Assembly (NCBI GenBank): GCA_964612745.1
Contig: CAZTCH010000004.1
Coordinates: forward strand, 29,382 to 93,381
Source of the DNA: an uncultured Candidatus Saccharibacteria bacterium
GTDB taxonomy: Bacteria; Patescibacteriota; Doudnabacteria; UBA920
DNA: 64,000 bases
Reading direction: 5' to 3'
Shown: piece by piece, positions 1 through 64,000 of the stretch
Layout of the letters: every line of letters starts with the position of its first letter
Position numbering within the stretch: position 1 is the first letter of the stretch
Program-made: the position numbers and the translations under genes
The notes under the pieces: generated by a model
What the model was told of the DNA's origin: nothing
The model's database searches: none
The model's input: the letters and a program-made list of their open reading frames with translations, nothing else

Positions 1-247
1 CAGAAACATAATGACTCAACGCATACGCAATATACGCCGTGCGAAGCAAGTGCTCTGCAACAGACTGCTTCCCGCTACCTAAAAACCAAAGCCCGGACCG
101 AGGAGTCTGCGCTAAGATACCAACTTCGTACACAAAATTAGCTAGATCAGCTGGAGATTTGCGTTGTTTATTTGTTTTTTTCTTTATTGGCATAATCTCT
201 TGCGCACAGCAATCCAATAGAGCTTATCACTGAGGTTTTCTTCTTGT

Positions 248-321
248 GGTCGGGCTGCTGGGAATCGAACCCAGTCTATCTGGACCCAAACCAGACGTAC
301 TACCGGTATACTACAGCCCGC
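248..321 (-). tRNA. tRNA-Pro (anticodon UGG)
   Basis: Minus-strand cloverleaf read by eye: acceptor CGGGCUG/CAGCCCG, T-arm GGTTCGATTCC, anticodon loop UUUGGGU, 3' CCA encoded. Not confirmed with tRNAscan. Confidence 0.6.
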
Positions 322-449
322 CCACAAACAGAAAACAAATAACTGACTTAGTATACCTGAATTACAAAAACTGCGCCAGACCGTGCCAAGCCAGCAGCAT
401 ACCGCCGTAATTAACCGAACCCACTGAACACTTGTAGTACAATATAGTT

Positions 450-1118
450 ATGATTTCGAAACGACTCAAGGCACAGGCCACTGCTCTCAGAGACCTTGGC
501 CATTCATATAAATATATCGAAAAAGAATTAGGGATTAATCGGAGCACTCTCAGTGGTTGGTTCAAATGGCGACCATTTTCGCCGAATCAACACACCCTAG
601 ATAAAATAAAAAATGGTCCAAAAGTATCCGCCGCAAAACGAACCCGTGAGCGCTTAGAAAGAACAAGCTCTGCCAGACAGGATGCCAAAATACTACTAGG
701 TACACTGTCTCCGCGAGACATTCTATTGCTTGGCATTGGGTTGTATATGGGCGAAGGTTCTAAAAGTGGCGACATTGTACGCTTTTCAAACTCCGACCCC
801 CGTATGGTTCGTCTCTTTATTTATTGGTCTAAGCAAGCATTACAAGTAACTAATGTACACCTTCGCCTCAGGGTTCACTCATACCCTGATTTAAATACTG
901 CGGAAATAGAAAAATACTGGCTACAACAAACAGGGCTCCCAAAGTCATGTCTCACCAAAACCTTAATCGATACTCGTCAAAAAACCAAGGAAAAAAGTGG
1001 TAAGTTGCCTTTTGGCACAGTTCATATTACCATTTGTGCAGCGGGTGACAGCCGATACGGCGTGCATCTTTTCCGATTTATCGAAGGATTGATGCTTGCC
1101 GCATATGATACAATATAA
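450..1118 (+). CDS. HTH-domain protein with a single LAGLIDADG-like motif (LLLGIGLYMGEGSKSGD). Possibly a free-standing homing-endonuclease-like gene wedged between tRNA-Pro and tRNA-Gly.
   Basis: 222-aa ORF; N-terminal helix-turn-helix (LRDLGHSYKYIEKELGINRSTLSGW); central LxGxxxGxGS block resembling the LAGLIDADG dodecapeptide; moderately AT-rich; stops 4 nt before tRNA-Gly. Confidence 0.45.
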   Translation: MISKRLKAQATALRDLGHSYKYIEKELGINRSTLSGWFKWRPFSPNQHTLDKIKNGPKVSAAKRTRERLERTSSARQDAKILLGTLSPRDILLLGIGLYMGEGSKSGDIVRFSNSDPRMVRLFIYWSKQALQVTNVHLRLRVHSYPDLNTAEIEKYWLQQTGLPKSCLTKTLIDTRQKTKEKSGKLPFGTVHITICAAGDSRYGVHLFRFIEGLMLAAYDTI

Positions 1119-1122
1119 GTCC

Positions 1123-1196
1123 GCGGGATTAGTATAATGGTAGTACGGGACCCTTCCAAGGTCTAGGCACGGGTTCGATTCCCGTATCCCGCTCCA
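1123..1196 (+). tRNA. tRNA-Gly (anticodon UCC)
   Basis: GCGGGAU...AUCCCGC acceptor, GGTTCGATTCC T-loop, anticodon loop CUUCCAA, CCA encoded. Confidence 0.75.
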
Positions 1197-1267
1197 GCCT
1201 TCGCCAAGGCTACGGCTGGCTTACGCCAATGTAGATTTAGCGAAGGTTGAGACCACAGTTATTGTAT

Positions 1268-1300
1268 TTACAAAAAAGCCCCTTCTGGGGGCTTTTTATT
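1268..1300. terminator. rho-independent terminator hairpin (AAAAGCCCC-TTCT-GGGGGCTTTTT), downstream of HU gene
   Basis: GC stem flanked by A- and T-runs on both strands, directly 3' of the minus-strand HU ORF. Confidence 0.6.
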
Positions 1301-1310
1301 TTGCACGCTT

Positions 1311-1631
1311 TTACACCGCAGGGGCATCTGTTGGAGGCACTGGTGCAGACTTGCGTAATTTAACTGCTGCCTTAAATGCTTCGCCAGCTTTAAACTTTGG
1401 CGTGTTGAGTTCAGGAATCTGAATCTTTTGACTTGGCTGCCGTGGATTAACTCCAATGCGCGGCGCGCGGTGCGACACGCTAAACTGACCAAAGCCAGAT
1501 ATGTTTACTTTTTCTCCACTGCGCAGTTGATCGTAGATAATAGTAATTAACGTATTCAACATACGCTCTGCTTCGCTGTGGGTAATAGATAGCCGTGCGG
1601 CTAAAATTTCAGTAAGTTCAAGTTTGTTCAT
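1311..1631 (-). CDS. hup: DNA-binding protein HU (histone-like)
   Basis: 106 aa; MNKLELTEILA...GFGQFSVSHRAPRIGVNPRQ...AGEAFKAAV is the HU/IHF signature with a beta-arm. Confidence 0.9.
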   Translation of the reverse strand: MNKLELTEILAARLSITHSEAERMLNTLITIIYDQLRSGEKVNISGFGQFSVSHRAPRIGVNPRQPSQKIQIPELNTPKFKAGEAFKAAVKLRKSAPVPPTDAPAV

Positions 1632-1794
1632 AGTTGGTCCTTTTTAAAAATGAGGACTAATTGAGCTACTAATAGTATAGCACAAATAAGCGGGAATTAT
1701 CGGAAAGAAAAAAGAAAGTCGAATGTCTTCACGTCGTAAAGTCTTCACGCCAGAATAGGAGTAAGACAAGATAACTCAAAAGTTTTGGTTTGAA

Positions 1795-1925
1795 ATTTCA
1801 AATAACAATAATCAAAACTCAAATAAACTCCAAGTTCCAATGCTCAGAGTAAGACCGTGTATTTGTTTGGTTATTTGATATTGGAATTTATTTGATATTT
1901 CGTGCTTGTTATTTGTGATTTTGCT
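1795..1925 (+). repeat. AT-rich ~130-bp repeated element, copy A (inverted relative to copy at 3263-3395)
   Basis: Sub-blocks AAATAACAATAATCAAAACTCAAATAAACTCC and GTGTATTTGTTTGGTTATTTGATATTGGAATTTATTTGATATTTCGTGCTTGTTATTTG are about 90% identical to the reverse complement of 3263-3395. Confidence 0.7.
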
Positions 1926-1962
1926 TGTTTTTCTTGTGCTTGTTATTTGGCATTTCCCAAAA

Positions 1963-1998
1963 CAAAGGTCACCTTCGTACTGTACGAAGGTGACCTTT
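1963..1998. terminator. strong palindromic terminator (AAAGGTCACCTTCGTAC-TG-TACGAAGGTGACCTTTGTTTTTT)
   Basis: 16-bp perfect stem with T-runs on both strands; lies 3' of nusB. Confidence 0.75.
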
Positions 1999-2012
1999 GT
2001 TTTTTCCTATTC

Positions 2013-2067
2013 CCTACCCTTCGGCCGTGAGCTCAGGGTCGAACGAAAACCTAACTCCTAATTCCTA
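2013..2067 (-). repeat. conserved 55-nt 3'-UTR element (copy 1; second copy 49641-49695)
   Basis: CCTACCCTTCGGCCGTGAGCTCAGGGTCGAACGA(A/C)AACCTAACTCCTAATTCCTA, 54/55 identical to 49641-49695. Both copies sit between a minus-strand stop codon (nusB here, uvrA there) and a terminator hairpin. Confidence 0.7.
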
Positions 2068-2496
2068 TTTGGTTTGTTTTTCTTCTGTGTGGGAATTTTT
2101 GTACAGCGTACCAAGTACACCATTTACAAACTTACCACTCGCATCTCCACCAAAAGTTTTTGCCAACTCCACTGCTTCATTAATCGCTACTTTGGGTGGC
2201 ACTTGCTTTAAAAACTGCAACTCGTAAATGCCTAAGCGCAACACACTTCTGTCTACTGCCCCAATCTGGTCCACTGGCCACTCTGGCGCGGTTTCGGCAA
2301 GTACAGTGTCTATCTCTCCCAAATGTGCTACCACACCAGTTAACAGCTCACGAGCAAAAGCGTGGTCATCCATCCCTGGCGCTTGCTGCTCCAGATTGAG
2401 TGCCAAGATTTCGTCTACATTTTGTTTCTGACCGTTGAAGTCCCACTCAAAAAGGGTTTGCATAACAACGGCCCTGCTCAAATGTCTGTTTGCCAT
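2065..2496 (-). CDS. nusB: transcription antitermination factor NusB
   Basis: 143 aa; ...[13 protein letters not shown]...[17 protein letters not shown]... is a typical NusB. Confidence 0.9.
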
Positions 2497-2588
2497 ATAA
2501 AAAAGCTAATCAGCTTTTTAGCTAACTAGCTTTTTAGCAAGTCACTTCTCACACAAGCTAAAGCAGCTAAGTAGCTAACAGCGCTGGG

Positions 2589-2759
2589 TTATTTAGTGAC
2601 TTTACGACCTTTGTAGTATCCGCAATTTGGACACGGCAAATGAGGCTTGGTTGGCTGACCACAGTTCTTACAGGTTGCAACTTGAATAGGCTTGAGCGCG
2701 TGGTGGCTTCGGCGTTGGTTACGACCAGAACGGGTCTTGTGTTTCTTTGGGACACCCAT
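2589..2759 (-). CDS. rpmF: 50S ribosomal protein L32
   Basis: Hand-translated 56-aa ORF MGVPKKHKTRSGRNQRRSHHALKPIQVATCKNCGQPTKPHLPCPNCGYYKGRKVTK (CxxC...CxxC zinc ribbon). It is below the ORF-track cutoff, and the track ORF 2567..2755 is a different frame. Confidence 0.85.
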   Translation of the reverse strand: MGVPKKHKTRSGRNQRRSHHALKPIQVATCKNCGQPTKPHLPCPNCGYYKGRKVTK

Positions 2760-2880
2760 AGGTTTAAAAATTCAAATTACAAATATCAAAATCCGTAAAG
2801 GAAAGCGAAACTAGAGGAATTATAAGGAAAAAATTCATTTTGGTCAAATCTGAGCCGACAGCATCCATAGACCTGCCTTT

Positions 2881-2942
2881 ATCCGTAGGCATCCGTAGAT
2901 TCGTAGGTATCCGTAGATCTGTATGTATCCGTAGATCTGTAG
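2881..2942. repeat. tandem ATCCGTAG/ATCTGTAT heptamer-family array (includes 18-mer GTATCCGTAGATCTGTAT x2)
   Basis: Direct visual repeat lying upstream of rpmF. The same heptamer family recurs at 5180-5280, 5631-5695 and 48947-48985. Confidence 0.7.
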
Positions 2943-3262
2943 AGCAGCCACCCAGCCTTCGCATAAAGCTACGGCGGGTTGTTTAACTATGTATTTTCAA
3001 GGGTAAACAAAAAAGCCACGAGCACAGAACCTAGAGCGCCATGTAAAATTACGCTGGTTTGTCGTGACTTTTATAGCGCCCCCAATCCGTGCGATACGGA
3101 ATCAGGAGCATGAAATCTGGCTCTAAGCCAAATAAAAAACCGTAGAATACGGGTGTTTTTAGTTTTTGCGGGTGTTTGTATGTAGACGTATAGTACCTGC
3201 TTGTTGCGGATTTGTCAAGACTCTTGGATAAACCGAAAAAGAACGCATAGATAAGGGAAAAT

Positions 3263-3395
3263 TCCAAATAACAAGCATCAAATATCAAATAAATTCCAAT
3301 ATCAAATAACAAAACGAATACACTTTCTTATTTCGGATATTGTCTATTGGAGCTTATTTGAGTTTTGGATTTTGTTGTTTGTTATTTAAAAAGCC
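3263..3395 (-). repeat. AT-rich ~130-bp repeated element, copy B (inverted vs 1795-1925)
   Basis: See copy A; for example, the reverse complement of 3263-3323 is GTGTATTCGTTTTGTTATTTGATATTGGAATTTATTTGATATTTGATGCTTGTTATTTGGA. Confidence 0.7.
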
Positions 3396-3418
3396 GGAGC
3401 TCTCGCCCCGGCTTTTGC
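3388..3418 (-). terminator. terminator hairpin 3' of groEL (GCCGGAGCTCTCGCCCCGGC + T-run)
   Basis: GC-rich hairpin between A- and T-runs, directly downstream of the groEL stop. A partial copy of the CCTAACTCCTAATTCCT motif follows at 3421-3458. Confidence 0.55.
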
Positions 3419-3459
3419 CCCCCCCTACTTACCTACAACCTAACTCCTAATTCCTGCCT

Positions 3460-5175
3460 CTAGTACATTCCGCCCATGCCGCCCATTCCTCCCATACCAC
3501 CCATAGGTGCTGCCGGTGCATCTGACTTTGGCTCAGGTTTATCTGCAATAATTGTATCTGTTGTGATTAGTGTAGAAGCAATAGAAACAGCGTTTTCTAA
3601 GGCAAGCCTGGTCACTTTTAATGGATCCAAAATCCCCGCTTTTACCAAATCTTTAATACCTGCTTCTCCCCCACCAATATAGCTAAAATCATATCCGAAA
3701 TGTTCAACCTTCGAACCTTCTGCTTCTGCCTTCTTTGGAGCAAGGTGTTTTATGTCAGACGCCAAGTCAGCGGACAGCCCCGAGTTTTCAGCCATTTGTA
3801 GGAACGGTGCGCTCAGAGATTTAGCAACAGCATTAATACCTGCCACCTCAGCTGCGTTAACCGCGCCTGATTTAATCAATTCATCACGATGCACAGCCAA
3901 CTTTGCTTCCATATGCAGCAGTGCGGCACCACCACCGGCAACAATACCTTCTTCTACCGCTGCTTTGGTCGCATTGAGCGCATCTTCTATCTTGAATTTC
4001 TTGGCTTTCATCTCGGTTTCGGTAAATGCGCCTACCTTGATAACGCCAACCCCACCAGACAAGCGTGCGATTCGTTCTTGCAACTTCTCTTTGTCATATT
4101 CACTGTTCGAGTTTTTGTACTCATTGCGAATTTGGTTTACACGGTTTTCCAAAGCAGTTTTTTCGCCTTGTCCGTCTATGATGGTTGTAAACTCTTTGGT
4201 AGCAATAACTTTGCGGGCACGACCAAGCTGTGTTAGTTCTGTTTTGTCGAGCTTGAATCCAAGGTCTTCGGTAATTACTTGTCCACCGGTTAGCACAGCA
4301 ATGTCCAACAACATTTCTTTGCGGCGGTCACCAAATCCTGGTGCCTTCACTGCCAAAATGTTAAATGTACCGCGAAGCTTGTTTAGCACAAACGTTGCCA
4401 AAGCTTCCCCTTCGACGTCATCAGCAATAATTACCAAATCTTTTTTCCCACTCTGCGCTACTTTTTCTAACAACGGCAACACATCTTGCACACTGGAAAT
4501 CTTTTTGTCGGTAATTAAAATGTATGGATCATCCCACACCGCCTCCATGCGTTCGGAGTTGCTTACCATGTAGGCAGACACAAACCCTTTGTCGAAGCGC
4601 ATGCCTTTTACCACTTCGTGCTCGAGCCCAACTTTTTGCCCTTCTTCTACGGTAATAACGCCATCTTTACCTACTTCGTCCATGACTTGCGCAATCAACT
4701 TACCCACTTCTGGGTCAAGGGAAGAGATAGTAGCTACTTGCTCTATTTCTTCTTTCGTCTTTATTTCTTGCTTCACTTTGGAAAGCTCTTCTACTACAAA
4801 GCGCACCGCAGCGTCCATCCCACGCTTAATACTGTTTGCATGTGCAGGAGCAATGGCTGCTGCTTCAAACCCTTGCTCAATCATTTTTTGTGCCAACACA
4901 GTTGCGGTAGTTGTACCGTCCCCTGCAATTTCGTTTGTCTTGTTGGCGACTTCTTGAATGAGTGATGCACCAATGTTTTCGAACTTGTCTTCGAGATCAA
5001 TTTCTTTTGCAACCGTGACCCCGTCGTCGCTAATGATTGGGCTGCCAAAACCTTTGTCGATAATAACTGGCTTCCCTGTTGGACCAAGTGTTACTTTGAC
5101 TGCATCTGCTGCAATATTTACACCATTCATGATTGCCATCTTGGCGGCAAATCCTTTTTTTATAAGTTTAGACAT
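3460..5175 (-). CDS. groL: chaperonin GroEL (Hsp60)
   Basis: 571 aa; [11 protein letters not shown]...[11 protein letters not shown]...C-terminal GGM repeat ([14 protein letters not shown]). Confidence 0.97.
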
Positions 5176-5288
5176 ATTTCACGGATTACGGATTTCACGG
5201 ATAACACAGATCCCTTGCAAGACGTTTCGAAGAAGGAGAAACAATCTGCGGAATCCGTGATATCAGTGTATCTGTGGTTTAATTATAT

Positions 5289-5594
5289 TTATTCAATAAC
5301 AGCCAGGACGTCTGACTCGTCTTTTTCGTGACCAACGTAGAGCACTTTGTACTCAACTTTTGTACCGTCTTCGTCTACTTCTACTTCGTCACCACTGTAC
5401 TTACCAAACACGACTTCGTCACCAATTTTTAAACCAAGTTTGGTAATTTCTTCTCCGGTGCCTACGGCAACAATCTTGCCACGAGCTTTCTTTTCCTTTT
5501 CAGCTGTCGCAGCGAGTACAATGCCGCTCTTTGTTACTTCCTCTTCTTTAATCGGAGCAACTAATATACGATTGCCAATTGGTTTTACTTGCAT
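5289..5594 (-). CDS. groS: co-chaperonin GroES (Hsp10)
   Basis: 101 aa; MQVKPIGNRILV...IVLAATAEKEKKARGKIVAVG; directly upstream of groEL on the same strand. Confidence 0.95.
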   Translation of the reverse strand: MQVKPIGNRILVAPIKEEEVTKSGIVLAATAEKEKKARGKIVAVGTGEEITKLGLKIGDEVVFGKYSGDEVEVDEDGTKVEYKVLYVGHEKDESDVLAVIE

Positions 5595-5731
5595 ACATTA
5601 CCCCTAATGCAGATATACAGATTGATGCTGATCTACGGATTCCTACGGATTCTAAAATCTGTAGTCATCTGTATATCTGCATGGATCTGTAAATCGGCGT
5701 TACTTTAAAAAGGCTACACAGTGACATGAAA

Positions 5732-5758
5732 TTATCACTCTCTAGCACTGACTGATAA
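5732..5758. promoter_or_regulatory. degenerate CIRCE-like operator (TTATCACTC-N9-GACTGATAA) upstream of groES
   Basis: The left half equals the left half of the hrcA-proximal element at 46179-46205; the right half matches in 7 of 9 positions. The canonical CIRCE is TTAGCACTC-N9-GAGTGCTAA. Confidence 0.35.
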
Positions 5759-6089
5759 TAGTGTAGCAAAGCCCTAGCCCCTGTCAACGTTGACAAACCA
5801 CATCCATTTTTGCGCAGTTAAAAGTCCCAACACCTGCTCTGGAGCTTGCCGAAAAACCCTGCAAAACCACTGTCCCAACCCCCTATTTACCGTACAAATA
5901 TAACCCATAAGTAAATTGACAAAACATACTAAATATGGTAAAATACCAAAGTTTTCTGGATACCGCGTTAAACAACAGCTTTACGCGTCCATGATTGTGC
6001 ATACTCACCCATACACAGCCATGGCCCTGTAAATCGTTACAGCGCGCCAGACCCACATCAGAAGGAAAACAAAAGGAGCAAAGAAATTT

Positions 6090-6281
6090 ATGTTTGATTT
6101 ACCACCAGTCGTGTACATAGCTATCGGAATAGCTGGGTTTGTTTGCGTTTGGTATTTCACACAAGTCAAATTAACCTGCCAAGAGTGCGGCGCTTCCACA
6201 CGCCCTCAAAAAGAAAAAATAGCCGGCGTTGCCTACAACTACTGCCGGAACTGCGGTAATTGTCTTGGCAAAGCCGCTTAA
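6090..6281 (+). CDS. hypothetical small membrane protein with a CxxC...CxxC zinc ribbon
   Basis: 63 aa; AGGAG Shine-Dalgarno 8 nt upstream; one TM helix followed by CQECG...CRNCGNC. Confidence 0.45.
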   Translation: MFDLPPVVYIAIGIAGFVCVWYFTQVKLTCQECGASTRPQKEKIAGVAYNYCRNCGNCLGKAA

Positions 6282-6398
6282 ACAGCGATAAAGTCCCACT
6301 CGAATGACGATAAGGGGAACAACCCCGAAAACGTCATACCGAGACAATGGGAAAAGAAAAACTAGCGGTCTTAACACCGCAAAAATCAGGAGGAACCC

Positions 6399-6782
6399 TT
6401 GAGACGTATTTTATCAATTGCCGTTTTAACTGGCTGTATTTGGTTTATTGCAAACCAAGCTGCGAAGCAGACGCCGCCGGAAGAGGTTGAAGACTCACCG
6501 ATTGTGGGCGTTTATCCCGTTGGCGAATGGCTGCCCTTGCAGCCATTTGACCCAGCAAACGGCGGCGCTTGCGCGAACAACTACATCGTTGTCAGCCGTG
6601 GCACTATCACTGGTGCCCACAGCAAGTACAAACAGTTATTCTCGCTAGAAATCGCTGATGGCGAAATCACCGCGGGCAACAGCAGGCAGATTTACTTCTT
6701 TTTGCCGGACAAAAACGGCAGGAGAAAATTTAAGATGCAGCTCACAGCTGCGGAGATGAAGTGTCTCCCAGCTAAGCAGTAA
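6399..6782 (+). CDS. hypothetical secreted/lipoprotein-like protein (TTG start)
   Basis: 127 aa; AGGAGG Shine-Dalgarno 7 nt before the TTG start; N-terminal signal-like segment SIAVLTGC. Confidence 0.5.
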   Translation: MRRILSIAVLTGCIWFIANQAAKQTPPEEVEDSPIVGVYPVGEWLPLQPFDPANGGACANNYIVVSRGTITGAHSKYKQLFSLEIADGEITAGNSRQIYFFLPDKNGRRKFKMQLTAAEMKCLPAKQ

Positions 6783-6860
6783 CAGTTTCAAAACCCCGAG
6801 GCAGAAACGCACATATGTGTCGTTTCTGCCTCTTTTCATTTTTGCGATATACTATAAGAT

Positions 6861-7628
6861 ATGAACCATGCATATAACTCAGATGCAGCAAGCCGTGCGT
6901 ACCAAGACTTTCTAGCCTCGGAAGACGGGAAACTTTTCCGTCAAATACTGGGAAGAGAGTTTACCCGAGCACTCCTTGCAAACCAGTCTACACACACAGA
7001 TTCCACTTCTACAATTCTGGATGCTGGGTGTGGAGATGGCTGGCTGGCAGGGCTTTTGTCCGAGCAGTTTCCAAGTGCGACAATCCATGCGTGCGATGCA
7101 GGAGAACCACTTATTACCACAGCAAAGGGCGCATACCCACAAGTACAGTTTTCTGTGTGCGATTTAAATCAACCTCTCCCCTACGAGAACAACATGTTCG
7201 ATGTAGCCTGTGCTTCCATGGTACTGCACGACGTAAGTGACGAAGCTGCAACACTGACCAATATAGCTCATACACTCAAGCCAAACGGCACACTATACGC
7301 CAGTATAGTAAACCCTTACTACGGCTACCCCGTGGGTGAATGGAAACGTGGTATTGTAGGCAGACTACTCGGACAAAAACCCAAGCTCAGGCTCGCCCGC
7401 GCGTACAACGTACTGGCGCGCGAAGCTAGACCAAATTTTGAGTGGCGTGAGCATTTGGGCTCCCACTTTACTCCGCTTGCAGCACACATGGCCGCTGCGC
7501 GTTCTGCTGGACTTGTGGTAAGCAATATTACCGACATTACCAGCACCGCAGACAGCGATACCTACAACCTCACGTACCAACTGCACAGATTTCCAATAAT
7601 TTTACTGCTAGAATTCAAGAAAAAATAA
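6861..7628 (+). CDS. class I SAM-dependent methyltransferase
   Basis: 255 aa; motif I ILDAGCGDGW; acidic motif II (VCDLNQ); MFDVACASMVLHDV. Confidence 0.8.
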   Translation: MNHAYNSDAASRAYQDFLASEDGKLFRQILGREFTRALLANQSTHTDSTSTILDAGCGDGWLAGLLSEQFPSATIHACDAGEPLITTAKGAYPQVQFSVCDLNQPLPYENNMFDVACASMVLHDVSDEAATLTNIAHTLKPNGTLYASIVNPYYGYPVGEWKRGIVGRLLGQKPKLRLARAYNVLAREARPNFEWREHLGSHFTPLAAHMAAARSAGLVVSNITDITSTADSDTYNLTYQLHRFPIILLLEFKKK

Positions 7629-7747
7629 TAGATACCAATATACAAATTGGTACTAATGAAACCAATACATACTAATGTGGTAGATAGCATTCGTACTCAT
7701 TCGTAACATGTGTACTCATTCGTATATTGGTATCTTATATTAGCGTT

Positions 7748-8665
7748 CTATTTAAACGCTTCTAATATCGCATCCTGCTTGCTTTTAGGGTGAAACGAAA
7801 GCTCATCTTGCGTCACAATAATATGCCGCTCGTCTTTATGAATGCGCTTGCTTTGCCAGCCACCCAACCATGCTTCGAGGTGAGCACCACCCATGTACGC
7901 TATAACTTTTTCTACTACGGCTTGTACACCACGATTTTTAGGCACGTGCAAAACTGGAAATTGCACATTGGGGAAAAACGCTTGCAACCATTCCCTGTTC
8001 ACATTTTGAAACTGGCGGATGTACACTTCTCCAAATAACGGTCGCAACTTGCAATACTCAGAAGCGGTGTACCAATTACGCCCCTCTTGCATGTGCTTGG
8101 TCCCTGCAAGGTAATGGTTCAAACAAACTCTGCGAGCAATTTTGTTCCCGTACCGCCGAATACCCAAAAAATGGAAAAATGCAGTTACTAACGTACGGGG
8201 TAGCCACAGCCACCGCGGATCAGTTATAACAAACAAATCAATATCGCTCCCTGCTTTGACCACACCGAGCGCTTGGCTTCCCGCAAGACCTGCAGCCCGC
8301 ACAAAAGGAATGACTGCACAAATAGACACGAACCAGCGGATGCGCTTTTCCCGCCAGACGCCTTGCTGGTAACCCTTCCACCGCGCAAGCAGTATGCCTT
8401 GGTTGGCAGATAGCGTGTAATAGCCATAGCGTGTGACAACCCTTCCAGATTCCACCAACTTGTCTAACACTGCCAAAACTTCTGCAAACTCCACCGTCCC
8501 AGACAGACCTTTCGGAATGTCTATAAGTTCTCCCCTTCCACCAACATGCGCATCTAGTACGTGTGGGTCCTGAACTAAATACCAAAACAACTCAAACTGA
8601 GTGAGCGCAGTACTTTGCAACGCAAAAAATGATAACGTTTTTTCTATTCGTTCTTCTACAGTCAT
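7748..8665 (-). CDS. nucleotidyltransferase-fold protein (Pol-beta/MNT-like GS...SDIDL motif) with an N-terminal helical/wH-like domain; function unknown
   Basis: 305 aa; AGLAGSQALGVVKAGSDIDLFVITD matches the hG[GS]x9-13[DE]h[DE]h NTase signature. Confidence 0.55.
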   Translation of the reverse strand: MTVEERIEKTLSFFALQSTALTQFELFWYLVQDPHVLDAHVGGRGELIDIPKGLSGTVEFAEVLAVLDKLVESGRVVTRYGYYTLSANQGILLARWKGYQQGVWREKRIRWFVSICAVIPFVRAAGLAGSQALGVVKAGSDIDLFVITDPRWLWLPRTLVTAFFHFLGIRRYGNKIARRVCLNHYLAGTKHMQEGRNWYTASEYCKLRPLFGEVYIRQFQNVNREWLQAFFPNVQFPVLHVPKNRGVQAVVEKVIAYMGGAHLEAWLGGWQSKRIHKDERHIIVTQDELSFHPKSKQDAILEAFK

Positions 8666-8694
8666 ATAAGCTTCAGCAACTACCTACACCGAAA

Positions 8695-9621
8695 TTACTT
8701 TTGACACTGCGGACAAAAACAAGCTGTTCTACCACCCATCTTCATGCTTTCTATCATACTACCACAGACTTTACACGCTTGTTTTTTCCTCCCGTACACA
8801 AAATGGTACTTACCCATACTCCCCCACGCGCCATCGGTTCGCACAAAGTCGCCCACGCTCGACCCCTTGGCGCGAATCCCTTGGCGCAATACTGGTCCGA
8901 TAGCTTCAAAGATTCGTTGCAACTCAGCAGTGGAGAGTGTAGACACGAGCCTTTCGGGACGCACCCCTGCACAAAATAAAATTTCATCGCTATATATATT
9001 CCCTATCCCAACCACCACGGCGGGGTCCATGAGCACTAGCTTTATGGGGCTCTTGGCTCGTCTCTGTACCGCAAGGATAAATTGCTCACTCGTGAACGAC
9101 TTATCCAAAGGCTCGGGGCCATAGTCTTGCAACTCTTGTATCTGTGCAACAGCATCGTCTGCTACAAGTTTCAAATACCCGAACTGGCGCATGTCATTGA
9201 AGTACAATGTACTACCATCGGTAAACTGAAACACCACATGAGTATGCTTACTGGGCAACTGTACCAGCGGTGCTGAAAGCTTGTTTAAAATTCTATATTT
9301 ACTCCCAGTCTTGGCACGCAAAGCAGGGTCTTCAAAAATAAACTGCCCTGTCATCTTCAAATGCACAAACAACGTATGCGAACCAGACAATTCGAATATA
9401 AGTAGCTTTGCTCTGCGCCGTACTGCTACAACTTGTACACCTTGCAGTGATTTGGCAAACCGTCCGGCAATTGATTTTGAACCTACACGCTTATTCCCCA
9501 GACCTTCTGGCCCAACTGCTACAAGCTTAAAAGACCGGACATCCACAGTACTTATGGTGCGTCCGGCAAGTTTTTTATGCAGCTCTCTAACTACGGTTTC
9601 GACTTCGGGTAATTCGGGCAT
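8695..9621 (-). CDS. mutM: formamidopyrimidine-DNA glycosylase (Fpg/MutM)
   Basis: 308 aa; begins MPELPEVE; H2TH region and C-terminal CxxC...CxxC zinc finger. Confidence 0.9.
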   Translation of the reverse strand: MPELPEVETVVRELHKKLAGRTISTVDVRSFKLVAVGPEGLGNKRVGSKSIAGRFAKSLQGVQVVAVRRRAKLLIFELSGSHTLFVHLKMTGQFIFEDPALRAKTGSKYRILNKLSAPLVQLPSKHTHVVFQFTDGSTLYFNDMRQFGYLKLVADDAVAQIQELQDYGPEPLDKSFTSEQFILAVQRRAKSPIKLVLMDPAVVVGIGNIYSDEILFCAGVRPERLVSTLSTAELQRIFEAIGPVLRQGIRAKGSSVGDFVRTDGAWGSMGKYHFVYGRKKQACKVCGSMIESMKMGGRTACFCPQCQK

Positions 9622-9628
9622 AAATGTA

Positions 9629-9685
9629 GTGCCTAGTGCCTAGTGCCTAGTGCCTAGTGCCTAGTGCCTAGTGCCTAGTGCCTAG
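9629..9685. repeat. 8 tandem copies of heptamer GTGCCTA
   Basis: Perfect 7-bp periodicity, visible directly, in the divergent mutM/rel intergenic region. Confidence 0.9.
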
Positions 9686-9718
9686 GAAAATTATAGCGGG
9701 CTGAGCGAGACTGTCCAG

Positions 9719-9880
9719 TGACTAAAAAGGATTGCGGATTGCGGATTGCGGATTATGAATTACGGATTACGGATTGCGTATTTTTCATTCAGCATTTTGC
9801 AATTTGCAATATGCAATATGCATTTCCGCTTTCTACTCTCTATTCTCTGCCCTCTACCCTCTCTGTTCTTTTCCCTGTAC
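9719..9880. repeat. successive heptamer-like arrays (GGATTGC x3 + GGATTAC variants; TGCAATA x4; CTCT(A/G)YY repeats)
   Basis: Direct visual repeats filling the rel upstream region; they also account for the spurious N-terminal extension of the ORF-track rel ORF. Confidence 0.8.
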
Positions 9881-9889
9881 ACTATACAC

Positions 9890-11401
9890 ATGACTTTTGA
9901 GCAATTTCTAAAATCTATCCCCCACAAGTTCAAGCCAGAAGAAGAAGCGCTTTTAGCCAACGCTTTGGAATTCGCGCGGGCCGCGCACGCTGGCCAAAAG
10001 CGCAAAAGTGGCGAGGATTACATTGTGCACCCGTACGAAGCAGCCATTTTGCTTGGGCAGATTTTTCCTGACGCCATAAGCCTTGCTGCAGTACTCTTGC
10101 ACGACGTCCCCGAAGACACGGCCAAAACCCAAGCGGATGTGCTAGAAGCTTTCGGCGAAGACGTTGCGCATTTAGTAGACGGCGTAACCAAACTCGGCCA
10201 CGTTCGCTTGCGCAACAGCAAAGACCCTCAATACGTCGAAACTTTGCGCAAAATGTTTATTGCCACCAGCAAAGACATTCGGGTCATGCTGATTAAGCTT
10301 GCCGACCGCTTGCATAACATGCGAACGCTCGAGTTTTTACCAGCAGAAAAGCAACTCAAAATCGCCACAGAAACACTGGAAGTCTACGCTCCGATTGCTG
10401 CTCGTTTGGGCATTAACTCTTGGAAAGATGAACTGGAAGACCGATCGTTTGCCATCTTTGATCCAACAACATATACCGAAACAAAAACGTTGCTCGACAC
10501 CGTTTTACAAGGGAGACAGCACTCTTACAAGCAAATCGAAAAAAAGATTACCCACGTACTGAAAACCGAAGGGATTAAATTTGTAGACATATACGGTCGC
10601 ACCAAACGTATTTATTCATTCTACAAAAAACTCAAAAAATACAATGACGACCCAAGCAATATTTACGATCTCATTGCTGTTCGGATTATTACCAAATCCA
10701 CCGCAGACTGCTACGCAGCACTGGGTGCCGTACATCAATACTTCCAACCGCTTCCTGGGCGTATTAAAGACTACATTGGCATGCCAAAGCCAAATGGCTA
10801 CCAAAGTTTGCACACTACTGTCTTAGACGAAGACGGTAGCGTATTTGAAATCCAGTTCCGTACCGATTTAATGCACGAAGCTGCCGAGCGCGGTATTGCT
10901 GCCCACTGGTTTTACAGCGAGTCTGGCAAACCAACGGCGAGCAGCAAAAAAGCTGCGGGTTGGGTCCAAGAGCTCCAACGCTGGCAAGAAGAAGCAGCCA
11001 ATTCAGATGACTTTGTAGAAAACCTGAAAATCGACTTCTTCAAAGACCGCATCTTTGTACTCACTCCCAGAGGTGACGTAAAAGACTTACCCAGTGGCGC
11101 CAGCGTTATTGACTTTGCGTTTTCCGTCCACTCTGACCTTGGATACTACATGACTGGAGCAAAGATAAACAATAAAATGTCTAAGCTCACTGCAACACTC
11201 GAACAAGGTGATGTAGTCGAAATACTGAAAAGCAAACAACCAGTAAAACTCTCACGCGACTGGCTCGCTGCCGCTCGCACCAGCACCGCCAAGAACCGCA
11301 TACGAGCGTACCTCATGGAGCATGACAAAGGCATTATGCAACGTGTACGGGAACTCAAACTTGCCGATATTGGCTTACCGACCTTCTTCCGTAAAAAATA
11401 A
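9890..11401 (+). CDS. rel: RelA/SpoT-family (p)ppGpp synthetase/hydrolase, short form (HD + synthetase + TGS, no long C-terminal regulatory region)
   Basis: HD motif (LLHDVPEDT), synthetase core, and TGS (VLTPRGDVKDLPSGASVIDFAF). Start taken at the internal ATG at 9890, after the repeat arrays; about 503 aa. Confidence 0.85.
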   Translation: MTFEQFLKSIPHKFKPEEEALLANALEFARAAHAGQKRKSGEDYIVHPYEAAILLGQIFPDAISLAAVLLHDVPEDTAKTQADVLEAFGEDVAHLVDGVTKLGHVRLRNSKDPQYVETLRKMFIATSKDIRVMLIKLADRLHNMRTLEFLPAEKQLKIATETLEVYAPIAARLGINSWKDELEDRSFAIFDPTTYTETKTLLDTVLQGRQHSYKQIEKKITHVLKTEGIKFVDIYGRTKRIYSFYKKLKKYNDDPSNIYDLIAVRIITKSTADCYAALGAVHQYFQPLPGRIKDYIGMPKPNGYQSLHTTVLDEDGSVFEIQFRTDLMHEAAERGIAAHWFYSESGKPTASSKKAAGWVQELQRWQEEAANSDDFVENLKIDFFKDRIFVLTPRGDVKDLPSGASVIDFAFSVHSDLGYYMTGAKINNKMSKLTATLEQGDVVEILKSKQPVKLSRDWLAAARTSTAKNRIRAYLMEHDKGIMQRVRELKLADIGLPTFFRKK

Positions 11402-11411
11402 AAACGACATA

Positions 11412-11452
11412 AAAAGGGTAACCCTTTCATGAGAAAGGGTTACCCTTTTTTC
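11412..11452. terminator. bidirectional terminator (AAAGGGTAACCCTTTC-ATGAG-AAAGGGTTACCCTTTTTT)
   Basis: Perfect 14-bp stem between convergent rel and ndk. Confidence 0.8.
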
Positions 11453-11465
11453 TAACTGAGAATTC

Positions 11466-11957
11466 TTACGGAAGAGTTTTGTGTGTATACCCTGGAATGT
11501 GAGAAATAATTTCTGCAGGAGTAAACCACACCGCAATTTCTTGCTCAGCTTCTTCCACAGAGGAAGAGGCGTGAATGAGATTGTAAATACCAATCTTTTT
11601 GTCGTCTGAATGCTTGAAGGACATGTGTGCGTAGTCACCACGAATGGTCCCTGGAGCAGCAGACTTTGGCTCTGTACCACCCACCATTTTCCGAATGAGC
11701 TCAACAGCATCTATCCCTTCAAGGCATAGAGCGAGAATTGGACCTTCGGTCAACATCGTAATCATCATATCTCGCACGTGCTGACCTCGGCGGATTGCCA
11801 AGTCTTCGGTATAGTGTTTTTCTGCATGCTCTTTGGTCGCTTGCACCATCTTTACCCCAACAATTTTCAGACCGACACGCTCAAAGCGTTGTATAATCTC
11901 CCCGACTAAGCCACGATCGATTGCATCTGGCTTTAAAAGCACAAGACTTTGTTCCAT
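11466..11957 (-). CDS. ndk: nucleoside diphosphate kinase
   Basis: 163 aa; MEQSLVLLKPDAIDRGLVGEII...NLIHASSS (active-site His). Confidence 0.95.
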   Translation of the reverse strand: MEQSLVLLKPDAIDRGLVGEIIQRFERVGLKIVGVKMVQATKEHAEKHYTEDLAIRRGQHVRDMMITMLTEGPILALCLEGIDAVELIRKMVGGTEPKSAAPGTIRGDYAHMSFKHSDDKKIGIYNLIHASSSVEEAEQEIAVWFTPAEIISHIPGYTHKTLP

Positions 11958-11967
11958 ATAAATTCGG

Positions 11968-12684
11968 TTACTTATTTGCGATAGTTACTGATTCAATCAC
12001 TACTGGTTCTTTTGGCGGACCGTCTTGTGAGCCAATAATCTCTACTCCACCAATCTTTTCTACTATATCCATCCCTTTTACCACTTTACCAAATACGGTA
12101 TACGCACCATCGAGCATTGGTAAAGGTTCTAACGCAATATAGAATTGACTACCAGAGGAAGCACGCTCAGGATTTACTTGGTCTCCTGTTCGCGCCATGG
12201 CGATTGCCCCTTTGGTATGCAGAAGTTTAATTTCTGCTGGAATCGTATACCCTGGGCCACCTGTACCATTCCCTGCTGGGTCTCCACCTTGCACGACAAA
12301 GTCTTTCGCAATCCGGTGGAAGGTCAAACAGTTATAAAACCCACTCTGGGAAAGCTTCACAAAATTTTCTACTGTTTTTGGAGCTACATCATCGTTTAAT
12401 TCAATTTGGATTTCACCAAAATTTTTCACTTTGAGTGTGGCAACCTTATTTTTGAAGTCAACGGTCTTCCCCGTAAATGCATCTGGATTATAATCCCGTG
12501 TACATTCACCTGTTGTTGGTGTGTCCATAGCAATAGAATTATTTACTTCTTGATTCGCTTGTTGGGTGTTGGTGGTAGTATCCGTACCGGTAACACTTGT
12601 TTCTCCACGGAAGAATAGTGCGTAGGTAGCGACTGCTACAACTGCTACACCAACTACAACCATGCTTATAACTGATTTATTCAT
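11968..12684 (-). CDS. cyclophilin-type peptidyl-prolyl cis-trans isomerase with N-terminal membrane anchor
   Basis: 238 aa; FHRIAKDFVVQGGDP...GTGGPGY...GAIAMAR; N-terminal hydrophobic helix. Confidence 0.9.
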   Translation of the reverse strand: MNKSVISMVVVGVAVVAVATYALFFRGETSVTGTDTTTNTQQANQEVNNSIAMDTPTTGECTRDYNPDAFTGKTVDFKNKVATLKVKNFGEIQIELNDDVAPKTVENFVKLSQSGFYNCLTFHRIAKDFVVQGGDPAGNGTGGPGYTIPAEIKLLHTKGAIAMARTGDQVNPERASSGSQFYIALEPLPMLDGAYTVFGKVVKGMDIVEKIGGVEIIGSQDGPPKEPVVIESVTIANK

Positions 12685-12750
12685 AACTCTTTATATGTGT
12701 AATTTTTGCTTATTTGTATGACAAGCCTGTGCGAATTGTAACATAAGTCC

Positions 12751-14223
12751 TTAGTTTTTGCTAGTTTTTACCCCAAGCAAAGCACGCCTCTTTTGACTGT
12801 ACCACCACACCACAGACAAAACACCAAATATGACACAGAGCCAAACCCCCGCCACCGCACCCGTCACGTGCAGAGGAATGCTGGCATGCGGAACTGCCGC
12901 ACCGACATGCACGCACCATAAAAGGTACTGCACACACAGCCCAGTCACAAAAGCAAAGCCCACCCCCACTGCGGGAAGTAACGACAGAACAGCCAAAAAC
13001 ATTATGACTTCTATGACCGGCACTACAAACATATTGACGACAAGCGCTACCAAAGAAAAAGTGCCGAAGTGCCACACCGTGAGTGGTGCAGTCGCAACAA
13101 TCGCACAGAGTGTGCCAATAAACACAGATGGCATGAGAGAAGTATCCTGCTGCTTACCAGCAGCCCACCCCTCTCGAATTTCCATACCGAACACAATTGC
13201 AAGTGTTGCAGCCACACTCAGTTGAAATCCAATATCCCAATACAGTAGCAACGGATTCTGCAACAACATAAGCCCCGCGCAGATGAGTACTGCATTTGGC
13301 GCGCGATATACTCGACCAAAACCAAGCGCACCCAAAACCAATACTCCCATCAACGCTGCTCGTACCACTGAAGCAGAAAATCCTGCAATAGCAACAAAGC
13401 ACAGAATACACAAAGCCGATACCACTAATTGATACCTCCGCCCAATGAGCCCTGCCAGACCGCTTAACCAAAGAATAAAAATAGTAACGTTAAACCCTGA
13501 AACTGCCAACACATGGCTCGTGCCCGTAGCTACAAAATCTGCCAACACTGAATCAGATACTCCTCGTTTCGCACCAATTAGAATACCGAGTACTATATTC
13601 CCCGCCTGTGGGTCATACCGCTCCAGCACTCGTTCATGTAACCACTGCTTTACCTCCGCCATTATTTTGAGAAAGCTCACTCCACGTTCATGACTAAGCA
13701 CAATGACTTTAGGATACCGCATAACTGCATACACCCCTTGTCGCTCCAAAAACCCTTGATAGTCAAACCCGTTAAAAGGTTCTGCCAACGCCAACGTACC
13801 CCGAACTACTACCGTATCTCCATAGAAAAACTTTGTTGCTCGCGTCGTTGTTAGCAGCACTCGATCAGTAAACCCAGCCGGCTGCACGACTACTAATTGT
13901 GTTGACTCCCGCACATCCGGATCTACCACAACTTTCCCGACAAACTCCTGCGAATGCCCGATGTACGCCTCGATTTTTGACTCATACTGCAGGACAGAGG
14001 CCACCCGCAGCCCGCCCAGGGCAAAACCGAGCAAGCTCACACCTACAAAATATGCATAAAGGTACCGACGTTGTGCCACTGAGCGATAACACAGTCCTAC
14101 GCTCACCACGCATACCGCAGTAAGCACCCACAGAAACAGTACGGGAACATGCGCTACCGAACCAAACCAAATACCAACACAAAACCATACAGAAATTGTG
14201 ACCAACCACGTATGTGTCGTCAT
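12751..14223 (-). CDS. comEC: ComEC/Rec2-family competence membrane channel (no beta-lactamase domain)
   Basis: 490 aa polytopic; DUF4131-like N-terminus and the competence domain (GTSHVLAVSGFNVTIF...). Confidence 0.75.
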   Translation of the reverse strand: MTTHTWLVTISVWFCVGIWFGSVAHVPVLFLWVLTAVCVVSVGLCYRSVAQRRYLYAYFVGVSLLGFALGGLRVASVLQYESKIEAYIGHSQEFVGKVVVDPDVRESTQLVVVQPAGFTDRVLLTTTRATKFFYGDTVVVRGTLALAEPFNGFDYQGFLERQGVYAVMRYPKVIVLSHERGVSFLKIMAEVKQWLHERVLERYDPQAGNIVLGILIGAKRGVSDSVLADFVATGTSHVLAVSGFNVTIFILWLSGLAGLIGRRYQLVVSALCILCFVAIAGFSASVVRAALMGVLVLGALGFGRVYRAPNAVLICAGLMLLQNPLLLYWDIGFQLSVAATLAIVFGMEIREGWAAGKQQDTSLMPSVFIGTLCAIVATAPLTVWHFGTFSLVALVVNMFVVPVIEVIMFLAVLSLLPAVGVGFAFVTGLCVQYLLWCVHVGAAVPHASIPLHVTGAVAGVWLCVIFGVLSVVWWYSQKRRALLGVKTSKN

Positions 14224-14229
14224 ATAGTG

Positions 14230-14870
14230 ACCTCCTCCCCGAGTTCCGCAAAGCCTACACTCGGGGTATCCAACACGGCATGAATACTAAAAGCTTCGGA
14301 TAATGAGATTCGTTAAAAGAGTCTGGTTGTCTGGGGCTTTTCTTTCTTGCCCTGCCACTCAATGTACTTCTTAACCTGCTCCTCGTTCAATCCGTTTGTT
14401 GACGAGAAATACCCCACACTCCAGATGCCGTCCCATTCTAAATACATTTCTTTGATAAATTTAAACTTCTTTTGGATGTGGATACTACTGTTGGCTTTTA
14501 ACCTTTGGACGGCATCTGAGACAGCCATATTGGGTGGTATTTCGATTTGAATATGAACATGGTCTTGGTCTGAATTAACAGCTGTAATGAAGAGTGTGGG
14601 ATATTTCTTGCAGGTTTGGTAGAGACTTGTCTTTAGTTCTGCTTTAACGTAGTCTTTGAGCCACTTTCTCCGGTGCTTAGTGCCCCAGACAATGTGATAC
14701 AAGTGTCGATATGCGCAATGGTTAAGGCTTTTCGTCTTCATGCAACCAGCCTACCACGAATTCCAACGCAATGGGAATTCGTTCCCGGGATCCCATTCAT
14801 CCCCAGACCGCGACAATGAGAGTGGTGACTTGATTGCTTTCTAGAGGGTCGCTGGTCTGGGGTTTCCTGG
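14230..14870 (-). mobile_element. IS200/IS605-family insertion sequence (tnpA only) with subterminal hairpins
   Basis: Y1 transposase ORF flanked by hairpins: CCCCGAGTTCCGCAAAGCCTACACTCGGGG at 14237-14266, CGAATTCCAACGCAATGGGAATTCG at 14757-14781, and CCCCAGACCGCGAC...GTCGCTGGTCTGGGG at 14801-14862. Lies between the comEC start and the hisS terminator. Confidence 0.6.
14313..14741 (-). CDS. tnpA: IS200-type Y1 transposase TnpA
   Basis: 142 aa; YHIVWGTKHRRKWL and HxH motif (DHVHIQIEIPP), with the catalytic Tyr region near the C-terminus. Confidence 0.9.
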   Translation of the reverse strand: MKTKSLNHCAYRHLYHIVWGTKHRRKWLKDYVKAELKTSLYQTCKKYPTLFITAVNSDQDHVHIQIEIPPNMAVSDAVQRLKANSSIHIQKKFKFIKEMYLEWDGIWSVGYFSSTNGLNEEQVKKYIEWQGKKEKPQTTRLF

Positions 14871-14903
14871 TATATAAAAACCTCGGCCAAAGGCCGAGGC
14901 GTG

Positions 14904-16184
14904 TTATGTGGTACTGGTAAGAAATGAAATGACTTCATCTTCATGCAACTCAACATTCGTTCTGGTTGAAAGCGTTCGAAGTAATAATTTCGGAGTCTGC
15001 TCCTGTGGTACTATCATGTACGGAATCCCTTTTTTCTCTGCGTATTTATATTGCTTTTCTAACTTTGCCTCAGAGAAATATGGTTCAACAGCAATCCCCT
15101 GCGTGCGCAATCTTTGTACTAACGCAAACACCCGTGACGAAGGAACCCCTGCTACCGCAGCAACAACCACCTGTGTCCCCGAAGGAACTACGAGTAGCCC
15201 TGCGGCTTCTAAATACTCGTAGAGCCTATCTACCCCTAGTGCACCACCTACTGCGGGTACTGACTCTGTGGTATACGTACTCAACAAACCGTCATACCGA
15301 CCACCACCAGCAATGCTCCCATATCCGTCAACGCCAACCAATGCGCATTCAAACACCGTGCCAGAGTAATAATCTAGTCCTCGCGCAATACTTGGGTCAA
15401 ATACTATCTTGCTTACTGGAACGCCGAGCTCTATTGCAGAATCTATAACCAAGCGCACCCCAGCACACACTTCCGCTGCGCGAGGGCTCACTTGTGCGTA
15501 CACCTCGAGGGCCGCTTCGCCTGTTGGCGCAGAAAGAATACTTGTAAGTATTTGCTGCATCCCTTCTGAAACATTCCGTTCAACTAACAATTGCTGCACT
15601 CCTGCAAGTCCAACCTTGTCGAGCTTATCAACACAACGAATAGCAGCCAACACTTCTTGTTCGTCTTCTGAAAGCAAGCCAAACAACTGACGACTATTCA
15701 CTCGAAACACATAATTCGACACACCAATGTTTTCTAAGGCTCGAGACAAACACGCAATTACTTCTGCGTCAGCAAATACTGAAGACTCCCCCACGATATC
15801 TACATCGCATTGATAAAATTCACGCAATCTGCCTTTCTGAGTATTTTCTGCACGCCATACCGGAGCTATTTGATACCGCTTAAATGGCAAAGTTAACGCA
15901 CCATAATTTTGCGCAACGTAGCGCGCGAGTGGCACTGTTAAGTCGTAGCGCATTGCCACTTCTCTTCCCCCATTATCAACAAAGCTGTACACCAGTTTTT
16001 CTTCGTCACCATATTTCCCCATGAGTATCTCTTTGTATTCCAGTGCTGGGGTAGAAAGTGGTGAAAACCCAAAAAGCTCAAAGGTATTCTGGATACGTCC
16101 AAAAAGCGCCTGCCGAGCGCGCTGCTCAGTAGCGGTAAAATCTCTAAATCCTTTCAGTGTACGTGGTTCGATTTTCTCTTGCAT
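14904..16184 (-). CDS. hisS: histidyl-tRNA synthetase (catalytically complete copy)
   Basis: 426 aa; motif 2 FKRYQIAPVWRAENTQKGRLREFYQCD; motif 3 GGGRYDGLL; anticodon-binding C-terminus. Confidence 0.95.
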   Translation of the reverse strand: MQEKIEPRTLKGFRDFTATEQRARQALFGRIQNTFELFGFSPLSTPALEYKEILMGKYGDEEKLVYSFVDNGGREVAMRYDLTVPLARYVAQNYGALTLPFKRYQIAPVWRAENTQKGRLREFYQCDVDIVGESSVFADAEVIACLSRALENIGVSNYVFRVNSRQLFGLLSEDEQEVLAAIRCVDKLDKVGLAGVQQLLVERNVSEGMQQILTSILSAPTGEAALEVYAQVSPRAAEVCAGVRLVIDSAIELGVPVSKIVFDPSIARGLDYYSGTVFECALVGVDGYGSIAGGGRYDGLLSTYTTESVPAVGGALGVDRLYEYLEAAGLLVVPSGTQVVVAAVAGVPSSRVFALVQRLRTQGIAVEPYFSEAKLEKQYKYAEKKGIPYMIVPQEQTPKLLLRTLSTRTNVELHEDEVISFLTSTT

Positions 16185-16291
16185 AGTTCATTCCTTTATC
16201 CAGATAATACCACAGAACAAAGCGCACCCGCCAGTAGCCATATAAAAAAGCACTTCCAAAATGAAAGTGCTTTTTGTGTACATCCAACATG

Positions 16292-17050
16292 CTACCGAGG
16301 GCGAACCGATACCGCATCCACTAATATCCCCTGCCGATTTTCAGGGCCTTGGCCTTGTAATGTAAGAGTATCCGAACCTGTAGCGGTCACTGCAAAGGTA
16401 TACCGTTGCCACGCAGGCTGCTTATCTTTCGTTCCGTCTGGCGAGACAGATCCTACAACTACACCATTCCACGTAATCTCTAATGCATTTTCCACTGCTG
16501 CTGTCTTTGGTTGCGCTGCAACACTCAGCGAAATGACTAACTGTTCCCCTACGGTTGTTTGTAAAACTTGACTGAGCGTGGTTAAACTTTGGCCAGCACC
16601 TGCTCTTCCTCCCAAATCAGCAGCATCCAATCGCACAAACTGTTGACCACTTGCTGCCTTCCACCCAGAAAATCCAGCCAAAAATTCTACACCTGCTTGC
16701 CTGACCGAACGCTTGAGTTTTCCGGAATCATTCGTCCAACCAACTACCCAGCCCAGCCCAGCTGTTCCGTCTACAACAAATTGTGAGTTCGAGCGAATAA
16801 TTGGGTCTTCAAAATTACCATTGCGAACGTACTCTGCTATGGCGCCCTCCTGTACCGGCGGCCGAACCACTCGATCTTGTCCACCAGTAACTTGTTCTGA
16901 AGCAGAAGAAGTGTTGTATTGCAACGAAGGCGGGTTAACCATAAGCCCCATGACCCCATAAATAGCCAACCCCGCAGCGTACGCAACTGCAATACCCCAG
17001 ACCACTTTATCTTTTGGGAAAGACGTCGATTTTGTGTTTGTTTGTAGCAT
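16292..17050 (-). CDS. hypothetical membrane-anchored extracytoplasmic protein
   Basis: 252 aa; one N-terminal TM helix followed by a Gly/Thr/Val-rich, presumably beta-rich domain; no recognisable motif. Confidence 0.5.
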   Translation of the reverse strand: MLQTNTKSTSFPKDKVVWGIAVAYAAGLAIYGVMGLMVNPPSLQYNTSSASEQVTGGQDRVVRPPVQEGAIAEYVRNGNFEDPIIRSNSQFVVDGTAGLGWVVGWTNDSGKLKRSVRQAGVEFLAGFSGWKAASGQQFVRLDAADLGGRAGAGQSLTTLSQVLQTTVGEQLVISLSVAAQPKTAAVENALEITWNGVVVGSVSPDGTKDKQPAWQRYTFAVTATGSDTLTLQGQGPENRQGILVDAVSVRPR

Positions 17051-17102
17051 ACGACTAAATAAAAAGAGTAAGAAAATTTTAACCGATAGTATCTCTTTAT
17101 TA

Positions 17103-17342
17103 CTATATCACATCTGGTATACGAAAAGCTTTTATCTTATGGGTTTTTCCACGCACTAAGATAACTTCTGATTTCGCACAACCATATATCTGCGCAACTA
17201 GCTTCTGCACTGCAGCAGTCGCCCGCCCTTCATGTGGCGGCTCGGTCACGTACACATGCAACACACCTGCTCGCAACATGTGACGCTGTTGTTTTGCACT
17301 CGGATGAACAGTAACTTGTATAATCATCAAAATAAATGCCAC
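17103..17342 (-). CDS. DUF167/YggU-family protein
   Basis: 79 aa; VTVHPSAKQQRHMLRAGVLHVYVTEPPHEGRATAAVQKLVAQIYG resembles YggU (UPF0235). The true start may be the internal Met. Confidence 0.55.
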   Translation of the reverse strand: MAFILMIIQVTVHPSAKQQRHMLRAGVLHVYVTEPPHEGRATAAVQKLVAQIYGCAKSEVILVRGKTHKIKAFRIPDVI

Positions 17343-17369
17343 TGAGCATCATACTCAGTGACATTTGCA

Positions 17370-18554
17370 TTACTTCATTTTTCTGCGAATAAACGCAGGA
17401 ATATCTAATTCGTCATCCGCTTCTTGCACTTGTGCAGGACTTTCACTAATAGGAGTGAACTGCGGCCTGCGTGGCTCAACACGCACTGGCGGCTCCACTA
17501 CTACCGGCTGTACAGGCGCAGCCTGCACTGGCGCTGGCTTGCGCTCTTCGACTGGCGTTGGTGTATGTACCTGCGCTACTGATTTTCGTGCAGTTTCATC
17601 AAACCCAGTTGCAATAACGGTAATGCGAATTTCATCACCAATCTCCTCGTCTATAACAGCACCAAACTTGACCCGAGCTTCTGGGTCAATGCTCTTCGTA
17701 ATCGCTTTTGCTGCTTCATCGATTTCGTACATGCCCAACGACGACCCACCAGTAACGTTAAACAACACACCAGTGGCACCGTCGATCGAAAGCTCGAGCA
17801 AAGGAGAATTTACCGCCATACGAGCTGCATCTTGCGCTCTATTTTCTCCACTCGCCCGACCAATACCCATAAGTGCCGTTCCTGCGTCTTGCATAATGCT
17901 TCGCACATCAGCAAAATCGGCATTGACCACACCATGACTGGTAATCAGATCGGAAATACCGGCAATACCTTGACGCAAGATATCGTCTACAGTACGAAAG
18001 GAGTCGATAAGCGAAGTCTTTTTATCGATAATTTGTAAAATTCGATCGTTATGAACAGAAATAATAGCGTCTACTTTATCTTTCAAATTGGCATACCCGA
18101 TTTCTGCAACTTCTTTTCGCTTCAACCCTTCGAATGTGAATGGTTTCGTAACAACAGCAACGGTTAAAATACCGCGGTTCTTCGCAATCTCAGCAACTAT
18201 TGGAGCCGCGCCGGTGCCCGTACCACCACCAAGACCGCAGGTAATAAATACCATGTCGGCATTGCTGATTACTTCTTCAATCTCTTCTTGTGATTCCTCT
18301 GCAGCTTGTCTACCAACATCTGGATTCATACCACTCCCCAAACCCTTGGTAACACTTTTCCCAATATGCACTTTTTTGTCTGCTGCATTGTTGTGAAGCG
18401 CTTGTGCATCTGTGTTTATAGAAACAAACTCTACACCACGAATACCCAGCTGAATCATCCGATTCACCGCATTACCGCCGCCACCACCAACACCCAATAC
18501 TTTTATTCGAGCAAATGTCTCAATTTTCGGTTTCACTTCCATGGTCTTCTTCAT
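17370..18554 (-). CDS. ftsZ: cell division GTPase FtsZ
   Basis: 394 aa; GGGTGTG tubulin signature; NTDAQAL; Pro/Gln-rich C-terminal tail ending IPAFIRRK. Confidence 0.97.
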   Translation of the reverse strand: MKKTMEVKPKIETFARIKVLGVGGGGGNAVNRMIQLGIRGVEFVSINTDAQALHNNAADKKVHIGKSVTKGLGSGMNPDVGRQAAEESQEEIEEVISNADMVFITCGLGGGTGTGAAPIVAEIAKNRGILTVAVVTKPFTFEGLKRKEVAEIGYANLKDKVDAIISVHNDRILQIIDKKTSLIDSFRTVDDILRQGIAGISDLITSHGVVNADFADVRSIMQDAGTALMGIGRASGENRAQDAARMAVNSPLLELSIDGATGVLFNVTGGSSLGMYEIDEAAKAITKSIDPEARVKFGAVIDEEIGDEIRITVIATGFDETARKSVAQVHTPTPVEERKPAPVQAAPVQPVVVEPPVRVEPRRPQFTPISESPAQVQEADDELDIPAFIRRKMK

Positions 18555-18636
18555 ACAAATACCAATACTATAAGATATACTAAATCATACCAGAAATTAC
18601 CAAATTCGCATATATGACCGAGTAAAACCAGTCATT

Positions 18637-19890
18637 TTAAGGCAAAAATGACTTAAACCACCGAATCGCTTTCTGAGCAACAGGATGTTCCAACAACTTC
18701 CCTGCTGCAGAACCAGCCCCATACCCCTGCCCACCATAGGTATGCGACCACATGACCAAACCACACACCACAGCAAAAGATGGATCTTCTACTTTATCGA
18801 TAATAGTAGTCAGACCTTGCAAAACCCCTACCTGTGCCGGCAAGCGCAATGCTTGTTTTGCGTATTGGACAATCCCTGGCATGTTGCTTGTACCACCAAC
18901 CAACACCACCCCAGCCGGTAACTGACCATCGCGATTAATTGCCTTTAATTCTCGATTCACATGTTCAAAAATTTCGGAAAGTCGAGCTTCAATAATATCT
19001 ACTACGTCTGCTCGCGCTACAGACTCTGACTCGTTCTCATCTATTTTAGATAAATCAATTGCTTGTTGCTCACCAATAGGCAAACTACCAGCGTACCCAT
19101 ACAAAATTTTTACCCGCTCTGCAGTATCAATACTTGTGCGCAGTCCAATTGCCAAATCATTGGTAATATGTAAACCGCCCAGAGGCAATACTGCCGTATG
19201 GAGCAACGTGTTCTCTTCGTATACCGCAATGCTCGTAGTACCAGCGCCAATATCAACAACAACCACACCCAACTCCTTTTGTTTCCGACTCAACACTGCT
19301 TGCGCTGCTGCCAGTGGGGTAACCACCAACTCCCGAGCCGAAACACCAGCTTGGGAACAGACTCTTTGTAAATTCTTTAGAAGAGAGCTAGAACCATGCA
19401 CCATCGTGGTGTCTACTTCGAGACGCACACCACTCATGCCCAGAGGATCTTTGATACCCTCTTGACCATCGAGCATGAATGCTTTTGGAATCACGTGAAG
19501 TACTTCTCTATTAGGAGGTATCGATACCGCCTGCGCTGCGTCCACCACTCGCACAATATCCGCCTCGCTCACTTCACCATCTGCCTTAGACACGGCAATG
19601 ACCCCTTTCGAGGTCAAAGACACGATATGCTGTCCAGAGACACTGACTACCGCTTCGCTCACTGGAACAGCAGTCATGCGCTCCAGTTTTTCTAGCGCCG
19701 TCGAAAGAGCAGACACTGCTTCATCCAGATCCGTTACCACTCCCCGTCGCAAGCCCGCAGCCGGTACTGACACAGCACCAATAACCGCCAACTTATCTTC
19801 TTCAGCGTTTAACTTTGCTTGGACTACACGAACAGAATGAGTCCCAATATCGATCCCTGCTATGTATCTATCTTTTGCCATGCAATACAT
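18637..19890 (-). CDS. ftsA: cell division protein FtsA
   Basis: 417 aa actin-like ATPase (IAGIDIGTHSVRVV...); directly upstream of ftsZ. The start may be the ATG at 19881 (MAKDRY). Confidence 0.9.
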   Translation of the reverse strand: MYCMAKDRYIAGIDIGTHSVRVVQAKLNAEEDKLAVIGAVSVPAAGLRRGVVTDLDEAVSALSTALEKLERMTAVPVSEAVVSVSGQHIVSLTSKGVIAVSKADGEVSEADIVRVVDAAQAVSIPPNREVLHVIPKAFMLDGQEGIKDPLGMSGVRLEVDTTMVHGSSSLLKNLQRVCSQAGVSARELVVTPLAAAQAVLSRKQKELGVVVVDIGAGTTSIAVYEENTLLHTAVLPLGGLHITNDLAIGLRTSIDTAERVKILYGYAGSLPIGEQQAIDLSKIDENESESVARADVVDIIEARLSEIFEHVNRELKAINRDGQLPAGVVLVGGTSNMPGIVQYAKQALRLPAQVGVLQGLTTIIDKVEDPSFAVVCGLVMWSHTYGGQGYGAGSAAGKLLEHPVAQKAIRWFKSFLP

Positions 19891-19935
19891 GAGCCATAGT
19901 GTAACTGCGTTGCCCTACACAACACACACCATGGT

Positions 19936-20379
19936 TTACGCGTTTAATGTTTCTTTTACAATACGAGCAACCAGTGCGCCATCTGCAGCAGCACCAAATC
20001 TATCTTTTACTGCCTTAATCGCAGCCCCCATATCCTTCACAGACCAAGAATGCTGCGCGTGCAACTCTACAACTACTGCTCGCAACTCCTCTTCTGTTGC
20101 TTGCTTGGGTAAATACTTTTCCAGAATAGCTGCTTCCGCTAGCTCTTGTTCTGCAAGCTCCGCCCGTCCGCCCGACACAAACTCCGCAGCTGCTTCTTTT
20201 CTGCGTTTACATTCCGACTGAATAACACGCAAAACATCTTCTGAAGAAAGGTCTCCGGAAGATGATGCAATTTTTTCATTCTTTAAACGCGCAACGAGCA
20301 TACGCAAGGTACCAAGCGTTACTGCATCCCGAGCTTTCATTGCAGCAACCAAGTCAGCCTCTATGTGAGCTATGTCCAT
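19936..20379 (-). CDS. GatB/YqeY-domain protein
   Basis: 147 aa; MDIAHIEADLVAAMKARD...LAEAAILEKYLP is characteristic of YqeY. Confidence 0.8.
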   Translation of the reverse strand: MDIAHIEADLVAAMKARDAVTLGTLRMLVARLKNEKIASSSGDLSSEDVLRVIQSECKRRKEAAAEFVSGGRAELAEQELAEAAILEKYLPKQATEEELRAVVVELHAQHSWSVKDMGAAIKAVKDRFGAAADGALVARIVKETLNA

Positions 20380-20475
20380 ATTTTTGTTTCATCTAAAATT
20401 GTAAGATCACCAGTACAAGTCAATAGTATAACTATACCAAAGCTGGTTCGTTATACTATTGTGTTGTCACATATC

Positions 20476-20712
20476 TTACCGACGACCAGTGCGCTTGGTA
20501 ATTGGTTTGCCGAGCTTCTTCAGTTCTTCGCGAATTGTGCGAAGTTGTGAACGACGACGGGCAGCGACACGCAACAAGTTGCGGCTTTTACCAGGCTCAA
20601 AAAATCGAGTCTTGCGGGCGCGAATCAAAATACCGCTCTGCTGTATCTTTCGATTAAAGCGTCTGAGCAAGCTTTCAAATGATTCACTTTCTTTACGTTT
20701 TACTTCTACCAC
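20476..20712 (-). CDS. rpsU: 30S ribosomal protein S21
   Basis: 78 aa; MVEVKRKESESFESLLRRFNRKIQQSGIL...Arg-rich tail. Confidence 0.9.
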   Translation of the reverse strand: MVEVKRKESESFESLLRRFNRKIQQSGILIRARKTRFFEPGKSRNLLRVAARRRSQLRTIREELKKLGKPITKRTGRR

Positions 20713-20857
20713 ATGACTTCACCTCACTCTCTACAAGATATGTCTAGGAGTGTTCTGGGCTGATGGAAAAACCATAGCGCTAGAACTAACTAGTGCTCCT
20801 AAATCTTCCTAAACTTTACCATAATTACGCACCTACGGTCAACAAACAGCCAGTAAG

Positions 20858-20885
20858 ACAAAAACCAAGGCACTGTGCCTTGGTC
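20858..20885 (-). terminator. terminator hairpin 3' of HIT gene (CCAAGGCAC-TG-TGCCTTGG + T-run on minus strand)
   Basis: Perfect 9-bp stem followed by TTTTTG on the coding strand of the upstream gene. Confidence 0.6.
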
Positions 20886-20906
20886 TCTTATTCCGTGCTA
20901 TGCGCC

Positions 20907-21248
20907 TTATTCAGCAAGCTGTTTGCCACCCAATACATGTAGATGAATATGTGGCACAATCTGGCCACCTTCCCTCCCCACGTTAAATGAAAGCCGGTAC
21001 CCACTCTCCCCGACACCTAAATCTGTAGCTACCTGCTTACCAGTCAGGATCATTTTTCCTAAAAGTGGTCCGTGTTCAGGCTTTGTATCACTTATTGATG
21101 GAATATGTTCTTTGCTAATCACCAGCACGTGCACTGGCGCCTTTGGTAAGATATCTTGCACGACAACAACCTCTGTATCTTCATAATACGTCTTTGCGGG
21201 GATTTTATGCTCGACAATATTACAAAATACACAATCGTCTTTTTCCAT
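20907..21248 (-). CDS. HIT-family (histidine triad) hydrolase
   Basis: 113 aa; HVHLHVLGG histidine triad. Confidence 0.9.
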   Translation of the reverse strand: MEKDDCVFCNIVEHKIPAKTYYEDTEVVVVQDILPKAPVHVLVISKEHIPSISDTKPEHGPLLGKMILTGKQVATDLGVGESGYRLSFNVGREGGQIVPHIHLHVLGGKQLAE

Positions 21249-21300
21249 AGTAATTGAGTTAGGAGCTATCCGCCGTCGCTAAAGCTATGGCGGACAAGTA

Positions 21301-21385
21301 AATTAGGAATTAGGAGTTAGGGCTATAAGCTATAAGGTATCAGGTATAAGCTATCAGCTATCAGCTATCAGCTATCAGCTATCCA
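21301..21385. repeat. heptamer arrays (AATTAGG x2-3; GCTATAA/GGTATCA/GCTATCA x about 9)
   Basis: AATTAGGAATTAGGAGTTAGG is the reverse complement of the CCTAACTCCTAATTCCT motif. AGCTATC is repeated perfectly 5 times in tandem. Confidence 0.85.
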
Positions 21386-21392
21386 CTCAACC

Positions 21393-22679
21393 CTACCTGC
21401 CAAGCCGTTTCTTTACTTCATCTACAATCTTATCATAGCTAAATACTTCTTGCATGCCACTCTTCACATCACGCAAAATGACGACTTCATCAACCGCTTC
21501 CTTCTGACCCATAATCAATGCAATAGGGCTATTAGCTTCTTGCGCTGCTTTCAGTTGGTTTTTCACACCAGCATACCCAAAATAGTCGAACACGGTTACG
21601 CCAGCTTCTACCAAATCTCGGAACAGTCGCAAACTGCGCTTGGCAGCCAGTTCCCCAAGCGGCACTAAATAGACCTCTGCAGGACGTCGTGCCAACGTAG
21701 CTGGTGCAGTGCTTCTGTCTAGAAGTGCACGATGTAGCAGCTGCAAGCTCCCATGCAGCCCAAACGCATGGATATTCTTTCCACCCAAACGCTGCACAAA
21801 TCCAGTATGCCCTTCGGCTTCTGCCACCACTGTCGCTACGCCATCGATTTTTAACTTCAGACTAACCACGGTCCCCACAGCCCCCTCCATACCGATAAGT
21901 AATGGGTTCAGCTGGTATGGTATTTGCAACTCTTCGAGCGCTTCAAGCAGGTTCGTAAATTGTTTCCGCGAAACTTCATCTAAGAAATCTAAAATAGTTG
22001 GCGCTTCACTCAAAACCATTTGGCAATCTAATTTTGTACAGCGAAGTACTTCTCGTGGCTTCTCTGACAATAGATCACCGCACGAATCACACAAATCATA
22101 ACGCTTCCCTTTTAAGTAATCGCGCAGCGCCGTCTCATACGCCTCTTGGCTTGGCTTGCTTCCACAGGTGTTCACTTCAAAAACCACATCGGTTAACGAC
22201 AAGGCTGAAAATAATTGCCACGCCGCACCCAATACTTGGGCTTCAGTCAAATGGTTAAATGCGCCCCACACTTCAAAACCAAATTCGTAATCCGAAACCA
22301 ACTCCTTTTGGCCAGCCATCAAGCACGATCCACTATATTGCCACTTTGTTAAATGCGGCTCACCCATTTTTGCCTGTGCTAAAATGCGCAACACAGATGG
22401 AAGCAACCCGACACGAAGCGCCAATTCACGCCCCGCAGCAGCAGCGAGAATAATTGCATGCACACGAGGGTGCGCCTCTCCAAGCACAGTAGTATAGAGA
22501 CTCGGATCTTCAGCTATAGGCAACTCGACTCGAGTAAAGCCATATTGTGTTGCGTACTGCTCAACTGCCAATAAGAGTGCTTGCCACAATGGGTCTTGGC
22601 TCGTCACTATATCTAAGCTTCCAGGAAGCCCAGGTGTTCGCTTACTTATTGCTTGCGAAATGGTTTTTTTCTCTGCCAT
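21393..22679 (-). CDS. HisRS-like class II aaRS paralogue with degenerate catalytic motifs (HisZ-like, probably non-catalytic)
   Basis: 428 aa; overall HisRS architecture with the C-terminal anticodon-binding-like domain (IALIMGQKEAVDEVVILRDVKSG). Motif 2 reads TKWQYSGSCLMAGQ, with its Arg residues lost, and the GGGRYD motif 3 is absent. A CxxC...CxxC insertion is present. Confidence 0.55.
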   Translation of the reverse strand: MAEKKTISQAISKRTPGLPGSLDIVTSQDPLWQALLLAVEQYATQYGFTRVELPIAEDPSLYTTVLGEAHPRVHAIILAAAAGRELALRVGLLPSVLRILAQAKMGEPHLTKWQYSGSCLMAGQKELVSDYEFGFEVWGAFNHLTEAQVLGAAWQLFSALSLTDVVFEVNTCGSKPSQEAYETALRDYLKGKRYDLCDSCGDLLSEKPREVLRCTKLDCQMVLSEAPTILDFLDEVSRKQFTNLLEALEELQIPYQLNPLLIGMEGAVGTVVSLKLKIDGVATVVAEAEGHTGFVQRLGGKNIHAFGLHGSLQLLHRALLDRSTAPATLARRPAEVYLVPLGELAAKRSLRLFRDLVEAGVTVFDYFGYAGVKNQLKAAQEANSPIALIMGQKEAVDEVVILRDVKSGMQEVFSYDKIVDEVKKRLGR

Positions 22680-22693
22680 AGTGTATTCCTCGT

Positions 22694-23326
22694 TTATTCA
22701 GGGTACGTATAATGTGGTGTAATTCCAAACAACCGTAACGGTAGTACTCGTAACCACACCTTACCGATTATGTTTGCTTTTGGCAACGGCCCCCAGACAC
22801 GTGAGTCGCTACTCTGCAAACGATTGTCACCTAAGACGTAGTACTGATTGGCAGCTAACTCAACTTCTTCTGAACGACCAAGTGTCACGTTCTGGTTTGG
22901 CAAATACTGTTCGTCCAACAATAGTCCGTTGGGATGGTCGACATTTTTAATAGTCACCCGCCCTTGCGAAACAATGACCCTATCGCCAGGAACTCCAACA
23001 ATGCGCTTAATAAAATATTGTTCAGGATCGATAGGATATTTAAAGACAATGACGTCTCCCCGCTCGGGCTCTCCAAACCGATATGATAATTTTTGGACAA
23101 TGAGATATTCTCGATTATGAAACGTGGGCACCATGGAAGATCCAGATACCACAAATGGTTCAGCGATGAATGGCCGAATGATAAGCCATACGAGGACAAA
23201 GGCAATAAAAAAGATTTTAACAAGATCCCAGATAAAAATCGCTATCGACCGAATAGTCGTAGTTACTTCTGCCTCTGACTCTTCTTTTGTTTCTTGCTCC
23301 GAAGTTTGTTGGTTTTCAGTAGTCAC
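22694..23326 (-). CDS. lepB: signal peptidase I
   Basis: SSMVPTF catalytic Ser box; GDNRLQSSDSRVWGP. The N-terminus cannot be the track start at 23554 because tRNA-Val lies inside that extension. Candidate starts are GTG at 23326 or TTG at 23383. Confidence 0.8.
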   Translation of the reverse strand: MTTENQQTSEQETKEESEAEVTTTIRSIAIFIWDLVKIFFIAFVLVWLIIRPFIAEPFVVSGSSMVPTFHNREYLIVQKLSYRFGEPERGDVIVFKYPIDPEQYFIKRIVGVPGDRVIVSQGRVTIKNVDHPNGLLLDEQYLPNQNVTLGRSEEVELAANQYYVLGDNRLQSSDSRVWGPLPKANIIGKVWLRVLPLRLFGITPHYTYPE

Positions 23327-23388
23327 AATATATTCTTTATACGTTATATTAGTGCGAGTCAGACCTGAATACAGAATGCACAAAAATT

Positions 23389-23465
23389 GGTAGCCACTGC
23401 TGGATTCGAACCAGCGACCTCGCCGATGTGAACGGCGCGCTCTAACCAACTGAGCTAAGTGGCCA
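23389..23465 (-). tRNA. tRNA-Val (anticodon CAC), CCA not encoded
   Basis: GTGGCCA...TGGCTAC acceptor, D-loop AGCTCAGTTGGTTAGAGC, anticodon loop UUCACAU, T-loop GGTTCGAATCC. Confidence 0.7.
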
Positions 23466-23613
23466 CAACAGTACATGACCACACTGTCGTACAGAGCCGA
23501 ATGACTCAAGCAATACAAGACTTTTTTGATACGAGTCCCATACGAGTACACCAACTATACCATTTCCACCCTTTGCTGCGCAAGATAGAAACAAGCCACA
23601 AAACCCCTTTTTT

Positions 23614-25203
23614 TTGCTATACTATAGAAGATGTATGCGCCAAGACTCATACCGGCTACGGCAACGCATTTCTAGCTACAAAGAAGCAATGGACGAACAC
23701 TTTTCAGGTATAAAATCAATGGACGCTGTGATGAAACCAGCACCACGAGTTTCAGTCACGTACGGCGCTCCAAAAATAGCAACACGAAAACACTCTAAAT
23801 GGCCTTGGGTTTTAGGGTTTCTTTTTCTTGTTTTGGCAGGAGGCATGTACTTCATCGTACACACTGCTCAAAAGTGGACCACCGACAGCTTTGTCGGTCA
23901 AAGCAGCAATATATTCAGTAGTGCAAAAGATATTTTCTTAGGCACCACCGGACAGGCTGACTTACAAGGAGAAAAAGAAGGAGTTGTGCGGATACTCCTG
24001 CTTGGCATTGGAGGCGAAGGCCACGACGGGCCGTATCTCTCAGATACCATCATCCTCGCCCAGCTTACATTGGCCACCAATGAAGTATCACTCACTGCAC
24101 TCCCCCGTGACTATCAAGTACAACTCCCCGATGGTTTTGGGCAAAGAAAAATTAATGCCGCCTTCGCCGAAGGGTTCAATAAAAACAAAAACTGGGAAGA
24201 AGCAGGAAGATTTGCCAGAGAAGTTGTCCAAACTGTATCCGGCCTGAATATCCCCTACTTTGCAGTGATTGACTTTAGCGGTTTTGAAAAAGCCATAGAC
24301 CAAGTGGGTGGAGTAGATGTAGCAGTCGAACGCACATTCACTGACTATAAATACCCCGATAGCAACAACGGATATTTGCCACCACAAACATTTACCGAAG
24401 GCATGCAACACTTGAACGGAGCCCGCGCCCTGATTTATGCCAGATCAAGACACGCAGCCGGACCAGAAGGAAGTGACTTTGCTCGCGGTATCCGCCAGCA
24501 AAAAATTATGCAAGCGTTAAAACAAAAAGTATTTTCGCTCAACATAGTCACGGACACTGGACAAATTGCTCAACTACTCCAAACCTTTGCAGCGCACTTC
24601 CACACCAACCTCACCCCCGGACAACTGGTGCGCTTAGCAAAAATTGGCCAAGAAATTGAGTCGCAGAACATAATCTCTACGAGCCTTGATCCTGTCACCG
24701 GACTTGTCTGCCCTGAAATAGCAGCCGAAAGCGGGGCGTATATACTTGTCCCCTGCGCTGGCAAAACAAAACAAGACATACAACAATTCTTCAAGAATGC
24801 GCTTGCAATCGGCAAACTGAGCGAAGAAAAAAGTGTTGTATGGATTGCTACCAACGACCCAAAAACTACAGTCTACCGCAGAATCAGCGCCCTCTTAGAA
24901 CAAGCAGGACTCACTGTTTGGCCAATCGCCTATACTGACTTACAGCCTGAACAGAGCGTGATTTACCAAGTCAACCCGAAAGCGGCAACGACCGACTTTC
25001 TCAAAACGACTTTGAAAGCAAAAGAAGTCACGGTTGCTCCACCAAATATTCGCATCGACTCCAGTCGGAGTGATCTCATAGTCATACTCGGAGAAAATAT
25101 CCCTGCTGAATTTAGCAAGCCACTCCCTCTCAGTACACCATCTCAAACCCAGCCCTCGCCAACGCCAACCGCGACGCAGAACAACACCAACACAGACAAC
25201 TAA
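23614..25203 (+). CDS. LytR-CpsA-Psr (LCP) family cell-envelope phosphotransferase with C-terminal LytR_C-like region
   Basis: 529 aa; one TM helix; RILLLGIGGEGHDGPYLSDTIILAQL...INAAFAEGF is the LCP core. Confidence 0.8.
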   Translation: MLYYRRCMRQDSYRLRQRISSYKEAMDEHFSGIKSMDAVMKPAPRVSVTYGAPKIATRKHSKWPWVLGFLFLVLAGGMYFIVHTAQKWTTDSFVGQSSNIFSSAKDIFLGTTGQADLQGEKEGVVRILLLGIGGEGHDGPYLSDTIILAQLTLATNEVSLTALPRDYQVQLPDGFGQRKINAAFAEGFNKNKNWEEAGRFAREVVQTVSGLNIPYFAVIDFSGFEKAIDQVGGVDVAVERTFTDYKYPDSNNGYLPPQTFTEGMQHLNGARALIYARSRHAAGPEGSDFARGIRQQKIMQALKQKVFSLNIVTDTGQIAQLLQTFAAHFHTNLTPGQLVRLAKIGQEIESQNIISTSLDPVTGLVCPEIAAESGAYILVPCAGKTKQDIQQFFKNALAIGKLSEEKSVVWIATNDPKTTVYRRISALLEQAGLTVWPIAYTDLQPEQSVIYQVNPKAATTDFLKTTLKAKEVTVAPPNIRIDSSRSDLIVILGENIPAEFSKPLPLSTPSQTQPSPTPTATQNNTNTDN

Positions 25204-25247
25204 TATCCGCATGACCAGTTTGTCTTATCAATTAACACACGCCCCTT

Positions 25248-26630
25248 ATGTCACTCCCTATCGTCGCACTCGTTGGTCTGCCCAATGCAGGAAAATCTAC
25301 CCTTTTTAACAGAATAACTGGCCAACACATGGCAGTTACCTCAGAGGTCGCCGGCACAACCCGAGACCGCCAATACGCCACCGTCGCTTGGAATATGGGC
25401 GAGTTTAATTTGGAAGACACTGCTGGTCTCGCTTTTTTCACAGAGCAAAATGAGCTGGAAGCTTCTGTGAAAAAACAAATCGATATCGCTACGAAAGAGG
25501 CGGATGTCCTTGTGTTAGTCGTGGATGGAAAAACTGGAGTAGAAGCTCTCGACCGCGAAGTGCTCCTCACTTTTCGAAGAATTAAAAAGCCAGTGGTGGT
25601 TGCAGTAAATAAGCTGGACTCGCCAAATAATTTAGAAAGCCTCAGCGCTCCTTTTTACAAGTTAGGGATCAAAGCGATATACCCAATCTCCAGCGTTACG
25701 GGGAGAGGTATTGGTGATTTGCTCGATCATATTGTTTCTCTACTCCCAAAGCCTGAAGCACCACAACCAGCGGCACTCCCCGCCGTCGACGCAGCCATAG
25801 CAGTAGCAATAGTAGGAAAACCAAACGTTGGAAAATCAAGCCTTTTTAATACTATCCTCCAAGACGAACGAGTGGTTGTTTCAAATGTACCTGGGACTAC
25901 ACGAACCGCAATAGACAGCGAGATAACAATCAACAACCAACCCTATACCTTTATTGACACAGCTGGTTTAAAGAAAAAAGCACACAGACAAGAGCGCCCA
26001 GACCTTTACTCTGGATTTCAAACATATAAATCCATTCGCCGGAGTGATGTCTGTTTGTTTGTGCTTGATGCAGGAGAACCTGTTACCAGCCAAGACCAAG
26101 CAATAGCATCGGAAATACTCGACCAAGAAAAAGGGTGCATTATGCTGGTGAATAAAATCGATGCATACAAGGAACACCGACAAGCCAAAGCAGCGAGCAT
26201 TGCTCCCCAAAACGCATCGGAAGAAGAAACAACCGCTGCGCTCCACGCTTACGTCAGTACTCATTTCCCGTTCCTTTGGATGTGTCCCGTATTTTTTGTC
26301 TCAGCCAAAACAGGCGAAGGAATCCAAGAAGCACTTGCAGAGATCCGTGGCATTTACGACCGTAGACACAAAACTGTACCAGCCGAGTCACTCAAAGGAC
26401 TACTTGCAAAGTGGAAAAAGATTAGCCCACCTCGCCGCATGCTAGACCAAAAAGAACCAAAAGTGTTTGGTTTAAGCCAGATCGATACCAACCCTCCTCG
26501 CTTCGAGCTACTCGTCAATCACACTCCAGCAATCTCCGAAAATTTCCGCAAAACAATTGAGAACGCTATTATTAAGGACCTCGACTATTGGGGCACACCT
26601 ATTAAAGTCCGCTTAGTGAAAAAAGTGTAG
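25248..26630 (+). CDS. der: ribosome-associated GTPase Der/EngA (tandem G domains + KH)
   Basis: 460 aa; two P-loops (GLPNAGKST, GKPNVGKSS) with G2/G3 motifs. Confidence 0.95.
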   Translation: MSLPIVALVGLPNAGKSTLFNRITGQHMAVTSEVAGTTRDRQYATVAWNMGEFNLEDTAGLAFFTEQNELEASVKKQIDIATKEADVLVLVVDGKTGVEALDREVLLTFRRIKKPVVVAVNKLDSPNNLESLSAPFYKLGIKAIYPISSVTGRGIGDLLDHIVSLLPKPEAPQPAALPAVDAAIAVAIVGKPNVGKSSLFNTILQDERVVVSNVPGTTRTAIDSEITINNQPYTFIDTAGLKKKAHRQERPDLYSGFQTYKSIRRSDVCLFVLDAGEPVTSQDQAIASEILDQEKGCIMLVNKIDAYKEHRQAKAASIAPQNASEEETTAALHAYVSTHFPFLWMCPVFFVSAKTGEGIQEALAEIRGIYDRRHKTVPAESLKGLLAKWKKISPPRRMLDQKEPKVFGLSQIDTNPPRFELLVNHTPAISENFRKTIENAIIKDLDYWGTPIKVRLVKKV

Positions 26631-26666
26631 TGCCGCGCACGAGAAAAACCCTGCTATACTAGTAGT

Positions 26667-27224
26667 ATGAAAGTGATCGTTGGCCTCGGTAACCCTGGAA
26701 TGAAATATGCAAAAACCAGACACAACGTCGGGTTTTTAGCATTAGACTTTTATCTTCGTGACATGCAAACTATTTCATGTTCGTCACGATTCCATGGCCA
26801 AATCTGTGAAGTGCACTTTACCCTTTCGGGTAATCCCATACCGGTGAAAACCTTTTTCATCAAACCACAAACGTATATGAATAAATCTGGGGATGCCGTC
26901 GCGGAAATTGTATCGTACTACAAGCTCCAACCAGAAACAGATTTACTCATTGTGCACGATGAAATTGATTTAAAGTTTGGTTACTCCAAGACCGCATTCG
27001 ACTCAAGACCTGCTGGACACAACGGAGTAAAAAGTATTATCGCTTCACTCGGAACTCAAAAATTTCACCGCTTACGTATTGGAGTTGAGTCACGCAAGAG
27101 TCGCCTCGAGAGCCCTACGGATGAATACGTACTCAGCCAATTCAGCTCAGACGAGTTAGCCACCCTCGAAAGCGACGTATTCCCAAAAGCTGCGCTCGTC
27201 ATACAAGAATTTATTGCGTCATAA
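26667..27224 (+). CDS. pth: peptidyl-tRNA hydrolase
   Basis: 185 aa; MKVIVGLGNPGMKYAKTRHNVGF. Confidence 0.95.
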   Translation: MKVIVGLGNPGMKYAKTRHNVGFLALDFYLRDMQTISCSSRFHGQICEVHFTLSGNPIPVKTFFIKPQTYMNKSGDAVAEIVSYYKLQPETDLLIVHDEIDLKFGYSKTAFDSRPAGHNGVKSIIASLGTQKFHRLRIGVESRKSRLESPTDEYVLSQFSSDELATLESDVFPKAALVIQEFIAS

Positions 27225-27254
27225 ACGTATGTGTGACCACACTCACATTGCAAG

Positions 27255-27295
27255 CAAACAAAAAACCCGAGTTTTCAACTCGGGTTTTTACTTTT
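27255..27295 (+). terminator. terminator (AAAAACCCGAGTT-TTCA-AACTCGGGTTTTTACTTTTT) after pth
   Basis: 12-bp stem plus T-run. Confidence 0.7.
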
Positions 27296-27299
27296 TCTT

Positions 27300-27420
27300 A
27301 CTACCCCACCTGCAAGTGAAAGGCAACAGACAATCGTCTATTAACCTTTGCTCACCGCTAGTTGCAGGAGGTAGGAGGGATGACTCCTGCGTTCGCACTT
27401 ACAAGCAGGGTACTAAGAAA
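27300..27420 (+). ncRNA. candidate structured small RNA in the pth-dprA spacer (closed by the CCTGCAAGTG / CACTTACAAGCAGG long-range helix; internal CAGGAG...CTCCTG hairpin)
   Basis: About 105 nt between a terminator and the next gene; nested complementary segments seen by eye. The size is compatible with a small SRP-type RNA, but no diagnostic motif was verified. Confidence 0.25.
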
Positions 27421-27510
27421 TAGTATTTCAAAAAACTATCTATATAAGAATTATACGCTTTTTCACTCTATTTGTCAATATTCTTCTTTTTAAGCACACC
27501 GAGACTTTCT

Positions 27511-28629
27511 ATGCCAAACTCACCAACCACACCCACACACGCACACGCAACCGATACACTGTTCCTGCATTGCACGAACTGCTTTATAGGATTCGGCCCA
27601 AAACGCCTCAGCCTACTCGAGCACTTTTTTACTTCTTGGGAAGAGGCTTTTCACGCACCACTCTCCGCACTGCGAGCAGCAGGAATCCCTGAGCCAGTTG
27701 CCGAAAAGTTCATACAGGTGCGCTCGACTATTCAGCCTGAGGCAGAGCAAGAAAAGTTAGCCAAAGAGAGCATTAGTCTCCTCACTCCAGATGAAGCTAC
27801 GTGGCCGCCCCTGTTACGTGAAATACCAGCACCACCACTCGTACTCTATTACAAAGGAGCACCGCCCGTACATCAACTCTGCATAGCTGTCGTTGGGACA
27901 CGAAATATCACCACCTATGGTAGAACAACCATACAGCTACTCATTCCCCCGCTCGCACGAGCTGGCATCTGCATAGTATCAGGCATGGCGTTTGGCGTTG
28001 ACGCTGCAGCGCACACTACCGCCTTGCACAATCACACCGCAACCATCGCAGTGCTGGGCTCTGGCTTGGACGAACTGAGTATATACCCAAAAGCACACTG
28101 TCTTCTCGCCAGCCAAATACTAGAAAATGGTGGTAGCTTACTCTCCGAGTACCCACCAGGGACTCCTGCCTACAAACAAAACTTTATTGCACGAAATAGA
28201 ATTATTTCTGGCATGAGTCACGGTACGCTCGTTGTCGAATGCAGCGCACAGAGTGGATCACTCCTGACCGCACGGTACGCCCTCGAGCAAAACAGAGATG
28301 TGTACGCCGTACCAGGCTCCATACACTCACCCCAAAGTCGGGGCACCAATGATTTACTCAAGCAAGGAGCAATCCCAGTCACCGATGCGCAAGATATTCT
28401 GACCAACTTAGGAGTGACACCAACAACTGAGGCAGAACCAACACCAAACTACACCCTAACCACAACCGAAAAAGAAATTCTTGATATACTTACCAAGACA
28501 CCAGTACATATCGATACGCTTGTCACACAAACTAATTTGACAGCAGCGCTCATACACACCACACTGAGCATGTTAGAACTTAAAGGACTCGTAGAAAACA
28601 TTGGTGCAAGCCAATACATACGCTCATAA
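27511..28629 (+). CDS. dprA: DNA-processing protein DprA (Smf)
   Basis: Rossmann-like DprA core (VVGTRNITTYG...IVSGMAFGVDAAAH...GSGLD). Start taken at the ATG at 27511; the track start at 27472 is TTG. Confidence 0.85.
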   Translation: MPNSPTTPTHAHATDTLFLHCTNCFIGFGPKRLSLLEHFFTSWEEAFHAPLSALRAAGIPEPVAEKFIQVRSTIQPEAEQEKLAKESISLLTPDEATWPPLLREIPAPPLVLYYKGAPPVHQLCIAVVGTRNITTYGRTTIQLLIPPLARAGICIVSGMAFGVDAAAHTTALHNHTATIAVLGSGLDELSIYPKAHCLLASQILENGGSLLSEYPPGTPAYKQNFIARNRIISGMSHGTLVVECSAQSGSLLTARYALEQNRDVYAVPGSIHSPQSRGTNDLLKQGAIPVTDAQDILTNLGVTPTTEAEPTPNYTLTTTEKEILDILTKTPVHIDTLVTQTNLTAALIHTTLSMLELKGLVENIGASQYIRS

Positions 28630-28637
28630 ACACCTTC

Positions 28638-29801
28638 ATGTATACAACCACATACCGAAAATTATTTTGGATCAGCGCGCTCGTTCTGAGTGTGGTCATT
28701 GTGCTTGTGCTGGAGAAAAAAGACACGCCACCACTCGCTCCAGACAAAGATCTACTCAGTTACTACACCGAAGCCCAAAGCTTACGACAAGACACAGAGC
28801 GCTCAGTCACTTTTCTGGCTGTGGGAGACATCTCCCTCTCTCGAAATATTGCCGCTGTCATTAAAAAAAAGAACGACCCGCTGTACCCTTTCAGAAAAGT
28901 GGAGACACTACTCCGCTCCACAGATTTTAATTTCGGAAATCTGGAAACACCTTTTTCACAAAGCGACGCGTTTACCGCTCAGAACACACTAGTGTTCAAC
29001 GCGCCAAAAGCAAACGTTGCAGGACTTACCGCGTACAACTTTAAAGTCCTCACCCTTGCAAATAATCATGCATACGACCAAGGGTTACAAGGCATACAAA
29101 CCACAAGGAATCTACTTGCAGACAACAACATCCTTACAACCGGAACCGGCTCGACACTCGATGAAGCATGGACGCCTGCTGTATACACTACACGTGGCAT
29201 GTCCGTCGGTTTTATTGGTGCGTCATATGCTTCCGTAAACGACGGAGGTAAAACAACCAATACGCATGTTGCGCGCATTGAAGACTTACAGAATCTGCAA
29301 TCTGCAGTTAAAAATTTGCAATCCAAAGTCGATTTTATTGTAGTAACTATGCACGCAGGCACAGAATACACTGCTAGTCCAAACCCGGATCAAATTGCAT
29401 TTGCACACGCTGCGATTGATGCAGGCGCTGACATGGTCATTGGTCACCACCCCCACTGGGTACAAGAAAAAGAATGGTACTGCACTGGCACACCGGGGAC
29501 TCGCCTACTCCCTACGCCTCCAACGACAACACAAAGCACTCGTACTTCCGGCTGTGGTTGGATCTATTATAGTCTGGGTAATTTTATTTTTGACCAATCG
29601 TGGAGCGAACAAACGAAAACCGGACTTGCGTTAAAAATTACACTGCGGTCCCGCACCAGACACACACCAGACACTTTGCTACAAAATGCTGGAACACCTA
29701 CGTCAGAGGCACCGTTTACTATTGAAATAGAAGAAGTTCCCATTCGCATAGTAGAAAACTGTTGTGCGCAAGTGCAAAGCGACTCATTTGACACAAACTA
29801 G
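28638..29801 (+). CDS. capA: CapA/PgsA-family metallophosphoesterase (poly-gamma-glutamate/capsule synthesis-type)
   Basis: 387 aa; AVGDISLSRN...LANNHAYDQG...MHAGTEY...IGHHPHWVQ, the CapA motifs. Confidence 0.7.
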   Translation: MYTTTYRKLFWISALVLSVVIVLVLEKKDTPPLAPDKDLLSYYTEAQSLRQDTERSVTFLAVGDISLSRNIAAVIKKKNDPLYPFRKVETLLRSTDFNFGNLETPFSQSDAFTAQNTLVFNAPKANVAGLTAYNFKVLTLANNHAYDQGLQGIQTTRNLLADNNILTTGTGSTLDEAWTPAVYTTRGMSVGFIGASYASVNDGGKTTNTHVARIEDLQNLQSAVKNLQSKVDFIVVTMHAGTEYTASPNPDQIAFAHAAIDAGADMVIGHHPHWVQEKEWYCTGTPGTRLLPTPPTTTQSTRTSGCGWIYYSLGNFIFDQSWSEQTKTGLALKITLRSRTRHTPDTLLQNAGTPTSEAPFTIEIEEVPIRIVENCCAQVQSDSFDTN

Positions 29802-29931
29802 TGAACATGGTTAAAATTGCGGTTACGAGTGAGACACCTGTATATATAGAGTGTTTCTTGTATACCCCGTGCAATCATCCATAGTTGTCGGTATTTTACC
29901 AAGCATACGTACTACCTAATTTTCATTTCAT

Positions 29932-32346
29932 ATGCCAAAGCCACTCATTATAGTAGAGTCTCCAACCAAAGCGAAAACCATTTCGAAGTTTCTTGGTGGC
30001 GCGTACGACGTCGAGGCGTCTTTTGGCCATATCCGTGATTTGCCCAAAAGTAAGTTATCTATAGATGTAGAACACAATTTTGAGCCAAAATATGCTATCC
30101 CCCCAAAAGCCAAAGAAACCGTAGAAAAATTACAAGCTCTTGCCAAACACGCTCCAGAGATTATCTTGGCGAGTGATGAAGACAGAGAAGGAGAATCTAT
30201 CGCATGGCACCTTGTCCAAGCCCTTGGTCTTGAAAGCTCCAAATCACCAAAAACAAGAAAACAAAGCTCCAAATCTAAAAAGTCAAAAATTGATACTGAA
30301 GCATTTTCCAATACCGAAGCGGTTGCAGTAGACCCCCACAAAGTAAAACGAATTGTGTTTCATGAAATAACTAAGTCTGCTATAGAAGAAGCACTCGCCC
30401 ACCCAAGAACTATTGACCAAAACCTCGTCGACGCACAGCAAGCACGGCGCATTTTGGACAGACTCGTAGGGTACGAACTATCACCTTTCTTGTGGAGGAA
30501 AATCCGCTATGGTCTTTCTGCTGGTCGTGTACAAAGTGTTGCCGTCCGTCTGGTAGTAGAGCGAGAACGAGAAATTCAAGCATTTAAAAGTGATGAATAC
30601 TGGAGCATAGAAGCAAAGCTTTCTCCAGCAGACAGCGCTGCTATTTTTACGGCGCGCTTATCTAAAATTGATGGAGCATCCGTAGGCAAACTAGATATTG
30701 CGTCCCACGCAGCAGCACATGAGATTGTCTCGAACCTCACCGGTGCAACGTATACCGTTGCAGATATATCTAAAAAAGAAACAAAGCGAAACCCCGCTGC
30801 GCCATTTACCACCTCGACCCTCCAACAAGAAGCAGCACGCAAACTCGGCTACTCTGCCAAACAAACCATGATGATTGCCCAACAGCTCTATGAGCATGGG
30901 CATATCACCTACATGCGTACTGACAGCTTAAACTTAGCTGCGAGTGCTCTTGCGCAAGCACAAGGAGTCATTGGCACTGAGTTTGGTGCAGCATATACAC
31001 TGCCTACCCCACGCACTTTTACAAACAAATCCAAAGGAGCGCAAGAAGCCCACGAAGCAATTCGTCCAACTGACCTGACCGTGCTCCCCCAAAACTTAAA
31101 AGTTGGCACTGCAGATAAAGGGCATAGCAAGTTATATGACTTGATTTGGAAACGCACCATTGCCTCGCAAATGCCTCAGGCAGTCTTTGACCAAACCAGT
31201 ATCGACATTGCAGCTCAAAGTAAAACGAGCACTCCCGCATATACATTTCGTGCCAGTGGCCAAGTTATTAAGTTTGACGGCTTTATTCGCGCGTACACCG
31301 AAGGAGTAGACGAAGAAGATGTTGCTCAAGCAGAAGCTGAATTAGAAGGAGTACTGCCAGAGCTGACGTTGCAAGAACAACTGAAACTCAAGGAGCTACT
31401 GCCTTTGCAACACTTTACAGAGCCACCCGCACGCTACACTGACGCAACGCTCGTAAAAGCACTCGAAGCACACGGCATTGGTAGACCGTCGACATACGCT
31501 CCGACACTGGCGACTATTCAAGAGCGGGACTATGTGACAAAGGAAGATAAAAAATATAGTCCGACCGAAGTAGGCATACTGGTAACCGACATGCTCGTTG
31601 CCAATTTTCCAGAGATTGTAGATATTGGCTTCACCGCTAAAATCGAAGCCGATTTCGACAAGATTGCTGAAGGAGAAGTAGAATGGGTGCCAGTCATCCG
31701 TGATTTTTACGCCCCATTTAAAAAGCACCTTGTAGAAAAAGAAGCTACCGTAGAAAAACAAATCGAAACATCTACTACACCCTGCCCACACTGCAGCAAG
31801 ATGATGGTGATTAAGTTTGGCAGAATGGGTAAATTCCTTGCATGCCCAGATCCAGAGTCAAAAGTAACCCTCCCCCTCCCAGAAGAGGCAGCAAAAATCG
31901 CTGAATTGGAAGCAAAGACCAAAGGTGAACTATGCCCCCTCTGTGGCAAACACATGGAAGTAAAACGAGGACGATTTGGTTACTTCCTTGGTTGCGTTGA
32001 CTACCCAACGTGTAAAGGTATTTCGAAAATTTGGAATAAGACTGGTTTTAAATGTCCAAGCTGTCTAGTCTCCGACAACCGTAAAGACAAGCCTGGTGAC
32101 ATTGTAGAAAAGAAGTCTCGTGGCAGGGGTAAGCCTTTCTTTGCCTGTACGAGGTGGCCTGACTGCGAATTTATTACCAACATAAAACCAGAAAGTGAAA
32201 CGCACCTCCAAGAGCTGCACAAGCTATGGTTAGAAAATAAGGATAAACCGAAAACTCCAAAAAAGTTTAGCAGGAAAACAACTACTAAAAAGTCAACTAA
32301 GAAAACTGCGAAAGCATCCACCATACAAAAAACCGTCGAGGCTTAA
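29932..32346 (+). CDS. topA: DNA topoisomerase I with C-terminal zinc ribbons and Lys-rich tail
   Basis: 804 aa; TOPRIM start (LIIVESPTKAKTI); active-site Tyr region; several CxxC...CxxC ribbons. Confidence 0.95.
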   Translation: MPKPLIIVESPTKAKTISKFLGGAYDVEASFGHIRDLPKSKLSIDVEHNFEPKYAIPPKAKETVEKLQALAKHAPEIILASDEDREGESIAWHLVQALGLESSKSPKTRKQSSKSKKSKIDTEAFSNTEAVAVDPHKVKRIVFHEITKSAIEEALAHPRTIDQNLVDAQQARRILDRLVGYELSPFLWRKIRYGLSAGRVQSVAVRLVVEREREIQAFKSDEYWSIEAKLSPADSAAIFTARLSKIDGASVGKLDIASHAAAHEIVSNLTGATYTVADISKKETKRNPAAPFTTSTLQQEAARKLGYSAKQTMMIAQQLYEHGHITYMRTDSLNLAASALAQAQGVIGTEFGAAYTLPTPRTFTNKSKGAQEAHEAIRPTDLTVLPQNLKVGTADKGHSKLYDLIWKRTIASQMPQAVFDQTSIDIAAQSKTSTPAYTFRASGQVIKFDGFIRAYTEGVDEEDVAQAEAELEGVLPELTLQEQLKLKELLPLQHFTEPPARYTDATLVKALEAHGIGRPSTYAPTLATIQERDYVTKEDKKYSPTEVGILVTDMLVANFPEIVDIGFTAKIEADFDKIAEGEVEWVPVIRDFYAPFKKHLVEKEATVEKQIETSTTPCPHCSKMMVIKFGRMGKFLACPDPESKVTLPLPEEAAKIAELEAKTKGELCPLCGKHMEVKRGRFGYFLGCVDYPTCKGISKIWNKTGFKCPSCLVSDNRKDKPGDIVEKKSRGRGKPFFACTRWPDCEFITNIKPESETHLQELHKLWLENKDKPKTPKKFSRKTTTKKSTKKTAKASTIQKTVEA

Positions 32347-32442
32347 GCCTGGCGGTTTTTTATCACACGTGTTAGTCCAATATATCTTATAATCCCGTCT
32401 CGCTTATGGCCCCTATTCGCCCAACAATCTCTCTATTAAACC

Positions 32443-33249
32443 CTAAACGTCTACCCCGCCTAGATTGTCTCCAAAAACATATTTCGACCATCTCCTAAAA
32501 ACTTTATCATTGTTCGTATAATAATCTGGCTCATACTGTGGGTCTTTTTTATATAAATTTATTTCTTTATAGCCCTGCGTAGTTTCTAATAAAGTTGATA
32601 AAGATTTTTTAACAACTTCTTGAGGAGTTAGCCAATACGTTGTGTCCGCGTGTGGCCTTATCTTCAACGCACTCTTAGTAATTGTGGAACTAATATTTAT
32701 CGCTAAACTCGTTACCCAAGGATACCGGCCAACAGCATCCCGCATATAACCCCTCACAATGTTTTTTGATTCTGAAAAAGAAGTTAGAAAGATTAGACCG
32801 TGCTTATCGGCCACCGAACCAATCATGGCCAGTGTTAGTTGAGTTTTTGCCCCACCCTTACGTTCTTGACCCAACTTTTTAATTAAAGCAGTGGCGAAGT
32901 ATTTATACGTATTTACGTTAGAGTTGTAAACTACTGGGTCAATAGTTTCGATTTTATCAATACGAGGATAATCAATATTTTCAAATTTGTCTATTCCAAT
33001 AGAATGTATAAAGACTACTCTAGCAAATTTACTAAAGTCCATCCTCTCAACAATCTTATACGTCTCATTTGGATTTGCTAGATCAAAATGTAACCACCGT
33101 AGATTTGTGCTACTAATATCCAACTCATTTTCCCTGCTTATACCGATAACCTGCTGACTTACTATTAGTCGACGCACAAATTCTGCGCCAATCTCGCCAC
33201 TCGCACCTCCAATAATAAATAAGGTTTTAAGCTTAACTACTCTATTCAT
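32443..33249 (-). CDS. NAD(P)-binding Rossmann-fold (SDR-like) protein on AT-rich island
   Basis: 268 aa; IIGGASGEIGAEFVRRL glycine-rich dinucleotide motif; GC of this gene and its neighbour is about 35% versus about 48% for the surroundings. Confidence 0.5.
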   Translation of the reverse strand: MNRVVKLKTLFIIGGASGEIGAEFVRRLIVSQQVIGISRENELDISSTNLRWLHFDLANPNETYKIVERMDFSKFARVVFIHSIGIDKFENIDYPRIDKIETIDPVVYNSNVNTYKYFATALIKKLGQERKGGAKTQLTLAMIGSVADKHGLIFLTSFSESKNIVRGYMRDAVGRYPWVTSLAINISSTITKSALKIRPHADTTYWLTPQEVVKKSLSTLLETTQGYKEINLYKKDPQYEPDYYTNNDKVFRRWSKYVFGDNLGGVDV

Positions 33250-33396
33250 ACATTCTCAAAATAATAACTATCTGAATACACATGTCACCGTGAAAATATT
33301 GACATAAAAACAATAAAATGTCATAAAATAGGCTATATTTTGATACTTAGTAAAAAATAATTTTACTTTTATGCCTACTTATGCTATGCTGAACTT

Positions 33397-34254
33397 ATGA
33401 TACTTACTCCCCCAATAAGCATCGAGGACTACATTATTCAACTGCTCCGAGACGGCCCAATCGGAACCATTGAGTTAATTGCGCGCATCCGAAAACATCT
33501 GCCAAATGCAACAAAGCAAGCCGTATACTCTGCGCTTCGTAAACTTAAAGGCCAAGAAGTCGTAGTTGTACACAACAAGCAAGCGTCCCTCAGCATACAG
33601 TGGTTACGAAAGCTCGAGGTATTTGTAAATATAGCTGCAGAACGATCATTCGACGCTGAATTACGTTCCAATGGAATTTTGGCGCTTACAGATGGCGATC
33701 GAATTGAATACCATTTTAAAAATGCCCATCTCATGGACTCGTTTTGGTGGCATGCGTCAGCGTTACTCCTAGAAACACAACCCGACACAGAGCCAGTCTA
33801 TATATATCACAGTCATGAGTGGTTTCTCCACGCAAGGCGAAACACTGAGTTAGACTTTATACGATATATAAAAAATAAACGGCGCACGCTCTTTTTGGCA
33901 GTCAGCAGGAACACGCCGTTAGACAAGCTGGCAGCCGAAGACTTTGACGGAAACACGGCTCAATACTACATGTACCCAACTCCCCCATTTCCCAAAAATA
34001 ATTATTACCTAAACGTATTTAACGACTATGTCTTTGAGGTATGGTTGGACAAAGCCATGTCCAACGAGCTAGATTCACTCTACCTAAATGCTAAAACCAT
34101 CACCCCAAACACCTTAGAAGAAATAAAACTCCTTATAAGCAAATCTGGGAAAAGTCGCATGATAATTTCCCGTGACCAAAACCGGGCAGAGAAGCTAAAA
34201 AAGTTTTTAGGCAAACACTTTATTATCCCTCTAAGAGAGGCTACTAAACGCTAA
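33397..34254 (+). CDS. hypothetical protein with N-terminal winged-helix-like domain, on AT-rich island
   Basis: 285 aa; N-terminus (IIQLLRDGPIGTIELIARIRKHLPNATKQAVYSALRKL) looks like wHTH; the remainder has no motif I recognise; divergent from the SDR-like gene. Confidence 0.45.
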   Translation: MILTPPISIEDYIIQLLRDGPIGTIELIARIRKHLPNATKQAVYSALRKLKGQEVVVVHNKQASLSIQWLRKLEVFVNIAAERSFDAELRSNGILALTDGDRIEYHFKNAHLMDSFWWHASALLLETQPDTEPVYIYHSHEWFLHARRNTELDFIRYIKNKRRTLFLAVSRNTPLDKLAAEDFDGNTAQYYMYPTPPFPKNNYYLNVFNDYVFEVWLDKAMSNELDSLYLNAKTITPNTLEEIKLLISKSGKSRMIISRDQNRAEKLKKFLGKHFIIPLREATKR

Positions 34255-34313
34255 CCTACTAACGCGTTAGCGAACTGCAGTTCATGTGGAAATACTACGC
34301 TATCACAAAATTA

Positions 34314-34346
34314 TAAAAAACCTGCACTCGTGCAGGTTTTTATTTT
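34314..34346. terminator. bidirectional terminator (AAAAAACCTGCACTCGTGCAGGTTTTTATTTTT)
   Basis: Hairpin with A- and T-runs, between convergent genes. Confidence 0.7.
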
Positions 34347-35389
34347 TGCTTTCGCTTCAGGACTCGACCACCATCTACCAACACTTCCCACCCAGCTCCC
34401 ACGTATATACTTTCTGCTGATGGCCTTATCTGGCGAGTGGGAGGTACACGATTTTGTGCAAACGAAGCAATCACCGTACTCAGATACTGCGCTTCAGAAA
34501 AAATCTCTGCGGCGGTTGGCCCACGATGCACTACCGGCACACGCGCTGCATCCCCAAGAGCGAACACCGTATCATATGGTCGTAACTGAAATTGCATATT
34601 CACTCCACCAGTAAATGGAAGTGCTTTTACCTTATCTTGTCCAAACAGAGGAACTCCGACTGGAGTATGCGCGCCTGCCCACACGCACACGTCGGCACGG
34701 GCAACCGTACCGGAAACGCCACCGCACACCCCACTTTTGCTCACCGCTGTTATTGCAGTATTACAGACTACCTGCACACCCAAACTGTGTAGAGCACTCT
34801 CTAGTATACGGGCCGCTTCTGCTGGTAAGGCGGGTACTAAACGCGACTGTTGCTCCACCAGAATAATTTCTAGTTTTGTGTGTGCAAACTCAGTTGATTT
34901 CCAAAAGTCATACACATGGCCAGCAGTTGCGACACCCACTCTTCCCCCACCAACCACACACACAGTCGCACACGGCGCTAGGCCTTGCGCGGCAAGCGCA
35001 AGTGCGCTGTGAACGGCTTGCCTGATTTGCACACGTCCGTGCATACGCCAAGGTGAATACAACGGGGCACCAGGTGCGAAGTGTTCATCTGACACACGAA
35101 ACTCTGCACCAGTAGCCACCACAGCAAAATCGTACGGTACTGTTTTTGTATCGGTCACCACCTGCTTCTGTACAACATCTATCCCTTTCACTTTTCCATG
35201 TACAAACTGCACATGTGGAGCCACATGCACAGACGCTGCAGATGTCGACACGTTTGGCGCTATACGCAAATCTTCTTGCTGGCCAAGTGCTGCATCAAAA
35301 ATAGTTGTTTGGAGATTTGGATAGTGACTGAGCGCCACAGCAAGAGACTTCCCCGCCACCCCCGCTCCTATAACAACAACGTGCTTCAT
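34340..35389 (-). CDS. FAD/NAD(P)-binding pyridine nucleotide-disulfide oxidoreductase (NDH-2-like)
   Basis: Two Rossmann motifs (VVVIGAGVAGKS, VCVVGGGRVGVATAG); start taken at the internal Met (MKHVVVIG). Confidence 0.7.
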   Translation of the reverse strand: MKHVVVIGAGVAGKSLAVALSHYPNLQTTIFDAALGQQEDLRIAPNVSTSAASVHVAPHVQFVHGKVKGIDVVQKQVVTDTKTVPYDFAVVATGAEFRVSDEHFAPGAPLYSPWRMHGRVQIRQAVHSALALAAQGLAPCATVCVVGGGRVGVATAGHVYDFWKSTEFAHTKLEIILVEQQSRLVPALPAEAARILESALHSLGVQVVCNTAITAVSKSGVCGGVSGTVARADVCVWAGAHTPVGVPLFGQDKVKALPFTGGVNMQFQLRPYDTVFALGDAARVPVVHRGPTAAEIFSEAQYLSTVIASFAQNRVPPTRQIRPSAESIYVGAGWEVLVDGGRVLKRKQK

Positions 35390-35431
35390 AGTAAAAAAAT
35401 CCCTGCACAAAAGTGTGCAGGGAAGAAATAA

Positions 35432-35947
35432 TTAGCGAATACCTTTTGGGGTTAATGCATGCGTCCCTGCTACTAAGTCACCTGTTTTGCCACCGAGACA
35501 AAAATAGTAATTATAGTTCGGATACACCGTCAAACCATTGACCACCGACGCAGTTCCTGTTGGAGCGTAAAAATACGTAGTAGCTGGCTCACCATTTGGA
35601 TAATCGAGCAACTCACAACCACCATCTGCGGGGAGTGGATTTTCTGGCTGGCTGGCAATAAATGATGGCGTCATGTCTGCTGGAATGCCGCTACCAGTCG
35701 CAGCTGGGTAGCCCCTGTTGGTGTTGTAAAACAGCTCAAACGCCGTGACCATACGGGACATGTCGCCGACACGCTTGGCGTCTCTGCCTTTTGCTCGTGC
35801 GTTGTATACGGCCACCAGTACAATTGAGCTCAAGAGCCCAATAATTGCTATGACCACCAACAATTCAATAAGAGTAAACCCGCGTCCGCTTGCTCGCGTC
35901 ACACGTCTTTTTTGCTCGGCGGAAGAAAATTCCACTTCTACTTGCAT
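35432..35947 (-). CDS. type IV pilin / pseudopilin (prepilin-type N-terminal cleavage/methylation domain)
   Basis: 171 aa; G|FTLIELLVVIAIIGLL class III signal peptide motif. Confidence 0.8.
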   Translation of the reverse strand: MQVEVEFSSAEQKRRVTRASGRGFTLIELLVVIAIIGLLSSIVLVAVYNARAKGRDAKRVGDMSRMVTAFELFYNTNRGYPAATGSGIPADMTPSFIASQPENPLPADGGCELLDYPNGEPATTYFYAPTGTASVVNGLTVYPNYNYYFCLGGKTGDLVAGTHALTPKGIR

Positions 35948-36092
35948 TTTGTTTCTTTTGTAACTAGTAAGTTATTACTAGTATACCATAGCCTAGCTGC
36001 ACTTGAAAAATTTAGCGATTTTAGGTAGAATAGCAAAGAAATGCATTTAGGGAGCTTCTCGCACGCTTTTGCAGTATTCACTATATACAGAT

Positions 36093-36168
36093 GGGTCTGT
36101 AGCTCAGTTGGTAGAGCAGTGGCCTTTTAAGCCAACGGTCGCGGGTTCGAATCCCGCCGGACCCACCA
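36093..36168 (+). tRNA. tRNA-Lys (anticodon UUU), CCA encoded
   Basis: GGGTCTGTAGCTCAGTTGGTAGAGC...CUUUUAA anticodon loop...GGTTCGAATCC...GACCCACCA; near-identical in layout to canonical bacterial tRNA-Lys. Confidence 0.9.
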
Positions 36169-36171
36169 AAG

Positions 36172-36200
36172 AATAAAGAACCTTACCGTAGGTTCTTTTT
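36172..36200 (+). terminator. terminator after tRNA-Lys (AAAGAACCTTACCGTAGGTTCTTTTTCTTTTT)
   Basis: Hairpin plus T-run. Confidence 0.7.
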
Positions 36201-36254
36201 CTTTTTGTCGACTACTCCCCATCTACTCAGGGGCTCGAGTTGCTTTTATCCTCA

Positions 36255-36295
36255 AGCTTGAAAGCTGAAAAGCTAAGAAGCTAGAAAGCTTTGCT
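36255..36295. repeat. tandem (G)AAAGCT octamer/heptamer array x about 5
   Basis: AAGCTTGAAAGCTGAAAAGCTAAGAAGCTAGAAAGCTTTGC read directly from the sequence. Confidence 0.7.
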
Positions 36296-36359
36296 ACTAC
36301 TCACCTCACTAGCCAGTACGTCATAAATATGGTAAATTCTTAGTACTTTTAGGAGCAGC

Positions 36360-37289
36360 TTGGAAAGACAGCACTTAATTTTCCAGCACCAAAACTTCAT
36401 GGAAATCTTTGCAGACAAAACTTTGTGGGACTACAAACTCCTCGACTCTGGTAACGGACAAAGGCTGGAACAATGGGGCAAATATCGACTTTCGCGACCA
36501 GACCCCCAAGCAATTTGGAATACGCACATCCCCGAGTCGGAGTGGCAAAAAGCAGATGCTACGTTTGACCGTTCATGGCATATTCGAACTACCATGCCGA
36601 AGATGTGGGAAGTGCGCTTCCCCCTCCCCCTACAACGAGGCCAAACCCACACAGGACCGTGGGAGCTCACACTCGCAGCCAGACTTACCCCTTTTAAACA
36701 CACGGGCATATTTGCCGAACAATCTGCTAACTGGAACTGGCTCGCAGAACAAGTACTCAATAACCCTGCACACGAACAGAAGAAGGTGTTAAACCTGTTT
36801 GGCTACACTGGTGCTGCCACAGTATTGCTCGCAAAGCTGGGCTGCTTTGTCACACACGTAGACGCAAGCAAGCCTGCTATTGGCTGGGCAAAAGAAAATC
36901 AAGCACTCAACGACCTCCCCGAAGATAGTATTCGATGGATTTTAGATGATGCATTCAAATTTGTGAAACGAGAAGTAAAACGCGGAGCACACTATGACGG
37001 AGTCGTCATGGACCCCCCTGCATTTGGCCATGCTCCAGATGGAAGAACATGGAAATTCGCCGAAGACTTTCCATTACTCCTCGCCGAAGTGCAAAAGCTC
37101 TTAGCTCCAAAAAATAGTTTTTTACTCGTCAATGCATACGCTACAAACTCCTCTGCAATCGCTTTGCAAAATGTAGTGGAAGACATTTTCCCCAGCGCTG
37201 GAACTCTGACCGCTGGTGAATTGTGCGTCTCTCAAGCAGATGGACGACTACTCTCGACAGGTATTGTCGCTCGAAGAACCAACATATAA
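36360..37289 (+). CDS. class I SAM-dependent RNA methyltransferase, RlmI/YccW-like
   Basis: 309 aa; VLNLFGYTGAATVLLAKLG (motif I), DASKPAIGWAKEN, VVMDPPAFG (motif IV). Confidence 0.7.
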   Translation: MERQHLIFQHQNFMEIFADKTLWDYKLLDSGNGQRLEQWGKYRLSRPDPQAIWNTHIPESEWQKADATFDRSWHIRTTMPKMWEVRFPLPLQRGQTHTGPWELTLAARLTPFKHTGIFAEQSANWNWLAEQVLNNPAHEQKKVLNLFGYTGAATVLLAKLGCFVTHVDASKPAIGWAKENQALNDLPEDSIRWILDDAFKFVKREVKRGAHYDGVVMDPPAFGHAPDGRTWKFAEDFPLLLAEVQKLLAPKNSFLLVNAYATNSSAIALQNVVEDIFPSAGTLTAGELCVSQADGRLLSTGIVARRTNI

Positions 37290-37302
37290 TCCTCACTCTC
37301 GT

Positions 37303-38559
37303 ATGCACGTACTGAAACCAGCCAAAAAAATAATCTACCTTGATCACGCGGCCACCACACCAGTACGCCCTGAGGTGCTCACTGCAATGCAACCCTACTG
37401 GGCAAAAGAGTTCGGAAACCCATCCACACTCTATACGCTCGGACAACACGCAGCAGAGGCAGTATCTACTGCGCGTGCGAGCTGTGCCTCCATCTTACAT
37501 TGCACCCCACACGAAATTGTTTTTACCGCTGGCGGAAGTGAGAGCGACAACATTGCAATTCTCGGGGCAGCGCGGGCGTATCGAGAAAAACACCGCACGG
37601 GTGGCCATATTATCACTTCCCCCATCGAACACCATGCAGTGCTCGAAACAGTGCGCGCCCTCGAAACTCAAGGCTTTACCGTTACTTACACACCTGTAAC
37701 ACCAGAAGGTTTTGTAACTACAGAAGCAATAGCTACTGCGCTCCGACCAGATACTTTTTTGGTAAGCATTATGTATGCCAATAACGAAATTGGCACCGTC
37801 CAGCCACTCACTCAAATTAGTCAGTTGCTCAAGAAAGAAAATGTTCGCAGACAATCTGTACACCCCAAAGCTGGTACTGCAACACGAATCTTGTTTCACA
37901 CGGATGCGTGCCAAGCCGCTGGATACCTTTCTCTTGATACCACAGCACTTGGTGTAGACATGCTCACGGTAAATAGCAGCAAAGTGTACGGTCCAAAACA
38001 AGTGGGACTGCTCTACGTAAAACGAGGCACACCTATCCTCCCTATCACTTTTGGTGGAGGTCAAGAAAATGGACTTCGGAGTGGCACAGAAAATGTTGCA
38101 GGCATTGTGGGATTTGCCACAGCTCTGAAACTCGCAGAGAAAGAAAAACTAAAAGAAGTACGGCGACTACTCACCCTCCAAAAATATTTCGTGCGTACCC
38201 TTTCAAAGCATATACCGCGCACTATACTGAACGGCCCTAAGGTTGCTCAGGATACAAAAGAAATAACCCGTCTCCCAAACAATATAAATGTTTCTTTTGA
38301 TGGCTGCGATGGCGAAGCGCTCGTTATTTACTTAGACGCATACAATATCGCCGCTGCAACGGGTAGCGCATGCGCGACTGGATCCACAGAGCCTTCGCAT
38401 GTCTTAACGGCTATTGGCGTAACACCAAATCATATCCGTGGTAGCCTGCGGCTCACGATGGGTAAATCAACTACGCAAAAAGAGCTCGATTTTACCTGCA
38501 CAGTACTCGCCTTCTTAGTCCGTGAACAGCGTGCAACTACCAACATGCTTATACAATAA
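37303..38559 (+). CDS. cysteine desulfurase (IscS/NifS class V aminotransferase)
   Basis: IYLDHAATTP...PLP Lys region SSKVYGPKQVGLLYV...catalytic Cys loop ATGSACATGS. Start set at the ATG at 37303 to avoid overlap with the upstream gene. Confidence 0.9.
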   Translation: MHVLKPAKKIIYLDHAATTPVRPEVLTAMQPYWAKEFGNPSTLYTLGQHAAEAVSTARASCASILHCTPHEIVFTAGGSESDNIAILGAARAYREKHRTGGHIITSPIEHHAVLETVRALETQGFTVTYTPVTPEGFVTTEAIATALRPDTFLVSIMYANNEIGTVQPLTQISQLLKKENVRRQSVHPKAGTATRILFHTDACQAAGYLSLDTTALGVDMLTVNSSKVYGPKQVGLLYVKRGTPILPITFGGGQENGLRSGTENVAGIVGFATALKLAEKEKLKEVRRLLTLQKYFVRTLSKHIPRTILNGPKVAQDTKEITRLPNNINVSFDGCDGEALVIYLDAYNIAAATGSACATGSTEPSHVLTAIGVTPNHIRGSLRLTMGKSTTQKELDFTCTVLAFLVREQRATTNMLIQ

Positions 38560-38585
38560 AACCCCTCGTATGAGGGGTTTTCTTT

Positions 38586-39179
38586 TTAAACTTCGTTTCG
38601 CTGCGAAATAAATTTGCCAAGGACGATAAGATACACAATCGGAGCTACAAGCCACAAGAAACTCACACCGTGCTGTACAAATAAGAACTGCACAAGAGGG
38701 TGCAAACTTTGTTGTACATGAGCGGGTACAAACCCCAAAATAATATTGATTAGCAAACCAATCTGTAACAACGCAAACGGAATACCAAAAACCAACGTTG
38801 CTCCGTTACGGCCTTCCGCTGCTGTTCTAAATCCATATTTTGAAAGGAAGAAAAAGAGTACCAAAAAGAGCACCGCAAAAGCAGCAAGGTGCTGTAAGCT
38901 CACAGTAACAATGTTCAGTTTTGCATTTACCAACGTCTGCAAAAATGGCGCTTCAATCACAAGCAGTTTGGCCATGTAGACAGACACTAAAATAGAAAGG
39001 AGTCTTCCCCTGCCCGCTGCAAATGCATACAAAACCGAAGCCACCACCCAAAAAAGCAAAATAAACAAATCCCAGCTTGGAGCTTGCCAGTTGAAACTGC
39101 GAATGAGATGTTGAAATTCGATATACTTTTGCATGAAGCGCGCTGAAAATTCTGATACTAATAGTATAGCATTAACCAT
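38586..39179 (-). CDS. hypothetical polytopic membrane protein
   Basis: 197 aa; about 5 hydrophobic helices; no motif recognised. Confidence 0.5.
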   Translation of the reverse strand: MVNAILLVSEFSARFMQKYIEFQHLIRSFNWQAPSWDLFILLFWVVASVLYAFAAGRGRLLSILVSVYMAKLLVIEAPFLQTLVNAKLNIVTVSLQHLAAFAVLFLVLFFFLSKYGFRTAAEGRNGATLVFGIPFALLQIGLLINIILGFVPAHVQQSLHPLVQFLFVQHGVSFLWLVAPIVYLIVLGKFISQRNEV

Positions 39180-39218
39180 TCTACAAAGCCTGAAACCGAA
39201 TGCTATATACTACTGTAT

Positions 39219-40085
39219 ATGTCGAGTGGAATTCTATTTGCAATCTGCGCGCTCTTTGCGTGGGCCTTCGATGATTTTTACATCGGTCGCGCTACCAAAA
39301 AAATCCAGAGTCTTCCGGCACTACTTGGTCTTTCCGTGCTTGGTCTGGTTATCCTCACTCCATTTGTGCTACCGCAACTTGTATCCCTGTCTATTTCCAC
39401 ACAATTGTGGACGGCTTTGTTCTACCTTGTACTCTGTACATGCGTGGCTGCATATGCAGATTTTGAAGCGCTGAGACTGGGCAAGCTTTCCGTTATCGAT
39501 GCATTGTACGCATTCGAAATTCCGATAACTGCCATATTAGCTTTTGCGTTTCTTGGAGAACGTTTGAGCCCAGTGCAGATATGCCTTGTCGTAAGTCTTG
39601 TGACAGGAATGCTCCTTGTGGCTACACAAAATCTTCCGAGCCGCAAAACATTTCACTGGGAAAAAGGTGTCGGTTATGCCATTATATCGATTATCTGCAT
39701 GGGTGCGGTGAATTTTTTAATCGGCTATAGCGCCCGCCTGAGCAGTCCACTCTTGGTAAATTGGGTTAGTTACTTTGGCCTCGCTTTGTTTAGCATGACC
39801 CTGCTCTCTCTGAAAGGGGTTTTTATAAAAACAATAGGTATAGTTCGGGAGAATAAGCGCTTTGTGATCCCACTGGCAATAGCCGATGTGATTGCGTGGT
39901 CAGCGTTTGCCTATAGCACCACTCGTATCCCTATTGGCATTGCCACTGCGATTAGCGAAACCTACATACTCGTTGCAATTATACTTGGCATTACACTCAA
40001 CAAAGAGCGGATAACCCCACGGCAAGTACTAGGTATATGCATTACGCTGACGAGTGGTGGATTACTCCTCTTCACGCTTACCTAA
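39219..40085 (+). CDS. EamA/DMT-family transporter
   Basis: 288 aa; about 10 TM helices with the two-repeat EamA pattern. Confidence 0.7.
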   Translation: MSSGILFAICALFAWAFDDFYIGRATKKIQSLPALLGLSVLGLVILTPFVLPQLVSLSISTQLWTALFYLVLCTCVAAYADFEALRLGKLSVIDALYAFEIPITAILAFAFLGERLSPVQICLVVSLVTGMLLVATQNLPSRKTFHWEKGVGYAIISIICMGAVNFLIGYSARLSSPLLVNWVSYFGLALFSMTLLSLKGVFIKTIGIVRENKRFVIPLAIADVIAWSAFAYSTTRIPIGIATAISETYILVAIILGITLNKERITPRQVLGICITLTSGGLLLFTLT

Positions 40086-40103
40086 GCAAAAGAAAAGACA
40101 GCT

Positions 40104-41240
40104 TTAGAAGCTGTCTTTTATATTTTCCCAAAAACTTTTGTTGACTGAAATACTTTCTCCATTCAGCTCGCCGAGCTGCTCTATGAGTTCTCGCTCTTTC
40201 TTTGCTAGTTTATTTGGAATAATTACCCGAACAGTCAGGAGTAAATCACCTCGCTTACCAGAGTTTACGTGCGGTACCCCTTTATTTGAAACCTTTAGCA
40301 CTGTACCTGGTTGCGTTCCTGCCGGCACCTTCACTTCCAAAAGTTCGTCCACTGTCTTCACCTCTAGCTTTGCGCCCAAAGCCGCCTGTACGAAGCTAAT
40401 AGGCACTTCTTTATGTAAGTTATACCCGTCTCTGCGAAACTCTTTCGAAGCTGCTACGCGCACAACCAAATACAAATCTCCTGCATTGGATCCTTTATAG
40501 CCAACTTCCCCTTCTCCTTGCATGCGGATACGTTGCCCGTTGTCAATACCTGCAGGGATTTTTACTTCGAGTGTTTTTGGTCTGCGCAACACACCAGATC
40601 CACGACAGATACTACAGGCAACCTCGGGCGTTTTTCCGTCACCCTCACACTGGTCACAGGTGGCTGCAGACTGCATGTTGCCAAAGATTGTCCGTTTGGT
40701 AGTGAGTATCTGCCCTTGCCCATGACACTTCGAACATGTTACCACCTTGGAGCCTTCTGCCGCACCAGTCCCGTGACACACATGGCAGGTGTCTTGTTTT
40801 TCCAGCGTAACACTTTTTGTCACGCCATGGACTGACTCTTCAAAAGAAATACTGAGTGGCATTTCCAAATCTATGCCACGGTTTCGTCTGGACTGCGCCC
40901 CCGCACCACGCCCACCACCAAAAATATCGGAGAAAATATCCCCCAAATCAAATTCAACACCACCTTGACCACCAAAGCCAAAGCCATCAAATGGATTACC
41001 CGCCTGACCACCACCAAAACCACCCGCTTGCTGGTAGTTCTCGCCAAACCGGTCATACTGAGAACGCTTCCCTTGATCAGAAAGTACTTGGTATGCTTCG
41101 TTGACTTCTTTAAATTTTTCTTCGTTTCCTGAACCTTTATCTGGATGAAATTCGTGCGCTTTCTTGCGATACGCTTTTTTTATCTCATCGGCAGATGCAG
41201 ATTTGGAAACACCTAAAATGTCGTAAAAGTTTTTTGCCAT
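40104..41240 (-). CDS. dnaJ: chaperone DnaJ
   Basis: 378 aa; J domain (YDILGV...HPDK), G/F region, four CxxCxGxG repeats. Confidence 0.95.
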
Positions 41241-41280
41241 AGTAGTAAAGCTTATAGCGAGATACCTAATACCTTATAGA

Positions 41281-41643
41281 TCAAGAGCGCATGGTGTTAA
41301 TCATAGCATTCAACATTTTCATAACTTCTGTAAGCACACTTTTTACCTTTTTAATTTCATTTTGATTTGCAAGCCCCAGCATAGAAGCAACTTCTATCTG
41401 AGTTTCAAGTTCTGCGCCTGAAGCAAAAGCGATGGTAAGAAACTGACAATAATCTTTTTTGGTGCTTCTATATCTACCCTCAGCAATATTTGAAGGAATA
41501 GAAACTGCACTGCGCCTCATCTGCGACACTAAACCGAACCTTTCAGCATCAGGAAACTGAGCACTGAGCTCATAAACAAATTTAACTACCACCATTGCTT
41601 TTTGCCAAACAATTAAATCTCTATAACTTTGCTTTGTTTCCAT
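41281..41643 (-). CDS. four-helix-bundle protein (TIGR02436 / '23S rRNA intervening-sequence protein' family; same fold family as DGR Avd)
   Basis: 120 aa; YRDLIVWQKA...SQMRRSAVSIPSNIAEGRYR...FLTIAFASGAELETQIEVA. Inserted between DUF3467 and dnaJ inside the dnaK operon. Confidence 0.85.
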   Translation of the reverse strand: METKQSYRDLIVWQKAMVVVKFVYELSAQFPDAERFGLVSQMRRSAVSIPSNIAEGRYRSTKKDYCQFLTIAFASGAELETQIEVASMLGLANQNEIKKVKSVLTEVMKMLNAMINTMRS

Positions 41644-41698
41644 AGATTATTCTGCTATAAGCTATTTTGCTATGAAATGCCCACCTAACAACTATCCG

Positions 41699-41754
41699 CT
41701 ATAAGGTATAAGGTATCAGGTATAAGGTATCAGGTATAAGGTATCAGGTATAAC
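41699..41754. repeat. tandem GGTATAA/GGTATCA heptamers x8
   Basis: GGTATAAGGTATCAGGTATAAGGTATCAGG..., directly upstream of the 4HB gene. Confidence 0.9.
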
Positions 41755-42063
41755 CTACTCCGTTCTAAACCCTATATGCGGCTGTTGGTCGCTTCCGGCT
41801 TTGATTACTCCAAACTGATCTTCGTACCGCTTCACGTTTTCTTGGAGCGCTGCAGCAAGACGCTTGGCATGCTGCGGTGAAAGTATAACGCGCGCTGTCA
41901 CAACCCCAGAGGGTGGAAACAAGTTCATAAAGTCTATTATGAACTCTTCTGGCGTATGCGCTACTTGTGCCATATTGGCGTACACACCTGCCAAGATTTC
42001 GTCACTCAACTTTACCTGCATCTGGCCTTGCCCTTGTGGAGCCTGTGGATTATTTTGTTGCAT
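41755..42063 (-). CDS. DUF3467-family protein
   Basis: 102 aa; EEFIIDFMNLFPP...ARVILSPQHAKRLAAALQENVKRYE. Confidence 0.6.
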   Translation of the reverse strand: MQQNNPQAPQGQGQMQVKLSDEILAGVYANMAQVAHTPEEFIIDFMNLFPPSGVVTARVILSPQHAKRLAAALQENVKRYEDQFGVIKAGSDQQPHIGFRTE

Positions 42064-42397
42064 GTACGTTTTTTCTAAGTATTAGTTTAGTTTATTTATT
42101 ATTAGCTTTGCGGTAACATCAAAGTAATTAATCGCAACAGCCAAACCATTTCACACAGTAGCACCTACTGTGCCCGCCAAAGCTGTAATCTAGCAAGCCA
42201 CTTCAGCCAAAAGAAGACGAGCGTCTTCTTAAAACCAAAACTGTTCGAATGATGTCGCCCGTGGGCATCGGGGAGGTGGTCCAGTTTTTGCCGAAAATTC
42301 AGTCGCTCAGTAAACTGAGCAAAGGAGGAAACAAGATCGGGTCCGAGTCAACACAACCCTGACACGCACAGCAATGTGCGCGTCAGGGTTGCTTCTT

Positions 42398-44284
42398 TTA
42401 TTTCTTCTCTTCGAATTCTGCATCCACTGTCGGGCTACCATCTGCATTTGGTTGTGCACCACCGTCTGCCGAAGCCCCTGCTGCGGAGTCCGCCGTAGCT
42501 TCAGCGGAGGAGGAATACATCGCTGCTCCTACTTTCTGGATAGCGTCAGACAGTTCAGACATAGCTTTCTGAATAGCTTCGGTGTCTTCTTTGTCTTTTA
42601 CTTCTTTTAAGGCAGCTACTTTTGCTTCCACTGCTGCTTTGTCTTCTGCAGCAGCTTTTTCACCAGCGTCTTTCAAAGTTTTTTCGGACACAGCAATAAG
42701 CTGGTCTGCTTGGTTGCGCAAATCAATTACCTCGCGACGCTTCTTGTCTTCGGACGCATGCGTTTCTGCTTCTTGTTTCATGCGTTCAACTTCTTCTTTG
42801 GACAAGTTAGAAGAACCTTGAATTGTAATGTGCTGCTCTTTACCACTCGCCTTGTCTTTTGCTTTTACAGTCAAAATACCATTCGCATCAATATCGAAAG
42901 TTACTTCTACTTGTGGTACGCCACGAGGTGCTGGAGGTAACCCGTCCAAAATAAACCGACCGAGCGACTTGTTGTCTTGGGCAAACTCACGCTCACCTTG
43001 CAGCACATTGATTTCTACTGATGTCTGATTATCTGCTGCAGTAGAAAATACTTGTGACTTGGAAGTTGGTACAGTGGTATTGCGGTCAATTAATGGAGTG
43101 CGAATGCCGCCCATGGTTTCCAACCCCAAGGTCAAAGGAGTCACGTCCAAAAGCAGAATTTCTTTTCCTTGTACGTCACCAGACAAAATGCCTGCTTGAA
43201 TTGCAGCACCTTTTGCCACTGCTTCCATTGGGTCTACGCCACGCTCTACTTGCTTGCCAATGAACTCTTCCACGAACTTCTGCACTACCGGCATGCGAGT
43301 TGGCCCACCAATCAAAATGATCTTGTCGATTTGTGTTGGGGTCAACTTGGCATCACCCAGAGCTTGGGTTACTGGCTGACGCATGCGATCCACAATAGGC
43401 TTTACTAAATCTTCTAGTCCTGCGCGGGTGTATTTCTTTTGGAAATGCTTTGGCCCATTCGCGTCTGCGGTTATAAACGGCAAGTTAATTTCCGTTTCCA
43501 AGGTAGTAGAAAGTTCTATCTTAGCCTTTTCCGCTGCTTCTCTAACGCGGTTCATAGCCATCTTATCTGTTGTCACATCGACACCTTGTTCAGTCTTGAT
43601 GTCTGCTAAAATACGATCGATAAAGGCCTTGTCCATATCCTTCCCACCAAGCGCTGTATCACCAGAAGTAGAAAGTACTTCAAAAGTCGCTTGCTGCTTC
43701 CCGTCCTCTTCCACTTCACTAAAATCCATAATGGTGACATCGAGCGTACCACCACCCAAATCGAATACTAAAATTTTCTGGTCCTTTGCCGATGTTTTAT
43801 CTAACCCGTAGGCAAATGCAGCAGCAGTAGGTTCGTTGATAACACGTACTACTTCCAAGCCAGCAATCTCACCAGCATTTTTTGTTGCTTGACGTTGAGC
43901 ATCATCAAAATACGCAGGTACGGTAATAACTGCTTTTTCAACTTTACCACCAGTGTAGCTTTCTGCATCACGCTTTATCTTTTGCAAGATAAATGCCGAA
44001 ATTTGCTCAGGGGCATATTCTTTGCCGTTTGCAGAGAACTTTTGACTCGTTCCCATCTTGCGCTTGGCTTCAAAAATAGTACCGTCTGGGTTCGTAACAG
44101 CTTGTCTACGAGCTGGTTCCCCTACCAAAAGCTCACCTTCTTTTGTAAATGCTACATAGGAAGGAAATGCTTTCCCACCCAAAGAAGCACCTTCTGCAGC
44201 TGGAATGATTACTGCTTTGCCGCCTTCCATTACAGAAGCTGCACTGTTGGAAGTACCTAAGTCAATACCAATTATTTTACTCAT
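42398..44284 (-). CDS. dnaK: chaperone DnaK (Hsp70)
   Basis: 628 aa; [18 protein letters not shown], and a C-terminal EEKK-like acidic tail. Confidence 0.97.
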
Positions 44285-44411
44285 ATAAGTATGATTCTTG
44301 TATTACTAATAAACTATCTATTTTAATACAACGTATATACATTTAGTTGGACTTGGCCCAAAATCTGAAAGCAAACTCGTTACTTCCATATTTTGGACCA
44401 ACCCCTATACC

Positions 44412-44747
44412 TTACAACTCGTCTATTGATAACTTTTTAAATGCACCAATAGACATACCGACAATCTTCGTACTCCCGAGCAATTTACGAGAGGTAGCAA
44501 AATCAGATTGGAACTCATCTTTCAACTTCACAAAGACATTCCCTTCTGAACCATCTGACTGTCGCTTCACATGCAATATAATCTTTTTCTTGTTCAGTGT
44601 TTTTCCGGTAATAACACAGTCACTTTGGCTCAGTGCCGGAATATCCGAAGACTTGTCTTCCCATTCGAGAATATCACCTACATCAAACTGATCTTTAATA
44701 AGCATGGTATCTGTTGTTCTGCGCTGATTAGTTATTTCTATTTGCAT
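44412..44747 (-). CDS. hypothetical small protein between dnaK and grpE
   Basis: 111 aa; no motif recognised; coding potential supported only by ORF length and its position in the operon. Confidence 0.4.
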   Translation of the reverse strand: MQIEITNQRRTTDTMLIKDQFDVGDILEWEDKSSDIPALSQSDCVITGKTLNKKKIILHVKRQSDGSEGNVFVKLKDEFQSDFATSRKLLGSTKIVGMSIGAFKKLSIDEL

Positions 44748-44770
44748 AGAAGACGCGCTTTGAGACTGAA

Positions 44771-45334
44771 TTAGTTCGCTTGCTTGCCAATTGCGACTTG
44801 CGCTGGACGTATGAGTTTCCCATTCAGCGTAAACCCTGTTTGGTACACTTGTACGACTACCCCCACCTCCCCGCCATCTACTTCTCGAACAGCTTCGTGG
44901 AAATTGGGATCAAACTTTTGCCCCATGGCTTCTATCTTTGTTACCCCGAGCTCTTCCAAAGCTTTATCTAACTGCTTTACGAAGCCTGCAACACCAGACT
45001 GCCACGTTGCATAGTCTTCCACAAACTTTTTTGCATCCTGACCGCTATCCCTGGTCCATTGCCCGCTCGCCTCAGGTGCGTGCTTCAAAGCTTGTTCGAG
45101 CGTATCTAAGCTTGGTAACAATTTGGCCACCGCTACCTCTCGAGCGAAATCAATGAGCTCCGCATTTTCCTGTTCTTTCCGCTTTTGGTAATTTTGGAAA
45201 TCCGCCTCGCTGCGTCGCCAGCCATTTAAATTTCGTTCTGCTTCTGCACGAGCATCAAACAGTTGTTGGTGCAAATCTGCAGCGTCCTCACTGACTATTT
45301 GTTGTGCATTATCTTGTTCATTCATGTGTTTCAT
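44771..45334 (-). CDS. grpE: nucleotide exchange factor GrpE
   Basis: 187 aa; coiled-coil N-terminus and the GrpE beta domain (GFTLNGKLIRPAQV). Confidence 0.9.
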   Translation of the reverse strand: MKHMNEQDNAQQIVSEDAADLHQQLFDARAEAERNLNGWRRSEADFQNYQKRKEQENAELIDFAREVAVAKLLPSLDTLEQALKHAPEASGQWTRDSGQDAKKFVEDYATWQSGVAGFVKQLDKALEELGVTKIEAMGQKFDPNFHEAVREVDGGEVGVVVQVYQTGFTLNGKLIRPAQVAIGKQAN

Positions 45335-45417
45335 TTAAACATACAAGCATCGAAGCATACAAACAATTGAGCGCACCCTGTTTATATGTTTACACGTTCG
45401 ATGCTTACATGACTGTA

Positions 45418-46158
45418 TTATTTCTCTTTCCCTCCAAGCAGTTTACTAATGTACTCCATGAGACTGACGTTCTTCTCGTATTGCATTGCCTTTGGTCCAA
45501 TAAGACCAAGCACACCCTTTTTACCAGAAGGTAGATTTAAGCCAGACACAATCATGCTGTAATCGCTGCCTTGAGAAAGAGCTATTTCTTTTACGTCACT
45601 CCCAATCATCGCTTTTGGAGAATCGCTTCCACTAAACTCTTTCAGAAGCTCCGGAGCTTTGTCGTCTATGTTGTCAAAAAACTCTGCGACGGCCTTGGCA
45701 TCGTCTGCGGTAAGCTGGGGGTTCCCCAAAAGATTTGCAATACCCATGGTAGACGAATCTTCTGGAAACAAAGCGAAGCTTGCGCCACCAGAAATCTCTG
45801 CGGTGAGCCGTGCTAGTCTTCGACTCATTTCGACATGTGCTGTTTGTAAATGTGCAATTTCTCTCCGCAATCGTTCTTGCTCTTTCATGGATAGCTTCAC
45901 CCGCTCCATAAGCTCCGTTACAAAGTAGCGAAAACCCATATCGGTCGGTACTCTTCCTGCGGACGTATGCGGTTGCATTATGTATCCCAACTTTTCAAGC
46001 ACCTGCATTTCGTTACGAATACTTGCACCCGACAAATCAAAGTAGTCTTTCTCTACTAAATCCTTGCTGGCGACCGGCTGGCCGGTATCGCAATTTTCTT
46101 TCACAATTGCAGCCAAAATCTTGGCTTGGCGAGATGATATCTCTGGGTAATCTGACAT
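45418..46158 (-). CDS. hrcA: heat-inducible transcription repressor HrcA
   Basis: N-terminal wHTH (RQAKILAAIVKENCDTGQPVASKDL); start at MSDYPEISS. Confidence 0.9.
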   Translation of the reverse strand: MSDYPEISSRQAKILAAIVKENCDTGQPVASKDLVEKDYFDLSGASIRNEMQVLEKLGYIMQPHTSAGRVPTDMGFRYFVTELMERVKLSMKEQERLRREIAHLQTAHVEMSRRLARLTAEISGGASFALFPEDSSTMGIANLLGNPQLTADDAKAVAEFFDNIDDKAPELLKEFSGSDSPKAMIGSDVKEIALSQGSDYSMIVSGLNLPSGKKGVLGLIGPKAMQYEKNVSLMEYISKLLGGKEK

Positions 46159-46178
46159 GCATATAGAATATAAAAATA

Positions 46179-46205
46179 TTATCACTCTGTCAAGAAGAGT
46201 GACAA
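46179..46205. promoter_or_regulatory. CIRCE-variant operator TTATCACTC-N9-GAGTGACAA, 20 bp upstream of hrcA
   Basis: 9-bp inverted repeat with a 9-bp spacer. It matches CIRCE (TTAGCACTC-N9-GAGTGCTAA) in 7 of 9 positions in each half. Confidence 0.6.
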
Positions 46206-46298
46206 TATGAAAACATCACGCTATGTAAAGTTGACTTGACATTACATACGCCCCCATATATGCTCTCTATATATTACTAAGTGTTCAGATTCAATCGC

Positions 46299-46799
46299 AT
46301 GAAACAAACAAAAGCTGCCTTTGCCCTCCTTGCTGTAGTTTTTATCGCTGCAGGATGCAGTAAAGCAACCACGCAAAACAACGAGCCAACACCGACCCCG
46401 CTCCCAAGCCAAGCACAAGAGAGTACTCCCCTCCCTACTCCAAGTAAGATGAGCCTCAATCAACCATCACCCACCACTCCTACGGCCACTGCACAATATA
46501 AAGACTACTCAGCAGATGCTGTTGCCAAAGCCCAACAAGAAAACAAACGAGTGGTGCTATTTTTCCACGCAGCATGGTGTCCTACCTGTATAGCTGCAAA
46601 CAAAGCATTTAACGCAAACACGAACCAACTCCCCGCAGATGTTGTATTGCTCAAAACTGACTACGACACAGAAACAACACTCAAGAAAAAATATGCAATC
46701 ACCTACCAACACACATTCGTGCAAATAGATGCTTCCGGTAACCAAATAAGCAAGTGGACCGGTGGAGACGTGGAGAGTTTGAAGAAATACTTAAAATAG
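46299..46799 (+). CDS. thioredoxin-fold lipoprotein (WCPTC active site)
   Basis: Lipobox LAAGC; Pro/Thr-rich linker; LFFHAAWCPTC. Confidence 0.75.
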   Translation: MKQTKAAFALLAVVFIAAGCSKATTQNNEPTPTPLPSQAQESTPLPTPSKMSLNQPSPTTPTATAQYKDYSADAVAKAQQENKRVVLFFHAAWCPTCIAANKAFNANTNQLPADVVLLKTDYDTETTLKKKYAITYQHTFVQIDASGNQISKWTGGDVESLKKYLK

Positions 46800-46834
46800 C
46801 TATTAGGTGCTAGGAACTAGCTTCTAGTAAACAT

Positions 46835-47200
46835 ATGATTCAAAGCCATAAAGACCTCATAGTTTGGCAAAAGTCGATTACCTTAGTGACAGAGATTTAC
46901 CTTCTTACAAAAAACTTTCCGAAGGAAGAAATGTTTGGCCTAACGAGCCAAATTCGACGTACGGCAGTCTCAATACCTGCAAATATCGCCGAAGGTAGGA
47001 ACAGAGGTAGTAAAAGAGATTTTAGACACTTTTTATTGATTGCTTTTGCATCAGCAAATGAATTAGAGACACATTTGCTTATAGCAAAAAACCTATCTTA
47101 CACCACAGAAAATGAATTTTCTAGCACAACTGTTGCCACCACAGAAATATGCAAAATGTTGAGCACGATGATTAATAAATTGTCTGAACCTAGCTCCTAG
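46835..47200 (+). CDS. four-helix-bundle protein (TIGR02436 family), second copy
   Basis: 121 aa; HKDLIVWQKS...SQIRRTAVSIPANIAEGRNRGSKRDFRHFLLIAFASANELETHLLIA. Confidence 0.85.
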   Translation: MIQSHKDLIVWQKSITLVTEIYLLTKNFPKEEMFGLTSQIRRTAVSIPANIAEGRNRGSKRDFRHFLLIAFASANELETHLLIAKNLSYTTENEFSSTTVATTEICKMLSTMINKLSEPSS

Positions 47201-47224
47201 ATCCTAACTCCTAACAGCTATCCT

Positions 47225-48856
47225 ATGATTGAACTTCTTCTCTCCTTCATTGCCGGCATACTGACTATTGCCGCTCCGTGCATACTGTTGCCGTTGCCCA
47301 TTCTTCTTGGCGCATCGGTTGGACAATCGCATAAAGCTCGCCCACTGTTTATTACAGCCGGGTTTGTGGTCACTTTTTCCGCGCTCGGAATTAGCATTAA
47401 CCTGCTCGTTCGCACACTTGGCATTGACCCAACAACACTGAGACATGCTGCAGTAGTTCTCCTGAGTCTGTTTGCCCTGTTCATGATTTGGCCAACACCC
47501 TTTGAGCGAGCCATGCAACACATGTCCGGACTCATTGCAAAAGCTGCAAAAACTGGCCAGCGCGCTGGGTCTGGTAACTGGGGTGGTTTTGTTATGGGTG
47601 TAATTATTGGCGTTGTCTGGGCACCATGCGCTGGGCCAATATTGGGCTCTATTTTAACACTCATCGCTCAGGAGTCCGAATCACTCCAAGCTTTTGCCTT
47701 GCTCGTCGCCTACTCTCTAGGGGCTGGAGTACCCATGCTACTTATTGCCTATGGCAGCCAAACTTTGAGCACAAAAATAAAGGTAATCGCTCAGTACGCA
47801 ACTCGTCTCCAACAAGTTTTTGGAGTCATCCTACTTTTAGTAGCTGCAAGCATTTATTTCCAATACGATACAAAAATCCAAGCATACTTAGTAGAGCAGT
47901 TTCCTGTGTTCGGTACGACACTGGAAAGCAAAATCCAAAAACAACTCGCGCCAACGCCAACCCCTTCCAGCAGCAACGCGCCAGCTCCAGAATTTTCCGA
48001 AATTTCTGCTTGGTTAAATACGTCTGAGCCAATTACACTTTCCTCCCTCCGTGGCAAAGTAGTCTTAGTAGATTTCTGGACATACTCGTGCATTAATTGT
48101 GTGCGTACCTTACCGTACATAACCAAACTGTACGAAACATACAAAGACCAAGGACTGGTAGTCATTGGCGTGCACACTCCGGAATTTGCTTTTGAGAAAG
48201 ACAAGACCAATGTTGCAAAAGCGCTTACGCAATACGACATTACATACCCCGTTGCTTTAGACAATGCATACGGCACATGGAATGCGTACGATAACCAATA
48301 CTGGCCAGCAAAATACCTTGTAGACCAACAAGGGAACATTATATACACCCACTTTGGTGAAGGCGCATACACAGAAACAGAAAACGCAGTCAGAAAACTG
48401 CTTGGACTTAGCACCAACACCACCCTCTCTGAAACGCCGAAAATAAATTACTCACAAACTCCAGAAATATATTTTGGTACCAATCGTCTTGAGTACTTTG
48501 CGTACTCCACCAAGCCCAGCTTTAACGCAACGGAATACGTCATCCCCAACAGACTCAGCCTGAACTATTTTGCACTGTCTGGAACATGGCAATTTAGCGC
48601 AGACAAAACCAAACTCACCAAGCCAACTGGTACAATCAAACTACACTTCCAAGGTAAGACTGTGTACATGGTTGCGGCAAGCCCAGAGAAAGCTCAAAGT
48701 GTGACTGTGCGAGCAGACAGTGGAGAAAATGCCACCGTGCAAATATCTGAGCACACCCTCTACCCCCTACTCCAATTCCCCACTGCTGGAGAACACACTA
48801 TTGAAATTAACATCCCCACCGCTGGGTTTGAGGCGTACACATTTACGTTTGGCTAA
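47225..48856 (+). CDS. DsbD/CcdA-like membrane thiol-disulfide transporter fused to a TlpA/ResA-type thioredoxin domain
   Basis: 543 aa; CcdA-type TM Cys (IAAPC..., VWAPCAGP) and C-terminal WTYSCINCVRTLP thioredoxin motif. Confidence 0.8.
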   Translation: MIELLLSFIAGILTIAAPCILLPLPILLGASVGQSHKARPLFITAGFVVTFSALGISINLLVRTLGIDPTTLRHAAVVLLSLFALFMIWPTPFERAMQHMSGLIAKAAKTGQRAGSGNWGGFVMGVIIGVVWAPCAGPILGSILTLIAQESESLQAFALLVAYSLGAGVPMLLIAYGSQTLSTKIKVIAQYATRLQQVFGVILLLVAASIYFQYDTKIQAYLVEQFPVFGTTLESKIQKQLAPTPTPSSSNAPAPEFSEISAWLNTSEPITLSSLRGKVVLVDFWTYSCINCVRTLPYITKLYETYKDQGLVVIGVHTPEFAFEKDKTNVAKALTQYDITYPVALDNAYGTWNAYDNQYWPAKYLVDQQGNIIYTHFGEGAYTETENAVRKLLGLSTNTTLSETPKINYSQTPEIYFGTNRLEYFAYSTKPSFNATEYVIPNRLSLNYFALSGTWQFSADKTKLTKPTGTIKLHFQGKTVYMVAASPEKAQSVTVRADSGENATVQISEHTLYPLLQFPTAGEHTIEINIPTAGFEAYTFTFG

Positions 48857-48993
48857 AGAACACAGATACACCCGACTTCGCTAAAGCTACGACGGGCAAG
48901 CAAGCAAAACCGATTACACGGATGCAAACCCACTGATGAACAGCATGAATCCGTGTTATCTGTGAAATCTGTGTATCTGTGGTTACACATAAT

Positions 48994-49191
48994 ATGACTA
49001 TTCAAAATTCACTCAAACACTACCGAACAGAAAAAAACCTCACGCAAGAAGACTTGGCGGAGGCTGTTGGCGTATCCAGACAAACCATCATCGCTATAGA
49101 GAAAGGTAACTACACTCCTTCGCTCATGCTTGCAATGCAGCTGGCGCAGTATTTTGCTGTGCCCGTAGAAAAGCTCTTTGTGGTATCCTAA
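48994..49191 (+). CDS. XRE-family HTH transcriptional regulator
   Basis: LTQEDLAEAVGVSRQTIIAIEKGNYTPSLMLAMQLAQYF, a Cro/CI-type HTH. Confidence 0.8.
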   Translation: MTIQNSLKHYRTEKNLTQEDLAEAVGVSRQTIIAIEKGNYTPSLMLAMQLAQYFAVPVEKLFVVS

Positions 49192-49217
49192 AGACTAGTA
49201 AGCAAACTTTATACCAT

Positions 49218-49577
49218 ATGAAAATTCTTATTTACTACCTCTTGCTCCTCATTGCCATAGCACTTATTACCGGCTTTAGCATTTCTACCAGTGGCAATAT
49301 GGCCATGCCACAAATGCTCGCACTTTCTGCTGGGCTCGTGCTCTATGTAGTCGCTCTTTCTTTTGTCGGAGAAGGCGTACCAGAAGACGAACGAGAACAA
49401 CACCACCGGCACATCGCCAACCGTGCTGCTCTTGTTGCAGGCACTATTGTACTTTGTTTAGGAGTTGTCACCCAGCTCTTTATTTCCCACCGCATTGACT
49501 ACTGGCTCCTCTTTGGTTTAGTTACCATCAACCTCACCAAAATAATCAGCCTCATCTGGTTGAACTATAAGAAATAG
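49218..49577 (+). CDS. hypothetical membrane protein co-transcribed with the XRE regulator
   Basis: 119 aa; 3-4 TM helices. Confidence 0.55.
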   Translation: MKILIYYLLLLIAIALITGFSISTSGNMAMPQMLALSAGLVLYVVALSFVGEGVPEDEREQHHRHIANRAALVAGTIVLCLGVVTQLFISHRIDYWLLFGLVTINLTKIISLIWLNYKK

Positions 49578-49597
49578 AGGGTAGAGAATAGAGAATA

Positions 49598-49630
49598 GTA
49601 AAACAAAAAACCGCTTTTGCGGTTTTTTGT
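49598..49630. terminator. terminator (AAAACAAAAAACCGC-TTTT-GCGGTTTTTTGT)
   Basis: Hairpin with flanking A- and T-runs. Confidence 0.7.
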
Positions 49631-49640
49631 ATTACTACCA

Positions 49641-49695
49641 CCTACCCTTCGGCCGTGAGCTCAGGGTCGAACGACAACCTAACTCCTAATTCCTA
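49641..49695 (-). repeat. conserved 55-nt 3'-UTR element (copy 2)
   Basis: See 2013-2067; lies immediately 3' of the uvrA stop. Confidence 0.7.
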
Positions 49696-49704
49696 GCCCC
49701 TACT

Positions 49705-52563
49705 CTAAAGCATTTTCTTCAAATACTGCCCTGTGTAGCTCGTTTTTACTTTGGCAACTTCTTCTGGTGTTCCCACGGCAACGACTTGCCCACCTTTGTT
49801 TCCACCTTCGGGACCAAGGTCAATAATCCAGTCTGCAGTTTTAATCATGTCTAAGTTGTGTTCAATGACCACAACCGTGTTTCCTTTTTCTACCAACCGA
49901 TTTAACACATGCACCAGTCTTCGTACGTCTCCAAAATGCAACCCTGTGGTTGGCTCGTCTAAGATGTACAGTGTTTTACCAGTGGAAGCACGAGAGAGTT
50001 CGGTTGCCAGTTTAATACGCTGCGCTTCTCCACCAGACAGAGTGGTCGCATTTTGCCCTAAGTGCATATACCCCAACCCAACTTCGGAGAGTGTATCTAA
50101 TTTTTTCTTGATTGCGGGTATATGCGCAAAGAACGTTGCACCTTCATCTACGGTCATTTCAAGTACATCGGAAATAGTTTTACTATTGTAGTGAATCTCG
50201 AGTGCTTCTCTGTTATATCGCTTCCCCTTACATTCTTCACAGGTAATGTACACATCTGGCAAAAAGTTCATTTCCACCTTCAACACACCATCACCAGAAC
50301 ACTTTTCGCACCGCCCACCTTTTACATTAAAGCTAAAACGTCCTGCGCCATAGCCTTTCATTTTGGCTTCTCTGGTTTCTGCAAACAAATCACGAATTGG
50401 CGTGAATAAACCGGTATAGGTAGCAGGGTTACTGCGTGGAGTTCTCCCGATTGGCGACTGGTCAATGTTAATAAACTTGTCGATATGGTCGACGCCCAAA
50501 ATTTTCTTAAACGCCCCTGGTTCGTCTACACTATCGTAAAAAAACTGACCTAAGTGCTTTGCCAAAATATCGTTTAGGAGTGTTGATTTACCACTACCAG
50601 ACACACCGGTAATGCACACCATTTTCCCCAAAGGAATATCCACGTTCACATCTTTCAAGTTAAACTCGGACGCACCAATAATAGACAACTTCTTGCCGTT
50701 GCCTGCTCTGCGCCGTTTTGGAACTTCGATTTTTTCTGTACCAGCCAAGTATCGTCCGGTGCTCGATGCTGTATTTTTCTCTACTTGCGCCGGTGTTCCT
50801 TCTGCAACGAGTTGCCCACCGTGCTTGCCAGCCCCTGGGCCAATGTCTATTAACCAATCTGCTTCGCGCATAGTTTCTTCGTCGTGTTCCACCACAATAA
50901 CGGTATTACCAAGGTCGCGTAAGTTTCTGAGCGTGGCTAAAAGCCGCGTGTTATCGCGTTGGTGCAACCCAATAGATGGTTCATCTAAAATATAGAGCAC
51001 ACCGGTTAGTCCACTCCCAATTTGAGTTGCTAGTCGAATGCGCTGTGCTTCCCCACCAGACAAAGTGTCTGCGGTTCTGTCGAGCGTCAAATATGACAAC
51101 CCTACATTAAGCAAGAAAGACAAGCGAGCACTTACTTCTTTTAATACAAGTTTTGCTATGGCGAGATCTTTAGCATTGAGCTGTTTTGGAAGTGCTTCAA
51201 AAAACTCTGCAGTCTGTTCTATGCTCTGCGCCGATACTTCCACAATCCCTTTTCCGCCAATGGTTACTGCAAGCACTTCTGGTTTTAACCGCTTCCCATT
51301 ACATGTTGGACATGACCGAATGCGCATGTACGTCTCTATATCTGTACGCATAAAGTCTGACTCGGTTTCGCCGTATCTGCGTTCTAAGTTCGGGATGACC
51401 CCTTCGAAGATTGCCACGTAGGAGTTCTGCCCGTAATCCATAGGCATCTGAATTTTTTTGTCGCCCGTACCGTACAAAATTATATCTATATGCTTTTTGG
51501 CAATATCTTTAACGGGTACTTCCAAAGAAAACCCGTACTCTTTCGCAAGAGCAGTCAGCACCCGCAAGTACCAACTCTGACGCCCCACACTTTTACTCCA
51601 TGGGCGAATAGCCCCTTCTGCCAAAGTAAGTTTTAGATTTGGAATAACCAGTTCTGGTTCTACAATAAGCTTATTCCCCAGCCCTTTACACTCGGGACAG
51701 GCACCATGCGGGCTGTTGAAACTAAAGTCACGTGGATCAAGTGAAGTCATTTGTACATGCCCTTCTGGACACGCAAAGTTTTGCGACATCATGGACTCGC
51801 CCAATACTTTTCCTGCTTCGTCTACGGTAAGCACAATAACCAAGCCGTCACCCATTTCTGCTGCTTTTTCTAATGCCTCTGTAAGACGACCACGCTCTTC
51901 TGCGTGCACGCTAATCCGGTCTACCACTACTTCTATAGTATGTTTCTTTTGCTTATCCAAAACACTCGACAGTGCTTCTTGCAAATCCATAACTACACCA
52001 TCTAGGCGAACTCTGGAAAAACCTGCTTTGCGGATATTTTCAAACACCAATCGGTGCTCCCCTTTTTGGTCACGAATAAATGGCGCAAGCAACATAATGC
52101 GCGTACCGGAAGGAAGCCCGAGCAACTGTTCGGTCATGGCGTGGAGCGTCTGCCCTGTAATACGCTTTCCACACACCGGACAATGTGGCACACCAACGCG
52201 CGCCCACAACAGACGCATGTAGTCGTAAATTTCCGTAACCGTACCTACAGTCGAACGCGGGTTGTGGGAAGCAGACTTTTGGTCAATGGAGATTGCCGGA
52301 GAAAGACCATCTATACGGTCCACGTCTGGCTTGTCCATGAGACCAATAAACTGCCGAGCGTACGCAGACAAAGACTCGACGTAGCGCCGTTGTCCTTCTG
52401 CATAAATAGTGTCAAACGCAAGACTCGACTTCCCCGAGCCAGACAACCCTGTAATAACTACCAACTTGTTGCGGGGAATGTCTATGTCTATACCTTTTAA
52501 ATTGTGCTGCCGCGCTCCACGGACAGAAATATATTTAGATGAGTCTTTGGTTTCTTTAGCCAT
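49705..52563 (-). CDS. uvrA: excinuclease ABC subunit A
   Basis: 952 aa; two ABC ATPase modules and Zn fingers. Confidence 0.97.
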   Translation of the reverse strand: MAKETKDSSKYISVRGARQHNLKGIDIDIPRNKLVVITGLSGSGKSSLAFDTIYAEGQRRYVESLSAYARQFIGLMDKPDVDRIDGLSPAISIDQKSASHNPRSTVGTVTEIYDYMRLLWARVGVPHCPVCGKRITGQTLHAMTEQLLGLPSGTRIMLLAPFIRDQKGEHRLVFENIRKAGFSRVRLDGVVMDLQEALSSVLDKQKKHTIEVVVDRISVHAEERGRLTEALEKAAEMGDGLVIVLTVDEAGKVLGESMMSQNFACPEGHVQMTSLDPRDFSFNSPHGACPECKGLGNKLIVEPELVIPNLKLTLAEGAIRPWSKSVGRQSWYLRVLTALAKEYGFSLEVPVKDIAKKHIDIILYGTGDKKIQMPMDYGQNSYVAIFEGVIPNLERRYGETESDFMRTDIETYMRIRSCPTCNGKRLKPEVLAVTIGGKGIVEVSAQSIEQTAEFFEALPKQLNAKDLAIAKLVLKEVSARLSFLLNVGLSYLTLDRTADTLSGGEAQRIRLATQIGSGLTGVLYILDEPSIGLHQRDNTRLLATLRNLRDLGNTVIVVEHDEETMREADWLIDIGPGAGKHGGQLVAEGTPAQVEKNTASSTGRYLAGTEKIEVPKRRRAGNGKKLSIIGASEFNLKDVNVDIPLGKMVCITGVSGSGKSTLLNDILAKHLGQFFYDSVDEPGAFKKILGVDHIDKFINIDQSPIGRTPRSNPATYTGLFTPIRDLFAETREAKMKGYGAGRFSFNVKGGRCEKCSGDGVLKVEMNFLPDVYITCEECKGKRYNREALEIHYNSKTISDVLEMTVDEGATFFAHIPAIKKKLDTLSEVGLGYMHLGQNATTLSGGEAQRIKLATELSRASTGKTLYILDEPTTGLHFGDVRRLVHVLNRLVEKGNTVVVIEHNLDMIKTADWIIDLGPEGGNKGGQVVAVGTPEEVAKVKTSYTGQYLKKML

Positions 52564-52858
52564 AAAGCAGTGAATAGTGGACAGTCGTTCGAGACCCTAA
52601 TGGGTTCTCAGACCCCCGAAGGGTGGGCAGTGACTAGTGGACCAACTGGTGCACTGTTCACTGATAACTGTTTACTGTTATTTATACTAACGTACACCTT
52701 AGCATAAAAATGGAAAAGTTTCAACTGTCTAAGGGTTTCTTAGGGTATTTACCAAGTTAAAGTTAAACAGAATAAAAAAAGAGCGGTGCGTTATTCAAAC
52801 ACATCGCCCGCAAGCCATAAAGACTTTTCAAAGAACAAAAAACTTAGGATTGCTAAGT

Positions 52859-52945
52859 TTATCTTATAGCGACAAAAATGACTGCCGCCCAAAACCCAGC
52901 CAGCGCCAGCACCACCCATCCACATGGAGTGATTCTGGATTTCAT
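52859..52945 (-). CDS. mini-ORF 4 of tandem set (28 aa, MKSRITPCGWVVLALAGFWAAVIFVAIR)
   Basis: AAGGAGG Shine-Dalgarno 6 nt upstream; single TM-like segment; hand-translated, below the ORF-track cutoff. Confidence 0.35.
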   Translation of the reverse strand: MKSRITPCGWVVLALAGFWAAVIFVAIR

Positions 52946-52956
52946 GGCTTGCCTCC

Positions 52957-53076
52957 TTATTCAACAGCCTGAACTGCTGTTGTGAATCTGTCAGTTAATT
53001 TGTGACCGCCGCGCGTAGCAGATAAAACCACTAAGCACAACGCGATTAGAATCAGAATTGAAACAAATGCTTTCAT
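52957..53076 (-). CDS. mini-ORF 3 (39 aa, MKAFVSILILIALCLVVLSATRGGHKLTDRFTTAVQAVE)
   Basis: Its ATG overlaps the stop of mini-ORF 2 (ATGA coupling). Confidence 0.35.
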   Translation of the reverse strand: MKAFVSILILIALCLVVLSATRGGHKLTDRFTTAVQAVE

Positions 53077-53210
53077 AGCACTACCACCGTTACCACATAC
53101 ATAACTATGGCGGCGGCGGCGCCGAAAGCTAGGGCTTTTGGGCTTCTGCTAAATATGGCGGTGACAGCACCACCAACGAAGCCAGAAGCTATAAATGATG
53201 CGAGATTCAT
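53073..53210 (-). CDS. mini-ORF 2 (45 aa, MNLASFIASGFVGGAVTAIFSRSPKALAFGAAAAIVMYVVTVVVL)
   Basis: CAGGAG Shine-Dalgarno upstream; two hydrophobic segments. Confidence 0.4.
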   Translation of the reverse strand: MNLASFIASGFVGGAVTAIFSRSPKALAFGAAAAIVMYVVTVVVL

Positions 53211-53235
53211 AAAACTCCTGTAGTTGTGTCAATTT

Positions 53236-53346
53236 TTACAGTAGCCAAAAATATGCAGCCACTGCGATTACCGTAGCCAAAAGTACGACTACGACAGAAA
53301 CTACACACCCCAATGGTGGTAGTTCTGGCCCGTCGCCTGGGTTCAT
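53236..53346 (-). CDS. mini-ORF 1 (36 aa, MNPGDGPELPPLGCVVSVVVVLLATVIAVAAYFWLL)
   Basis: GGAGGAG Shine-Dalgarno 4 nt upstream of the ATG. Confidence 0.4.
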   Translation of the reverse strand: MNPGDGPELPPLGCVVSVVVVLLATVIAVAAYFWLL

Positions 53347-53507
53347 TTATCTCCTCCTAAAGAGCCAAACAATAGGCTTTTGTGGCAGGTCAGCCGCTTG
53401 GCTGCCTGCGGGGTTTTATACATAACTACTCGCGCAAGTGCGAGTATTTATGCTATGGTTATACCACAATAGTCAACATTCGGCAATAGCCAGCACACAC
53501 CCCCAAA

Positions 53508-55553
53508 ATGGCCCAAACACTACAAAACCAAATAGTTCACTTCCCTCACGCTGCAGGATGCTACCTTTTTAAGGACGCCGCTGGAGTGGTTTTGTACGTG
53601 GGCAAAGCAAAAGACTTGCGAAAGCGCACATCGCAATACTTCGGGCAAGACAAACGACCACAGCTCCCCTTTTTAATAGAGGAAGCCACGAGCATAGATT
53701 TTATAGTAGCCCGAACTGAGCTAGAGGCGCTGTTTTTGGAAAACACGCTCATTAAAAAGCACAATCCTAAGTACAACATTAAACTAAAGGACGACAAAAA
53801 CTACGCGTTCATTGCCATTAACAACAGCACGCAAATCCCCCAAATTGGGTATGTCCGCAAAATTACTGACTCGGCTAGTTTTACCCCATTTGTAAATCCA
53901 TCCGCCTCTTGGGGTAGTGGCAAACACGAACGCAAACGGCTAAAAGTAACCAGCAGCAAACGAGGGGCATCCTCGTCTGCCGCTGACGAGGATGCCCCTC
54001 GTCGTGCAGCAACCCATCTCTTACCAGCTAATTCCTACTTCGGGCCGTACAGTTCGGTAAAAAAAATCCGCGATACGCTAGATTTTGTGCGGAAGATTTT
54101 CCCTTACTGTGCAAATACCGAAGTTGGTACGCGTCCTTGTTTTTACTACCACCTACATCGCTGTCCTGGGGTTTGTATTGGCGTAATTAGCTTAGAAGAA
54201 TACGCTGGCAGTCTTGAACGTATAAAACTGTTTTTGCAAGGAAAGACTCAAGCAATAAAGAAAGAACTACGCACGAGCATGCACGCAGCTTCTGCCAACA
54301 AACGGTTCGAGCTTGCCGCACGATTGCGTGACCAACTCAAGGCACTTGAGCTACTAGACGAACGACAGATTGCCCAGTTCCCCAGCAAAGTAAATTATGA
54401 CTTTATATCTACCGCAGAATCCGGTGCTTTGTGTTGTGTGAATTTGTTTAAAGTACGCGACGGCAAACTCACCGACAAAGAAAGTTTTGTGTACAGCCAA
54501 ACAACCACCGAGCAAGTTATCGAAGAAGAAAATACAAACCAAGTTGTTTCTTCTGCGGCCATGTTCCAACAAAAATTTGCCGAAACGTACTACGCAGAAA
54601 CAACAGACGTCCCTGCTGCGATTTTTACGCAACACGCATTCCCCGACCCTGACTTTATTACCGCCGTCCTCCAACATCGCACAACAAAGAAAATACCACT
54701 CAGCGTGCCCAAACGTGGTAAACAAGTACAACTCATTTCTCTTGGTGCAACAAATGCAGCAGAGTACTTGCGCAAAACACTCGCCACAGACGCTACCGAT
54801 GCCGACAAGCTACACGAAGCACTCGTCTTTCTACAGCAAACACTCAAGCTACCTACCTTACCCAGACGAATAGAATGCTACGACATGTCCAACACGCAAG
54901 GCACCAACCCTGTGGGAAGTATGGTTGTGTTTGTAGACGGCAAACCAGCCAAATCGGAATACCGTAAATTTAAAATCCGAAGCAAAGACACTCCGGACGA
55001 CTTTGCCATGATGCGAGAAGTACTAACTCGTAGACTCGCCAGAATGCAAAATGCAAAATTAGAAATGCAAAATGAAGAGCAAGAGACTTCTGCGCTCCCG
55101 CTCTGGCCAAGACCCGACCTTATAGTAATTGACGGTGGCAAAGGACAACTCTCGGCTGCTCTATCTGCGCAAGATTCATTTCTAAAAGGTATAAGCTATA
55201 AGCTAGCAGCTATTCCAATGGTTGGACTTGCCAAGCGCATAGAAGAAATTTTCCTACCAGAAAACCCTGTACCAATTATTCTGAATCACGACACTCCTGC
55301 ACTGCAAATGTTGCAAAGGCTACGTGACGAAGCTCATCGTTTTGGCATAACCTTCCACCGCTCTTTGCGCAGCAAACAAGCTACCAAATCTGCGCTGGAC
55401 ACCATTGCTGGAATTGGTCCAAAAACAAAAAAACTGCTCAAACAAAAGTTTGGAACAGTCAGCGCCATAAAAGAAGCGCTCCGCACAGAACCAGAAAAAC
55501 TGGAAGCACTCGTAGGTAAAGTAAAAGCAGAGATACTAAAGAAAAATCTGTAA
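53508..55553 (+). CDS. uvrC: excinuclease ABC subunit C
   Basis: 681 aa; GIY-YIG N-terminus (GCYLFKDAAGVVLYVGKAKDLRKR), UvrBC region, C-terminal HhH. Confidence 0.95.
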   Translation: MAQTLQNQIVHFPHAAGCYLFKDAAGVVLYVGKAKDLRKRTSQYFGQDKRPQLPFLIEEATSIDFIVARTELEALFLENTLIKKHNPKYNIKLKDDKNYAFIAINNSTQIPQIGYVRKITDSASFTPFVNPSASWGSGKHERKRLKVTSSKRGASSSAADEDAPRRAATHLLPANSYFGPYSSVKKIRDTLDFVRKIFPYCANTEVGTRPCFYYHLHRCPGVCIGVISLEEYAGSLERIKLFLQGKTQAIKKELRTSMHAASANKRFELAARLRDQLKALELLDERQIAQFPSKVNYDFISTAESGALCCVNLFKVRDGKLTDKESFVYSQTTTEQVIEEENTNQVVSSAAMFQQKFAETYYAETTDVPAAIFTQHAFPDPDFITAVLQHRTTKKIPLSVPKRGKQVQLISLGATNAAEYLRKTLATDATDADKLHEALVFLQQTLKLPTLPRRIECYDMSNTQGTNPVGSMVVFVDGKPAKSEYRKFKIRSKDTPDDFAMMREVLTRRLARMQNAKLEMQNEEQETSALPLWPRPDLIVIDGGKGQLSAALSAQDSFLKGISYKLAAIPMVGLAKRIEEIFLPENPVPIILNHDTPALQMLQRLRDEAHRFGITFHRSLRSKQATKSALDTIAGIGPKTKKLLKQKFGTVSAIKEALRTEPEKLEALVGKVKAEILKKNL

Positions 55554-55601
55554 ATACGCTTCGATACCACGGGTCCTTTTTACCACATTAAAATGAAAAC
55601 C

Positions 55602-55648
55602 GGTTAGAGTGCATGTTTCATCTGTCGCACACTAACCGGTAATTAGAC
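55602..55648. terminator. long bidirectional hairpin (ACCGGTTAGAGTGC...GCACACTAACCGGT)
   Basis: 13/14-bp stem between convergent uvrC and the secreted-protein gene. Confidence 0.55.
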
Positions 55649-55667
55649 TACCTCAGTCATTCCCCCT

Positions 55668-56027
55668 TCATTTTACCCAAGACACGTTGTATTTTGGGAA
55701 TTTTGTTTTTACATACTTTTGGATTTCGCTTCGTTGCTGGTGACACCCCTCCTTATAGCCGCGATATTGGTACGAGGCCTGTCCAGCTGGACCAGCAGCT
55801 TCTTGAGGGGAAAAACCAACGATCTCCACCTTGTTTTTTGTCACATACAAAAGCAATTGCGCACCCTTGTATAGAACATCTGTTTTTATGTTGTCGCGAT
55901 TCGGCGTCGTGAAGATGCCGATTTCTCCAACGCAACTAACTGGTGGAGCTTCGTCCTGAGCATTCACTACAACTGCAAAGCAGCTTGTGAAAGTCAGCAC
56001 CAACACCAACTTGAACACTAATTTCAT
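55668..56027 (-). CDS. hypothetical secreted protein (signal peptide)
   Basis: 119 aa; N-terminal signal peptide; no motif recognised. Confidence 0.5.
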   Translation of the reverse strand: MKLVFKLVLVLTFTSCFAVVVNAQDEAPPVSCVGEIGIFTTPNRDNIKTDVLYKGAQLLLYVTKNKVEIVGFSPQEAAGPAGQASYQYRGYKEGCHQQRSEIQKYVKTKFPKYNVSWVK

Positions 56028-56095
56028 CTCTAACTCCCTCGGAATAGGTCAAGGCTGCAGTTGCCCTGAGATGTTTTTTATTTTTAGCCAATCAC

Positions 56096-56845
56096 CTACA
56101 AAGGCAGCTTTGCCAAGCCGTGATGGTAAGAGTAAATTGCCAGCTCAAAGCGGTCACCCACATCAAGCTTGGCAAAAATCGAAGACAAGTGATGCCGAAC
56201 GGTAATAACACTCAGCGAGAGCCGGTCGGCAATTTGTTGATTGCGCAAACCCTCACCGAGTAAACCAATAACTTCTCGCTCGCGTTCAGTAAGCTGTGCA
56301 ATCTTGGCTGCTTCGTCAGGTTCGCTTGAACCCGCTTGTTGCCAAGTTTGTACTATTTGCACAGCCTGTGACCCTATAGCTTGAGCTGTTGGCACGTCAG
56401 ATTGTTTGGTAGTCCACAGATCAGACAACATTCTTGCGGCCAACGCTCCATCTACCCATACTTCACCAGCATGGACTTTTGTTATAGCAGCCACCAGAGC
56501 TTCACTGGAATCCGTTTTTCGAACAATGCCGTATGCGCCAATCATTACGATTTTGTACAACATGCCTAAGTCGCGCACGCCAGTCAAAACCAAAATTTTA
56601 GCTAGGGGCATTTTTTCCAGTAACTTTGGAATACAGTCAAAATCTAGCCCCCCATCTTTTTGATGGATGTCAAGCAAAATTACATCTGGTTGGTAGTGCG
56701 CAGCAGACGCCCCACCAAGTTCTTCTAACGTTAATTGAGCTACAACTTGGAATCTTTGTGATTCAAGCAGTAGCACTAAGCCAGCACGCATGACTCCTTC
56801 GCCTTGCACGACTAGAACCTTTATGGCAGGTGCGATAGCAGACAT
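56096..56845 (-). CDS. LuxR/NarL-family response regulator with an atypical receiver (acidic pocket replaced, VVQGEG)
   Basis: REC-like N-terminus with conserved LLD and T/K positions; C-terminal LuxR HTH (LTEREREVIGLLGEGLRNQQIADRLSLSVITVRHHL). Confidence 0.75.
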   Translation of the reverse strand: MSAIAPAIKVLVVQGEGVMRAGLVLLLESQRFQVVAQLTLEELGGASAAHYQPDVILLDIHQKDGGLDFDCIPKLLEKMPLAKILVLTGVRDLGMLYKIVMIGAYGIVRKTDSSEALVAAITKVHAGEVWVDGALAARMLSDLWTTKQSDVPTAQAIGSQAVQIVQTWQQAGSSEPDEAAKIAQLTEREREVIGLLGEGLRNQQIADRLSLSVITVRHHLSSIFAKLDVGDRFELAIYSYHHGLAKLPL

Positions 56846-57094
56846 AGTCCCCCCTATTTTGATGCATTCTAAATCTGTATCTACGAAGCTGTATACGAGA
56901 AGCTTCGAGTACCGTTTGAAGTAGGCGCGATTGCCTGCCCCAAATTAGAACTCGAAAACGCCAGAAACCCTAAACAAGAAAACATACTATACCATATATC
57001 CACAAAAAATACAAGATTGACCAGAACCCCAATTTTCCAGTATGCTAAATGTGCTTTAGTTGGAATTTTCTATTCATAAGTCACTTTCCACTAT

Positions 57095-57343
57095 TTGTTT
57101 AATTCCATGAAACTTCTCCCTCAGATAATCCAGCTAGCAAACATTATTTCAATGGTTTTGCTTATCATTTTCATTACTTTGCAAAACCGCTCTCAGGGGC
57201 TTTCCACCGTTTTTGGTGGTTCCGGTACTATTACCGGTAGTCGCCGTGGGTTTGAAAAATGGTTGTTTTACGCAACTATTGTGGTAGCAATTCTTTTTTG
57301 CGGACTTAGCATTGCCAGCATCTTGATTGCTGTCAAAGCCTAA
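57095..57343 (+). CDS. secG: preprotein translocase subunit SecG
   Basis: Two TM helices flanking a Gly-rich loop (QGLSTVFGGSGTITGSRRG). The start may be the ATG at 57107. Confidence 0.75.
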   Translation: MFNSMKLLPQIIQLANIISMVLLIIFITLQNRSQGLSTVFGGSGTITGSRRGFEKWLFYATIVVAILFCGLSIASILIAVKA

Positions 57344-57349
57344 CCTTTT

Positions 57350-59044
57350 GTGAGGACATACACTATCCCCCACATATCCATACCGAAACTTTCCACCATT
57401 CGGAAAGTTTTTTCACTCTTACAGCCAGCAGAAAAATGGCTGGTCATGTTTTTATGCGTCACCATAATCCTCACTGGATTTTGGAATTGGCGTATTTTTT
57501 ATGCACGACACACGACGAGCATTCCTACTACTGGCGGCAGCATCACCGAAGGTGTGGTTGGACAACCAGAAGTAATCAACCCACTTCTCGCCACCACCCC
57601 CACAGACGAAGCTCTGGTACGCGCACTGTTCAGTGGTCTGTACCGCTACAACGAAGTGGGCCAAATCGTTCCCGACCTTGCTGCTGCTCTTCCAGAAATA
57701 AGCCCAGATGGCAAACAGTACCGCATTACTCTGCAAAACGATTTGCACTGGCATGATGGAGCACCACTCACCGCAAACGATGTGCTTTTTACTATTGCCC
57801 AAATCCAAAACGAAGCAATTGGCAGCCCACACAGAGAAGCTTGGCTTTCTACCACAGTGCAAAAGATAGACGACGTAACTGTAGTCTTTACCACCAAAGA
57901 AGTCAGTGGCCCATTTTTGCACAACCTAACTCTCCCACTCCTTTCTGAGCGAGCGTGGAAGACAATACCTGCAAGCCAATACAAACAATCGAGCAACAAC
58001 TTAAAACCAATTGGCAATGGTCCATTTAGCTTTGACCAAATAAAGAAAAACCCGACAGGGCAATACAGCATGCTCATTTTAAAACGGTTTGCCTTACACC
58101 CACGAGCGCCACACATAGACGAACTTCGTATTGCATTTTACGAAAACAGTTCAGACCTTACCCAAGCGTTTATTAACGGTAACGTCCAGCTTGTCGGTAG
58201 CATTGCTAGTGAAGCACCTGCAGAACTGGTAGAAACCCGTGCGAAACAAACCACCAGTCTGCTTGCGCAATATCAAGCTGCATTCTTCAACACCGAACGA
58301 CCAGTGCTCAAAGAGTTAGCTGTTCGCAAAGCGTTACGCATGGCAGTAGACAGCACTGCTATTGCAACTACAGCTTGGCAAAACAAAAACCGTGCGATTT
58401 CAGAAACACCATTTGGGCTCATGCTGGGCACAGTCAAAACCGCGCAGAGTAATGCAGCAACCGCCGCACAAATACTGGAAAATGCTGGGTGGCGCAAAAA
58501 CGCGCAAGGCATTCGTAGTAAAGGTGGCACCGCGCTCACTTTACACCTCTACACGAGCAGTAACCCTTCGTTCCGAGCAGCTGCTGAACTCCTCGCAGAA
58601 ACATGGAAACCACTTGGCGTACAAGTGATTGTGCATGCCGTACCCACGAACACGCTCATTGCCGAACATGTCCGCCCACGAGAATATGACATTTTACTAT
58701 TTTCACAACGCACAAGTGTAGACCCTGACCCTTTTGCATTTTGGCATTCTAGCCAAACCAAAGACCCTGGGCTGAACGTGTCCAACTTTGCCTCAAACGA
58801 AGCAGACCAGCTGATTACCGCAGCACGCAAAAATACCAACATAGCACTGCGCACTCCACTGTACGACCAACTCAAAGGCTTACTCGACACCCAAATCCCC
58901 GCCCTATACCTTACACAAGTTCAGTACACCTACTTCTCCAAAGATACAGTCACCACCCCTAGCATGAGTGGGTTACCTGACCCCAGCTGGCGCATGTCGT
59001 TTCTGTCTGATTTTTACGCTGAACAAAGCAGACGCTGGAAGTAA
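57350..59044 (+). CDS. ABC-transporter family-5 substrate-binding protein (Opp/Dpp-like), membrane anchored
   Basis: 564 aa; N-terminal TM anchor followed by an SBP_bac_5-like domain (RYNEVGQIVPDLA...). Confidence 0.8.
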   Translation: MRTYTIPHISIPKLSTIRKVFSLLQPAEKWLVMFLCVTIILTGFWNWRIFYARHTTSIPTTGGSITEGVVGQPEVINPLLATTPTDEALVRALFSGLYRYNEVGQIVPDLAAALPEISPDGKQYRITLQNDLHWHDGAPLTANDVLFTIAQIQNEAIGSPHREAWLSTTVQKIDDVTVVFTTKEVSGPFLHNLTLPLLSERAWKTIPASQYKQSSNNLKPIGNGPFSFDQIKKNPTGQYSMLILKRFALHPRAPHIDELRIAFYENSSDLTQAFINGNVQLVGSIASEAPAELVETRAKQTTSLLAQYQAAFFNTERPVLKELAVRKALRMAVDSTAIATTAWQNKNRAISETPFGLMLGTVKTAQSNAATAAQILENAGWRKNAQGIRSKGGTALTLHLYTSSNPSFRAAAELLAETWKPLGVQVIVHAVPTNTLIAEHVRPREYDILLFSQRTSVDPDPFAFWHSSQTKDPGLNVSNFASNEADQLITAARKNTNIALRTPLYDQLKGLLDTQIPALYLTQVQYTYFSKDTVTTPSMSGLPDPSWRMSFLSDFYAEQSRRWK

Positions 59045-59105
59045 CATATTGGCAGAGCTAGTATTCTTCGGCTATACTACACACTGTTGCGATAGCTAGG
59101 CTTTT

Positions 59106-59143
59106 GCCCAGGTGGTGGAATTGGTATGGTAGCGTATAAATGA
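59106..59143 (+). repeat. degenerate duplicate of a Leu-type tRNA 5' portion (GCCCAGGTGGTGGAATTGGTATGGTAGCG)
   Basis: Shares TGGTGGAATTGGTAT with the tRNA-Leu D-arm 34 nt downstream. Its 5' acceptor strand GCCCAGG is complementary to the TTCTGGGC 3' acceptor strand in unit X at 59296-59303. Confidence 0.5.
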
Positions 59144-59144
59144 T

Positions 59145-59231
59145 GGGCGTATGGTGGAATTGGTATACACGTACGCTTCAGGTGCGTATGGGAGTAATCC
59201 CGTGAGAGTTCGAGTCTCTCTACGCCCACCA
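59145..59231 (+). tRNA. tRNA-Leu (anticodon CAG), long variable arm, CCA encoded
   Basis: GGGCGTA acceptor, TGGTGGAATTGGTA D-arm (the Leu signature), anticodon loop UUCAGGU, variable arm GGGAGTAATCCC, T-arm GAGTTCGAGTCTC, ...TACGCCCACCA. Confidence 0.8.
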
Positions 59232-59303
59232 TTTATATACAACACGTCCCGCCGCATGGCGGGGTGACCGCAAGGTCGTGGAGGTTCGAGTCCTCTTCTG
59301 GGC
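59228..59303 (+). repeat. tRNA-3'-half-like unit X (ACCA + 19-nt spacer TTTATATACAACACGTCCC + hairpin + T-arm + acceptor 3' strand + ACCA). A partial copy lies at 60402-60456.
   Basis: 59228-59282 is identical to 60402-60456 (55/55). Confidence 0.7.
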
Positions 59304-59380
59304 ACCATTTATATACAACACGTCCCGATGTCGCATCGGGATGGGAGCAATCCCGTGAGAGTTCGAGTCTCTCTACGCCC
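59304..59380 (+). repeat. 77-bp direct repeat Y-left (contains the 3' 40 nt of tRNA-Leu: variable arm + T-arm + acceptor 3' strand). Putative attL.
   Basis: Identical to 60325-60401 (77/77). The internal GGGAGCAATCCCGTGAGAGTTCGAGTCTCTCTACGCCC matches tRNA-Leu 59192-59228 with one mismatch. Confidence 0.8.
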
Positions 59381-59425
59381 GCAGTAAGAAAAAAGTATCG
59401 GCAGACCCGAGTGCTTTTAAAAAAT

Positions 59426-60241
59426 ATGTCTCACGGATTAACATATATAAAATCAAAAGGTAAATGTATTTATTGCGATAAATCAGATACCGATCTTAGC
59501 GATGAACATATTGTACCACTTTCCCTTGGCGGCGTTCATATTATACAAAAAGCGAGTTGTTCTAATTGTGCAAAAATAACAAGTGGTTTTGAAGGTAACG
59601 TTGCTCAGGGTTTATGGGGTGATGCGAGGGTAGCTTTTAACGCTCCGACGCGACACCTTAAAAAAAGAAAGGGTGTTATTTCTACTAAAATTTCTCAAGG
59701 CACTAAAGAAATTGAAATTTCAAGTACTGAATATCCTGCCGGCTTTGTTTTTTACCGCATGAATATTCCAGGTATATTACAAGGACTACCAGAAAATAAG
59801 GATGTTTCTGCTTTATGGACAATGGATATGGTTGACGATGACAAAAGGAGAGAGGATTTTTTTAAGAAACACGGTAGCTATCCAACACTAAAGTTTAAAC
59901 ACGTACCTCAAGATTTTGGGCGAATGCTGATTAAGATAGGCTATGGACATATTCTGACCTTTCTCGAGCCTGAAGATTTCAACCCTTTCTGTTTGCCATA
60001 TATTTTGGGAGAAAAACAAAATGTATCTTATTTGGTTGGGGAGCAGGCAAAAAATGTTGCTCCTAGCCTTGACCTGGGATATTCGCTTCATGCAAAAGGT
60101 TTTGTGATTTCAGAAAATAGACTTTTACTAATTGCAATAGTTAGACTTTATGCGAACACACATTCTCCTGAATATGAAATAGTGGTTGGTGATGTTCTTG
60201 GTTTTGAAAAAATTACTCAAGTTTTGAAAAAGATAACATGA
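59426..60241 (+). CDS. HNH-endonuclease-domain protein (N-terminal CxxC...HIVPLSLGG...CxxC HNH motif; C-terminal about 200 aa of unknown function) on an AT-rich cassette
   Basis: 271 aa from the ATG at 59426; the track ORF upstream extension is read-through of the tRNA-like repeats. GC is about 35%. Confidence 0.6.
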   Translation: MSHGLTYIKSKGKCIYCDKSDTDLSDEHIVPLSLGGVHIIQKASCSNCAKITSGFEGNVAQGLWGDARVAFNAPTRHLKKRKGVISTKISQGTKEIEISSTEYPAGFVFYRMNIPGILQGLPENKDVSALWTMDMVDDDKRREDFFKKHGSYPTLKFKHVPQDFGRMLIKIGYGHILTFLEPEDFNPFCLPYILGEKQNVSYLVGEQAKNVAPSLDLGYSLHAKGFVISENRLLLIAIVRLYANTHSPEYEIVVGDVLGFEKITQVLKKIT

Positions 60242-60324
60242 CCTAAGTGCCCCACAAACCCAAGAGAAAAGTGCTAGAATGTCCTTACAAGGGTTATATC
60301 TCTGGGTACTTAACCCGAGTGGTC

Positions 60325-60401
60325 TACCATTTATATACAACACGTCCCGATGTCGCATCGGGATGGGAGCAATCCCGTGAGAGTTCGAGTCTCTCTACGC
60401 C
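60325..60401 (+). repeat. 77-bp direct repeat Y-right (putative attR)
   Basis: See Y-left. Confidence 0.8.
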
Positions 60402-60480
60402 CACCATTTATATACAACACGTCCCGCCGCATGGCGGGGTGACCGCAAGGTCGTGGATGCTTAAATCTTCTTCCGAGGAG

Positions 60481-60522
60481 CAGTAATAGTGGCTGACCAA
60501 TTTGGTCAGTCACTATTACTTT
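60481..60522 (+). terminator. near-perfect 18-bp hairpin (AGTAATAGTGGCTGACCAA-TTT-GGTCAGTCACTATTACT) followed by TTTG
   Basis: Visible palindrome immediately after the repeat block. Confidence 0.6.
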
Positions 60523-60623
60523 GTGTGCAAGAGAGGGCAAGAAGAACAACATCCAAAACCTTGAAACCCCTACAAATCCTCACTGTTACTCCCTATATTT
60601 AAGCGCTATTTACGCTATTTCGA

Positions 60624-60652
60624 TTGACAAAAGCAGATGACCAAGCTATAAT
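60624..60652 (+). promoter_or_regulatory. consensus sigma70-type promoter TTGACA-N17-TATAAT, about 385 nt upstream of rnj
   Basis: Perfect -35 and -10 hexamers with a 17-nt spacer; no ORF with a Shine-Dalgarno downstream until rnj. Confidence 0.6.
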
Positions 60653-61036
60653 GTGTTGGCAAGTAGACGAACTCCAAAGAAACAAAATTCTTACAGTTTA
60701 CAAATCAGACCTAGAAAACAGTTTTTTATTTTTGATTTGTTAATTGTGCCCCATCTTTTTGTGGGACCAAATTCTTATTGTGGCGATTGCATAAATCACA
60801 CGGTAAGCCTCAGGCATTTTTTGCCCAGCACGAGTTAACAATTTGCGTAATTCGAAAGAGCATAGCATCTACTGACGTTTATTAGGTGCAGAGATAAGAC
60901 GCTATATTTCTCAAGAATTATTCTTCTATCAAATAAGTGGCGAACCAGCTTTTCGCGACCAATAATACAGCGACCGATTTTATTTTACCGCTTGTTATTC
61001 TGGACCTGCACGAGCTGGTCACCACAATAGACACAC

Positions 61037-62932
61037 ATGATTAAAAATACTTCGCAACATTTGCATCGACCAAGTGGTCCACAACAGCCAAATAATCGCC
61101 CTCCTCGCAAAACTGGTGGGCATAGCATGGGCGGATCCCGACGGCCAATGCCACGCAGACAACCTGGACAAGACTTTATTGATCGTCAGGTTGCACTCGC
61201 AAACTTAGAAGCCAAAAATAAGCACCTTACCCCTGTAAAAACCAGCGCACATACACAAAGCAGAAATGTTTTGCGCGTTATTCCTTTGGGTGGGGTAGAA
61301 GAAATCGGTGTTAACTGTACCGTTTTTGAATTTGGTGATGATATTATCATTATCGACTGTGGTCTCGCCTTCCCAGACGAAACCATGCCAGGGGTAGATT
61401 ACATTATTCCTGATATTACCTACTTAGAAGAGAACAAGCACAAAATCCGTGGTGTATTTATTACCCACGCTCACTTGGACCACATTGGTGCTCTTCCATA
61501 CGTATTGGCAAAACTTGGTGACCCAGCTGTGTACACCATGCCTTTGTCTGCTGGACTTATCCGCAAACGCTTAGAAGAGTTTAACCTCGCCGAACGCACT
61601 CGCTTACATGCAGTAGACAAAGACGATACCATTCAGCTTGGTAACTTTAAAGTAGAATTTTTCCGCCTGAACCACAACATTCCAGATTGTGTCGGTATGC
61701 GGATTCAAACCCCAGTTGGTAACGTTGTATACGCAACAGACTGGAAGTTTGACCACACCCCAACAGACGAAAAACCAACTGAGTTCGAAAAGATTGCTCG
61801 TTTTGGTGGCGAAGGTGTGTTGCTTCTTATGAGCGACTCCACAAACGCCATGAAACCAGGGTACTGTATTTCCGAACGCGAGCTGGCAAATACAATTGAC
61901 CGAGTATTCCAAGATACCAAAGGTCGTATTATTTTTGCTACGTTCTCACAGCTTATTTCTCGTATCCAGTCAGTCTGCGATTCTGCAGCAAAATATAATC
62001 GCAAAATCGTTGTAACTGGACGTTCCATGGTGAATGCAATAGAAATTGCACTCTCTTTGGGCTACCTCCGCATACAACCAAAAATATTTATTAAATCCGA
62101 ACAAGCTTCCAAGTTTCCAGACGCAAGCCTTGTAGTACTGACTACTGGCTCACAAGGTGAAGAATCTTCTGCGCTCGCTCGCATGGCTCGTGGCGAACAC
62201 AAAACCATTCAAGTACGCAAAGGTGACACCGTGGTTATGTCTGCTTCTCCAATTCCTGGCAACGAACGCTCGGTAGTAGAAGTCATAGACAACCTGACCC
62301 GCCAAGGTGCAAACGTTATCTACAACAAAATTCTAGATATTCACGCATCGGGACACGCTCAGCAAGAAGAACTCAAGATGATGTTCGGCTTGGTGAAACC
62401 AAAGTACTTTGTTCCAATCCACGGTGAACACCACATGATTGTGGCTCACAACAAATTAGCACAAAGTGTTGGTCTCCCTCCAGAAAATACATTCGCACTC
62501 GACAACGGTAACGTACTCGAATTCAACGAGCACAGCCAAGCCAAGCTTGCAGACGGCAAAGTACAAGCTGGTTACGTCTATGTAGATGGTCTTGGTGTTG
62601 GCGATGTTGGTGAAGTTGTCTTACGTGACCGCCAAGTCATGAGCAAAGATGGTATGTTTGTTATTATCGTCTCTCTTGACCGCAAAACAAGCAAACTGAT
62701 TAACCAACCAGATATTATTTCTCGTGGTTTCATTTATATGAAAGGCAACGAAGATATTATCCGAGAAGTGAAGCACGAAGTCAGAAAAATCTGTGAGAAC
62801 AAAGGCCCAGAAAAGGCTTCTGAACCAGACTATTCTTACCTCAGACAAGTAGTCCGTGACCAAGTTGGCGAATATTTGTTCCAAAAGACAAACCGTCGCC
62901 CAATGGTACTGCCGGTGATTATAGAGGTATAA
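61037..62932 (+). CDS. rnj: ribonuclease J (metallo-beta-lactamase/beta-CASP) with Arg/Pro-rich N-terminal extension
   Basis: 631 aa; HxHxDH (ITHAHLDHIG), beta-CASP motifs, C-terminal domain. Confidence 0.9.
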   Translation: MIKNTSQHLHRPSGPQQPNNRPPRKTGGHSMGGSRRPMPRRQPGQDFIDRQVALANLEAKNKHLTPVKTSAHTQSRNVLRVIPLGGVEEIGVNCTVFEFGDDIIIIDCGLAFPDETMPGVDYIIPDITYLEENKHKIRGVFITHAHLDHIGALPYVLAKLGDPAVYTMPLSAGLIRKRLEEFNLAERTRLHAVDKDDTIQLGNFKVEFFRLNHNIPDCVGMRIQTPVGNVVYATDWKFDHTPTDEKPTEFEKIARFGGEGVLLLMSDSTNAMKPGYCISERELANTIDRVFQDTKGRIIFATFSQLISRIQSVCDSAAKYNRKIVVTGRSMVNAIEIALSLGYLRIQPKIFIKSEQASKFPDASLVVLTTGSQGEESSALARMARGEHKTIQVRKGDTVVMSASPIPGNERSVVEVIDNLTRQGANVIYNKILDIHASGHAQQEELKMMFGLVKPKYFVPIHGEHHMIVAHNKLAQSVGLPPENTFALDNGNVLEFNEHSQAKLADGKVQAGYVYVDGLGVGDVGEVVLRDRQVMSKDGMFVIIVSLDRKTSKLINQPDIISRGFIYMKGNEDIIREVKHEVRKICENKGPEKASEPDYSYLRQVVRDQVGEYLFQKTNRRPMVLPVIIEV

Positions 62933-62940
62933 CTTTTCAA

Positions 62941-62972
62941 AAACAGCTGAGCACGACTCAGCTGTTTTTTTG
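62941..62972 (+). terminator. terminator (AAAACAGCTGAGCACGACTCAGCTGTTTTTTTG)
   Basis: 10-bp stem plus T-run. Confidence 0.75.
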
Positions 62973-63022
62973 CGTAAACCCCTACTGGCACAAGCCAATC
63001 CCTCCTTGCTATACTAATACAT

Positions 63023-64000
63023 ATGCAAAAAGAACGAATTCTCTCGGGCATCCGCGCCACAAGCAAACTCCACATTGGTAATTACCTCGGTGCTTTAAAA
63101 CAGTTTGTTGACCTCCAAAACAACACTGATTCAGAGTGCTTGTTTTTCATAGCAGATTTACACGCTCTGACCACCCCGTTTGTCCCTGCTGACCTACGCC
63201 ACATTACTCTCGAAGTTGCTGCAGAATACATTGCTGCGGGGCTTGATCCAGAAAAGTCAGTTTTGTTTTTACAAAACCAAGTACATGAACACACAGAGCT
63301 TGCTTGGATATTTGAATGCATCAGTCCTTTAGGTGAACTGGAACGCATGACCCAGTTCAAAGATAAAAGCAAACAACAAGCTGAAAGTATTAACGCAGGA
63401 CTCCTGACCTACCCTGTACTGATGAGTGCCGACATCTTGCTGTACAAACCTAAATTCGTACCTGTCGGAGAAGACCAGATGCAGCACCTTGAGCTTGCCC
63501 GTATTGTGGCTCGCAAGTTCAACACACAATTTGGGAAAGTATTCCCAGAGCCAAAAAATCATGCGTTAAAACCATTACGCATTATGAGCTTGAAGGATCC
63601 AAGCAAAAAAATGAGTAAGACTGGAGATATTCCCCTCTTTTTAGCAGACACCCCAGAGGAGATTTACGCAAAAATAAAAAAAGCAGTTACCGCAAGCGAC
63701 TCGCATGGCGCATCTGCTGGCGCGGAAAACTTAATCTATCTTTTGTCTCACTTTGGCACATCGGAACATGTTGCCCAAATTGCTGACGCAGTAAAGACTG
63801 AGGCACTCAAATATAGTGAACTCAAAGATGTTCTCGCTGCAGATATCGCTGAACATTTTGCACAATTCCGTGAGAAGAAAGCAGAACTCTTATCTCGCCC
63901 AGACACGCTCGCCCAAATCCTTGGCGACGGTGCACACAAAGCGAGAAAAATTGCACAACAAACGTTAGCAGAAGTGAAAGAGAAGATTGGATTGTTGTAG
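63023..64000 (+). CDS. trpS: tryptophanyl-tRNA synthetase
   Basis: 325 aa; HIGH-type motif (TSKLHIGNYLG) and KMSKS (KMSKTG). The ORF ends at the window edge with a TAG. Confidence 0.95.
   Translation: MQKERILSGIRATSKLHIGNYLGALKQFVDLQNNTDSECLFFIADLHALTTPFVPADLRHITLEVAAEYIAAGLDPEKSVLFLQNQVHEHTELAWIFECISPLGELERMTQFKDKSKQQAESINAGLLTYPVLMSADILLYKPKFVPVGEDQMQHLELARIVARKFNTQFGKVFPEPKNHALKPLRIMSLKDPSKKMSKTGDIPLFLADTPEEIYAKIKKAVTASDSHGASAGAENLIYLLSHFGTSEHVAQIADAVKTEALKYSELKDVLAADIAEHFAQFREKKAELLSRPDTLAQILGDGAHKARKIAQQTLAEVKEKIGLL

Follow-up and report, generated by a model that had tools for sequence, protein, structure and literature searches.

The tRNA-Leu(CAG) locus of a Doudnabacteria-like member of the Patescibacteria may record two superimposed layers of recombination at a hotspot, i.e., a tRNA gene nested within an older allele and a mobile module encoding an HNH_5 nuclease, inserted at the 3′ end of a tRNA remnant unit. 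We consider this two-layer reading about evenly balanced between right and wrong. The window, meaning the whole stretch of DNA analysed, is 64 kb long, and all positions follow its numbering. The locus occupies the gap between the SBP (SBP_bac_5) and RNase J genes and consists of an intact tRNA-Leu(CAG) gene, four units that are remnants of tRNA 3′ parts, a perfect 77-bp direct repeat and, between the two repeat copies, a low-GC segment carrying an HNH_5 gene. The 19-nt spacer TTTATATACAACACGTCCC occurs at 59232, 59308, 60330 and 60407, each time immediately preceded by ACCA, where chance would be expected to give no copies, and orphan T-arms are found within the 64-kb window at this locus only. 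The GC content is 48.4% in the SBP gene, 44.7% in the RNase J gene and 37.1% in the inserted segment (59381-60325). A preliminary description of this DNA had listed the tRNA, the repeats, the spacer and the open reading frame (ORF), all of which were found at the positions given or no more than a few bases away; it had also put the segment at 944 bp and about 35% GC, of which the low GC stands, the measured length being 945 bp. The features are as follows.

59049-59078, + strand: promoter-like site TTGGCA-18-TATACT, upstream of the outer 5′ fragment (consensus scan, 10/12 matches)
59106-59127, + strand: A5, a 5′ fragment (acceptor strand to D-loop) of an older GCCCAGG-type tRNA-Leu(CAG) (nhmmer, profile positions 1-22)
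59128-59144, + strand: h5, left flank of the inserted live tRNA, GCGTATAAAT, able to pair with TTTATATAC downstream of the tRNA
59145-59231, + strand: intact tRNA-Leu(CAG) of the GGGCGTA acceptor type with encoded ACCA (ARAGORN; Rfam tRNA, 53.4 bits)
59232-59307, + strand: unit X, made of the 19-nt spacer, a GC hairpin and the 3′ part of the older allele (nhmmer, profile positions 44-87)
59304-59380, + strand: left copy of the 77-bp direct repeat, ACCA plus unit Y (sequence comparison)
59381-59425, + strand: cassette head, composed of GCAGTAAG, an A-rich run and GTATCGGCAGACCCGAGTGCTTTTAAAAAAT, conserved in relatives
59426-60241, + strand: ORF for a 271-aa HNH_5 nuclease whose zinc-ribbon HNH domain (residues ~9-56) precedes a conserved C-terminal domain
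60242-60325, + strand: cassette tail, a conserved non-coding stretch of ~85 nt ending in GGTACTTAACCCGAGTGGTCT, with homologues in relatives
60326-60402, + strand: right copy of the 77-bp direct repeat, ACCA plus unit Y′, 77/77 identical to 59304-59380
60403-60481, + strand: unit X′, made of ACCA, the spacer, the X hairpin and the variable arm, with 55 nt identical to X and a degenerate T arm and acceptor strand
60482-60520, + strand: 19-bp inverted repeat, terminator-like, at the end of the tRNA-remnant array (repeat search)
60624-60652, + strand: consensus promoter of the RNase J gene, TTGACA-17-TATAAT, at the right limit of the variable region (consensus scan)

The first layer concerns the tRNA gene itself. 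The complete tRNA-Leu(CAG) recognized in the preliminary description was confirmed by ARAGORN and by an Rfam tRNA score of ~53 bits, and its sequence is identical in the sibling genome L176. Upstream, the degenerate Leu-type 5′ fragment that had been suspected there is matched by nhmmer at 59106-59127, and six Watson-Crick pairs and one G-U pair join its acceptor strand, GCCCAGG, to TCTGGGC in unit X, as had also been proposed. This acceptor type is that of the intact allele in L024, L029, L032, L045 and L052, and A5 is also present in the sibling and in L177. The spacer of unit X holds the right flank h3 and the 3′ strand of the D-stem, ACAC-G; a hairpin, CCCGCC-GCAT-GGCGGG, follows where the anticodon arm would be, and then come the variable arm, the T arm, the acceptor strand TCTGGGC and ACCA, all of the older allele. 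On sequence grounds, A5 and unit X together represent an older tRNA-Leu(CAG) allele, split into two halves at its D-loop, with the live gene enclosed between them; they are not the scars of 3′-end integration for which they had been taken. In the minimum free energy fold of 59106-59307, the inner cloverleaf is nested inside the flank helix and the outer acceptor stem. Pairing between h5 and h3 is weak in the window (p=0.27), and that of the equivalent flanks is significant in relatives. The first layer would thus be a live tRNA-Leu(CAG) with short pairable flanks lying inside the D-loop of an older allele.

This nested architecture is common to the window and the sibling genome, in which unit X is identical, and is seen in many relatives. 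Extra tRNA-Leu fragments are present in ~20 of 56 related loci, with breaks at positions ~22-26, and a matched outer 5′/3′ pair in 9-12 loci; the outer 5′ and 3′ acceptor strands agree in 9 of the 12 loci that have a 5′ fragment. The outer copies in relatives have decayed, as seen from ATCA or GTCA ends, acceptor mismatches and, in L078, a mutated anticodon loop. In the window, the older copy is dead because a GC hairpin has taken the place of its anticodon arm. A functional split or intron-bearing outer tRNA was rejected for this same reason, since the 4-nt-loop hairpin leaves no anticodon loop here and the outer copies decay elsewhere. Nor does the locus resemble a split tRNA of the archaeal bulge-helix-bulge type, the outer tRNA being neither intact nor provided with an anticodon. 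Group I or other introns and ribozymes were ruled out because Rfam, both at the gathering threshold and at E<=1, matches tRNA only and because the 130 nt of non-coding cassette DNA are too short. We infer from its consensus match that the promoter-like site at 59049-59078 probably drives the entire nested tRNA precursor.

A related situation is known from the archaeon Caldiarchaeum subterraneum, in which a tRNA gene was disrupted or replaced, an event attributed to mobile-element integration (PMC3293823). There too, a newer complete tRNA copy is preceded by the 5′ fragment of an older allele, yet a 1.8-kb recombinase-encoding element separates the fragment from the new gene. Here, by contrast, the host is bacterial, the insert is about 120-200 nt long, bounded by inverted repeats and gene-less, and the outer 3′ half is still in place.

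The gene order SecG-SBP-tRNA-Leu(CAG)-RNaseJ-TrpRS is conserved in about 50 related loci, while the gap between the tRNA and RNase J genes ranges from 162 to 3636 nt and differs in gene content, L012 for instance having a MazG-like gene after Y-type units. The variable, tRNA-Leu-linked hotspot of the preliminary description is borne out in this respect. Beyond the variable region, the stretch 60693-60801, shortly downstream of the RNase J promoter, is conserved in L012 and L013. The sibling L176 is 93.3% identical to the window over 56903-59307 and colinear with it to the last base of the ACCA of X, after which the sequences diverge and a terminator hairpin follows in the sibling; such hairpins come after the last remnant unit in L177 as well. 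The sibling lacks the block right after X, on a contig that ends 163 nt past X; an exact empty Y|ACCA site, of the kind that the preliminary description had proposed to look for, was found in none of the compared relatives. A tblastn search of 79 RNase J loci of relatives gave no HNH homologue.

The right-hand part of the locus is built from two kinds of remnant unit. Identity between the 77-bp copies extends zero bases beyond either side. Unit Y comprises the spacer, a hairpin (CCCGATG-TCG-CATCGGG) and the last 40 nt, up to the end of the acceptor stem, of a tRNA-Leu of the GGGCGTA type in its C variant; units with a Y-type hairpin also exist in L012 and L177. The claim that Y contains the last 40 nt of tRNA-Leu needs a small correction, as the match to the live tRNA before its ACCA is near-identical rather than identical (39/40, one T>C, 59195/59348). 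The 77/77 copy of Y and the 55/55 copy of the start of X that follows it were both confirmed: an exact 87-nt match (59196-59282 = 60371-60457) covers the 55 nt counted from the ACCA of X, within a full 126-nt repeat (59188-59313 / 60363-60488) that is identical at 113 of 126 positions, with one mismatch at 59195 and the rest at the degenerate 3′ end of X′.

Could such repeats arise from the dynamics of the array alone? Units X, Y, Y′ and X′ would then stem from unequal crossing-over or gene conversion, the HNH gene having been trapped or having arrived when the locus recombined homologously with the allele of another strain. Cargo-free arrays of such units do exist in L012 and L068, the inner and outer 3′ halves of L177 appear homogenised, Y has the C variant of the live tRNA of L177 and not the T of the window's own tRNA, and the sibling assembly breaks in this region. 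However, array dynamics explain neither the exact acceptor|ACCA ends of the foreign module nor its position after the 3′ ends of tRNAs of other isotypes elsewhere, and we hold this explanation to be quite improbable.

tRNA genes are classic landing sites for mobile DNA, usually for a large island that carries its own integrase and repairs the tRNA it has entered. The preliminary description saw in the 77-bp repeats the attL and attR of such an island, i.e., an element with a tyrosine or serine integrase would have entered the 3′ half of tRNA-Leu, and the integrase would since have been lost or act from elsewhere. Integration into tRNA genes is well known to leave scars in which attL and attR are partial tRNA copies, as stated in PMC9897764 (citing Reiter 1989 and Williams 2002). 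The locus shares with these scars direct repeats of a tRNA 3′ segment, here perfect, around foreign DNA of different, low-GC composition, as well as a site that varies between relatives; moreover, homologues of the HNH gene adjoin tyrosine integrases in other phyla. The repeats do not, however, form a simple attL/attR pair. The left copy (59304-59380) lies outside the live tRNA and is not its 3′ end, being a remnant unit about 73-76 nt beyond, two positions downstream of the intact gene, and 37 nt of the repeat (spacer and hairpin) are not tRNA. A matching 5′ fragment, A5, lies upstream of the intact gene, which is nested in the older copy; this is not a product of 3′-end integration. The cargo is one 0.8-kb gene, and in other genomes the module occurs without long flanking repeats. 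As the preliminary description had noted, no integrase accompanies the cassette, which has a single ORF; none was detected in the window either, in a phmmer comparison of four tyrosine integrases from related loci with its 58 ORFs, a weak test, which covers 64 kb. Such an island is a doubtful explanation, about as improbable as array dynamics alone.

The HNH segment itself is, as judged from its recurrence, a horizontally mobile module made of a conserved head, the ORF and a conserved tail. The head is conserved before the HNH gene or a partner gene in L001 (twice) and L006, and homologous tails follow the HNH gene in L010, L006, L170, L001 and L173. Head and tail are not specific to the HNH gene, since a second head-to-tail unit in L010 encloses a reversed Peptidase_S51 gene; this is the one non-HNH cassette seen with both ends. 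Window positions 59404-60321 are 87% identical to L010 589-1506, where the copy sits among unrelated genes, and positions 59379-60242 are 79% identical to L001. Close HNH homologues lie in no fewer than five distinct gene neighbourhoods. In L001 the head comes after tRNA-Ser(GGA) 3′ fragments, in L172 after the 3′ end of an intact tRNA and in L006-L009 after a degenerate T-loop-like sequence, and L010 begins with a tRNA 3′ end. In the window, the left junction is TACGCCC|GCAGTAAG and the right one GAGTGGTCT|ACCATTTA, so that the module ends exactly at acceptor-stem|ACCA, and the uninterrupted tail-head junction of L010 reads GAGTGACCC|GCAGTAAG. The earlier view of the segment as a foreign, low-GC insertion with ends at tRNA 3′-end junctions is supported. 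The tail was also considered as a degenerate tRNA 3′ half and as a structured RNA or attC-like hairpin, and both ideas were dropped: in local alignment with the 3′ ends of tRNA-Ser and tRNA-Leu it does not outscore shuffled sequences (z<2.5), and RNAalifold on seven tails gives no consensus pairs. Because of this lack of significant similarity and of a conserved fold, a role of the tail as an attachment site would be a guess.

From the anatomy of the locus, its exact junctions, the presence of the module in other contexts and its absence from relatives at this site, we infer the following course for the second layer, which belongs to this genome only. The block would start exactly after the ACCA of X and bear the head-HNH_5 ORF-tail module, inserted between the acceptor-stem end and the ACCA of remnant unit Y, with the perfect second 77-bp copy after it. 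The module would have travelled as a short piece of DNA, recombining at sequences that resemble tRNA 3′ ends, namely ...CC|ACCA in the target and ...CC|GCA at the tail-head junction of the module, with an enzyme provided in trans or with homology among the remnant units assisting. Site-specific insertion at a 3′ end makes no 77-bp duplication by itself. The duplication would call for a pre-existing Y-Y tandem, a Campbell-type entry of a Y-bearing circle or staggered cuts at two |ACCA sites.

The cassette shares some properties with known mobile elements. Like integron cassettes, it consists of a single promoterless ORF with a conserved 3′ non-coding element and forms head-to-tail arrays, and HNH_5 (PF14279) is named among the abundant functions of integron cassettes (PMC7370490). 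Unlike them, it has neither IntI nor attI, the window showing no integrase-like ORF, its tail shows no attC-like conserved hairpin, its cargo may be reversed and its arrays start at tRNA 3′ ends. IS200/IS605 elements likewise insert 3′ of a specific short sequence and generate no short target duplications, and an IS200-like Y1 transposase (Y1_Tnp) is encoded at 14313-14741, 45 kb from the cassette. In contrast to these elements, the cassette has no family-defining subterminal hairpins, its head folding weakly (-9.5 kcal/mol) and the tails sharing no hairpin. A link between the hairpin of the IS200-like transposase, CCCCGAGT...ACTCGGGG, and the cassette motif ACCCGAGTG was set aside, as the two have only the 7-mer CCCGAGT in common.

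The ORF encodes a genuine HNH protein, as the preliminary description had held: Pfam HNH_5 (PF14279) matches residues 14-49 with E=1.2e-8 and 35.1 bits, above the curated cutoff of 27.5. The zinc-ribbon cysteines and the catalytic His of the beta-beta-alpha-metal core are conserved, the catalytic and zinc residues being invariant. The C-terminal 200 aa, first thought to resemble nothing recognizable, are not unique, the full 271-aa protein being conserved in a family of 182 matches with 47-91% identity; PF14279 is carried by 119 of the 120 homologues listed. A search for a solved structure matching the C-terminal domain gave none, and exact-sequence look-ups of the window's HNH, SBP and RNase J proteins returned no record. 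Most close relatives have a partner gene upstream of the HNH gene, which is absent in the window. The suggestion of an anti-phage or abortive-infection effector finds no support among known defence systems, the HNH protein matching no family of PADLOC-DB 2.0 and the partners none except a marginal Cas8b (E=0.0011). A phage origin was rejected in turn, as 2.9 million viral contigs of IMG/VR contain no relative of the protein. The wider family resides in chromosomal islands away from tRNAs, beside integrases or transposases; its neighbours include tyrosine integrases in five loci (four distinct contexts), an IS1595 transposase and DUF2971. The HNH protein is probably cargo, as a selfish or defensive nuclease, and not the recombinase or integrase.

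Free-standing HNH homing endonuclease genes, e.g., the mob genes of phage T4, offer another model. A homing-type enzyme would recognise and cut the DNA of tRNA 3′ ends at acceptor|NCCA, and repair of the double-strand break would copy the gene, together with head and tail, from an allele that has it to the site of cleavage. The small size of the gene, its patchy distribution, its low GC and its precise, conserved insertion site are all features of such genes, and both junctions lie exactly at acceptor|ACCA-type positions. The HNH motif is accompanied by a sizeable, conserved C-terminal domain potentially able to recognise DNA, and the gene adjoins tRNA 3′ ends in at least five contexts, with its copies 87% identical at the nucleotide level across different neighbourhoods. 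A precedent exists in the HNH homing genes reported from tRNA group I introns of Patescibacteria (PMC13011429). Against homing, Rfam shows no intron here, nor is an intein present, and this is a cellular gene without relatives in the 2.9 million viral contigs, whose 200-aa C-terminal domain has no solved analogue and which usually comes with a conserved partner, unusual for homing genes. The peptidase gene enclosed by the same head and tail in L010 and the location of the wider family in islands rather than at tRNAs also speak against it, and homing leaves the 77-bp duplication unexplained. With the gene at this locus in 0 of 79 relatives and at other sites elsewhere, its distribution looks more like transposition or cargo than like homing, which we regard as unlikely.

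The two-layer reading may extend beyond this genome. Tentatively, and with a chance of being right well below even, Doudnabacteria-like Patescibacteria could harbour two linked and undescribed kinds of tRNA-centred mobile DNA, a tRNA-Leu(CAG) replacement module and an integrase-less cassette system. The replacement module may be an entire tRNA gene flanked by inverted repeats of 8-14 bp (CCCCGCAC...GTGCGGGG or variants rich in AT); in some cases it would also bring an AT-rich spacer of its own upstream of the gene. In 1.29 Mb of related loci, sampled at about 12 kb per genome, the CCCCGCAC inverted repeats occur almost only around the inner tRNA-Leu, and a genome-wide MITE was rejected on this ground. 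The module may enter the D-loop of the resident tRNA-Leu(CAG) and overwrite it repeatedly, nesting as many as three deep in L067; the dead outer copies would perhaps go on to acquire inserted GC-rich hairpins within their D, anticodon and T loops. The head-cargo-tail cassettes, with cargo such as the HNH_5 nuclease, may attach at acceptor|NCCA of tRNA genes or remnants.

Altogether, the locus differs from the usual islands at tRNA genes in that its cargo is one nuclease gene, which has conserved ends but lacks a recombinase, and that the point of entry is precisely the acceptor|CCA junction of a dead tRNA remnant. The recurrence of the nested tRNA-Leu across the clade is the less ordinary part of the finding. 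An essential tRNA-Leu(CAG) gene appears to have been replaced repeatedly by copies inserted in its own D-loop. In practical terms, such loci break metagenome-assembled genomes and confuse tRNA annotation. Since the HNH_5 family is widespread, uncharacterised and unmatched in its C-terminal domain, a defined target site would offer a useful functional lead. If confirmed, the arrangement would represent a bacterial equivalent of the tRNA gene disruptions known from Archaea and a concrete system for gene flow in the ultra-small, recombinase-poor Patescibacteria.

The tRNA-Leu(CAG) locus of the window, a variant on the theme of tRNA-associated mobile DNA, comprises two layers: a 5′ tRNA-Leu fragment (A5), the live tRNA and a tRNA 3′-remnant unit (X), followed by a block in which two further remnant units (Y and Y′) enclose an HNH nuclease cassette. 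The tRNA gene, the units led by ACCA and a 19-nt spacer, the 77-bp repeats and the one-ORF segment are all present as the preliminary description had them, except that Y is nearly but not fully identical to the last 40 nt of the tRNA, and that the low GC content of the cassette is 37% rather than about 35%.

Features of the tRNA-Leu(CAG) locus
59106-59127: A5, positions 1-22 of the tRNA-Leu(CAG) profile; acceptor strand GCCCAGG, complementary to TCTGGGC of X
59145-59231: live tRNA-Leu(CAG) with encoded ACCA, the sole tRNA found in the region (ARAGORN and Rfam)
59232-59307: unit X, hairpin CCCGCC-GCAT-GGCGGG, acceptor strand TCTGGGC plus ACCA
59308-59380: unit Y, hairpin CCCGATG-TCG-CATCGGG, 39/40 identity to the last 40 nt of the live tRNA
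59304-59380 and 60326-60402: 77-bp direct repeat, perfect and not one base longer on either side
Between the repeats: 945 bp (GC 45-48% in the flanks) with a single ORF, 59426-60241, above the Pfam HNH_5 threshold
Cassette head: 45 nt, GCAGTAAG, an A-rich run, then GTATCGGCAGACCCGAGTGCTTTTAAAAAATATG
Cassette tail: about 85 nt, ending ...GGTACTTAACCCGAGTGGTCT in the window and ...GGTACTGAACCCGAGTG-N-CCCGCA in relatives

All four copies of the spacer TTTATATACAACACGTCCC (59232, 59308, 60330 and 60407) lie immediately 3′ of ACCA, the chance expectation for such matches being about 0.01. The remnant units follow one plan, in which the spacer leads to a GC hairpin that replaces the anticodon arm and then to the class-II variable arm, the T arm and the 3′ strand of the acceptor; the final bases of the spacer, ACAC-G-T, correspond to the 3′ strand of the tRNA D-stem plus position 26. 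After the right 77-bp copy, a further unit (X′) is exact to X over 55 nt and continues into a degenerate T arm and acceptor. On the minus strand, at 59323-59341 and 60345-60363, the Y hairpin with the spacer after it resembles an intrinsic terminator by score (8-bp stem, T-rich tail). Given a promoter-like site at 59049-59078 and a terminator-like repeat at 60482-60520, the tRNA, its remnants and HNH might be transcribed together.

The neighbouring genes encode UvrC, a response regulator, SecG, an SBP_bac_5 protein (SBP), RNase J and TrpRS. Scanning with the RNase J protein, one genome per species, yielded 79 loci labelled as Doudnabacteria, Saccharibacteria or Patescibacteria MAGs, except three with other phylum labels, and the order SecG-SBP-tRNA-Leu(CAG)-RNase J-TrpRS is kept in about 50 of them. 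Across these relatives (loci carry L numbers), the tRNA-to-RNase J gap varies from 162 to 3636 nt and holds unrelated genes that differ by lineage, among them pilin-like and secreted proteins, an IS1595-like transposase (L074) and a MazG-like gene (L012). The interval is a genuine hotspot, as had been proposed, and an HNH homologue was found there in none of the 79 relatives. In L012 (1-720; RNase J 79% identity), two or three Y-type units lie 3′ of the tRNA-Leu, one with a 55-nt T-loop insertion, and the MazG-like gene, a small pyrophosphohydrolase, occupies the position of the window's HNH after these units.

A sibling MAG (contigs L176 and L011; SBP 97% and RNase J 93% identical) aligns colinearly with window 56903-59307 (93.3% nucleotide identity), the live tRNA and unit X being identical in both. 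Homology ends at 59307, the final base of the ACCA of X, beyond which the sibling has a terminator hairpin and other sequence. Because A5, the tRNA and X are common to both genomes and homology stops at this base, the first layer is regarded as inherited; judged from the alignment, the stretch that starts at 59308 and reaches 60948 at most appears to be peculiar to the window's genome. The sibling contig stops 163 nt past that point and the next one starts 88 nt before RNase J; an assembly break at the same spot suggests repeats or strain heterogeneity there. Both sibling contigs terminate within the SBP-RNase J interval, so the locus breaks assembly. The sibling copy of A5 (L176:3700-3740 against window 59118-59121) carries an insertion of about 37 nt in the D-loop region that is absent from the window and appears as alignment gaps of 22, 15 and 2 nt. 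The more distant L177 (SBP 59% identical) has A5, a live tRNA, one Y-type unit and then a terminator. At the base where Y and Y′ have C and the window's own tRNA has T, the live tRNA of L177 has C, which hints that the Y-HNH-Y′ block derives from another lineage's allele.

The earlier view of HNH as mobile cargo is borne out by copies elsewhere. DNA identity is 87% between window 59404-60321 and L010 589-1506 and 79% between window 59379-60242 and L001, so that a homologous unit exactly fills the space between the 77-bp copies. Heads are placed after tRNA-Ser(GGA) fragments in L001, directly after an intact tRNA end in L172 (CCTCTCCGCCA) and after a degenerate T-loop-like stretch in L006-L009. 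In L010 the HNH tail joins a second head directly (...GAGTGACCC/GCAGTAAG..., the slash marking the junction), which opens a further unit (L010:1511-2270) containing a reversed Peptidase_S51 gene and a second tail at its end; head and tail are thus element ends and not merely HNH untranslated regions. At L001:4944-5125, downstream of tRNA-Ser(GGA), a terminator hairpin is followed by a tRNA-Ser-like 3′ fragment that is inverted and interrupted by an insertion, and then by a direct 3′ fragment abutting the head. A motif of about 12 nt (GACCCGAGTGCT / GACCTAAGTGCC / AACCCGAGTGGT) occurs in three direct copies, 25 nt before the HNH start (59404-59415), spanning the stop codon (60239-60250) and at the tail end (60312-60323), and related motifs occupy these three cassette positions in L010, L006, L001 and L173.

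The sequence comparisons show a foreign, low-GC, strain-specific module whose junctions fall exactly between acceptor strand and ACCA, which is also found after other tRNA ends and which, as first described, has no recombinase in cis. The window junctions, TACGCCC/GCAGTAAG on the left and GAGTGGTCT/ACCATTTA on the right, are what reciprocal exchange of a tail-head junction with a tRNA 3′ end (...TACGCCC/ACCATTTA...) would yield. The module would recombine its own ...CC/GCA tail-head junction with ...CC/NCCA tRNA ends, the enzyme presumably being supplied in trans. The 77-bp duplication would require, in addition, a pre-existing Y-Y tandem (cargo-free arrays of remnant units occur in L012 and L068), Campbell-type entry, by homology, of a 1022-bp circle with one Y, or fill-in after staggered cutting at two successive /ACCA sites separated by 77 nt. 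Since modules in other genomes have no long flanking repeats, this duplication is not an obligatory insertion signature. An IS200-like Y1 transposase gene lies at 14313-14741 on the minus strand (Pfam Y1_Tnp, E=1e-28). Such enzymes need subterminal hairpins, which the HNH cassette lacks. The transposase gene is flanked by a hairpin at 14237-14266 (CCCCGAGT...ACTCGGGG), whose arm has the 7-mer CCCGAGT in common, perhaps by coincidence, with the cassette motif (head, tail and, as a variant, the stop codon). Two paralogous ORFs of about 120 aa (41281-41643, minus strand; 46835-47200, plus strand) both have an N-terminal Y/H-[RK]DLIVWQK motif and by eye show a resemblance to the '23S rRNA intervening-sequence protein' family of four-helix bundles (PF05635), a family annotated beside TrpRS in L177.

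The C-terminal 200 aa of HNH, initially described as resembling nothing recognised, are part of a family conserved along the whole protein, with 182 matches at 47-91% identity across about 100% of its length; the few that carry names are from Pacebacteria, Binataceae, Nitrospinae and Hyphomonadaceae. AlphaFold2 with a 26-sequence family alignment gives a model with pLDDT 92 and pTM 0.91. HNH probably has nuclease activity, with its specificity residing in a new domain. Close relatives usually have, upstream of HNH, a 148-254-aa gene without Pfam match (L001:5189-5935, L006:2302-3039, L004:209-973, L174:1991-2503, L170:3411-3872, L010:139-585), which is absent from the window, whose cassette either lost it or never had one. 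This partner is on the same strand as HNH, variable in sequence and sometimes overlaps it by 4 nt. Neither protein has a PADLOC match, and no HNH relatives were found in viral contigs. Neighbours in the wider family include tyrosine integrases (five loci, four distinct contexts), an IS1595 transposase and DUF2971; no tRNA is predicted directly beside HNH at these loci, a few of which have orphan tRNA 3′ ends. PF14279 (HNH_5) features in a published listing of functions common in integron cassettes (PMC7370490).

Among relatives, intact tRNA-Leu(CAG) genes differ in acceptor type, GCCCAGG/CCTGGGC being one type (L024, L029, L032, L045, L052) and GGGCGTG/CACGCCC another (L014, L068, L070), and the window's live gene is of type GGGCGTA. 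A5 and X rebuild a GCCCAGG-type tRNA-Leu(CAG) split in the D-loop, the break holding the live gene with about 30 nt of flanks, and the MFE fold of 59106-59307 places the inner cloverleaf within a flank helix and an outer acceptor stem, matching this nested picture. With A5 and X being halves of an older gene, and modules elsewhere free of long repeats, the classic attL/attR signature first proposed is not upheld. Extra tRNA-Leu fragments occur in 20 of 56 related loci, the 5′ ones stopping at positions ~22-29 and the 3′ ones beginning at ~14-15, ~24, 35 or 44; in 9 of the 12 loci that have a 5′ fragment, its acceptor strand complements the one in the 3′ fragment further downstream. In many loci, inverted repeats CCCCGCAC...GTGCGGGG with lineage-specific complementary bases bracket the inner gene, and their pairing beats shuffles in most (p<=0.02 for L015, L020, L023, L031, L036, L046, L067, L078, L176, L177); the window's flanks are the AT-rich equivalent, with weak pairing (p=0.27). 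L067 (4100-4640) has three nested levels. The D-loop arrangement with inverted repeats is seen there and in L020, L023, L030, L031, L046, L078, L015, L036 and L070, and inner and outer alleles often differ in acceptor-stem class (GGGC... versus GCC.../GCT...).

The outer copies look dead: ATCA or GTCA ends are present in some, acceptor mismatches in some and an altered anticodon loop in L078. GC-rich hairpins are inserted at recurrent points in their D, anticodon and T loops, and the window's hairpin replaces the entire anticodon arm. Such inserts recur in downstream 3′ fragments (L020, L023, L031, L046, L052, L067), in 5′ fragments (L036, L046, L067, L078) and in L012:60-130; the anticodon-loop form is TT[TCCGCC...GGCGGACAGG]CAGGT, and T-loop inserts resemble D-loop inserts reversed (CCTG+CCCCGTACC... 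versus ...GGTACGGGG+CAGG). No account of such tRNA nesting in bacteria was found in the literature. The nearest report concerns an archaeon in which a 5′ fragment precedes a newer copy of tRNA-Thr, an arrangement ascribed to a recombinase-bearing element (PMC3293823), and the only tRNA introns described in a 2026 survey of Patescibacteria belong to group I (PMC13011429). The more surprising side of this locus is that tRNA-Leu(CAG) genes are serially nested throughout a clade of Patescibacteria, inside outer copies that look dead and are laden with hairpins.
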